64,000 nt of DNA from Selaginella moellendorffii (Eukaryota; Plantae; Lycopodiophyta), in assembly GCF_000143415.4 (NCBI RefSeq), contig NW_003314368.1:82792-146791 (forward strand). The letters are read 5' to 3'. Numbering within the stretch: position 1 is the first letter of the stretch; every line of letters starts with the position of its first letter. The notes beneath the pieces are model-generated. The model was not told the DNA's origin and did not search any database. It saw only the letters and a list, made by a program, of their open reading frames with translations. Made by a program: the position numbers and the translations under genes. Positions 1 through 64,000 of the stretch are shown here, in pieces.

Positions 1-13012: not shown

Positions 13013-15644
13013 GCCAACAGATTGAGCAAACTTCCCTTGAGATCCGAGCAGAAAAATGGCTCTTTTCTGAGCCGCAGTGCGTTGTAGGCGTCGTAGCAGT
13101 GCTGCTGTGTGAGCAGTCGAATGCTGGAGAAGATGACCACTGTGTGGATGCATATAGTCATGGAATGAATACTACTAGTTGCCTTCTCCTGTTCATCCCC
13201 CCTGGATCAGCGTCAAAGCAAAACCCTGCTGCTTATTGTTTTTGCGAGAGTGCGTGTAAACGCTTTTTCCAACCATTTTTTTCCGGCCCTGTAGGTAGAT
13301 TAAATAAACACAAGCCATCAGCAAAGCGATCAGGCAAATGACTGTAGGTAGAAAAACGATCATCGTAAATCTTAACTCAAGGAGAAAAACTTATCCTACC
13401 TCCTGCCACTTGCAAGTTTGCTTTCGCTTCCATTCCGCGTCGCCGGTTCGTAGCAAATTGCAACTCCAACTCTCGAGATGCCTGTGAAATCAACATTCCA
13501 AGTTGCGTAAAACAATGCTAAACCTGACAAAACAGGAATCCTAGATCGACAGTAAGAACCATAGCAAGAACAGAAACAAAGAAAAAAAAAAGGATGACAA
13601 GAACAACTTACTTAATTCACTCACGCAAGCAACCAAGCAATCAGTCGATCGAGAGTGCGAAAAAGAGAGGAACAGACCAAGGGATCAAATTGCTACGGTC
13701 TTGGTTGCAACGAGGAGGTGCCGCAATCACTCGAAGGCGCGTGTCCCCAAGCATGCCTTTTCTATTCTTTTCTCTTTTCCTCTCGCGTTGCTCTACACAA
13801 GCAACTTTGTCCGTTGGCCTATTGTCAACCAGTTTGTCAGCCACCTTGTATGCAAGATATATTCCACGATGAGAAGCACAGACATAAAAAAAGAGCAATA
13901 AAAAGCTTACCCCGCACCGGTTTCCTGACGAGATTCAAGGCACTGTGATTCATTTCGGTGAACTAGAAAACGATTTAGATGAAATCAATGACGACGGACC
14001 AGCTAGCAGGACCGATTCGATTACTAAACAATGGAAACAATGAATCCAGAGGAGCTTAAGTTACGAGTTTTCTGGGTATCGGGATTATCTCTCACATGGC
14101 AAGCAGGTTGGTACAACGAAAACAGTGCCTGCAACGAGAACGAAACAAAAGGGAAAAAAAATGTTAACTTTGATCCATCAGTCTCGAAGAAGGCCAAGAG
14201 AGAGAGAGGGAGAGAGAGAGAAATTGATCTAAGCGTGGCTTACCAGTACGTGGTACGAAGTGCGAATCGAGATGATCTCATTCCACTTCCTGTAGCTTTT
14301 GGCATGGTATAAAGAATTGGGAATCTTTGCGCTTTGGAAATGGCCAAAACAAAGATCTGATTTGTGCAAGGCATTCAAATCGACCGTGTGAGTGATGGAT
14401 GGATCAAGAAACGATTAAAGAATGCAGCACACAAACCTTGTTCCTTGATGCGCAGCATAAAAAACTGGAAACCAGCGCATCCCCTTTGGCCGCGTATCGC
14501 AATTCCTGTTCAGTCATTGCGACTGCCAAAAGCCCTATCCTAAGAACCCTAAAATTTAAATTTCTGGGGTCCTCATTTTATGTCTTGGATTGGCGGGGAG
14601 GTTACTCTCCTGCTGGAAATCACTGTGTGATCCTCTCGATCCTGCGGCGCCAGTTTTTTCTTCCTTTTTTTTCCAGCGAGTTCGTGGAAGCCATCGAAAA
14701 ATCTTCCAAGGATTACTGTTTGAGAATGCTCGCCTTTTGGTTTATTGCAGCGATCCTATTCGCTAACGCTGCGATCAAACTTCTATCCAGATGATGAAAA
14801 GCGTCCTTGATGCTCGCACTTTGGGCGAGAGTTTTTGTGGATCGCAAGCATGAGGTCAGTGAAAGGGTTTCTTTCTTCCTTGTTCTAATCTTGTCTTTCT
14901 TTTTTTTCGTTTTGGTCACGCTCGAGAATGAATGATCCAACAGGGGGAATTTTCTAGAGAGGATCTTTCAGTAGAACAGCGCTGCAAGCATGACGAAGTC
15001 GAGCTGGTCCAGCGGAAAAGGAGCGTACACTGTTTTGGTAAATTTTCTCACTGTTAGATCTTGTGCTACTGCTGATCAAACGTCGCAAAGTTTCCACAGA
15101 AAATCTGTCAAATCTGGACGACGTAGAGAGGCGGTATGAGAAGAAAAATGGGAGCGTATCACGAGACGCTACATGTATGGTGATTTACTCTCGCGTCTGC
15201 TGCTCTGACTCGTCTTTGTTTTTTTTTTTTTTTCTTTCTTGTCCTTGCTTTGCTCATGTTCTATTCCTATGCAGGACAGGACAATCTATGTTCTTGCCTT
15301 TCAACTGTCGAATGCTCTGCTTGTGATCTTTGTTTTCTTGTGATGTTGGGTTTCCATTTCTGACTTTTGAAAGCACACCAGGCTGGGATGAACGATGCCA
15401 GGAGAGAAGTTGTGGAAGTTTCGACAAAGAAATCATGGCTCGCAAAGGTACGTGGATCGAAGTTTTGCAGTAGGACAATTGGAGTTTTGGAAGGTTGATC
15501 AAAAAAGATATGCTACTTTGAGAGGATCGAGTTTATGTGTCACCCGCATTTGCATCATAATAGTCTATTCGTTCCTTTTTTGTCAGCGAAAGGACTATCC
15601 ATCCAAATAAGCGGCTGGCCATGCGAGATCGACGCTATTCCTTA

Positions 15645-16645
15645 CAGGACAAGAGGTTACGGTTGATCAAGTCATGGAAGAAACAGTAACTCTAGCAAGG
15701 CGTTGGCGGGCAAGGGGATGTTGTCATGCTACTGGCAAACTATCCGCTCGCAGTGACGGTCATTGCCAGGATTGGAGCTGTAGCTGCAACTCCCAGTGAT
15801 CTGCTAAAGACGTCGAGTTTCCAAGCCAGGCTTCCAAACGCGAATATGACTAGCCTCCTGGAAACTATAGTTGGGGACGAGGATGGATCGTTTTTTCTAA
15901 CAGAAAATCCCGGAAAGCCAGTGAAAGTACGAGCTGTCCAAGCTGCACAGAGAATCCAGCAGCTATCCTATACTGAGAATTATATGGCAGTGCTCTTCCC
16001 GGCCATACAACGTTGCTCTCTGCATCTTCTCCGGGCTGGTAGCAGTGACTTTGAAGCAGCTCTACCTTGGGAACCGGCTCGGTTGTGAGCTGCGTACAAT
16101 GCTAGCGGCGGGCGAAAGCTCCACCGAATCTCGCACTTTGCAAAGTTCTTGCGAAAGGTAGCCCACATTTTCTAAAACCTCCGGTGTTCTAACGCTCTCT
16201 CTTTTATCTTCTCAAAACCACTACGTACGAAGCTACATCGTTTTGAGTTACTTCCGTTCAAATGCTTCTTTCTTTCAGGTGTGGCTTTCTTCTGCCGGAC
16301 TGAGTAAAATGTTTTTTTGTCAGCTGAGCTCTCACCTTGACCGCAAGTGGTAACACAGCTTCAGTTGGAACTCTGTTCTCCATTGTGGAAGCCAAAGTTC
16401 CCGACGTGCCTTGGAGGACGGCACACTGTTGGGAGGAGTACTCTTCAACAACAATGCACAAGGAACCTTTTATTTTCTAAAGTACGGTGTTTATCCAGGC
16501 CACGCCTTTACAGGCCAATCGGGGTGATCTTGTTTTACTTTGACGGAAACTTGTTTGTGGTGAACAGGCTCAAAGAGCTCATCTCCCTTCAGGCCTCCAA
16601 GATACTTTTTCGTAGGACGACGATTCCAAAGACGCCGCCAGGGAT
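15645..16645 (+). pseudogene. Deletion-riddled inverted copy of the 4CL-like gene
   Basis: Matches the reverse complement of about 4155-5935, e.g. gatcaagtcatggaagaaacagta and attccaaagacgccg. Intron sequence is retained. Many frameshifts. Confidence 0.85.
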
Positions 16646-16650
16646 TTTTT

Positions 16651-17015
16651 TGCATCATCCATCCGACCGGATTTTTGCACGCACCAAGCGAGGAACATCC
16701 CAGCGAATGAGAGCTGGCCAAGTATCTCTCCGAGGCCGGAAGTTGACGACGTCTCTTTGGACAGTTCTCGGGCTTGGCACTTACACGAGCTCGAGGCATT
16801 GGAAGAAGAAGATTTCTTGTTTCATCCAATGGTTTTTCTTCTCGCATCATAAGGTGGCTGGCTCTCTTGCACGCGCCTATACTCGAGGAATCGGAGGAAC
16901 TAGTTCATGATCGGAGATGCGACTATCATTGTTGCATCAGTTGCCAAGATCCGTACGCAACAAGCGGTATTCTCAACAGCAGCAATTTACTGGGAACGCT
17001 CATCAATGATGCATC
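16651..17015 (+). pseudogene. Inverted fragment of the ETR1-like gene (GAF to start of kinase domain)
   Basis: ttttgcacgcacc...gcgaggaacatcccagcga, cttggcacttacacgagctcgag and attctcaacagcagcaat...acgctcatcaatgatg match the reverse complement of about 11255-11880. Confidence 0.85.
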
Positions 17016-17049
17016 CTTCAACTCGCCTGCAACGCAAGGGGTGGTGGAG

Positions 17050-17765
17050 GAATCTCGGACTTGATGCCCGAGCTTGTATCGAGGAATCGTTGGCAGGCTT
17101 CCATTCTCGGGTGTCCTCAGCTCCAGATGCGTGTGCCGGGCGTGGAAAACGAGCCCAGCTTCCGGACCTCCTACATGGACAGCACTAGGTTCTTCCCTCA
17201 TAAGGATTGTATCCAGGACGGCAAGGTGATGCACTGGGATCCTTGCAGTGACACAGTGTGCCGTCTCCCAAGACTTGCTCCACAAAGTTCAGAAATCTCT
17301 ACGTCGGGAATCCCATTGCCAACAGGTGGGAAGAGATCCCCTGGGGATATGTCGAGGGTGTTCCTCTTGGCCATTGCAGAGCAGGAGTTCAGGGTTGTGG
17401 TAGATCGTCCACACGTTCACTCGCGAGAGGCAGAATGGTGTCAAACCATGGTGTCTCTTCTCTGTCAACCGCACCCAGTGCTCATACAAAACAAACTGGT
17501 ATGGACTCAGCGTTTAGCAGGTTTGTTCAGTTTGATGTGGCAACCAACACGATCACGTACAAGAATCTCGGGATCACGCTATACAATAAGCTTGGGCTGT
17601 CGTGTACGGTAAGTCTGGCTAGCTGGAGGGGAAAGCTCTACATAGTGTGGCTAAGGCAGGTGTTTGGTCAGAATGAAAGAGGTTTGTGCTGAGTCGAGTG
17701 ATGAGTGTAGAGTATTTGAAAGGATTACATCCCAAGTTTGGTGGTCAAGCTGATAACTACTTGAA
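17050..17765 (+). pseudogene. Degenerate copy of the F-box gene at 19226-20170
   Basis: Colinear matches cttgatgcc.gagcttgt, gtgctcatacaaaacaaa, gtttgttcagtttgatgtggca, ctggaggggaaagct, caagctgataacta. Frameshifted. Confidence 0.85.
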
Positions 17766-17789
17766 TTTTTATTATTATTATGGATGTAA

Positions 17790-19190
17790 TACTCCTGATA
17801 AGCAGTTTGCGGACGTTCTGGAAAGTTGGGATGAGTTGGATGTTGTTGTGCTTCTGGCCAGTGCCTTCTCATTCCTCAAAGGACTGCAAAAGATGGATCC
17901 AATCCCAGATGGAAGATGAGGAGATTGTCCCAGAAATAATAGAATACAGGCACACCAAGTCCGTGTCAATGGACCTTCTCATCACAACAAAGATTATGTA
18001 ATTTACTATTTGGATCGTGCAAAGGTGTAAGGTGTATAAAGAGCTTCTAGGAGCTGCTAAAAGAAAGTGACAAGGTCCTGCTACTTTGCGTGGACGAGGC
18101 TGCTGAACTAAGTTCTCTAACTTTTGCGCATGCTCAAGTATGTGTCTACAGCAATGTGCTTTTTCAGCATTGTTATTGGGACAGACAAAAGAGTGGCAGA
18201 ATTTATGGCCAAAGCTCGCGAGCAAGGCTGTTAAGCAGCATGAACAAGCTGTGGGAAGAGCGACGTGCATGCAGGCAGTGAAACGAGCCCGAAACGAGTG
18301 CTGCAACACGGACGGCCTCTCTGGGATGCCTATATGACTCGTGTTGAGACGGAGAACAAGGTCATGGCCACGGCTAATCTAAGAAGCTCATTGAAAAGGA
18401 TGTCACTTTTCCAAGGTGGGTTGCTGTAGAAGTTGCGGTTGCCGTATTTGCATGCCTCATTGGGGGCGCTGCCACAGCAACTAACTGCTGGCATGTGAGG
18501 ACCATTATCAAGATTTCTAAGAACAGAAGACGGGTGTACACTGCTAGTGCTGTAAAGCCTGCTCTTGCTGTTGCAGGTGCTGATTTGCTTCACTACAACG
18601 AGGATATATCCAAGCTGATAGAGGTTTGTGTGGATGGGCTGGTGCTGGAAGGTGTTCGTGGAGAGATGGCAGACTTGTCATGCTCTTGGAGTGCACAAAG
18701 TCACAGCAGTACATCAAACCTGTCAGTATCTGGAAACTTTGTTTGGTAAAGTGGCCATGGAGGAGCTGATGCAGTGCTGCGGTGATTTTTTAGGCAGCAT
18801 TGTCTTCTTTAATTGTTTCATTCCCCCTTTAAACAAACTATATAGTAAGTATTACAAAAGGTAGGAGAAACGAGAGCATTCTGGACCTGATCATTCCAAT
18901 TAAAACCTCTGAACAGTCTGGTCTTTGAGTTTGAGCAGGAGCCCAATAAAATCCGTCGGACTGGGTATAACTCAACCATTTTCTGGTTTTTTTTTTCCTT
19001 TTTTTCCCTTTTTTAAATTTGCAGTAAGTGGCCATTCCACCAAGGAAAGTAAGTTGGACGAGGAAAGACTGGATCAACAACTTAGCATGCCTTTTCAAGC
19101 TGGAGCAACTGAGTGGTACAACTTTACCAAAGATCAGAAGGTGACGGATTTGCTATATTCAAAGATGCAATCTTTGACCTTAACCAATAA
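17790..19190 (+). pseudogene. Degenerate copy 1 of Crinkler/RHS-like NTPase+REase gene
   Basis: Colinear with 20920-22260. Retains GRPLW, KPALAVA, GEMA and ESILDLIIP (18871-18897). Many frameshifts. Confidence 0.7.
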
Positions 19191-19225
19191 ATAAATTCTT
19201 TCATAAGGTTCTTTGCTAGGGTACA

Positions 19226-20170
19226 ATGTCGGGCTTGATGCCAGAGCTTGTGGGATATATCCTTCGCAGGCTTCCAATTTCGAGTGTCCTCGCCTCCAGA
19301 TGCGTGTGCCGCGCGTGGAAAGCAGCGGTGGATGACCCCAGCTTCCAGAGCTCCTACACAGACAGCGCTAGGTTATTCCCCGAGAATAATTATATTCAGG
19401 ACAGCGGTGGCAAGATGATGTGCTGGGAGCCTCGCAGTGACAACGCTCCCGACTGGCTGTGTGCCGCCTCCCAAGACAACAAGCACCTTGTGCTGGCTCG
19501 CTCCACAAAAGTTAGAAAACTCTACGTTGGGAATCCCTTCTTCAACAGGTGGGAAGAGGTCCCCTACTTGGAAATTTGGGACGTGTCCAGGGTGTTCCTC
19601 TTGGTCACTGCCGGGCAGCAGTTCAAGATTGTGGTGTGGTTCTGGGATGGCACCATCCACACCTTCAGTCGTGGCCAGACGCAATGGTGTCAACACATGG
19701 TGGCTATGTCCCCGCTGAGCCCGGTGCTCATACAAAACAAATTGGCTTGTATAGATGCCCTCTATCGCGAGTTTGTTCAGTTTGATGTGGCAAGCAACAC
19801 GATCACAATCAAGGATCTCAATCCCTTTCCCGCGGAGGTTCAGTCCATCTGCCTTGCTAGCTGGAGGGGAAAGCTTTACATGGTATGGCTGTTTGCCAAA
19901 GGCCCACGTTTCAACACTTCTATGTTTACAATCCAGGAGGTTTGTGCTGAGAGTGGCGATCCCATTGCTGTGGTGAGCACCCATGTGGTACAAGAATTGC
20001 ATCACTTCACCTTTGATGGCCAAGCTGATAACTATTTGAATGTTTGTGGATATAATAAGTATAAGGTTGTTAAATTGTACCCATTTTCATATGATTTCGC
20101 TACAGATAGTTGGGCTGATAAAATCTATAGTCCTCCCTCAGCACCTCTAGATGTGAGGCTTTGTAAATGA
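19226..20170 (+). CDS. Intronless F-box protein (314 aa)
   Basis: N-terminal F-box LMPELVGYILRRLPISSVLASRCVCRAWK and F-box-associated LYVGNPFFNRWEEVP. Confidence 0.85.
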   Translation: MSGLMPELVGYILRRLPISSVLASRCVCRAWKAAVDDPSFQSSYTDSARLFPENNYIQDSGGKMMCWEPRSDNAPDWLCAASQDNKHLVLARSTKVRKLYVGNPFFNRWEEVPYLEIWDVSRVFLLVTAGQQFKIVVWFWDGTIHTFSRGQTQWCQHMVAMSPLSPVLIQNKLACIDALYREFVQFDVASNTITIKDLNPFPAEVQSICLASWRGKLYMVWLFAKGPRFNTSMFTIQEVCAESGDPIAVVSTHVVQELHHFTFDGQADNYLNVCGYNKYKVVKLYPFSYDFATDSWADKIYSPPSAPLDVRLCK

Positions 20171-20382
20171 TCATACAAAAATATATTAACTTCCAAAATC
20201 TATAAATGTATATTAATACACTTTGAAAATTAAACGATCATTTATATGATCATTTAATACTTATAATATAATAAAGTTATAGGAAAAATAAATAAATTTA
20301 TATGTAACAGTTTTATATGATATGAAATATATTAAAGTTGCCTAAACTATAATACAGAGACTAATTTCCAAGTTGCGAGATC

Positions 20383-22260
20383 ATGGCCGCACCCTTGAAG
20401 ATTCAGGGTGACAAGAAGCCTGGGGATACATTCCAGGTCTCTAAAGAACGTGTGGTTTTCCTTAATAGCTTCTTGGCTATGGAGCTATGTATTTCAAGAT
20501 GTTCTCACCGTTGTTCTACGGCAGATGGGTATCGAGGGAGATACAGGGATTGCGTCTTCGGACGTCGGCAACGATCTGCCGGCACTTGTGCTTGCAAGAC
20601 GTACGGTGAGGCGATTCTTTTGTTTCAGCTCTCAGACCCAACAAAGGCTGCAGCGATGGCTTATCTCGGGCAAGACATGGATGCGGCCAGGAGTGCTTGG
20701 AAGATTGATTACACTGGATATGGCGTTGTGGGGAAGTGCGTGAGGAGATATGCGGCTTGTTGGCATCCAGAAGAGAAGTGCGTTCCTTTGGCACCTTCGA
20801 TTCAGAGCAGTGGCAAATCGCGACTCGTGTACGAGCTCTGGCGCGCAGGCATGCATGCATGTCCTGTACATTTCCTGCCTCAAGGAGAAGAGCACGGGCT
20901 TTCCTCGTCGCACCAAGCATCTTCCGGACATTCTGGAAAGTTGGGATGAGTCGGATGTTATTGTGCTTGTGGCCAGCGCCATCTCAGTGCTCAATAGATC
21001 CTCAAAGGACTGCCAAGCATGGATCCAGTCCCAGATGGACGATGAGGAATTGTCTCGGAAATAATGACAGAATACAGGCACACCAAACCTCTTGTCCACG
21101 TACCTTCCTGTGACAACAAAGACGATGCAACTTACCATCTGGATTGCACTAAGGCATATGGGAACCTTCTAAAACCGAAGCTAAAGCTGCTAGAAAAAAG
21201 TGGCAAGTTCCTGCTGCTCTGCGTGGACGATGCTGCTGAACTAAGTTCTTTGATCTTTGCACGATTCAGGAGGATGCTCAAGTATGTGCCGGCAGGAAAG
21301 TGCTTTTTCAGCATTGTTATTGGGACAGACAATGCTGGCAAACTTTAGGACTTCCAATATTATAGCCACATCGTACAAGGACGATCCAAGCTTTGCGAGC
21401 AAGGCTGTTAAACAGCGTGAATAAGCTGTAGGACCCAATTTGGTTGATAGGGAAGAGCGACGTGCTGGTTGGCCATGCAGGCAGTGAGATGAGTCCGGAA
21501 CATGTGTTGCAATATGGACGGCCTCTCTGGGCCGCATACATGAGTTGCGTTGAGACAGGGAACAAGGTCGAGGCCACTATTCAGCTGGCCATAAAGAAGC
21601 TCCTTGGAAAGAATGTCAACTTGAATGCTCCAGGACTATCGTTAAGATTTCCAAGGACAGCACTGCTAGTGCTGCGGAGCCCGCTCTTGCTGTTGCAGCT
21701 GCGGAGTTGCTTCACTGCAACGGCGATGCTTACCTGTGCGAGTTTATATCGAAGCTGATTGAGGTTTGCGTGGACGGGCTGGTGCTGGAAGGTGTTTGTG
21801 GAGAGATGGCGATCAGACTTGTCATGCTCTTGGCCATGCACGAGTGCACGAAATCACAGAAGTACATCAAACCTGTCCGCCTGCAAGAGTACTTGGAAAC
21901 ACTGTTTGGGAAAGTAGCCATGGAGGAGCTGAAGCAATGCTGCGGTGACTTTTCAAGCAACATGGTCTTCTTCAACTGTTTCATTGCCACCATGTCAATG
22001 CCTTCAGTTAAACAATATAGGGACTATTACAAGAGGGCCTCTGCCATAATCTGTAGGAAAAACGAGAGCATTCTGGGCCTGATCATTCCAGCTAACCAGG
22101 AACCCTGTCAGGCCTTTAAGTTTGAATGAGATTCGTCAGACTGGGTATATCTGATCAACGCTCTTTCAAGCTGGAGCAAATGAGAGCGAAATAATTGTGG
22201 AGGATGGTTGTGTGGTTGCCAAAGGACTGGATTACAGTTTCACCAAAGATCCGAAGGTGC
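20383..22260 (+). pseudogene. Crinkler/RHS-like P-loop NTPase + REase-fold gene, disrupted (copy 2)
   Basis: IQSSGKSRL (shortened Walker A), STGFPRRT, LLLCVDDA (Walker B), YGRPLW, AEPALAVAA, GEMAIRLVMLLA, YLETLFG, VFFNCF, RASAIIC...LIIP, spread over frames with stops and frameshifts. Confidence 0.65.
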
Positions 22261-22431
22261 AGGCACAAACGATTAGGAGAAGAGGTTTTAGAGGGTTTAA
22301 TTCCTTTGGTAAACTATGATTCATTTATTGGTTCCACACTGATAACATCGCCAGCTTCTTGTCATTTCCTCAAACTTCTTAAAGAAGGAAAGAAAAAAAG
22401 AGAAATTTGGGCAAAGAAAGCAAGCAAGAAG

Positions 22432-23070
22432 ATGCATAGCCACTGGATCAGTGTCACCAACATCATCATCCGGTTCCTGGGGATCATCTTCTCCCTGGTC
22501 GCATTCTCTTTGATGGCTTCCGCAAACAATGGAGCTCACGACGATTCCAGGATCTCTTACGCTTCCTTCAGTGCTCTCAAGTAAGAGTTTCTTCTTTCGT
22601 CAGTCCATCCTTTTCAATTCCCTCGTTCCTAGATATGTGATAGCCGTCAATGTTGTGGCTTGCCTCTACTCCATCATCCAAGTCATTCTTTTCATCGTAC
22701 ACTTTGTCTCCAAAGGATGGATCCACGTCCCCACTCCCGAGCTATACTACTTCACATACTTTTTCGACCAGGCAAGATCTCGCAACCTCTATTTCTTTTT
22801 CTCGTGTCGACCGTGTCCCGAGAAGCAATTAAATCACTCACGAACGAATCAAATCTCCTCGTCTCTATCTTACAGGTGTTGGCGTACCTCTTGTTCTCGT
22901 GTTCTTCTAGCGGAGCCACGGCAATCGACATGATCGCCGATTTCAAGCCAGCCGAGCTCTCGGGTTTCTACTCCAATGCCGCTGCTTCAGTTGCTACGAG
23001 CTTCATGGCTTTTGCCGTGCTCGGCGTGTCTAGCTTGATGACGGGCTACCACCTCGTCAAAAGCGGCTAG
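22432..23070 (+). CDS. CASP-like (MARVEL) 4-TM protein; 3 exons
   Basis: IIRFLGIIFSLVAFSLMA, FSALK|YVIAVN, FFDQ|VLAYLLFS, AAASVATSFMAF. Second intron 22772-22875 has a GC donor. Confidence 0.88.
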
Positions 23071-25477
23071 ACGCGATTGTGGTCAACAAGCTTTTGAGCT
23101 CTTTTTTGTTCACCTGGAAGTACAAAGTATACGTTAGCCAAGAGCTCAGTAGAAATTCTTTGTTTTAAGTTGCTTGACCTTGCCCATTGCATTGCGGGGA
23201 AGTGATTCCCATACGTGTAGCCTCTGAGGGATCTGAAAGGAAGAATAATTTAAAGAAAACAAGCAAACTCTCTTGGGATATTACCTTGTATGGGGCCATT
23301 CTTTTCAATGCCCAGTCTCGGAGTTGAGGCAGCGTCATCTTCACATCGCTTTGGTTCTCCGTGTCTAGAATCACGACCGCGGCTATCACCTCGCCGTAAT
23401 CCTTGTCTGGAATCCCCAGCACAGCACACTCCGATATATCTGGGTGCTGTTACGTAACACATATATAATAAAACGGTAACAACACACAACACAAATACCT
23501 CTAGTAGCATAGATTCGATTTCCAATGCTGAGAGCTTGTATCCTCCTGACTTGAGTATATCCACGCTTGTTCCTTCATTCACAATGTAAAAAACGAGAAG
23601 AAATAAGTTAATAACAGCTAAGCTTACTCCCAAGGATTCGAATGTAGCCATCACTCTCTTGCTTGACAAAATCTCCTGTTTTGAAAAATCCATCCTCATC
23701 AAATGCTTCCTGTGTGACCTGGGCGAAAAGGCCATTGTTGTTTGCTACATACATATAGGAGCATACCGTAGGTTGATTCCAATATCCACTGAACATGGAT
23801 GGACTCTTAACACACAGCTCCCCAGTGCCAGGCTCGGACTCAGCACTTTCTGGCTCAATCTTCACCTGATAAAATCCGTAAGAAGCTGCAAGGAACTGAG
23901 TATGTACTAACCACTACACCTGGCAAGGGCACTCCAACACTACCAGGCCTGCGTTCTCCATCAAGAGGATTTGACAGTCCCATTCCAAACTGCATCACTC
24001 AAATTTGATTATCGAAGGACAAATTCCATAGCCATTGCGTACCTCAGTCATTCCGTAACGTTCCAAAAGCCGATGGCCTGTTACTTTCTCCCAATGTATA
24101 AAGACTGGCAGCGGAAGAGCGGAAGATCCACACATCTAGCCATATCATCATGAAAGAACGATCGATACAGAAATAAAAATAGCTATTGTGTTACCATAAG
24201 ACGCAAACGACGCGCTGCGGAAGCAGCGGCCTCTCGTGACGCAGCGTTCATTGATTCGTAACCTTGCAACAATCTTACGTACATGGTTGGAACCTGAAAA
24301 GAAAGAAAAATCAGAATACAGAACCTTTTATGACACGTTTCTTACTCCCGTGAAACAAGTGATAGGATTTTCAGCTTGTGAGTTTTTACTCGGATAAGAT
24401 TCACGCCAGCACTGCCATACTCCAGTCACACTGAACTTTGGAATGAAATGGACCTGGGCGCAAAAAGAAATTACTACCTTACAAGTAAAAGCCAACGTTA
24501 CCGAAGAGCCAGCATAAAGAGGTGCAAGCAGTGCGTTGAAAAGGCCATGAACATGTAGCTACACTGTCAAGGTAAACATTCCAGCAAAAAACAAATGGAA
24601 GGAATGTAAGGATATGGTGCAAAGGTAAACAGTGAAGGAACCGATCAGACGGCTTATATTGCCATGCACTAGAGAGCATAGCAACCTGTTTGCATGAAAA
24701 TGCGTTAAAGCTTTGTCACATGAACGTGGAGATAAGTTATACCTGCGCAGCCAATGCACCTTGCGAATGAACAGCTCCCTTCGGCCTACCAGTAGTGCCA
24801 CTAGTGTAAATTATCAGTCCTAGCTCCTCATCTGCAAGAAAATTGAGACTGTGCCAAGAGCAAAACCAAGAATGTAATACCTTTGACATGCGACAAGGAC
24901 AAAACTTCGTCCAAGATTTGATCGTATCCTTCACTTCCGTCGGCACCTTCTTCGAGTGAAGGGATTGAAGGCAGGATAAAAAGACGAGCAGCAGCTTTCT
25001 GAGAAACACCTTCAACCAGGCTTTTGTGATCATCTGTAGAGATGACCAGTGTTATATTCTGGAATGGAAAAGCGTAAAGACACAGATTTTCAAACACTTG
25101 CAGAGCTTACCGCATCAGTGAAAACATGGTGGAGTTCGCTCTCTGGGTGACTCAATGCCAAAGGCACAGCGACCCCACCGCTCAACCACGTTCCCCAAAT
25201 CCCCACTACAAATTCGGCAGAGGGAGCTGCCACGATTCCAACGCGAGCACCTTGTAAAGCCTTATTCTATACAGAAAACCATTTACAACTCCACCATCAG
25301 AATCAAAAGACATCATACCTTGTGCTCTAGGCCATCACGGTCGTCTCGCAGCTTTGTCGAGAGCTCCCATGCAGACCGCAGGAGCTGGGCATAGCTGTGA
25401 GTCCTGTTTCCGGAGGTTACAGCTGCAATTTTGTGTGCTCCAGATCCAAGCTTTACGGCTGCTCTTATTACTTCCAT
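23057..25477 (-). CDS. AAE13: Malonate-CoA ligase (AAE13); many exons
   Basis: [71 protein letters not shown]|VNKKEL. Includes an AT-AC intron. Confidence 0.9.
24555..24615 (-). other. U12-type AT-AC intron in AAE13
   Basis: 5' ATATCCTT, branch point tttaccttgac, 3' tac. Removal restores C|AT = His in LPLHHVHG. Confidence 0.88.
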
Positions 25478-25859
25478 CGCCTGTCTGATCGGTAAAACGA
25501 TGATTCCAAGTCAGTGAAAAGCAACAAGAAACAAAGGACACGCATACCCTCGAATCTAGAGTGAAGAAGATGCAAATGGGTAGCGCCTATCAATTGAATT
25601 CCTGTGAACACCTGGAATGCATGGCGGCTGTCGACTAATGCGAATCGAACACGAAGTCAAAGACAATCCAAAGCAAAATACATTTCAAAAGGAAAGCCAA
25701 CACCAAGCTGGATGGAAATATCTGGACCGAAAACAAGCACAACCCAACCTCAACCTAGATTCTGTTCTCTTGTCTCTCTCAGTTCACTGCAAAACATTGA
25801 GAAACTTAGAGCGAAAAAGCTACAAACAAAACGAAAAGAAAGCTTACCACTGAGAAGTA

Positions 25860-26402
25860 TCAAGCGACATCAATGGAGGAACTCATCTCCCTCAGAGAGT
25901 TGCCTTGCTTGTTCTCCGGAAGCCTCACCACCACAACCGCGCAATCGCAGTGATGGACACAGTAGTCACTGACGCTCCCGAGCCTGGCCCTGCGGGTCCG
26001 CCTCTCAGCACCAATCCCTCGGCTTCCCATGATCATCACGTCCACGCCGAGTCTCTCCACTTCCAGGCAGATCCTCTCCTTCATGTCGTGGTCCTTGACG
26101 ATGTGAATCCTGAAAGGAATGTTGGCCTCCTCGAGTGGCTTGGCGAGCTCGGTGCTCTTGGCCGAAGTGAAGGCCTCCATGTCCTCCTCCATTTTTTGCT
26201 GGACTGACGCATCGGGTCCAGCGGTAGTGTCTGCCGGTCCCCAGTCGGCTCCATAGAGAACGCTCGTTGGCTGGACGTGAAGAACGATGACACTGTCACC
26301 TTGTCGAAGGTAGTGAGCGACGGCCCATTTCACTGCGTACGCACTCTCGGCGCTCAAGTCCACGGCTATGGCGATTTTTCGCTCTCCTGGTGTTGTTAGC
26401 AT
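25860..26402 (-). CDS. Universal stress protein (PHOS32/PHOS34-like)
   Basis: RKIAIAVDLSAESAYAVKWA, HIVKDHDMKERICLEVERLG, MGSRG, LGSVSDYCVHHC. 5'UTR intron about 26404-26786. Confidence 0.92.
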   Translation of the reverse strand: MLTTPGERKIAIAVDLSAESAYAVKWAVAHYLRQGDSVIVLHVQPTSVLYGADWGPADTTAGPDASVQQKMEEDMEAFTSAKSTELAKPLEEANIPFRIHIVKDHDMKERICLEVERLGVDVMIMGSRGIGAERRTRRARLGSVSDYCVHHCDCAVVVVRLPENKQGNSLREMSSSIDVA

Positions 26403-26950
26403 CCTATCACAGGAAGAAATCAATCAGCTATTCTTTTCTCCTCTTGTGGAGCATTCACAGATGAAGGTATCACACACAAAACATTTTTTTCTTCAAGCGC
26501 CAAGCAAGAAACTCCATGGATCAATCGAAGGGGCTAAGAACAAAGTTTTAGTACATATTTGATGCAAGAGCTCACACCATGCAAGGCTCCCGAGCTCCAA
26601 AGAAAGAAAAATCAAGAAATCCTTGGAGCCAAGGGTGAAATACGGGCATTTCAGCTCAGGGAAGAGATCGATGGACGAAATATCGTCCGGGAGCTGGAAA
26701 CTGCCCTGACTTTTGCCCCGGATGGAAACAATCGATAAAAAATGCAATCGCCAAGAAATACCGGGCGAGAGAGAAGTAGCATACCTGATCGAGGATCGCA
26801 CTGCGCTGCTCGAAAACCTAGCTTGAGCGCAAGAGCTCAATAACGGTCAGTCGAAGAACCCTAAAAAGACACTGAAATTAGACAATGCGCTTCCATTTTA
26901 TTTACTTAGCCGCAAAAAGAATTTATCGGAGGATACAAATTTACTCTTTA

Positions 26951-27976
26951 CTAATTCTCGTAGTAGATTGTAGATGGTGGTGGTGGAGATTGGTACCAGT
27001 AGATTGGTGGCGATGGCGGGGGTGGGGATTTGTGGTGGTGGTGGGGTGGTGGCGGCGGTGGGGATTTCGGTGGTGGTGGTGATTTGTATTCGTATGGTGG
27101 TGGTGGTGGTGGAGACTCGTATTTATACGGTGGCGACGGAGGTAGAGACTGTGGTGGTGGTGGAGATTTGTACTCGTATGGAGGTGGCGAGTCCTCACAT
27201 TTTGGTGGTGGTGGAGATTTGTACTCGTACGGCGGTGGCGATTTCTCGCATTTTGGTGGTGGAGGCGGTGGAGATTTGTACTCGTACGGAGGAGGTGGTG
27301 GCGGTGGGGATTTCTCATATTTTGGCGGTGGAGGTGGCGGAGACTTCTCGCATTTTGGTGGTGGTGGTGGTGGAGACTTGGGTGGCGGAGGAGGTGGAAA
27401 CTTCTCGCATTTCGGTGGTGGTGGTGGCGGAGACTTTGGTGGCGGAGGAGGTGGAGACTTCTCGCATCTCGGTGGTGGTGGTGGTGGAGACGTGGGCGGT
27501 GGCGGAGGTGGAGATTTCTCGCATTTCGGTGGTGGTGGTGGTGGAGATTTGGGTGGCGGAGGAGGTGGGGATTTCTCGCATTTTGGTGGTGGTGGTGGTG
27601 GAGATTTGGGTGGTGGCGGAGGTGGAGATTTCTCACACTTTGGTGGAGGTGGTGGCGATTCAACAGGCGGTGGTGGAGATTTGTGATGGTGAGGAGGTGG
27701 TGGGGATTCAACTGGCGGAGGTGATTCTACCGGTGGTGGCGGGGATTTGTAGCAGTACGGAGGTGCATTAGGAGGGCACAAACGATTTGGAAACCACCAG
27801 GGCCTTCTCAGCCACGGCCTCCAACAGAAGAAATCGATCGTGCTCTTAGGAATTCCAAACCCGAAGTTCTTGGCATCTCCAAAACCTGCATTTCGATCCA
27901 AAAGCTCCTGATCACACCTGACAGTAGAAACCAGGAGAAGCAGCAAAAGCATGCTGCATGCCTTGAAGAAAATCAT
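26951..27976 (-). CDS. Extensin-like HRGP with signal peptide
   Basis: Hydrophobic N-terminus, Ser-Pro(3-7) repeats, YEYK/YKY motifs. Confidence 0.9.
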   Translation of the reverse strand: MIFFKACSMLLLLLLVSTVRCDQELLDRNAGFGDAKNFGFGIPKSTIDFFCWRPWLRRPWWFPNRLCPPNAPPYCYKSPPPPVESPPPVESPPPPHHHKSPPPPVESPPPPPKCEKSPPPPPPKSPPPPPPKCEKSPPPPPPKSPPPPPPKCEKSPPPPPPTSPPPPPPRCEKSPPPPPPKSPPPPPPKCEKFPPPPPPKSPPPPPPKCEKSPPPPPPKYEKSPPPPPPPYEYKSPPPPPPKCEKSPPPYEYKSPPPPKCEDSPPPYEYKSPPPPQSLPPSPPYKYESPPPPPPYEYKSPPPPKSPPPPPPHHHHKSPPPPSPPIYWYQSPPPPSTIYYEN

Positions 27977-28232
27977 TGCGCTCTCCAAGATCACTGGAAA
28001 GAGAGACCTTTTCTGTGATGCTACAAAAATTTCCAGCTTATAAAGCCTAGCACTGTGTCTTGGAACCCACAGCTTTCAAAATAGTAATCCTTTAGAAATC
28101 GATGGCTCTGTGCTATTTAGCGCCTGGTTATCACATTTTCGTGTAAATTTTCTCATCTCACAAATTATTTCTAATATTTACTAGGAAAGTTATTTATTCA
28201 CTAATAACAAATAACTTTAATCTTTTTTACTT

Positions 28233-29410
28233 TTATGCTTTGCTGCCTTGCAAAAGAAAAGATCGTCGCCTAGAAGAGTTCCATCGTTGAAAAGCAAGCA
28301 TAAATACCCATGTAGCGCGCGAGACCTTCTCTTTGATCATCATGAGAAAGGCGGCACTTAGAATTGTCTTAAGAACCTGTGCTTGGATTCCCTTGTAAAA
28401 TCCGAGAATTCCTTCTTGTTTCTGGATGAGAGTAAACGCGTCCACCATTCTCTTTGGCCTCGAGTACTCTTCGTCGTCTTTCTTGTCACCCGACTGGATC
28501 ATAACTTTGCACCTAAAGCCGGAAGAAATCCTGAATTGAGAACTCTTCTTTACGGAGTAACCTGAGGACTTTACCTGATTGCTGGATACGTGATGAGAGT
28601 TGCCACCGTCTTAGAGATCGCTCCCAGAAGAAACGCGTGGAATGCTGATAGAACCAGCGGCGATGATCCAGCTTTTCTCACTCTTTGCTGTAGCAATCGC
28701 GTTTTGAGTTGCTCAAAGACTGTGTACTGGCAAAACCAGAGCATTATCAAGTCGAAGCTAGGAAAACCAAGGAAGAAGAAAAATGCAAACCTGGATTGCC
28801 GGATTACATGTAAGAAAAAGAGAAGCTCCCAATCCATCGAACGATTCCTTCCAGTTCGCGGACAAAGTAGCCCAGAGTCCCTTGGATTTTCCAAAGCCGC
28901 TGGTTTGCATTCGTGAAGAAGCAGTGTCAAGAGGCTAAAACGAGAAACGAAAGATAGTTATCTTCGATCGTCAATCTCGAGCTAGGAAAACTTACTTGAG
29001 TGACGATCGAATTGCAAGCGCCGGCAGCAGCAGCGACGACGAGATTTGCTCCCAATCCCATGCTCTTGTTCTTGCTCCGCTGGAGATATAGCCGCTTCAA
29101 GTAGCTATAGCTGTAAAAATAGATGAACTGCGAGAGGAGCGATTGCAAGTTCTTGGCGCCCAGGCCCTGATACAGCGCCAGCACCCGGTTGGATGCAATG
29201 GCTTCGCGAAGAACATCCAGGAGCGACCTACAATCGCCCCCAAAATCTGAAATGGATAGTTTGTGCGATCGCTTCTTACCGATATTTGTATGAATTCCCC
29301 GCCTTGAGCTCCGCTTGATACTTGGATTTGCACGTATCGAGGGGATAGAGGATCGTCGTGGTGAAGAGGCCGCCGATCGCGCCCGCGGTGGCATCGGCAA
29401 GGGCCTCCAT
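28233..29410 (-). CDS. PNC: Peroxisomal adenine nucleotide carrier (mitochondrial carrier family)
   Basis: [80 protein letters not shown]. Confidence 0.9.
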
Positions 29411-29516
29411 TTTGCTCTAGAACCCTAAAACTTTCAAATAATAGAAGTTCCTTTAGCCCATAAGAATACGAAATGTACGAAACGGCTATGGAGGCTAGGG
29501 TTTTGAGAGGCGGCGC

Positions 29517-30667
29517 ATGGCACAGGTGGAGGAGAAGACGAAGGCGAGCGCGGCGTGGGAGGAGCTAAGGTCGAGAGATTCTTCTCTAAAGGCGAGGGCC
29601 GAGGCTGTCCTCCAGCGCGCGTATGGGCGGAAGGATTCGCCAGCAGTGAAGCCCACGAAATCGTCTTCGTCTCCACCAGTAGGGCTTGTTCTTGCAAGAT
29701 TTCGTCTAATCCTCGCAGTGTGATCTAGGGATGGATGATCAGCCTTGGAATGGTGCCCAAAAAGAAGGATGCGGCCGAAATTTCTTCCACCGATCCGCCT
29801 GAAATCGACAATGTTTCAGATGCCGATCGAGAGGATACTCGCAGGATAGCGGCTGCTGCTCTCGCGGCTACTAGATCTGGAGCGCCAGCGCCAAAGGTAT
29901 TTTCTCGATTCTCTTTCTTTCTATAGAGCCAACAGGTATCTAGATTCAATACATTCTCGTATTGTCTCTTCGTGGTTTGGCTGAGATTATCCCGGGTTTT
30001 GCGACATGGAGTGGAGCATTACCTCCACGTCCATTACTGATTTGCCTGGAAAATGTCCCTTTTTTCCTTGTTTTGCTACTAGCCAACGGTATCTTGATTC
30101 AATACAGCTTCTATGCATTGTTTCATCGAAGTTTGGCTGATAGTTTTCTCAGGTTTTGCGACATGGAGTGGAGCATTACCTCCTCTTCCATTACTGATTT
30201 TGCCTGGAAAATTGTCCTTTGTTCAGAGACTCCATTTCGGAAGATCTTTCTTAGCGCTAGTTGTGTGTTCGTGGCTTTTCAAGTACTTGGTTCGTCGATT
30301 TTGATCACCTCTCTCGCAGGTTGTTGCTGCTGCTGCTGCTACTGCTGTGCCTCCCCAGAGCGATGCAAAGTCTAGCGACGCTGGAGAGAAGCGTAAACTA
30401 TCATCCGGACTGGACAATCTGCTAGAACAAATCCAGAAGAAACCGAAAGCGAACATCCTGGACAGATCGAAGAAGGATTGGGGCGAGTTTAAAGACGAGA
30501 AGGGTCTCACGGAAGAACTTGAGGCATACAAGAAGAGCGGTGACAAGTACTTGGACAAAGTAGCGTTTTTGCAGCGAGCGGACGATAGGGAGTACGAGAA
30601 AGAGCGTGACGCGCGTTTAGAGTACCAAGCAAAGCGTAGACTAGGAGCAAGCTATCAAGACGATTAA
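29517..30667 (+). CDS. SWC5: BCNT/CFDP1-domain protein (SWR1 subunit SWC5); 3 exons
   Basis: C-terminal BCNT motif NILDRSKKDWGEFK...EELEAYKK...YLDKVAFLQRAD. Introns about 29679-29727 and 29897-30319. Confidence 0.85.
29927..30056 (+). ncRNA. Intronic box H/ACA snoRNA, copy 1 (dual 18S rRNA guide)
   Basis: Hairpin-H box (AGATTA 29984-29989)-hairpin-AAA tail. Pockets ggtatct/tcgt and ttgcgac/tact are complementary to 18S ACGA-UC-AGAUACC and AGUA-UG-GUCGCAA, with 14-16 nt spacing to the boxes. Confidence 0.8.
30081..30214 (+). ncRNA. Intronic box H/ACA snoRNA, copy 2
   Basis: Tandem paralog with near-identical guide strands and a compensatory change in the upper stem (aga/tct to tga/tca). H box is degenerate (ATAGTT). 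Confidence 0.65.
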
Positions 30668-30854
30668 AATCTCTTTAATCATGTTTATAAGTTCTCAAAT
30701 TAAGCCAAGTTTTACCAAAATGGTTAAAAGCAAAATTTCTCTAATAGGTGTTTTGCTAATAAAAACGAGAGATTGTGAGGAAAAGATGAGGAATTCTCTA
30801 TCAAAAGCTTTTTGTGTTGGGAGAGTAGGACGAGAAAAAAGAAAGACACACAAA

Positions 30855-31373
30855 ATGTTGTTGTGTATCTCTTTTATTCTTGGTTTAGCTTTAGCATCGA
30901 ATTCTTCTTCTTCTTCTTTCACTTCTAGATCGTCAGTACTAATTTCACCATCGGATGCATCTTCAGCAGCTCCGACAGCCAGTCCGAGCAATGTGTCGCA
31001 CTCCGCCACTGCCCCATCCATCGAGCAATTCGATGCCAGTGACAGCGATTTATATGATGACGACGATGATGGTCCCAAGGATCGGCTCCATAGATTCGCC
31101 AAGCACACATTCAAGCTCGCCATTGTGTGTGTATGTGGTGTGGCGTTCTTGATTCTTGTGCTCGCTTTCTTCTGGGCGATCGTGAGCATTGGCTGGAAGA
31201 GCATGTAAGTTTCAATCTATTCCACTATTGTTTCAAGTCATGCAGTCGATTTCTCTTCCAGGAAATCTGGATGCGCGAAACCATCGCAAGACGCGGAATT
31301 TGGATCAAGAAGGAGCGAAGATCTGATGGGGAGAGGTAGAAGTCATAGTCATCCATTCGACTGTAAATTCTAG
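30855..31373 (+). CDS. Small Ser-rich single-pass membrane protein, unknown function
   Basis: Signal peptide MLLCISFILGLALA, Ser/Ala/Pro-rich ectodomain, TM helix, GT-AG intron about 31205-31261. Confidence 0.55.
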
Positions 31374-31548
31374 ATTTTTTCCTCCGATCATCGGCTAAAT
31401 GATCTATTCTTTACTGTACAGTGAAAGAATAAAGAGGAATGTTCTTCCCTCGCTCGCATGGAACTTGTGATCCACTATTGTGGGAAAGGATGGTTGATTT
31501 GATCGTTTCCATTTGGCTAGGGATTGGTTTGCGCGATTGAATTCGAGA

Positions 31549-31782
31549 ATGGATCGTCTGGCTTGGATCGCGCTGGTGTTCTTGGTAGGATTTGCGATTC
31601 TGGCGACAATTCCTTGCTTTGCGCAAGAATGTGATGCTCCATGCTGTGGATACCTCCCGCAGGGCGGGAATGGATTTTGCTACGATGGCTACTGCTGTAG
31701 CGAGAGTGGATTTTGTGGAATCGGAGAGTACTACTGCGGGAATGGCTGCCAGCGAGAGTTTGGCGATTGCTACGACTTCTAG
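31549..31782 (+). CDS. Secreted hevein-like (CBM18 chitin-binding) peptide
   Basis: Signal peptide followed by CG...C...CCSxxGFCGxxxxYCGxGCQ...C. Confidence 0.85.
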   Translation: MDRLAWIALVFLVGFAILATIPCFAQECDAPCCGYLPQGGNGFCYDGYCCSESGFCGIGEYYCGNGCQREFGDCYDF

Positions 31783-32025
31783 CAAGATTTAAACGAGCGA
31801 AAAGATTCTCGAATAATCATGTACGAAAATATTTCTGGAATGTACGGTGCTGGAACTCGCGGGAATTCATCCTTCACAGGTCTCGTACGTGACGACAATG
31901 AATAAATCTCGAGCAAAGTATAAAAGTGTTCTTGTCTTTCAATCGTGACGTGTTCGTTTAATGTGAAATAATGCCGCTAGCCGAGCTAGCTAGGGTTTGG
32001 TGATGACGCTTGGAGAGGGAGAGGG

Positions 32026-35000
32026 ATGAGTGATTGCGCTGCTCCGGTAAGCGTTTCCTCGGCTTGTTTCCTTGCCGGAGCCAAGAATCTCTCTAGCGCC
32101 TCCAGTTTCTATCGATTCTCAGATCCTCGCGCCAGAGGATTCGGAGGAACAGGGAAGATTTTGAGGACTGGGAGTAGAAATCAATGCAGTTCTTCTGAGA
32201 TTCAAGCCAGGGATGGAAATATTTCGATAGCTGGAGCTCGACATCGGCATAGCGGCGACCGATCGCCAGACTTCCAGGCGAGGGATGGAAATATTTCGAG
32301 AGCTGGAGCTAGGAATGACGAGAATCGATCGAGTGACGATGGAAGCCGCGGCATTGTCCCCTTCCAAGGCGCCGGTCTCGAGCAATGGAAGCTTAGCGAT
32401 GCCAGGAGCAGTGAGTGGGTGTGGCGGCGGCAGCAAAGGAAGCGATTGCTGCGTCGTGTGAGAAGGCCGCCGAGTGATCCTGGAATTCGCGATCTGATAC
32501 AGCGGCGGCGAGAATGGGAGAAGCGATTGCGAAGAGCTCAGCCACAGGCAGTGGCTCCAAAGTGGACGCGCTTGACTCCAGAGCAAATGGCCGAGTACCA
32601 CGCTCACGGTGGCTACGCTGCCTATCCCATGCGGTATAAGAGTCACGTCGAGTCCGCCATCGCCACGGTCCGCGGGCTTGCAACTCAAGAATCTTACGAC
32701 ATTCGTCGCGTGATGGCTCCTTGGGTTGGGAGATTGACGTTCCGGGAGCTCTGCACGGTGCTCAAGTGGCAACAAGGATGGAAAGAAGCCCAGGAGTTCT
32801 TCGCGTGGATGAAACTCCAGGTAAGACTTGTGATGAAGTTGGAAGAGAGAAAAGATTAGAGTGTCTTGAGATTTACTGACTGCGAACTTTGGTTTTGCAG
32901 CTGTCCTACATTCCAAGCGTGATTGTTTACTCGATGCTGCTCAAGGTGTATGGCAGGGACAAACAGATTGGTTTGGCCGAGGCCGCGTTTCAGGAGATGC
33001 TGGATCAGAAGCTGGATCCCGACGAGGTGGCGTTCTCGACAATGATCCTCAACTACGCAAACGCGGAGATGTTCGACGAGATGCTCACCATGTACGAAGC
33101 GATGATGAGCCGGGGGATTGTTCCGTCGTCGGTGACGTACACGACGATGCTGATCCATCTCAACAAGGCCGAGAGGCTGGCGGATGCTGCTTTGCTGTGG
33201 GAAGATCTGGTGGAGGAGTCTGTGGAGCTGAGTCCTCTGGCTTATGCGTTGATGATCACCATCTATAGGAAGCTGGGGCGGTTTGAGGAAGCCTTGGAAG
33301 TCTTTGAGGCTATGCTAGGTGCTGGCTATTACCCGGACTCTCTCATCTACAACATGGTTCTTCATATGCTGGGAAAGTTGGGACGCTATGACGAGGCGGT
33401 CGACGTTTTTACCGCGATGCAGCGGCAGGAGCTGTGTACCAGTAAGTACTCGTATGCTACTATGCTGCACATCTGTGAGAAAGCTGACAAGTTTGAGCTC
33501 GCTGCGTCGATCTTCTCTGACATGCAGATGAAGAGATGCCCGGTTGACGAAGTTGTCTACACGAGTGTGATCAGCATCTACGGGAAGGCCGGGCTTTATG
33601 ACGAAGCGGAGAAGCTGTTCCAGGAGATGAATGAGCTACGGCTTTTGGTTGACGTGAAGACGTTCTCGGTGATGGCCAACGTTCGTTTGAAGGCTGGCAA
33701 GTATAACGAAGCTGTGCAAGTCATGGAAGAGCTGCTTGCTAAAGGGCTCAACCTGGACGACATGGCATGGAAGACGCTGCTGCATTGTTATGTCAAGGCT
33801 GGGAACGTAGAGCGTGCTACGAAGACTTTCAAGACTCTGGTGGAGTCTGGAATTGCGGATCTGATGGCATACAACGATGTGCTCAGCCTCTACGCCGAGT
33901 TTGATATGTTGGAGGATGCCAAGCTCCTATTCCAGCAGCTCAAGAGCTCGTCCATACAGCCAGATCAGGTGTGGTTTGGGACCATGGTGAAGCTTTACTG
34001 CAACGCTAATATGGTGGCGGCCGCGGAAGAAGTTCTGAGGCAAATGCGAGAGAAGGGGTTCACGCCGGATCACATTACTCAGGGGATACTGATCAACGCT
34101 TATGGTGAGGCAAACAGGATCGAAGAGGCTGCGGGCTTGTTGGAAGCGTCGGCAAAAGAAGATGAAAGCGAAGCTGCCGCGATTTCGAGGATTTACTTGT
34201 GCCTCAAATTTCGCCTCTTTGACAAGGCGACCTTGCTGCTCCATCGCGTTCTGGAATCCTTTACCCTGGACTCTGCCGCGTACAACCAGCTGACCATCAA
34301 TTTTCTCAAGGCTGGTATGTTTGCTGCCTGTGTTTTACTTGCGAGTGAGCGTTTGATTGTGCAGGCCAAGTTCTACCAGCGGAAATGTTGCACTCAAGGA
34401 TGCAGGATAAAGGTTTTGACGTGGAGGACTCGACACTTGGCCATTTAATCGCGGCCTATGGAAAGGCAGGTCGCTACGAAGTTCTGACGAGGCTGAAACC
34501 CGAGTTGCCGAGGAACAATTTTGTCTATTCGTCAATGGTTGGAGCTTTGATAAACTGCAACCAGCTGGAAGAAGCTGCTGGATTGGTGGAGAAGATGAGG
34601 CAGATCGGTCTCAAGTGCGACAGCGTTTTGGTCAGTATACTTCTCAATGCATACAGCAAAGCTGGTGAGCAGAAAATCTTTTCTTTTTCAGTCTATCTAA
34701 AAGCCATTTCTTGCAGGACTTGTGGAGGACGCCGATGCTCTAATTCATATGGCCAGGGGCGATGGTATCCTGCTGGATATTGTTGCCTACAACACGATCA
34801 TATTGTTGCCTACAACACGATCATAAAAGCAGATCTGAGACCTGGTCAGTAGTACTTCTTTTCTACCGAAAGAAACTTGTTTGATTTTTCCTTTCAGGTC
34901 GCCTAAAGAAAGCAATAGACACATACTCATCACTTACAAACTTGGGGCTGCGGCCGTCCCTTCAAACATATGATACTATGATAAGGTACTTGGCCTCCTG

Positions 35001-35920
35001 TTCGTCACAAGCTTTAAACATGGAATTTGTTCGTGCAGTGTCTTTGCGAAGTCTGGAAGGACACGGGATGCAGAGAAAATGTTCAAAGATCTAAAGTCCG
35101 CTGGCTTTCAACCGGACGAGAAGGTGTACAGTCAAATGATGAACTGCTATGCTAAATCCGGTTGGTATTCAAGCGTTCCTGTATCCTAAAGTCATGTGTG
35201 GATGGATGGATGGATCAGGCATGTACGAACATGCTGCGGATTTATTTGAGGCCATGAAGCTGAGAGGCCTGAGGCCACACGAGGTGAGAAAGCTCGTTTT
35301 GTGTTATGGTCTGTGGCGTAACAGCGCTGGTTTCTTTATTTCACAGGTTAGTTACAACAATTTGATCGATGCTTACGCTCGAGCTGGCCAATTCGCGAAA
35401 GCAGAGCAGCTGCTGGTTGAAATGGCCAAAGCCGGATGTCCTCCGAGCTCGGTCACGTTTCTTCTTCTCATCTCTGCCTACGCACACCGGGGGAAATGCA
35501 ACGAGGCTGAGAATGCTTTAGAGAGGATGCAAACGGCCGCGATACGCCCAACCGTGAGGCATTACAACGAAGTTATGCTTGCTTTCTCCAGGGCCAGGCT
35601 CCCTAGACAAGCCATGGAGAGTTACTTGAAGATGGAGAGGTCAGGAATCCAACCCGACGTAGTCTCGAGCAGGACAATGATCCGGATACTTCTCGAGGGC
35701 TCGATGTTTGAAGAGGGACTTTCTCTGTACAAGAAAACCGAGGCAAAACTCGTCAGCGACAGCCTGAGCCGGGAAATGGTGGCGAAGCTGTATCAAGGCG
35801 CTGGCAAACACTTCGAGGCCAAATACATATTGCGGCAAACATCTGGTGCGTGTTTCTGGCTCTCTTAAAACTTTGATAAACGTTCCTTTCAAAACAGGTG
35901 ATAGAGAGGTGGTTTCCTAG
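32026..35920 (+). CDS. EMB976: P-class PPR protein, EMB976/PDM3 (At5g27270)-like; frameshifted as assembled
   Basis: Transit-peptide-like N-terminus, LTFRELCTVLK...FFAWMKLQ|LSYIPSVIVY and many 35-aa P repeats. A 23-nt tandem duplication at 34777-34822 shifts the frame. Confidence 0.8.
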
Positions 35921-36091
35921 CGCTAAAAACATGAACACGCGAGAGATGAGAAGAATACAAAAAACGACCTTGGAGTTCTCAGCTACAAGAAAGATGAGCT
36001 CCAAGCAAGACGCAGCAAAACGAAAACTAAAAAACAAGAACCAAAGCAACACGGGACAAAGCAAAAAGACAACTAGAAGAGCTGTTGTCTG

Positions 36092-38293
36092 TCACATGAG
36101 GCATTCCACCCGAAAGCCTTTGTCTTCGGCGAACCAGCACTTGCAAACGCGGTACTCGACAAGTCCTCCAACCTCCATAAAGTTCTCCAGCGCGGCCTCA
36201 AAGTACGACTGAAGAACCTTCCAGGCCAGGCAGGCGCACTGCGATCCATACGCCGCCGTGAACTCGTCCATAAGAAAGTGGCAGACGTCCGAGGGGCTCT
36301 CCCGGAACCTCGCAAGATACGACATGAACACCAGCGTCTTGGGGTGGCCGGGAGCGGTGGAGTGCAGCAGCCGGAAGAGCCTGTCCGGGGTGATGAGCTT
36401 GAGAGCCTCATGGCCGCCGGAAGCATCAGCCGACTTCTTCCCGCTCACGGACAGGGGCCCGTAGAAGTCGAAGAGCGTGACCCGGATCAAGTCTTTGTCA
36501 TCCTTGGACATCCCGGCGACTCGTCCCAGCCGCTCCTCGACGCTGGCCAGCAGCTGCGTACACTTCTCTATGCTGTCATACTTGAGCGAGTCGTCCAGCG
36601 GCAGCAAATCTCGCAACAGTTCCTTGTTGCTCCGCTCCAAGCAGCACCTCCGGCAGTGGCACTCGAACCCCCAGTCCTCCACCAGCGCCTTCCTCCGCTC
36701 GGTGCTCCACGGAGCGTATGGATCCACGTACGAGATGAGCAGCTCGTCGCCGGCGTGCAAGTCCCTGGCCGCGTGAAACATGGTGGCCTTGCCAACCTCG
36801 AGCTTGGAAACGTTTGGAAGACACGAGTGATTGACGAACGCCGGCAGCCCCCACACCCGCGACTTGCTACACTCGGACTGTCCCAGCATCGTCCACGGGA
36901 AGTAGGCCGCCTTGACGGCCCCCTGGATCCTGGCCACGTCCAGCGGCGGAGCTTCTTCCGGCGGCATTGCTCCTTCGTAGCCGAGGTTTGGCCGGAAGAT
37001 CTTCATGCTCGGCACCGAGGCCGCATCGTCGATGGCGTAAAGTTGGTGGATGATCTTCTGCGACGAGCGGCACGCCTTGAGCGCCCCGACCAGCAGCTCC
37101 GACTCGGCGGCCCCGGCCTCCTCCTTGACACAGCTCGCGAAGCTGATGTTGTTGCTCACCAGCAGGAGCTCTCCCAGCCGGACCTTCTTCGTCACAAACA
37201 GGCCCCGGCCGCGACCGTCCCTCGTCAGCCGGACCTCCACGGGGCCGACGTAGTCACTGCATTTTGGAGCGTGCTCGGCGTTGCAGCCGCTCGAGACGTA
37301 GTCGCCAACGTCGTACACTCCCTTCTGGCTCTGCTGGAGGAACACCTTGCACTTGGCCAGCGCTTCCAGGATCTCCTTCTTGGCATCACCATCGGACGAG
37401 TACTTGGCAGCCGACTTCAAGCTGACGCGGGCCTCAACGTGCTCCTGGATCGCCATGAGCGCTCGGCCCTTCCGGTAGAAGCTCTTGGCGTGGAAGGCGT
37501 CCATCCCGATGGCCCGGTTGGAGTCGGCGATGGCCTTCTCGTACATCCCAAGCTTGAGCCACGCCTCGGCCCGGTTGGAGATGGCCAGCACCGCCTCGAG
37601 CTTCATCTCCTCGCCGCCATCTTTCCTGCCGAGGCTGGCGGCGACGCAGTCACTGTAGTACTGGATCGCCACCAAGTAGCTCCCCTGCGCGAAGAGAGCG
37701 TTGCCTTCCTTGCGGAGCTCCTGGGGTGGCATGGCGACGAGCTTCTCGGGCGGCGAGGTGGCGACGCCGACGAAGTCCAAGTTCCCGGGGCTCTGGACGT
37801 AGAGAACCACCGGGGTGACGCTGGGGTGGAGGCAGCCGATGGAGGGACGCGTGATCACCACCTTGATCCCTTTCGGGAACATCTTGCGGAGCTCCTCCTG
37901 GCGGGAGGAAGGCTGCATGGCGTTGAAGACGTGGAGGATGCAAGTGGTTCCATCGTCGGCCTCGACGACGGTGAGCACGGAGATGCCGCGGCGGGTGGCG
38001 TCGACGCAGAGGCTGCCGAGGAGGAGGCGCTGCTCGTACCAGCGGTGGAGGAGCAGCTTGTTGTCCTGGAGGAGCTTCTGGTTGTTGCGGGCGCGGCGGT
38101 AGAGGTCCTGGACGATGTTCTTGAGGTGGACGGGCTTGAGCTGCGAGGCCGGGGTGGTGGGGGGGACGCCAAACAGCTGCTGGCTCGAGAGGCTGGCCAG
38201 CTTCTTGCAGCCCGAGCAGCGCCGCCGCTCGATGCATTTGAAGGTGCCGTTACACATGTCGTAGTAGTCGCGGAGAACGTCCTCTTTCTTCAT
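36092..38293 (-). CDS. Intronless TPR + SET-domain methyltransferase
   Basis: TPR (LRKEGNALF, SNRAEAWL, KSFYRKGRAL), GRGRGLFVT, FVNHSCLPN, ELLISY, post-SET FECHCRRC. Confidence 0.88.
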   Translation of the reverse strand: MKKEDVLRDYYDMCNGTFKCIERRRCSGCKKLASLSSQQLFGVPPTTPASQLKPVHLKNIVQDLYRRARNNQKLLQDNKLLLHRWYEQRLLLGSLCVDATRRGISVLTVVEADDGTTCILHVFNAMQPSSRQEELRKMFPKGIKVVITRPSIGCLHPSVTPVVLYVQSPGNLDFVGVATSPPEKLVAMPPQELRKEGNALFAQGSYLVAIQYYSDCVAASLGRKDGGEEMKLEAVLAISNRAEAWLKLGMYEKAIADSNRAIGMDAFHAKSFYRKGRALMAIQEHVEARVSLKSAAKYSSDGDAKKEILEALAKCKVFLQQSQKGVYDVGDYVSSGCNAEHAPKCSDYVGPVEVRLTRDGRGRGLFVTKKVRLGELLLVSNNISFASCVKEEAGAAESELLVGALKACRSSQKIIHQLYAIDDAASVPSMKIFRPNLGYEGAMPPEEAPPLDVARIQGAVKAAYFPWTMLGQSECSKSRVWGLPAFVNHSCLPNVSKLEVGKATMFHAARDLHAGDELLISYVDPYAPWSTERRKALVEDWGFECHCRRCCLERSNKELLRDLLPLDDSLKYDSIEKCTQLLASVEERLGRVAGMSKDDKDLIRVTLFDFYGPLSVSGKKSADASGGHEALKLITPDRLFRLLHSTAPGHPKTLVFMSYLARFRESPSDVCHFLMDEFTAAYGSQCACLAWKVLQSYFEAALENFMEVGGLVEYRVCKCWFAEDKGFRVECLM

Positions 38294-39115
38294 CGACACC
38301 GCCGCCACCTTGCTCGCTCGATTCGATCGTCTTCTTCTATTTTGCTTCCTTCTTCCGTGAAGATCTTTCCTTCTTCTCTACTTCCTCGCGATCTTCTTCT
38401 ATCACTTCCTTGTTCTTCGAAGATGATCTTTCTTCCTTCTTACTCGCTGAAGAGATCTTCTTCGTTTTCCTTCTTCCCAAGCGAAGTTCTCCTCCGCTAC
38501 TAAGTACTGCCTTTCCTTCTTTGCTACTCTTCTTTTTCGTTCCTTTGCCACTTCGTTCTTTGCTTAGAAACTACTTCGCTGGACTGGAATCACTGATGAA
38601 ATCTCTCCAATCCACTGGAATACGGCCAGCGCTCGCCGCGCAAAAGTATTTTTCCAGCAGCGATTTTGGCTCTGACTGACCTTGGAGAGTTTTGGCGGAG
38701 ATTTGGCGAAGCCCGAGCAATGGTGGCGGCAAAATCTCTCTGGAGAGCTGTGGTGGCGAGCAGGGATCGAATGTAGGAAGGGAGCGAGAGACTTACGAAG
38801 AGAGCGATGAGAGCGCAGCGCCCCCAAAATTCCTTGGAGAAAACCCTAGGAAGAGCTACCAGATCGCACGGCCGGGAGGGGGACACGTGGCACGCCTAGA
38901 TCAGGTTATACTACTACACAAAACTATGACGCTTTTTTTTTTTATGTATTTATTTTACTTTACATCTCGTCTCGCAACTCGCAACGCCAAAAACTTTGTC
39001 AAAACCTCACCTTGGGAAAGAGAAGAGAGGAAGAAAAAAATAATCCACGAAGACAATGCCAACCTCGAGAAGATGAGAAGATGGGATGGAAAAAAAAAGA
39101 AGAGAGGACAAAAAG

Positions 39116-42100
39116 TCAGAAGAGATCCGCTGCTTTCTTGTATTGATCTTGCTTCCACTTTGGCAGTGCTCGGAACTGATCCACTTCCATGCCGAAAACG
39201 CTCTTGAATTCCTCGGGCGATAAGTAGCTCTGCTCGGCGACAAAGGGAGAAGTTAATCTCACTCAATCAAGATCAAGATCTTGCGTAGTTACCTCTCGTT
39301 TTGTCACGTCGATTCCAGGAGGATTGCTCGAGGATTTTACCCTGAGGATCTCATAGCTGAAAGGCCCAGTCGCCGCAGGAGGTGGTGGAGCGTCTGAGCT
39401 CTCGGAAGTTGTAGGAGTTGGATCCACCACTGGACAAGATTCGAAGGCGTTAGACAAAGGTTGGAAACAAAGAAAGTTTTGGTGTTACCAGGTTCTGGAG
39501 ATGGCTCCTTGCTCTCGACCGGTGACTTTCTCGGCGTGAAAGATGGCCTGGGTGTGAGGGGCGATTGTCTTTGAGAGGACGCCATGGGAGATGACGAATC
39601 CGCGTCGAGTTTTGGTTCGTTCGCACCATTGGTAGCTGTTCGTTTCTTTGGAGGCGTCTGCACGAGGAGAGAAGTAAGCGACACAACGTAGAACAAAAAA
39701 ACTGTGGCGTACATCGTGTCCTTGCGCTGGTCTGCCCTGTAGCGCCGCGAGTCGTCTCTCAAAGGGATCAACATAGGCCTGTGATTTGTTTTAGAACAAA
39801 ACAACAAGAAGTAAAGAACAAGCTTACAGCTGATTTTGATGGATCCCAGGCAAAGTGTCTTGTAAAAAATGCTGGCTCACTGCCCTCTAGAATTTTGAAT
39901 ATTGGGATGTCTTTGGAAAGACCATCAAGTCTACTGGCCCGCTCAACGTATTTCTACACACACACACACACACACAAATATCAAGGATGTTTCCAGAAAT
40001 TTCAGAACAAACCTCGGCAATTGCAAATCCCTGTTTCTTGTCCTTGGGGCTAACGTTTTGACCAATCCAAACACTCAGTTCACACCGGGTATCAAGGATC
40101 ATGATGTCGTCACTCAGGAGATCGTCTTGAGTGAAATTAAAAGTTTCTTCAAACTGTATGACACAAAGTTACACATACTAGCCCCAAGTTCAAGAATGCG
40201 TACCAATAGATTGCCTGGCTTTCTTGTGTACTCAAACAAGCGTGGATCCTTATCGGAGTCAACAAGTTCTCTCTGGCTGGGATATACCTTCTTTCCTCCA
40301 AGAGCATTCCAAAATGTAGGAGGCTCAGAACCTTCTTTCAGTGACTTGGGAGATGATTCACTCTATACATCATTTAGAATAAGCATTAAAGACGATACCA
40401 AAAAGATGGGAGTTACCTTCAATGACGTAGCAATTCGTGCGGCAACTTGTTGTTCCTCAAGGGTACTGAAACTTCCAAACCATAGCAAATAAGTCTTAGC
40501 AGACTGAAAAATGAAGCAGTCCGAGGAGTTTAACGAGGCAGAAACCTGCGTAGCATGACGGTGTCACCATCTGACAGTTTCTGGCAATTTCAAACACAGC
40601 TTACGGGCTCAACTTGGACGGCCAGACTGTTGTAAGGCTTTGTTCCACGTACTCGAAATAAAGCAAGACCGTCCTCTGTGTATGTTTCGTCTTCCGACGC
40701 ACTCTCTGATACAAGTGTCTTGTATCCCGAGCTCTGACCACCCTGATAATAGGAAGGAATGCACCAGTTTTATCCATGCAAAAGATAGTAGTTGACGAAA
40801 AATTGTGATCGATACCTTGAAAATGACCAGGCTTGAAAATAACGCAATAAACTGTGAAGGCTCCTTGCCTTCAAACACACGGGCCTGCCACCAGGAGTTT
40901 ATCACAAGATTATGGAAAGAACTACTCACTTGTACTAGACGTCCTTTAAAAGAAGAGGAGATCTCTTCAACGTGAGAAAATGCTGAGCTTTGATCTTCCT
41001 GTAAAGAGCTTTGAAGAAACAAGTAAAGAATTTTATAGGAGGCCATACCTCTGCACTTTGATTTCCAAGCCAGCAGCAAACAAAACACTCTGTTTCCTTT
41101 TGATCTCCTTGGTAAGTGTAACGCACAACAAAACAGTCACCAGAATAAAAATGCCCATGGGCTTCCGAAGGGACGGGAGTCTTTGTCTTTCCATCAACCC
41201 GCCACACCTAAAGCAAGACAAAGTTTTAAAAGTAATGTGCACGGTTTCAAGCACCTCTAATTTTCCTGAGGAGTTAAAAAGGGATGGTTCATCTTCCTTG
41301 ACAGAAGCACCTTTCAGAAGTCCCTTGACATCCACGCCTTGCTGCTTGAGTAAAGCTGCGCAAGTCTTAATTCCATCAGTGAATATGACTCGATAATAAT
41401 CTTACCCGCAACTTTTCCTCTGCCTTCTTCTGAAACCACAGGAGCACCTCCAGCCGTTGTCCATTCGCCAAAATAAGATTTAAACGGCAGAGTTTCAAAG
41501 CCTTCGATTACTCGTGTAATTCGTGTTGTTTGTGGCTTCTTAGCAATATATTCCTGCATAGACAAGCGCTTTAAAAAATTTATAAGAATGCCACAATGTC
41601 CTCCTTACCTCCGCTGCCTTGGACGCAGACTTTCTTTCGTCTAAAGAGGTGGCACGACCCGTCCAAACATATACTGTAGGTCCACCATCTAACAAGTAGC
41701 ACTTGTCTGTTTCCAAAAGCTCTCTCGGCAGGGAACTAGCGCTGACTTCTTGCACGTTTCCATCCACGAGACTTCTAGTAAGAAGCGAACAAGCGAACGA
41801 CGTTCAGAGTCAGTGGACGAAGGAATGACGGACTAGCAATTACCATATAAACAGCTTTCCACTGCCAGGATCTTCGTCTTCGTTCTCCTTGATCGAAGCT
41901 TTCTTGCCAATGGGTGCAAAACCTCCAAACAATCCCCAAAATTCGCCAGCATCCGCTTCAGCAGCCATTTTTCCATCCTCTGTCCCACGGCAAGTCTGAG
42001 ATAAAAGATAGAAAAACACAGTACTCACCAACAATAGCAACTGCGCATTTGCCATCGTGATCATTGTCCTTGATAAACTGCACAACTTCCAGGGCCTTTG

Positions 42101-42913
42101 CTCGCTCTTGAATGCTCGAGTTGACGCCATTAAACTGATAAATCTTCACGTCTGTGTCCAGGATGAACACATCGTCGTGATTGAGCGACGATCTCGAAAA
42201 TGGCACCTGAGAAGAGGAGTATAAAGTTTTACGTCATAAAACAGCAGACACAAACCTCTTTTACTCGAACGACTCGCCTCCCTTTGCAACAAAACAACCG
42301 CGGCTCGATCTTTTCGACTTCCGGCTTTTTAAAACCGGAAGCGCAGCCACCTTCGAGTGGAATAATACACGGCTTGAAATAAGTTAAAAACTTATCGCTT
42401 TCGGATCCTTGGACTTCCCTGTATTGAACAGCTCGACCTCCCAAGGCTGCATCAAGCTCTACAGATTTTATGGCAGCAGTGCCAGCTTCATCCTGTGTGA
42501 AGAAGACAACATTATATAACTTCGATCCAAATTCACGCAACACAAATTTACCTGACTTGTTGCTTTGCCAAGCCAGAAATGTATATCATACCGGAGAGCT
42601 CCACTCTTCAATGCGGTAGTCTGGGAGAAGTAAGAAAGTAGAAATTAATCATCCATGAAAGAAAGTGCAAGAAAAGTTAGCACCGACCTTTAAGATGATA
42701 TATGAATCACCAGTGTAAAACTTTCCATGATCAGACTTTGGCAGAGGGACAGGAACAAAATTTTCGATTCTCCAAATCTCCAGCCCGCTAGCAAACGAAT
42801 TAGATTGATCAAGGAACCATCAAATACCAAAATAGAAGATGAGAAACCAAAGGATACGCTTTCTGTCCAATGCCCTGGAAGGCCGGATCAACGTTCTTCA
42901 TAGAAACAGCCAT
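39116..42913 (-). CDS. VLN: Villin (gelsolin repeats + headpiece); many exons
   Basis: [47 protein letters not shown], headpiece [16 protein letters not shown]. Confidence 0.93.
42788..42857 (-). other. U12-type GT-AG intron (first coding intron of villin)
   Basis: 5' GTATCCTTT, branch point TTCCTTGAT, 3' TAG. Confidence 0.8.
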
Positions 42914-43545
42914 CGCAATATCGATGCTGGATCCTCACAGCAGCATCTAGCGCCAGGAATGATCGAAATATCGCAGATCGAGCTCACAGAAATCTAGCTC
43001 GTTCCAAATATCCCAATCCTGCTGCCCCGAGGTTAAATCTGGAGATTTCTCGTACCTCTTCACCGGATTCGTGCGCACTCGCAGCAGCGCCTCGATTTGC
43101 AGTGGCGCTCAAATGCGCGATCGATTCCTCCACGCCGATCGCCCTGGGATTGCGCAAGAAAACCAACAATGTATGCCTAATCTATCACTCGCAACAGTGC
43201 TACGAGCTAAACCTTTCCAGCATGTCTTTAGCATGACAGCTCAGAGCCGTCGGATCCACGAATCGGACGCTCCAGGTGGATCTGAGTTGGCATAGCGTAC
43301 CACTGCCACGTGGGGCCCAGGATGCTAGGGCCGACACACTAAAGAATACTTTAGAACAACCTGGATCAAAGTAAAGACCATAGAGATTTTCTTCTTTCTC
43401 AAAACAATCGCAAGATCGATAGCGAAGAAGCTCTCGGAAATTTCGGCCTAGATCTACACATCTTAGAAGTATACACGGGGATGTTTTATTTTTTCTTTCG
43501 ATTCTCTCGTTTAAACGGATGCTCTGCAAGGCCTTCGATGGATCG

Positions 43546-44973
43546 TTATGCTACAAAGAAGACGAAGACCAAGAGGAATACCAGGAGCACGAAGAAGATC
43601 TTGACGATGAGCCAACGGTTGGAGGAGATGCCATTAAGGTACTTGAGAAGCTGGCCTTGCGCGGCATCCACATTCGATAGCGTATCATCCATGTTTTCAT
43701 CGATCCTGCGAGAAAAAGAGAACTTTGGGTGAGTTCCATCTCCAAAGAAGCTCAACTTCCTGCGGGATCACGCAAAAGAGCGTTTGTTACCTGATCGCAA
43801 CTTCGCCTTGCTCCGCAACCATCGTCGCCAGCTGCGAGAAAATGTTTCCCAGCTCCGCAATGGTCGACTCCACGTTTCGCAGCGCCTCGGCTCGGCTGTG
43901 CAAGTAGTGATCTTGAGTTGGAACGAGCTGTTGCGTTTGAGTTTGAGACTGCGAGGAGGAGATGCTGCTACTCGAGGCTTGAGACGTCGAGCTCTCAGCA
44001 CCACCCGGCCGCCTCCTGAAAGACCACGAGAGAAAGATCGATCAGCGAAAACAAAGAAGATAAATGAATCTCCAGACACCTTAGATGAGTTGCCTTTGGC
44101 ATTCCATCAGTCACACCTCTGCATGCAATGCAAAGAAACATACTCTCCGTGTCTGTGTGGATAGAAAGCTTTTCTAATCAACTTTTCCTTCACAAACCTT
44201 GAATTGAAGAGCTCCCTCGTTGTGGCTCCGTTCACTGGAACTTGTTTGCCAAAGCGCCTTGTTCCTTTCTCGGCCGAGGTCGAGTAGATCTTCATACGTT
44301 CTTCGTGAACTTTGAGACTCTAGAGGCGCAGAAGAAAAACTTTAGTCACGCAAACTTGGATGGAGAGAGATCGAGAGAAAAATAAAAAGTACCTCGCTTC
44401 GCAACGTCAAGACATCCTTGAATTCTTTGGTTGTGTCCATGAGCCTTGTTTTGAGATTTCCTACGACGGTGGTGGAGTGATCGCTGCTATGCTTGTTTCG
44501 ATTGATCTCGTTACGAGCGTCGCAAACACGCTGGAGATCCTCGATCGCGCTGTTCAATGCCTGGATATCTTGCCTGATCACAGCAGTGAGCTCTTGGATC
44601 TCGACTGCTGGGTCGTCAAAAATGGACGTCTTCTTCGCCACTGCAAGGAGAAGAAAAATTCTCACCAAGCTCGAAGAGATCGATCTAAAAGGCGCTAAAG
44701 CACGAAGAACTTACATTGGGTGAGCTTGTGGAGCTTGTTAGATGTTTGGTGGATGCTAAGCCCTATCTGCGAGGCCCGGCGATTAAACTCCGAGTGCAAG
44801 GATCCGCTGGATTGATGCTGCTGTAGAGGCCCTCCTGCTCTCGCCGATGATGATCCCTCCATGGAGCCATTCGCCGCGGAGAATGCCGGCGACCGTTTCA
44901 ATCTCTCGGCAATCGCCTGGAATTCCGACGTTCTATCCCTACAAGACGACGCGCCGCTCACCGCCACTGGCAT
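43546..44973 (-). CDS. Syntaxin-5/SYP3-family Qa-SNARE
   Basis: RDRTSEF, SEFNRRASQIG, FDDPAVEIQELT, NVESTIAELGNIFSQLA, C-terminal TM helix. Confidence 0.92.
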
Positions 44974-45210
44974 CTTTGCGCGCCTTTCCTCCCCCTAGAG
45001 CCCTAGAATCGATTCATGCAGCTTGCGCGCCTTGCCTGTGCCTAGATCCAGCTCTCGCGCTCCCAGATCTCGAGCTCCCAGCCCAGCGCCTTCCAATCTA
45101 GGTCTAACCTCGCAATGAAATGGCATGGGCCGTTGGATTGGGCATCTAACGGACGAGAGAACGCGTCATACGTGGCGCCTTCTTCCACCTAAGATTAGGG
45201 TTCTTGGGCA

Positions 45211-47808
45211 ATGGCGCGTTGTCGCGCAGCTCGGTCGGAGGCGCTGCCAAAGGAGTTTGGAGCGATGGAAGACCGAAAACGCGAGATTTCTCGTCTTCTC
45301 CAGGCATTGAAGGTGTGTAGCAAAGCCCGGGATCTGGAAGCTGGGCGAAAGATCCACGCACAGGCGATCCAGGGCGGCATTGCCCCGGATCCTTTCGTCG
45401 CGAGCAGCTTGATTCATATGTATTCCAGGTGTGGCAGCACGGAGGACGCATCGGCCGTGTTCTTCGATCTCACTCCACCGCAATGCCGCGACGTAGTTTC
45501 TTGGACGGCTCTGATGCTGGGATTCGTGGACAACGGCCAGGGCGATCGTGCGATCGAGCTATTCGGTGAGATGATCCAGCAGCAATGCCGGCCAGACGCT
45601 CAAGCTTTCGTGGCAGCGATCAAAGCGTGCTCTAGCATCGCAGAGAAGGGAAATTCCGGGAGGAACACTGATAGAGGGAAGCTGCCAGATCCTCTGGAGG
45701 TTGGAATGGCTCTCCATTCTCATGCCGCTAAGAATGGGCTCGTGAAGAACAACGTGTTCGTCGCCAACGCTCTGGTGGATATGTACGCGAGGTGTGGGAG
45801 CGTGGCGGATGCTAGCAGGACCTTTCACGGCATTGCTCGTCGCGATGTGGTGGCTTGGACGTCGCTGGTTCTGGGAGTTGCCGAGAGAAAAGACGGTGGC
45901 CAGGAAGCTCTACAGATCTTTTCTCGGATGATCGAGTCTGGGGAGTGCGAGCCGGATGCTCGCAGCTTTGTTGCTGCGCTAAAGGCTGTGGCGAATCTAG
46001 CAGCACTAGAAGAGAACAAAGGTGGCGGGCAGGCTAGAAGCGAGGTGAATTTTCGGTGCCTGGAGAAAGCAATGGCGCTTCACTCCGAGGCCGCGAGGAG
46101 ACGATGCCTGGATACATTCGTGGCCAACACCCTCATCGACGTCTACGCCAAGTGTGGGAGCTTGGGCTTGGCTCGCAGCGTTTTTGAGAGCTTGTCCCGG
46201 ACGAGCTCTCAGAAACGCTGGGAGGCAGGGTCGAGCTCCAGGAGCTTGGTGTCCTGGAACGCGATGATCCTGGCCTACGCCGAGAACAACGAGCCCGAGA
46301 TGGCTCTGCTGCTCTTCACTCACCTGGATCATCCTCCCGACGCTCCGACTTTCACCGCGGCTTTCAAGGCCTGCGGGGGGCTGGCGAGAAGAGAAGCTCC
46401 CAAGAGCTTGAGCGATGGTGGTGCTGTGAAAGTCGCGGCACTCGAGAAGACCATGGCCGTGCATGCTCGAGCGGTGAAAGAGCGGTGGGACTCGCACGCT
46501 TTCATAGCCAGCAGCGCCATCGCCGTGTATGCCGAGTGTGGAGATATGGTGGACGCTCGCTGGAGCTTCAAGAAGATGGCAGTGAAAACTCTGGCCGCGA
46601 AGACGGCTCTGCTACAAGGATACGCCGACAACGGACAGGGAGAGGCTGCTCTCGAGCTCCTCTCGCGCGAGTTCAAGCCGGACGACGACTCGTGCTCTTG
46701 CGTCGCCGCTCTCAAGGCTTGCTCGAGCTTGGGAGCTCTAGAGGCCGGGAAAGCCATCCACGGAGACATCTCCCGGCGTGGATTCGACTCCAACGCGGTG
46801 GTGGCAACTTCTCTGGTGGATTTCTACGGGAAGTGCGGGAGCATGGTGGATGCCCAGCTGGTTTTCGACTCCACGAGCAGCGAGAACAAGGATTTCGCAA
46901 CTTGGAGCTCTCTAGTAGCAGGCTACGGCAGGCAAGGTGCCAGTGAGCGAGTCTATAGCTTGGTGGACAGGATCCAGGAAGAACAGGGACAGCATCCTTG
47001 CGAAGTTACGTTCTTGTGCGTCCTCAACGCTTGCAGCCACGCTGGTCACGTCGACAAAGGCAAGAGCTACTTCGCAGCGATGTCGTCCAAGTATGGGATC
47101 CCTCCCGGGATTGAGCACTATCACTGCATGGTCGATCTGCTGGGAAGAGCAAACCGGCTAGACGAGGCTCTCGAGACAATAACAGCAATGCCTTGGAGAG
47201 CCGACGTGGTTACATGGACGACGCTGCTGGGAGCGTGCCGGAAATGGAAGAACTCGCGAGTCGGGAAGATAGCTTTCGAGGAACTTGTTCGCCTGGACGA
47301 GAAGAAAGCCGCGGCATATCTCCTCATGGCGGGCATCGCCGGGGAAGAGATGGAGCTCTCGAGAGGAAGTTCTTCGAGAGCTCAAAGCTGGTGGACGGAC
47401 GAGGAGGGAGTGGTGCACAGGTTCGTGGCCGGAGACTTCCATAGCCCAGGAAACTCGAGCTTCGTCAAGAAGCTCAAGGAGATCCCAGGAGCTCCTCCAC
47501 TCTCGGACGAGCTTTGTGGACACAGCGAAAGGCTGGCTGCGGCGTGTGGAGTCGTGAGGAGCAACGCTCATCCAGGTAGCGTGATTCGCATTGTAAAGAC
47601 TCACGAGAATGTTTGCCGCGAGTGTCACAGGATCATCGCAGCTCTGTCACTGCTCGAAGCTCGAGTGATCGAATGCGTAGATCCTGCTGGCTTTCACACC
47701 TTTGATAATGGAAGAAGCACTTTCCATCGCCAAACTCGCCGATCACCACGAGCACTCGCTTACAGCGATCTAAAAGCGGTGCGCTTTTCTCGAGTGAGAG
47801 GCATTTAA
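45211..47808 (+). CDS. PLS-class PPR RNA-editing factor with E domain and atypical DYW domain
   Basis: PLS repeats, HYHCMVDLLGRA, WTTLLGAC, SWW, HSERLA, CRECH. Start may instead be the Met of MEDRK. Confidence 0.85.
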   Translation: MARCRAARSEALPKEFGAMEDRKREISRLLQALKVCSKARDLEAGRKIHAQAIQGGIAPDPFVASSLIHMYSRCGSTEDASAVFFDLTPPQCRDVVSWTALMLGFVDNGQGDRAIELFGEMIQQQCRPDAQAFVAAIKACSSIAEKGNSGRNTDRGKLPDPLEVGMALHSHAAKNGLVKNNVFVANALVDMYARCGSVADASRTFHGIARRDVVAWTSLVLGVAERKDGGQEALQIFSRMIESGECEPDARSFVAALKAVANLAALEENKGGGQARSEVNFRCLEKAMALHSEAARRRCLDTFVANTLIDVYAKCGSLGLARSVFESLSRTSSQKRWEAGSSSRSLVSWNAMILAYAENNEPEMALLLFTHLDHPPDAPTFTAAFKACGGLARREAPKSLSDGGAVKVAALEKTMAVHARAVKERWDSHAFIASSAIAVYAECGDMVDARWSFKKMAVKTLAAKTALLQGYADNGQGEAALELLSREFKPDDDSCSCVAALKACSSLGALEAGKAIHGDISRRGFDSNAVVATSLVDFYGKCGSMVDAQLVFDSTSSENKDFATWSSLVAGYGRQGASERVYSLVDRIQEEQGQHPCEVTFLCVLNACSHAGHVDKGKSYFAAMSSKYGIPPGIEHYHCMVDLLGRANRLDEALETITAMPWRADVVTWTTLLGACRKWKNSRVGKIAFEELVRLDEKKAAAYLLMAGIAGEEMELSRGSSSRAQSWWTDEEGVVHRFVAGDFHSPGNSSFVKKLKEIPGAPPLSDELCGHSERLAAACGVVRSNAHPGSVIRIVKTHENVCRECHRIIAALSLLEARVIECVDPAGFHTFDNGRSTFHRQTRRSPRALAYSDLKAVRFSRVRGI

Positions 47809-48351
47809 GGAGAAAGAAAACCATCGCTCATCTTGCATTGGTTCTCCATTTTTCCCGATCAACGAGCGAGCTCTGGACAAAATCTTTCCTTTTCTTCTTT
47901 TTCTTCCTCCTGTCGAGCTCTGCTAAAAAAAATTCCTATTCTCCTCCCTTCTCCACCGCCATTTCTTCATAATCCCAGACCAACACTTCTTTTTCTTCTC
48001 CTTCCACCTTGAGAAATCTTCTTCCCATTCCATGCTTACTGTTATTCCTTCCTGTCTTTAAAATCACCGAGGGGCTAGTCCCAAGCCAAGCCACCATCTC
48101 TGTCCACCACCAATCCGATCACCCTCTACTCCAATCCCTGTGTCGCCAGCCGGAGTAGAGGAAAAAAAAATGTACAGACTAATAGAAAAGCTCCCAAACT
48201 TCCAAGTGCCACCGCTTCTTCTGAGCCTGTTCTAGTTTTCCTCCTCTTTTTTTCCTGTTCTTTCACCCGTGTCCCTGTCTCTGTTCCATTAGTTTTTTTT
48301 TTTTTTTTTCTTGCCTGTCTTTCCTGCTGTGCCTCTTCGTCTTGATCGTCT

Positions 48352-50158
48352 CTACAAATGGTTGTGGACGATGAAACCTGGTGGTGCTCCGGAGAGCCTG
48401 CTCGCTCCAACTTCTAAGCTCTTGCCATTCCCGGCCATGGTGCAGCTGGAACGCAGCACCGGACTGTCAGTCTTCTCGACAAACTTTACAAAGGAGTAAT
48501 CGAGGACGTCTGCTGCCGCCGAGGAGCCCAGATCCTGGACTGACCCCGCGCTTGCTCGCCTCACATGTTTCGTTGTTGTTGTTGTTGTTGTTGTCGTCGT
48601 CTCTACATTATTTCCTGCTGCCGAAGAAGCTAAAGCCAGCTGCTGCCTAAGTCGTTGCTGCTGCTGCTTCAAGAATCTCAACCTCTGGATCTCTTTCTTC
48701 AGGGCCTCGTTGTGAGCTGTAAAGCGAAAAAAGAAAAAGAGTGAAAGTTAAACAACGACAGGCCAGAAAATATAGGAAAGGAGATTTTGCAAAGTGGTGG
48801 CTGCTTTACCATCTTTAATCCGGGCATCCTGAGCCAGACCAGCAACGTTCTGCTTGAGGGCTGCGTTGTCCAAGTGAAGCGCCAGGCGCTGGTGCTCGAG
48901 CAGTGCCACTTGTGTCGACAGCCCAGACACCTCATTCTGGAGAAAAGAAAAGCAAAACATTAAACGAATGATTGATTACAAGTGCTTCAGCACAAAGCTG
49001 CACACAGCGGTACCTGTAAGTCACTGACGTTACCCTCCAGCTCATGAATGTATTGAAGTTTTCGCACTCTGGAGCGCTGGGCTGATTGCCTGTCCCGCAG
49101 AAAAGAAAAACAGAAACAACAACCATTAGAATGATAGCCAGAAAAATCCTAGAAAGCAACCAGAGAGAAAAGAAAACCACAACTAGAATGACACAGATAA
49201 ATCTTAGAAAGGAAGCACATATAAAATCGAGAAGCAAACACAACCATAGTAGCTAGCAAAACGAGAAACAAAGAGAAGGAACAGAGTTATTACCACCTTA
49301 AAGCATAAAAACCAAACACAAAGGTAAATTGAGAAAAACGAGAAGGAAAAAAACAATCAGACAAAACGAAATGAGCTACTGTCCTGAAAAATACGAACAA
49401 AGAGAAGAGAGAGCCACAGTTAGTATGACACAGGTCCTAGAGGAGGAACAGACCACCACCGAAGTGCCCAGCCTACCAGCAAAAGGAAGCAAAAAAAAGA
49501 AAAAAACTATCTAAACAATATCTTACCTCTTGGAGCGCTTGGAATCAGCGCTCTGATCGCCCTGGAGCTGTGACTGCTCGTTGTCATGCTGCTGCTCGGC
49601 GTCATTCCCCATCCTTGATCCACCAACGTAGCTCAAATCTCCAGGAAAAGTCCGGAAGGGATGAGGAGCTCTTCGATCTTGCTGAGACCATCCTCCATCG
49701 GATATCTGGACGACGTCGCTAAACATGGCCGCGAGCTGCTGTTCTTCCCGATCGAAGTAGCACTCGTCCTCCTCGGCAATGTCATCGATCTTTCGGAGGT
49801 TGGATGGAGCCTCCAAGAAGGTGATGCTGTCGCTGGCGGATCGCCTGTGAGACGCGCGCGACGGCCTCTCGGGCGCCTTGGGCGAATCGAGCAGCTCCTC
49901 GAGCCAAGAGGGCTCCACGTCCGGGACAAAGCTCGCGGATGGGCTCCGGCGATGGTGATGCGCCACGGCCGCGGCGCCATAGCCAGGAACTCTCACCACG
50001 CATCCAGGGTAGGGCGGCCCAACGCACGGCTGGGACGACGAAGTAGAGGATGGAATCGCTGGACTCTTCGGCGGGAGGTGATTGAGCGCCATGGAATGCC
50101 CCCAGTTTACACACCTTGAGGAGGATTTGTCGCTTCGCCCGAGCTGCGAGCTCGACAT
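48352..50158 (-). CDS. bZIP transcription factor (group E-like); 4 exons
   Basis: LPPKSP, HRRSPS, PSWLEELL, HRRSASDS, KR|QSAQRSRVRKLQYIHELE, leucine zipper. Confidence 0.85.
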
Positions 50159-50735
50159 TCTTCGCTGCGATGGAGTGGATTGATCGATCCCTGGAAGATA
50201 AAAGAAGGAAAAAGCATGCAATCCCGGGAATCGCCGAGCTCCACCGAGCAAGATCTAGGGTCCACAATCCAGATCTAGAGCTGTGGATCCCTCCTTGGCG
50301 CTAACCCTAGAAATTTCTCCAGTGAGGCCGCAGCCATCGTCTACTCCCTCTCTCTCTCTCTCTTCTCTTGTTCTTTAATGTGTAATTTCAAGTATAAAGG
50401 ACGTCACGGGGTAAATTCCGTGATGGACGGTTGCGATTCATAGTTTTCGAAAGAACGGTCACGATTTGGTGAAACCCACGAGGCGATGACTGGCTGGGAT
50501 GAAATGCCTGGCAGCAGACGGCTAAGATCTGATGTAAATTTCCTGTCAACAGCTGGATCCTAGACGATGTATGTGGCGGAGTTTACATTAATCCAGTTGT
50601 TAAGTGGCAATGATAATGATGAATTTGTCCGTGATACAAACATACCATGTGAATGTGGGTAGATCACGCTGATTAAAAATTAAGTGTACATACTATTTGA
50701 TTTTAGGGCAAAGTTCCAGCTAGGGTTTTGGGCTC

Positions 50736-52687
50736 ATGGAAGAGAATGCAAGGCGGTGGAGGGGAAATTTGCGCGCGATGAAAGAGCGAGTGAGGGATCG
50801 CCTCTGCGCAGCGCAAGCACACAGTTCTCTCAGGCAATCGCAGCAAAGATCCGGTGTGGTGCGTGGAGCAGCGCTTGGCAGGGCCAGGACGGGGTTCGTA
50901 GTCGCCAGGGTATTCAAGGGAAACGTCGTGTTTGCGCGGGTTGCCAAGAATCTGCGGCAGCGAGAGCGGGCGTGGAGGAAAATCTCGATCGCCGATCGCA
51001 TTCCAAGCTTCCGGAATCTCATCGCTGGAGCTTTCGGTGGAGCGATTCTTGTCGGTGGCTCCTCCGCTCACGCCGAAGCGCATGAAGCTCCACAGGGGTT
51101 CTTGGAAGAGCTGGCCTCCAGAAGAAAATTCTTCAAAGGTGAGTGGAAACTTTCTCTACACAGTCCATCTTGATCTTATCTTTTGGACAGGCCGGGGCGC
51201 TGCAACTATCGACGATGATCTAAAGAAGAAAATTTCCGAGGACTCTCCAACCGTCCGTGTACTTCGTGCCATAGCTGTTCCAGTTCTCGCAAATGTTTGC
51301 CATGTTTTCATGCATGGACTTAACCACACTGAGGTTTGTGGCTCGTCTCTTCTCTCGATTTTTTTTTGCCACTTCCTTCTAGCAAACAGGTCTATGGCTT
51401 GGAGAAGCTTGAGAAAGCACTTCTACATCGCCCTCAAAGCACGGGTCTACTAACGGTGCGCTTCTCTTTTCATTTCTCTCCTGTTCTCTGGTATGATGTT
51501 CTAACGGTGTTTTTACTTTCGTGTAGCTGAGCAATCACGTTGCCGCAATGGATGATCCTTTGGTCACAGCTTCTTTACTATCGCCTCAGATTCTACTTCA
51601 TGAAAGGATGCTAAGATGGACGTTGTGCGCTACTGACCGATGTTTCACGTCCGTGCCCAAGTCTATCTTCTTTACGTCTTTGAAGGTGCTGCCAGTTTCT
51701 CGCGGCAAAGGCATTTACCAGGAGGTATACTTTTTTCTTGTCTCTGCAACCTTTGGAAACTCCACTGACGCGTAGTAAATCTCTTACAGGGCATGGACCT
51801 TGCGCTGGAGAAACTCAACCACGGAGATTGGGTACACATTTTCCCCGAAGGCAGTCGATCTCGAGATGGTGGGAAAACCTTGGGAAATGTGAAACGAGGG
51901 GTTGGGAGGTGATCTTGTGTGAGCTTTTTCTGACTTGCTGCGAGTTATCTAATGCCCCTTGTTTTGTGTGATGAAGGCTAGTCATGGATGCGAAGGAGAC
52001 GCCTGTGATCATCCCTTTCATGCACGAAGGCATGCAAGAAGTTTTGCCGATTGGTAGCAAGTTCCCGCACATCTGCAAGAAGGTATTCGTCTCGTTTCGT
52101 GTTCATGTTCCTTCACAGAGCTTTCTTTGCAGGTGACTGTTCTTGTGGGAGATCCAATTCTCGTGGACGATTTGCTTGCCAGATGCAAGGACCAAGAACT
52201 CACAACCGATGCTCTCTACGACGCCGTCGCACAGCGCGTGGAAGAGAGAATGCGGGCGATGAAAGGCGAGCTACAGCAGCTGGTGACAAACGAGAGACTA
52301 GCGCGCGAGAGAGATCGCAAGCTCTATCTGGCTCGACGAGCGAGCGGGATCTGGGAGCACATCGACTGGGAAATGGAAGGCTTTTCACTCCACAGCGACG
52401 ACGAGACGATTGATCACTCCCAGCATCAGCAGCAGCGCGAATTCTCTGAGATCTCTTCCGAGGACGCAGCAAAAACGAGCTGGATGGATCATCCAATCCA
52501 TTCCAGCGATCGCGCGCTGGATTCCTCGCCAAGCATCGCGGCGAGATTGAGAGCTTTCGGCGATCCAGCAGCGATGGTTAGCTTCGCGGCACGGGGCATC
52601 GCCTGGAACTGGAAGATGCCCGAGTTCAAATATGGTGTCGGCACGTGGACGGCCAGATTGTGTGGAAATCAAGGGCTGGGATTGTAG
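50736..52687 (+). CDS. Tafazzin-like phospholipid acyltransferase
   Basis: [43 protein letters not shown]. Confidence 0.9.
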
Positions 52688-52913
52688 AGGATCTCGGGCT
52701 TGGGTTTGTGGCGTAGGGTTTGTGCGTTTGTGTTTAATAGCGAGCGAGCTGGTTTGGCGTCGCCAAGGGTTCTAGGCGCTCATATCTCTTCACCGGTTTG
52801 CCACACACAGCCGCAAAGGTACGCGCCTCCAATCCACCGATTTGCGGCGTGCTAGGGCGCCGCCGCGAGGCATTTCTGGAGATTTCTCACTCGTTTGCTG
52901 CGGATTTTGCTAG

Positions 52914-53826
52914 ATGAATCGAGAGAAGCTGATGAAGATGGCTAGTGCTGTGCGCACCGGTGGAAAGGGCACAGTGAGGAGGTATTTCGGCGGCATTGGA
53001 TGATTTCGTTGTTTGAGCTGATGGATTTTTGTTTTCTGGCGCAGGAAGAAAAAGGCAGTACATAAGACGACGACGACCGACGATAAGCGTCTCCAGAACA
53101 CGCTCAAGAGGCTGGGCGTGAACACCATTCCCGGAATCGAGGAAGTTAACATCTTCAAGGACGACATTGTTCTTCACTTTGTCAGTCCCAAAGGTTTGGA
53201 ACCATTTTTTTTCCTCCATTTTCTTCCAGGTTTTTTTTTTCTTAGATCCGATCGACCAACCTTTCTTTTCTTCATTACTTATTTTCACCTTGTTAAATTC
53301 TTCCAGTTCTCCATTCCCATTGATTAAGTTCTTCCAGTGTTCTCTTTTCCATTCTTGTTAGTCGAACAACTTCTTCCAATATTTACTGACGCTCTCATGT
53401 TTTACAGTCCAAGCCTCGATAGCTGCTAACACTTGGGTCGTGAGCGGACCCGTCCAGACAAAGAGTAAGCTCCAGAGAAAGTATCAAAGTGTTTAGCTAA
53501 TCCTTTTTTCGATCGATCGCCAGAGCTCACGGAACTGCTGCCTGGTATCATCAACCAGCTCGGTAAGTGTTGGCCATTGTTCTCGCTTGGATTGGTATTG
53601 ATGTTTTGCGATCGAATCAATCCAATCGACTGCAGGTTTCTCGGGGCCGGATAACTTGGAGAACTTGAAGAAGATCGCGCAACAATTCAAGCGGCAAGAG
53701 AGTGGCGGCGGCGGAGCTCCGCTTGGCACCATCGAGGACGACGAGGATGTTCCCGACCTTGTTCCTGGCGAAACTTTCGAAAAGCCTGCCGCCAATCCTC
53801 CCGAAGAGGTTGTGGCAACCGCGTGA
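52914..53826 (+). CDS. BTF3: Nascent polypeptide-associated complex beta subunit
   Basis: [53 protein letters not shown]. Confidence 0.94.
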
Positions 53827-54040
53827 TACTAGCAGAGAATATTCTTGCTATGTACTTGTAGCCCCTAGGGCATATTTTCCTTTTTTTCTATTGTACCTAT
53901 CACGCGTTACATATTATTTTTAGGATTCATTAATCTAGCCCATCCGGTCGCACACGTGGCGCGAATCCGAGAGCTTTCTTTTTGTTGAGAACCCTAGCTC
54001 CAGGGTGAGGACTTTTGGAGGAGAGGTCCGAGCGAGAGCG

Positions 54041-54796
54041 ATGGCGGCGATTTTCAACAAGCTCTCTACTATTTTCAGCAGTGATGATACGCTGCCCTGG
54101 ACAGATCGCGAGATGATCAGTGTAAGCTTCGATCTATGGAAATTTCGGGAGAATTTGATGAATGCTTTGGAGCAGAGGTGCGAGAGCGAGGTCGCCAAGG
54201 AAGGAGCTGGAATTACGCCGGACAAGGATCGCAACGAGAGCCTGATGCGCCTCGCCTGGGCGCTCGTCCACTCGAGAGAGCCGTCTAATGTTCTTCGAGG
54301 CATTGCGATGCTGGAAGGTCTGTGATGTTCTTTGTCGCCTTTGGTTGGATTTCTGGCAAGAATTTAGCTCGAGAGAATTTACAAACAGCTGCGTTTGATA
54401 AGAAGGCTGGACCGCTCCAAACGCGAGAGATTCTCTACTTACTGGCTGTTGGCCACTACAGGAATGGTGACTACGTCAAGAGCCGGCGATTGATCGAGCA
54501 AGCTCTCGAGGTAAACTTTCTCGTTCTCCTTGCAAGTTGTTTAAATCCTTTTCTCTCTGACGATTGAAAACTGTGTTTCTTCACAGATTGCTCCGGATTT
54601 TCGCCAAGCTTTGATGTTGAGGTCTCTGATCGAAGACAAGATCGCAAAAGGTTAGAACTTGTACTGGCTTTTCAAAGTGAGAAGTTAATTCCTGGTGTAT
54701 TTCTCAGATGGAATTATCGGGGTGGGAATTGCGGCAGCAGCCGTGGGACTGGTAGCGAGCGGGGTGGCTTGTGTAGTGGCCTCCAGGAAACGATAA
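54041..54796 (+). CDS. FIS1: Mitochondrial/peroxisomal fission protein FIS1
   Basis: LPWTDREMI, MRLAWALVHS, LYLLAVGHYRNGDY, DKIAKDGIIG + C-terminal TM. Confidence 0.92.
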
Positions 54797-55381
54797 CTTC
54801 GGACAAGTCCCCGTTATAATTATGGTAACGTTTTTTGTGTAAAGTGTATGCATACCAGATCCAATTCTATTTTACGTGAAGCATAGAGACGGCTTTGAAT
54901 TCAATCGCCTAGAGTGGTCTCTGTGTGATTCTCTCTGAGCGAAAGCTAGGTTTGGTGATTGGTGACTTTAGTGATAAATTAAAGAAAATAAAATATTTAA
55001 AGTCATAAATTAAGAATTAATCATTTATAATAATAAAGAGGAGTTTCTTAATTCTCTGGGCTGCCAGATCCAACCAATGGCAGCCGTCTGATGGGGGTAA
55101 CTCTTAAAAAGTTATTTCTTTAACCATGTCTCTGTAAATAGCTAATGGGAATTCCTTGGGAGAGAAGTAGCATGTAATGTGTTTGACTGGCATTGACAGT
55201 CAATTTTTTGAATTGTGTCAGATATTATAATTTGCTAGAGAAAACATATATTTATAATTACTTCCTTAATTCTTCTTTCAATTATTCTAATTTATTTTGA
55301 ATGTAACAAAATTATAACAATCAAAACAGTATTTATTAACTAAGTAGCATATGTTAGATAATAGCAAATAATTTTTAAATA

Positions 55382-55474
55382 TGTGAGGTCCAAGTGGCTG
55401 TATACTAATATTAGTATAATGGGATTCTAATAACTACTGGATTAGTTTTAATCCAGACCACTTGGTCCTGTATA
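55382..55474 (+). repeat. Inverted partial LTR copy
   Basis: tgtgaggtccaagt...tatactaatattagtataatgggatt...gtcctgtata aligns with the reverse complement of about 55555-55658. Confidence 0.7.
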
Positions 55475-55490
55475 ATTTAAAATTTTTAAG

Positions 55491-55658
55491 TGTGAGTGCT
55501 TGGAGAGAATACAAAAAATATGCATATCCATTATCCCAAAAAACCCTAGCTTATATACAGGAGCGAGTAGTCCAAATTGAAACCAATCTAATGGCTACCA
55601 AAATCCCACTATGCTAATATTAGTATATGGCATCGTAACCATACACTTGGCCCTCACA
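55491..55658 (-). repeat. 3' LTR (168 bp)
   Basis: TG...CA ends with 6-bp terminal inverted repeat, adjacent PPT, similarity to 60303-60431. Confidence 0.8.
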
Positions 55659-58600
55659 TCATCCCCTCCTCTCGGAATAATGGAAGACCATCAAGGTTCT
55701 CTTGTAAATGGGCCAGGATCTAGAGGAATGTCAGGAGGAGGCATCGGCAGATCTGTAGGTGGTAATTGCTCTTGATCCCTTTGTATGAAGCATTTCAACC
55801 GTTGCACATGCACAATCTTTGGAGGATAGGCCTGCTGGACATCATGCCGAACCTCATAAATTTGTGGTCCAACTTGCCGCAACACCCGATATAGTCCTTT
55901 CCATTGTGCAAGGAGCCCCTTAAATAAACCACGTACCATAAGATAGGGAAAACAAACTAACACCAAATCATCCACTTTGTACTCCGCAGGTGGATGGTGA
56001 TGGGAGTTGTACCATCGTTGTTGTCCTACTTGTACACGGCCTAAGTGTTCAGCAGACTCCGGTCGGACAAGTGGAAGAATGCTCGTCAAATACTGATCCC
56101 ATAACCTAGCATCCGTAGCTCGTGGCAATTGCGAAGGTAAACCTAACTCCGTTGGTAATATTGGATCATGACCATATAGGAATTTATATGGTGAAGCACC
56201 AATAGAACTCTGCACCCCTGTGACATATGCATACTAAAGAGATGGCAAATAACCATCCCAATCCGAATGCTAAAAGTTTACATACTTCACAATCATCCCT
56301 TGAATGTCCGAACGAGCCGTTCCACCAGATCGTCTGATTGTGGATGATAAGCGCTCGTGAAAGTGTGGCGTATCCCCAACCGAGACGTCAAAACATGAAA
56401 TGCCTCAGCCATAAATGCGGGACTATTATCCGAAAGAATCTACTCTAGACAAGAATGCTGGAACACCACTCAACTGAGGAGGAAGTATCCAACAGCAATT
56501 GCAGAAGCGCTAGCAAGAGCACTAACTTCCACCCAACGAATTAGGTAGTCAGAAGCAATAATAACATACTCATTGCCAGCAATTGACCATGGAAAATGTC
56601 CCATAAGATCAAACGCCACCAACTCAAATGGATGGGAAATTGCAATTGACTCTAACCGTCCTTTCACAACCCAAGGGGGAGTATTACGAGCTTGGCACCA
56701 AACGCAACTATGCACATACCGGATAATATCACGTCGCATCTCCAGCCAATAGAAAGACTTGCGCAGCTTCTTAGTTACACGACGATGTCCCATATGCATA
56801 CCTAGAATAGGAGAATCATGGTAGGCATGGAGAAACCGCGGAATAAAAATAGAAGGCACCACCAGCCGTAAATGATCATCAGGATCCGTCCCCATAAAAT
56901 AAAGAAGGCCGTCTTCAAGGCAATATTGAGAATGTAAATGCCGGAAAGGCAAGTCATCAACAAGTGATGCAGGATTCTCAAACCCATCTCGAAGCTTTCA
57001 AATCCATGGCTCAAGCTTTTGAGCCTTGCGAACCTTGTCAAGAGAAGGTAGATCTTGCTCGGTGCCTTGTGGACACTGAACGTCAAGGACAGCAACCCCC
57101 GACAGCACAAAATCCTCGTTTAAAAAATCTACAAAGGCTGGAACAACAGGCTTGTCAGAAATATGAGAAGAGAATGGAGAAGGAAGAGGAGCTCGAGAAA
57201 GGGCATCAGCATCAGCCATAGAACTTCCTGGGCGATGAATAACATCAAAATCATATATCTGAAGCTTTAAAGCCCATCGAGCAGTACGACCAACCAGGTT
57301 CTTCCACTTCAATAATGAAGTAACAGTAGCATGATCACCTTCAAGTAACGTCCGAGAACCATGTAGATATGCATGAAGTTTCTCAAAACCCCAAACTGCT
57401 GCTAAACACTCCTTCTCTGTAGTAGAGTAGTTCATTTCCATTGGTTGTAATGTACGGTTTATATATGCAATGGGATGGCGCTGACTAAACACACTCGAGC
57501 TCTCTTGTATCAACACACCTCCAAGACCAATGTCAGAAGCATCCACGCGCAAAATAAAAGGTCAAGTGTAGTCAGGATATGCCAAAACTAGAGGAGTCGT
57601 CAATAGCTCTTTGAGATCCCCGAACGCCCGCTCACAATCCAAAGACCAGATGAAAGATGATGTTGATGACTTCAGCAATGCTCACAACGGTGCAGTGCAA
57701 TCAGAAAGATGATCCACAAAACGACCAAGATATTGCACCTTGCCTAAGAAGCGTTGCACATCATTCACACACTTCGGAATAAGGAACTTTAAAACAGCCA
57801 CAAGTTTGTCAGGATCAACTTGCAAACCCTCACGAGAAATACGGTACCCAAGATAAGTTGTATCCTTGGACCCAAACACGCACTTCGACCGCTTCAACTT
57901 TAAACCAATGTCGTGTAGTTGATCCAACACTTTACAAACATCACGAACGTGCTCCTCCCACGTCCCCTCTGAGTGGATCAAGACATCATCAATGAAGTCA
58001 GCAGTCACCTCCGGCATATCGCAAAGAACCTCGTCCATCATCCATTGGAAAGTTGCTGGAGCATTGTTCAAACCAAACGGCATCACCAAGAATTCGTACA
58101 AACTAAATGGTGTATGAAAAGCAGTCTTAGGAATATCTTCTTCAGCCATTGGTACTTGCCAGTACCCAGAAGCAAGATCTAGCTTGGTGAACCAACGACT
58201 TCACCCCAAACGATCCAAGAGATCAGCAGTGTGAGGAAAAGGGTACACATCTGGGATTGTCACTTCGTTTAACAAACAATAGTCAATGCAGAAACGAATA
58301 CTCCCATCAGGCTTCATCACAAAATGAGGTTCACATGCCCAAGGACTCCGCGACTTCCGAATAACACCCTTCTCTAATATCTTCTTGACATTTGCACGTA
58401 AAATCTGGATCTCCTTGGGTGACTGACGACGAATAGGAACCTTGATTGGATGAGCATCCCCGGTTGGAATTGGATGATGTGTGGCAATCTTGGCCCCAGA
58501 TGATAGGTCAAATTCAAAGAGATCAGAATACTCCTTCATGAGCCGGTCCACCGCTGCAACACAAAGATCGTCGGAGGGATCGGAAAATGGAAGAGCAGAA

Positions 58601-60302
58601 CAAGATGGAAACATAAGAGGAAATAGTGGGGGAACAAAAGTAATGGAAACAGAGGTAAAAGTAGAGGGATAAACAAGGACGGAAGTAAAAAGAATGGATG
58701 AAACATAAAGAAGTATGAGACAAGGGGGAGAAGCCTCAAAGTCACACTTGGCATGATTGCGCTACAACCAATCCATACCATGAATGAGGTCAAAAGCTTG
58801 ACTCAGCACCACCCGCAATGACTGCAACTCAAGCTCAAGATCGCCCACACGCACAACCAGGTCCGCCTCATCCTGTGCACATGCATGTGTACGGCCGTTG
58901 CCATAAAGAATGAAAACTGGTTCCACCGTACGATGCAAGTGTAGACAGCAACATGTGGCAATAGGTCGAGCAATAGAAGATAAACTCGAACCTGTATCAA
59001 CCAACACGGAGAGAATAATAGGAGACCTCATGTTATAATAACGAATTTATAAAGTAAACACTGGATGAACTGGTGCCGAGTGATGATACACCCGAAAGAA
59101 AGATGGAAGGGTCACTGACTTATTTGCCCAAGGTCCCTTCGTTACTCGCGTGACTCCTCATTTCCCAGATGCATCTCGGTGTCCAAACCTTCCACTGCAG
59201 TAGCACCAACGGGACATTGCTGACGCCAAGGTCTCCACCCAGGAAATGGAGGTCGCCAATCCGGAAAACTCCGACAATGCCGATAAGTATAACTAATTTC
59301 ATCACACACCCAGCAATGAACATCACGGCCATGACCACATCCTCGCCCTTGTCCTTGGACTCGAGCAGAAGCAGCATCAACCTCCATTGGAACAGGACCA
59401 TCACTTATAAGAAGAGGAGCTGAATGATGTGTAGCAAGAAGTGGAAGAGGCGATGTCTCATAACGTTGTGCCAAGCAAAGAGCATCGTTAAGGGTGGCAG
59501 GAGCAAGTGCATGCACAAGTCCGACAAGATTTTGATGAAGTGCTGGCCACAACATTCCTAGCTTGATCCACTCCGACATATTTGGCTCCGCACAAAGTAA
59601 AAGACTTCGAAAACGAATGCCAAACTGCATCACCAACTCAGATGGCCCTTGGCGAAGATGATGCAATTGTTGGAAATCATCATCACAATCATCGGCATGT
59701 CCGAAAGCGCGTTTGAAGACATCTGAAAGAACACTCCAATCCCCGTGAGTGGTGGCGCCCAAACTGTTGTACCATTGCAATGCCGTCCCTTGGAGACACG
59801 TGGGAAACTCATGCAAACGTCGAGCATCATCCCAATAATGATATGTGGCAATCATCGTGAAGTGATCAAAGCAATGGTACACATCATCCCCAGGATTCCC
59901 GCGAAAGAACTCTGGCCGAACGCGAGGATTGGCACAAAGAGCAGGAGGACTTGTACCATATGCCATGAATGCCACTATCAATTGAGTTTGGTTGTTCAAT
60001 TGCAAGCGCATAGCATCAAGCAATTATACCAACTGCTACTCCAGAGTCAAAGGAGGAGATTGCTGATCTGCCATGAAGACGAATGAAAAAGAAAGAGCAA
60101 AAAAAGAGAAAAAATCTAGAAGGAAATGGTAGATCTAGGCAATGCAAAAAGCTAGATCTAAACCAAAATCTTAAAAGGAAAAAACAAAAGAAAGGAAATG
60201 AAAAAAGCTAGATCTAGACAATGCAAAAGCTAAATCTAAACCAAAATCCCAAATCCAAACACTTCTTAGGGACAATCAAAGGTGCCCTTTAACTCCACCA
60301 AT

Positions 60303-60431
60303 GTGAGTGTTTGGAATATGGAAAAAGAATATAGAAAATATGCATATCCATTAGTCCAAAAAACCCTTGCTTATATATAAGAGCGAGTGGTCCATATTGA
60401 AGCCAATCTGACGGCTACCAAAATCCCACTA
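60303..60431 (-). repeat. Truncated 5' LTR
   Basis: Aligns to 55491-55611 up to ggctaccaaaatcccacta, then similarity stops. PBS adjacent. Confidence 0.75.
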
Positions 60432-60451
60432 CGGAGCTGAAGGTGGCTGAA

Positions 60452-60750
60452 AGTGGCATTTCCGTGGTTGCAACAAAAAAGGATATGAGGCATGCCTTAG
60501 ATTCCTCAAAACTCACATTTTACAAAAAGTATCCTCATACTCGTCCAGAGAGAGCAAGGTACTAATGGATATCACTTGGATATCACTATGTATATTTATA
60601 TTTCATTTTTTATTAGGAAAAGAAGCTTGTGCCATTCGGGAGAGAAAAGCTGGAAAACATTTTTGTTTGCTTCAACAAGAATGTCGACGGGAAAATCGAA
60701 AAAGATGAACTGGAGGCATTCATGGTTGGCCTTGGGATCGAAACAAACAG
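60452..60750 (+). pseudogene. Fragment of an EF-hand Na+/Ca2+ exchanger-like (NCL/EFCAX) gene
   Basis: FPWLQQKRI, then a frameshift, an intron (about 60559-60616) and EF-hand EKLENIFVCFNKNVDGKIEKDELEAFMVGLGIE. Resembles NCL PWIQRRR...ELKALIIGI. Confidence 0.5.
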
Positions 60751-62093
60751 GTACATGAGTCCCATTCTTTTGTCGCTCATTGTTTTGAGCACTTATTGTT
60801 TCGATTATATCAATATATATATAATTCCATTTTCATATTTTTGTAAGCAACCAATGAAAATGACTTGGAAGATGATCTATCGGGTTCAAATATAGAGAAA
60901 AGGGCTTATGAATAAGAGTGCACTCCCTTTTTAATCGGTTAAAAGTCGGGATATTTAGAATTAAATGTCATTAGGTTTGAGTAATACTGAATTGGGTGAA
61001 CTCTCAAGAAGTTTAAACTCAAGAGTTTATATTTGATATCAAAGAGGTTTCAAGTCTGACTTTATTAGTTAGCTAAAAGAATCCCACTACATGTTAATTA
61101 ACATTTGGCAAGTCTAATTTACTCCAACTAAAGTTTACCCGAGGGGTAGGGTGTTAATAGAATAAGGTTTTTAGCAAAGTTGTGATTTTTAACTTCTATT
61201 TATGAACTTACGTGGAAGTGTGGTGAATTGTAAACAATCAAAGAGAATTATTTGAAAAATGATCCATAAAATTCAAAAATAAAAGGAAAAGGGCTTATAA
61301 ATAAATTTTGGTGATGTCATATTGTCTGGGATGACATGTCATGGCCCATGCATACATGGTATGCCCCATGACAAAAATACTATACACACAATCATGCTTT
61401 GATTGCTTAATCAAAAAGTGATTGTTAGCATAATATTTTTTGCATGAAATTTTTAAAAAAAACATCCACACATTTGTAAATATATAATACTCCCATGTGC
61501 AATCATATATTCATTGCTATAGATTCAATCCAATGCAAATTTCTCAAAGCCAGAGCCAGATAGATCATGCAACAATTCAATCAATGCTAATAGAGCTCCA
61601 CTTTAGCACCATTGAGCTCTTGTTCTTGGCCAAACTAAAAATATCCACGAATATTTTTGGTTTGCAAATATAAAATATCCAAAAAGTTTGGCGAAGTTTC
61701 AAAAGTAACAAGGTCAGGAGCTCCTCAATAGTGCCAAGTGGAGCTATGCTGCTGCTGCCTGAATTGTTGCATGATCTATCCAGCCCTGAGAAACTTGCAT
61801 TGGATTGAGTCAACAGCAAAACGTCAAATCCAACCAAGAGCAATGGGAGCTGGTTGATCAGTAAGCATTGAAAGAACTTGTGAAAACTGGAAGAGGGAAT
61901 GGATTATTGGAAGAATTTAGCAAAATAAAGCAAGAAAAAAAAAAGAAAAAGCTACTCGTTAAAGAAAACAAAAAAGAATGAAAAGCAAAAAGGAAAAACA
62001 ACGTCTTAACTCTCACACCGGTGAATAATCCATTAAATCACCTTTTCAGGGATCTAATGGTCTCTAGGGTTTAGTCGCGAGTTGTGAATAGGT

Positions 62094-63230
62094 ATGGCAA
62101 AGGAAGAAAAGAAGAAGTCCACACGGAGGTACGCTCCTTACAAAGCCAGGACGTCCAAGAACCGAAGTCATGACATTGTGGAGATCTTGAGCAGGCTGAG
62201 GTACGCTCTGGTGTACGAAGATGGCAGAGTCTTGGAGGTCTGGGACATGGAGAGGGATCGCTTTGTCAACTACAAGCTGCCATATCCGTCCCAGATCAAA
62301 GGTAATTTGTGTGGAGCCGCGGGTGGAATCCTCTTCTTCAAGGAGCGGACAACTATATCGGCTTGGAATCCGGTGACTGGCTTCACCAAAGAGATCGATC
62401 CTCCATCACTGGACGCGGAGTTTCTCGTTATTGCAACGCCTATGTCCCACAGGCTGTGCAAGCTAAACTCGAGCCTCAAGCTCGAGGCAGTGGACGACGC
62501 TCCCCCGGCGCAAGAGTGGACGGGGATGTGCTACCTGGGCGATCGATTCAACCACGACTCGGGCATCAGGCTCGAGTGTTCCACACGCCTGATGTACTCC
62601 CACGTCCTTGACACTTGCTCTCTGCAAGCGCTGGACGTTTCGAAAGCCCACATTCTGCCAAGAACAATTGGTGTCCCCAGGCCCGTCAAAGGGCGCAGCT
62701 TTCATCTCCCTCCCAGCGCCGGGAGCGTCAAGTACCGCTTCTTCCAGCTCGAGCACGACGTTTTCGCGTGTGTTTCCATGGAAAAGCGTTTGCACTTCGA
62801 AGGGTGCGTGAGGATCTGGCTCTACACCCCCAACAAGAAAAGAACGAAGTTGGGAACATGTCCGGCTTGCCGTGCTACAAGGATGTCCCAGGGGCGCGTG
62901 GATCTGGAGCAGCCTTTCTGCGCTTGCAAGAGCAACGAGAACTGGGAGGATGTATCGAGATTGCCGGACAAGTACGTGCATGGGCTGATGGCGGAGTCGG
63001 GCTCGCAGGGTGGCGGCTGCAGCTGGTTTGCCTTTGGGACGGGTAACGTTGTTTTGGTGGCTTTTGTTTCCACCAGTGGCGATTTGAGTGGTTGCAAGGA
63101 CGTGTTTTGCTTCAAGCTGGCGTCAAGAGATTGGAGTCGTGTGGCCAATCCATTCAAAAGATCTCATGGTGTCAAATGGAACAACATGAGCTCCTGGTGC
63201 CCGAGCTACTATGATCTCGACATGGACTAA
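62094..63230 (+). CDS. Intronless F-box-associated/kelch-like protein (378 aa)
   Basis: Clean ORF after a telo-box (62066). Motifs GAAGGILF, AWNPVTG, WEDVSRLP, WSRV. F-box remnant DIVEILSRL. Confidence 0.65.
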   Translation: MAKEEKKKSTRRYAPYKARTSKNRSHDIVEILSRLRYALVYEDGRVLEVWDMERDRFVNYKLPYPSQIKGNLCGAAGGILFFKERTTISAWNPVTGFTKEIDPPSLDAEFLVIATPMSHRLCKLNSSLKLEAVDDAPPAQEWTGMCYLGDRFNHDSGIRLECSTRLMYSHVLDTCSLQALDVSKAHILPRTIGVPRPVKGRSFHLPPSAGSVKYRFFQLEHDVFACVSMEKRLHFEGCVRIWLYTPNKKRTKLGTCPACRATRMSQGRVDLEQPFCACKSNENWEDVSRLPDKYVHGLMAESGSQGGGCSWFAFGTGNVVLVAFVSTSGDLSGCKDVFCFKLASRDWSRVANPFKRSHGVKWNNMSSWCPSYYDLDMD

Positions 63231-63299
63231 GGGATATAGCATATATCCAGGGACATTCTTGTCTCAGTAACAGCTGTGAAGTTAATAAGAACACAACCA

Positions 63300-64000
63300 A
63301 AGAATACAAGATCTTATCAAAATTCAACACAAGATCTTGCCTTGTTACTCCAGCTAATCAAAGTCAATCGATCGCTGCTCCACTGTCCTCCATTTTGTGA
63401 GAACGGCATCGTCTCCACGATCTTCATCGCTTCTTCCAACCTGATTCCCACGGCCCAGAGAACCGGTATGCTCTGGAGCACTGGATCGATCTCGTACTGA
63501 TCACCACGTTGGTTTTGAGGCGGCCCTTGTCTTCCAACCTTTAAAACTGAGAAAACACGAGCTCGGTGCTTCAACCTGCTAGGAACGCGTATCCGGTCTA
63601 GGAATGGAATCAAATACCTGGTGAGCTTGAGACATGCTTCCACACTTGCCGTAAACATCCACCAGAGAATTTGCAACGATCTCATGGAACAGCGACAGAT
63701 TTCTCCGTGAAGTTTCCGTTCACTTTGCAGCGCTACCAGATTCGCAGAAGCATTGAGAGCAGCCACAAAAGTTCCAGAATCGGGCCGTCACGCTGCACAC
63801 GAGAGAACAAGTTTAGAGCCATCGCGACGTCACCGTTTTCTACATACCCCAACATCAAAGTGTTACCATGCATCCACCATGGTCGAGTACATTTCCACCG
63901 CGCGTTCATCACAAGGAGGTCCAAAGGAAACCCTTGCTCTTCGGCTTTTGAGTGAATGGCAACTCCTTGCTTCAACGAGAACGACATTTCCATCAACATC
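63300..64000 (-). pseudogene. Frameshifted PLS-PPR fragment, continuing beyond the window
   Basis: NTLMLGYVENGDVAMALNLFSRV, AALNASANL, LVDVYGKCGSM in different frames. Confidence 0.7.

Follow-up and report, generated by a model that had tools for sequence, protein, structure and literature searches.

Probable tandem box H/ACA snoRNA genes of snoR5/snoR72 type in the last intron of an SWC5-type gene of Selaginella moellendorffii

The last intron of an SWC5/BCNT-type gene of the spikemoss Selaginella moellendorffii is eight times longer than the first intron of the same gene (423 vs 50 nt). A preliminary inspection of the letters alone (the sequence-only reading) had proposed that it harbors two tandem H/ACA snoRNAs directed against 18S rRNA. 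The intron, its host gene and the surrounding DNA were analyzed within the window, i.e. the whole stretch of 64,000 nt from contig NW_003314368.1 (positions 82,792 to 146,791 of the forward strand). The locations of all features described below are given in Table 1.

Table 1. Features of the SWC5/BCNT-type host gene and of the predicted snoRNA units in its last intron (positions within the window)
Feature	Position	Strand	Description or basis
Host exon 1	29517-29678	+	SWC5/BCNT-type gene, modelled exon by exon
Host intron 1	29679-29728	+	50 nt
Host exon 2	29729-29896	+	phase 0 at its end, followed by the GT donor; translation, BLASTP against exon 2 of L003
Host intron 2 (last)	29897-30319	+	423 nt, GT...AG; carries the predicted snoRNA units
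snoRNA copy 1 (predicted)	29927-30055	+	~129 nt; fold, RNAalifold, pair counts, covariance-model self-match
Copy 1, pocket 1 5' guide GGUAUCU	29935-29941	+	pairs with 18S AGAUACC; sequence, 18S consensus
Copy 1, pocket 1 3' guide UCGU	29970-29973	+	pairs with 18S ACGA; 14 nt before the H box
Copy 1, H box AGAUUA	29984-29989	+	fits ANANNA; 14 nt past the hairpin 1 upper stem
Copy 1, pocket 2 5' guide UUGCGAC	29999-30005	+	pairs with 18S GUCGCAA
Copy 1, pocket 2 3' guide UACU	30035-30038	+	pairs with 18S AGUA; 15 nt before AAA
Copy 1, AAA in place of the ACA box	30050-30052	+	15 nt past the hairpin 2 upper stem
snoRNA copy 2 (predicted)	30081-30213	+	~133 nt; fold, alignment, pair counts, covariance-model self-match
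Copy 2, guides	30088-94, 30126-29, 30156-62, 30192-95	+	sequence, alignment
Copy 2, hinge AUAGUU	30140-45	+	no valid H box
Copy 2, AAA	30208-10	+	16 nt past the hairpin 2 upper stem
Decayed partial third unit	30214-30290	+	alignment, repeat search, fold z +1.7
Host exon 3	30320-30667	+	BCNT domain and stop codon; phase 0 join at 30320

The host exons were compared singly, each by itself. A BCNT domain (Pfam PF07572, E 8.3e-27, 73 of the 75 profile positions covered), the signature of SWC5/CFDP1-type proteins, is encoded by exon 3 and is also present in the homologues. This exon is 78% identical over 80 residues to that of the plant homologue L003, and the exon starts agree. The conserved WM(I/V)SLG motif (here WMISLG) opens exon 2 and was found by BLASTP at the same place in L003. 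When exon 2 is read past its donor, the frame reaches a stop codon at 29924-26, after 10 codons, and exon 3 is in frame from its first nucleotide; the 423-nt segment is therefore an intron and not an exon. This agrees with the unusually long intron of about 420 nt noted earlier, and the read-through stop contradicts inclusion of the segment as an exon. A (TGC) repeat of 7.7 copies is located at the start of exon 3 (30325-30347), where it encodes an alanine run just before the BCNT domain.

The intron carries two units arranged head-to-tail on the sense strand of the host, and appears to have been enlarged by this payload. A repeat search revealed blocks spaced 153-158 nt start to start, while pairwise alignment showed the copies to be 91% identical after trimming and 88% identical when the flanks were included, so that the proposed duplication with a 154-nt period is real. 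It was not reported by Tandem Repeats Finder. The minimum-free-energy fold of both copies is hairpin-hinge-hairpin-tail, as had been described (-41.2 kcal/mol, z -2.7, for copy 1 and -35.6 kcal/mol, z -2.1, for copy 2), and RNAalifold produced the same four helices with both internal pockets open. In the written-out H/ACA structure, which comprises 33 pairs, 97% of the positions are paired across both copies, compared to 30-46% in controls with shifted partners.

One pair, at the base of the hairpin 1 upper stem, shows a double compensatory change (A29942-U29969 in copy 1, U30095-A30125 in copy 2), in accordance with the compensatory stem change that had been claimed for copy 2. Two other pairs have one-sided changes that preserve pairing, and two are broken. 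With only two sequences, the covariation does not reach significance (261 of 500 shuffles were equally good), so that it does not prove the structure but leaves it compatible with the repeat. The guide positions are conserved at 21 of 22 sites compared to ~19-20 expected from the overall divergence, a difference that, with only two copies, does not demonstrate selection. The underlying substitutions were counted by eye, region by region, on the alignment of the two copies.

In box H/ACA snoRNAs, which measure about 120-160 nt, the canonical distance between pocket and box is 14-16 nt, the H box has the form ANANNA, and the ACA box is located three nucleotides from the 3' end. The distances observed here, 14 nt to the H box and 15 or 16 nt to AAA, fall inside this range; both these values and the positions of all motifs had been given exactly by the sequence-only reading. 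Pairing with the rRNA amounts to 7+4 bp in pocket 1 and 7(+2 G-U)+4 bp in pocket 2, the two additional G-U pairs being possible at U29997-98 of copy 1. In shuffled sequences, the full two-pocket motif was expected 0.00 times in the window, while the half-motifs taken singly were weakly unexpected (0.10-0.17 per window).

The place of the ACA box is taken by AAA, which directly follows the 3' stem in both copies, with no ACA triplet nearby in either of them. In copy 1 the stem is followed by AAAAUG, in which the first AAA is the one listed in Table 1. This replacement had been considered an unusual point, together with the degenerate H box of copy 2. The latter was upheld (see below); the former is a documented variant, as AUA, AAA and AGA all occur as ACA boxes (PMC7991803, a review citing Ganot et al. 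1997).

The guide pockets are complementary to two stretches of the pan-eukaryotic 18S rRNA consensus: 5'-ACGA-U-C-AGAUACC-3' (pocket 1) and 5'-AGUA-U-G-GUCGCAA-3' (pocket 2). Rfam detected no rDNA in the window, and the targets were therefore tested on 18S sequences from elsewhere. The corresponding 13-nt DNA strings, ACGATCAGATACC and AGTATGGTCGCAA, are both contained in the Rfam SSU_rRNA_eukarya consensus, in which the unpaired uridines occupy model positions 1008 and 1126 and are thus 118 nt apart. In a metagenome scan, the two strings were found 95-120 nt apart in more than 112 stretches; the three that were checked were all identified by Rfam as eukaryotic SSU rRNA, with the target context as expected. 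A group I intron (Rfam RF00028, 95 bits) was observed at L048:671-973, in a metagenomic 18S gene from this target control.

The spacing of 118 nt is the same as that between U1000 and U1118 of Arabidopsis 18S rRNA. Both residues are pseudouridines mapped by Sun et al. 2019, as tabulated by Streit and Schleiff 2021 (PMC8351944, Supplementary Table 3), and both are assigned to snoR5/72. The first is equivalent to human U1056 and yeast U999, and the second to human U1174. The identification of the targets with yeast psi999/human psi1056 and human psi1174 in the sequence-only reading therefore holds, as both sites are listed in this table (Table S3). In yeast, there is no modification at the second site (PMC8351944). 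According to a study of Neurospora snoRNAs, Arabidopsis snoR5 corresponds at the first site to yeast snR31 and human ACA8 (PMC2780460).

The proposed membership of the snoR5 family was examined against published angiosperm snoR5 hairpin-1 and snoR72 hairpin-2 sequences in the supplement to PMC5122169. GGTATCT occurs 26 times in its file of 27 angiosperm snoR5 hairpin-1 sequences, nearly all of which also contain TCGT, and the snoR72 hairpin 2 sequences of Amborella, date palm, maize and beet consist of TTGCGAC, an upper stem and TACT. As judged by eye from these entries, the four guide elements of copy 1 are identical to those of angiosperm snoR5/snoR72 and are placed in the same hairpins, which supports the family assignment. 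The spikemoss and angiosperm RNAs also share the two-hairpin architecture, both targets and their order, a similar size, and a hairpin 1 lower stem that starts with GCC and ends with GGC. In contrast, visual comparison shows no relationship between their stem and loop sequences, and the 3' guide of pocket 1 is 4 bp long in spikemoss but up to 7 bp in angiosperms. The AAA in place of ACA, the location in an SWC5 intron and the tandem copies likewise distinguish the spikemoss units.

In the 2016 survey of plant snoRNAs carried out with snoStrip, snoR5 is scored as 0 in S. moellendorffii (PMC5122169). Four S. moellendorffii entries and ~190 Pinus taeda entries are listed under 'snoR72' in its supplementary files, and neither guide is present in them. 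These entries look like reverse-transcriptase coding sequence of retrotransposons, and thus like false positives. The occurrence of snoR72 throughout land plants, as reported in the survey, may therefore rest partly on such entries.

Searches with Rfam 15 identified no snoRNA family in the whole 64-kb window at gathering thresholds, and at the locus itself only chance lncRNA-type matches and no snoRNA family at E<=10; homology outside the guide elements is therefore not demonstrated. To assemble a synteny set, the protein encoded by the last exon was used to collect 27 BCNT relatives, seven of which supplied ten loci, at eight distinct places, from other plants and algae. The covariance model R1, which represents the two copies, matched nothing besides them in the window and the ten SWC5 loci. 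Having been built from two near-identical sequences, R1 would miss distant orthologues. Neither an Rfam family nor the joint guide motif was detected in the ten loci. Single matches to TTGCGAC...TACT and GGTATCT...TCG in L009 and L002 were rejected: they have no stems and are located in a short first intron, downstream of SWC5 or far from it.

The orthologous last SWC5 introns of L003 (949-1392) and L009 (2056-2513) are also long, at ~440-460 nt, and 73% identical to each other. They gave no match to Rfam or R1 and contain no sharply conserved block. With no R1, Rfam or joint-motif match in the eight SWC5 places, there is no sign that SWC5 is an old host of this snoRNA. Of the checks that the sequence-only reading had suggested, Rfam and SWC5 intron synteny were negative: no family matched at gathering thresholds or at E<=10, and the element was absent from the eight SWC5 loci of other plants and algae.

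The two copies differ in their state of preservation. Copy 1 is most likely a working gene, as judged from its sequence, with every canonical feature save AAA for ACA. The claim that copy 2 keeps the guides is correct for three of the four elements; the 3' element of pocket 1 is UCGA (TCGA in the DNA) and not UCGU, with the loss of one guide base pair. Its second hairpin is almost unchanged compared to copy 1. The hinge reads GAUAGUUUUC and fits none of the forms ANANNA, ANANA and ANANNNA, the last two of which are H-box variants mentioned in PMC12218528. The function of copy 2 is doubtful because this hinge provides no valid H box. As it also has one guide pair fewer, this copy may be decaying, and it is probably either weakly functional or a young pseudogene. 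The partial third unit has decayed: it retains a leader that resembles the stretch preceding copy 1, as well as the hairpin 1 3' strand (TTGTGTGTTCGTGGCTT at 30261-30277 resembles this strand), while the GGTATCT guide is gone and no stable fold is formed (z +1.7).

Taken together, these results argue that the spikemoss intron encodes a tandem pair of box H/ACA snoRNAs belonging to the plant snoR5/snoR72 family, an interpretation to which we assign a probability of about 0.86. Copy 1 very probably guides the formation of two conserved 18S pseudouridines, and we infer that the spikemoss units are expressed, processed, bound by protein and active in rRNA modification. The units would be transcribed within the SWC5/BCNT pre-mRNA and released by exonucleolytic trimming of the spliced intron, with the mature RNA protected by a core of dyskerin (Cbf5), Nop10, Nhp2 and Gar1 assembled at the H box and the 3' AAA. 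Hairpin 1 would pair with the first of the 18S stretches given above and present the uridine equivalent to Arabidopsis U1000, human U1056 and yeast U999, and hairpin 2 would pair with the second and present the equivalent of Arabidopsis U1118 and human U1174.

An alternative is that both units are relics, pseudogenes of a snoR5/72-type snoRNA that no longer yield stable RNA, the working guide being located elsewhere in the genome or lost. The AAA found instead of ACA in both copies could be viewed in this way, as could the missing H box and the lost guide pair of copy 2, and the adjoining decayed unit shows birth-and-death turnover at the locus. We regard this explanation as decidedly unlikely. 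Copy 1 keeps its four guides exactly as in angiosperms, together with intact stems, an ANANNA box and correct spacing, and AAA is an accepted variant of ACA (PMC7991803). Moreover, since AAA is common to both copies, it predates the duplication, and hairpin 2 has not decayed in its wake. How rapidly an unconstrained copy decays here can be seen from the third unit.

It is very improbable that the intron contains a structured element with another role, such as control of SWC5 splicing or a small-RNA precursor, whose complementarity to rRNA is coincidental. The hairpins are stable on the opposite strand too (z -2.7 on each strand), the element lies 30 nt from the 5' splice site, and the half-motifs are singly only mildly unexpected, all of which would be compatible with such an element. 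Coincidence would, however, have to account for two independent 11-nt bipartite matches at exactly the two 18S sites of snoR5/72, in the same hairpins as in that family and with correct pocket geometry and box distances, and the joint motif is expected 0.00 times by chance. The eight other SWC5 loci lack the element, which is therefore not a conserved feature of SWC5 splicing. The least probable explanation is a functionless duplication, either random or derived from a transposon. A tandem duplication in a non-coding intron that matches nothing in Rfam could have arisen in this manner, but the covariance model finds no further copy in the window, and the geometry of guides and boxes argues against this origin just as it does against an element with another role.

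The snoRNA reading thus remains the preferred one, and under it the locus looks like an unlisted spikemoss counterpart of snoR5/snoR72, a real lycophyte member missed by Rfam and by the 2016 survey. Homology searches had not placed this family correctly outside flowering plants. The pairing of both 18S guides on one RNA would then be old in vascular plants, so that the dual-guide design could be dated to early vascular plants, and the locus predicts two pseudouridines in spikemoss 18S rRNA. The known mechanism of H/ACA guides is left unchanged, and the value of the locus lies mainly in annotation and in the dating of this design. A more far-reaching proposal is that dual-guide snoR5/72 is no younger than the common ancestor shared by lycophytes and seed plants, that AAA became fixed in spikemoss, and that copy 2 accumulates and works via its 3' hairpin alone; in this complete form it is unlikely. 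If copy 2 did work without an H box, it would provide an instance from nature of a plant H/ACA RNP with relaxed box requirements.

Outside plants, the nearest functional equivalents are yeast snR31 and human SNORA8 (ACA8), which guide the modification of the same universally conserved 18S uridine (yeast 999, human 1056; PMC2780460, PMC8351944). They show no sequence match to the spikemoss units in Rfam at E<=10. The arrangement also differs in Neurospora, where the guide for the first site is carried by the ACA-proximal hairpin (PMC2780460), whereas in spikemoss it is in the 5' hairpin. The organization of the locus resembles that of tandem snoRNA clusters in introns of plants and green algae, where several diverged copies of the same guide follow one another in sense orientation within a single enlarged intron of a protein-coding gene. 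The reported clusters are mostly of the box C/D type, while the units described here are H/ACA and the host encodes a chromatin-remodelling subunit.

In plants, it is ordinary for tandem snoRNAs to be clustered within introns of various host genes. The chromatin-remodeller host, which had been singled out as unusual, is a curiosity. The locus provides a further example of birth-and-death turnover among tandem intronic snoRNA copies. On the opposite (-) strand, ~100 nt upstream of the SWC5 start codon, a divergent first exon was identified at 29276-29410. Its product looks like a mitochondrial or peroxisomal carrier, and the arrangement suggests a possible bidirectional promoter common to SWC5 and the divergent gene.
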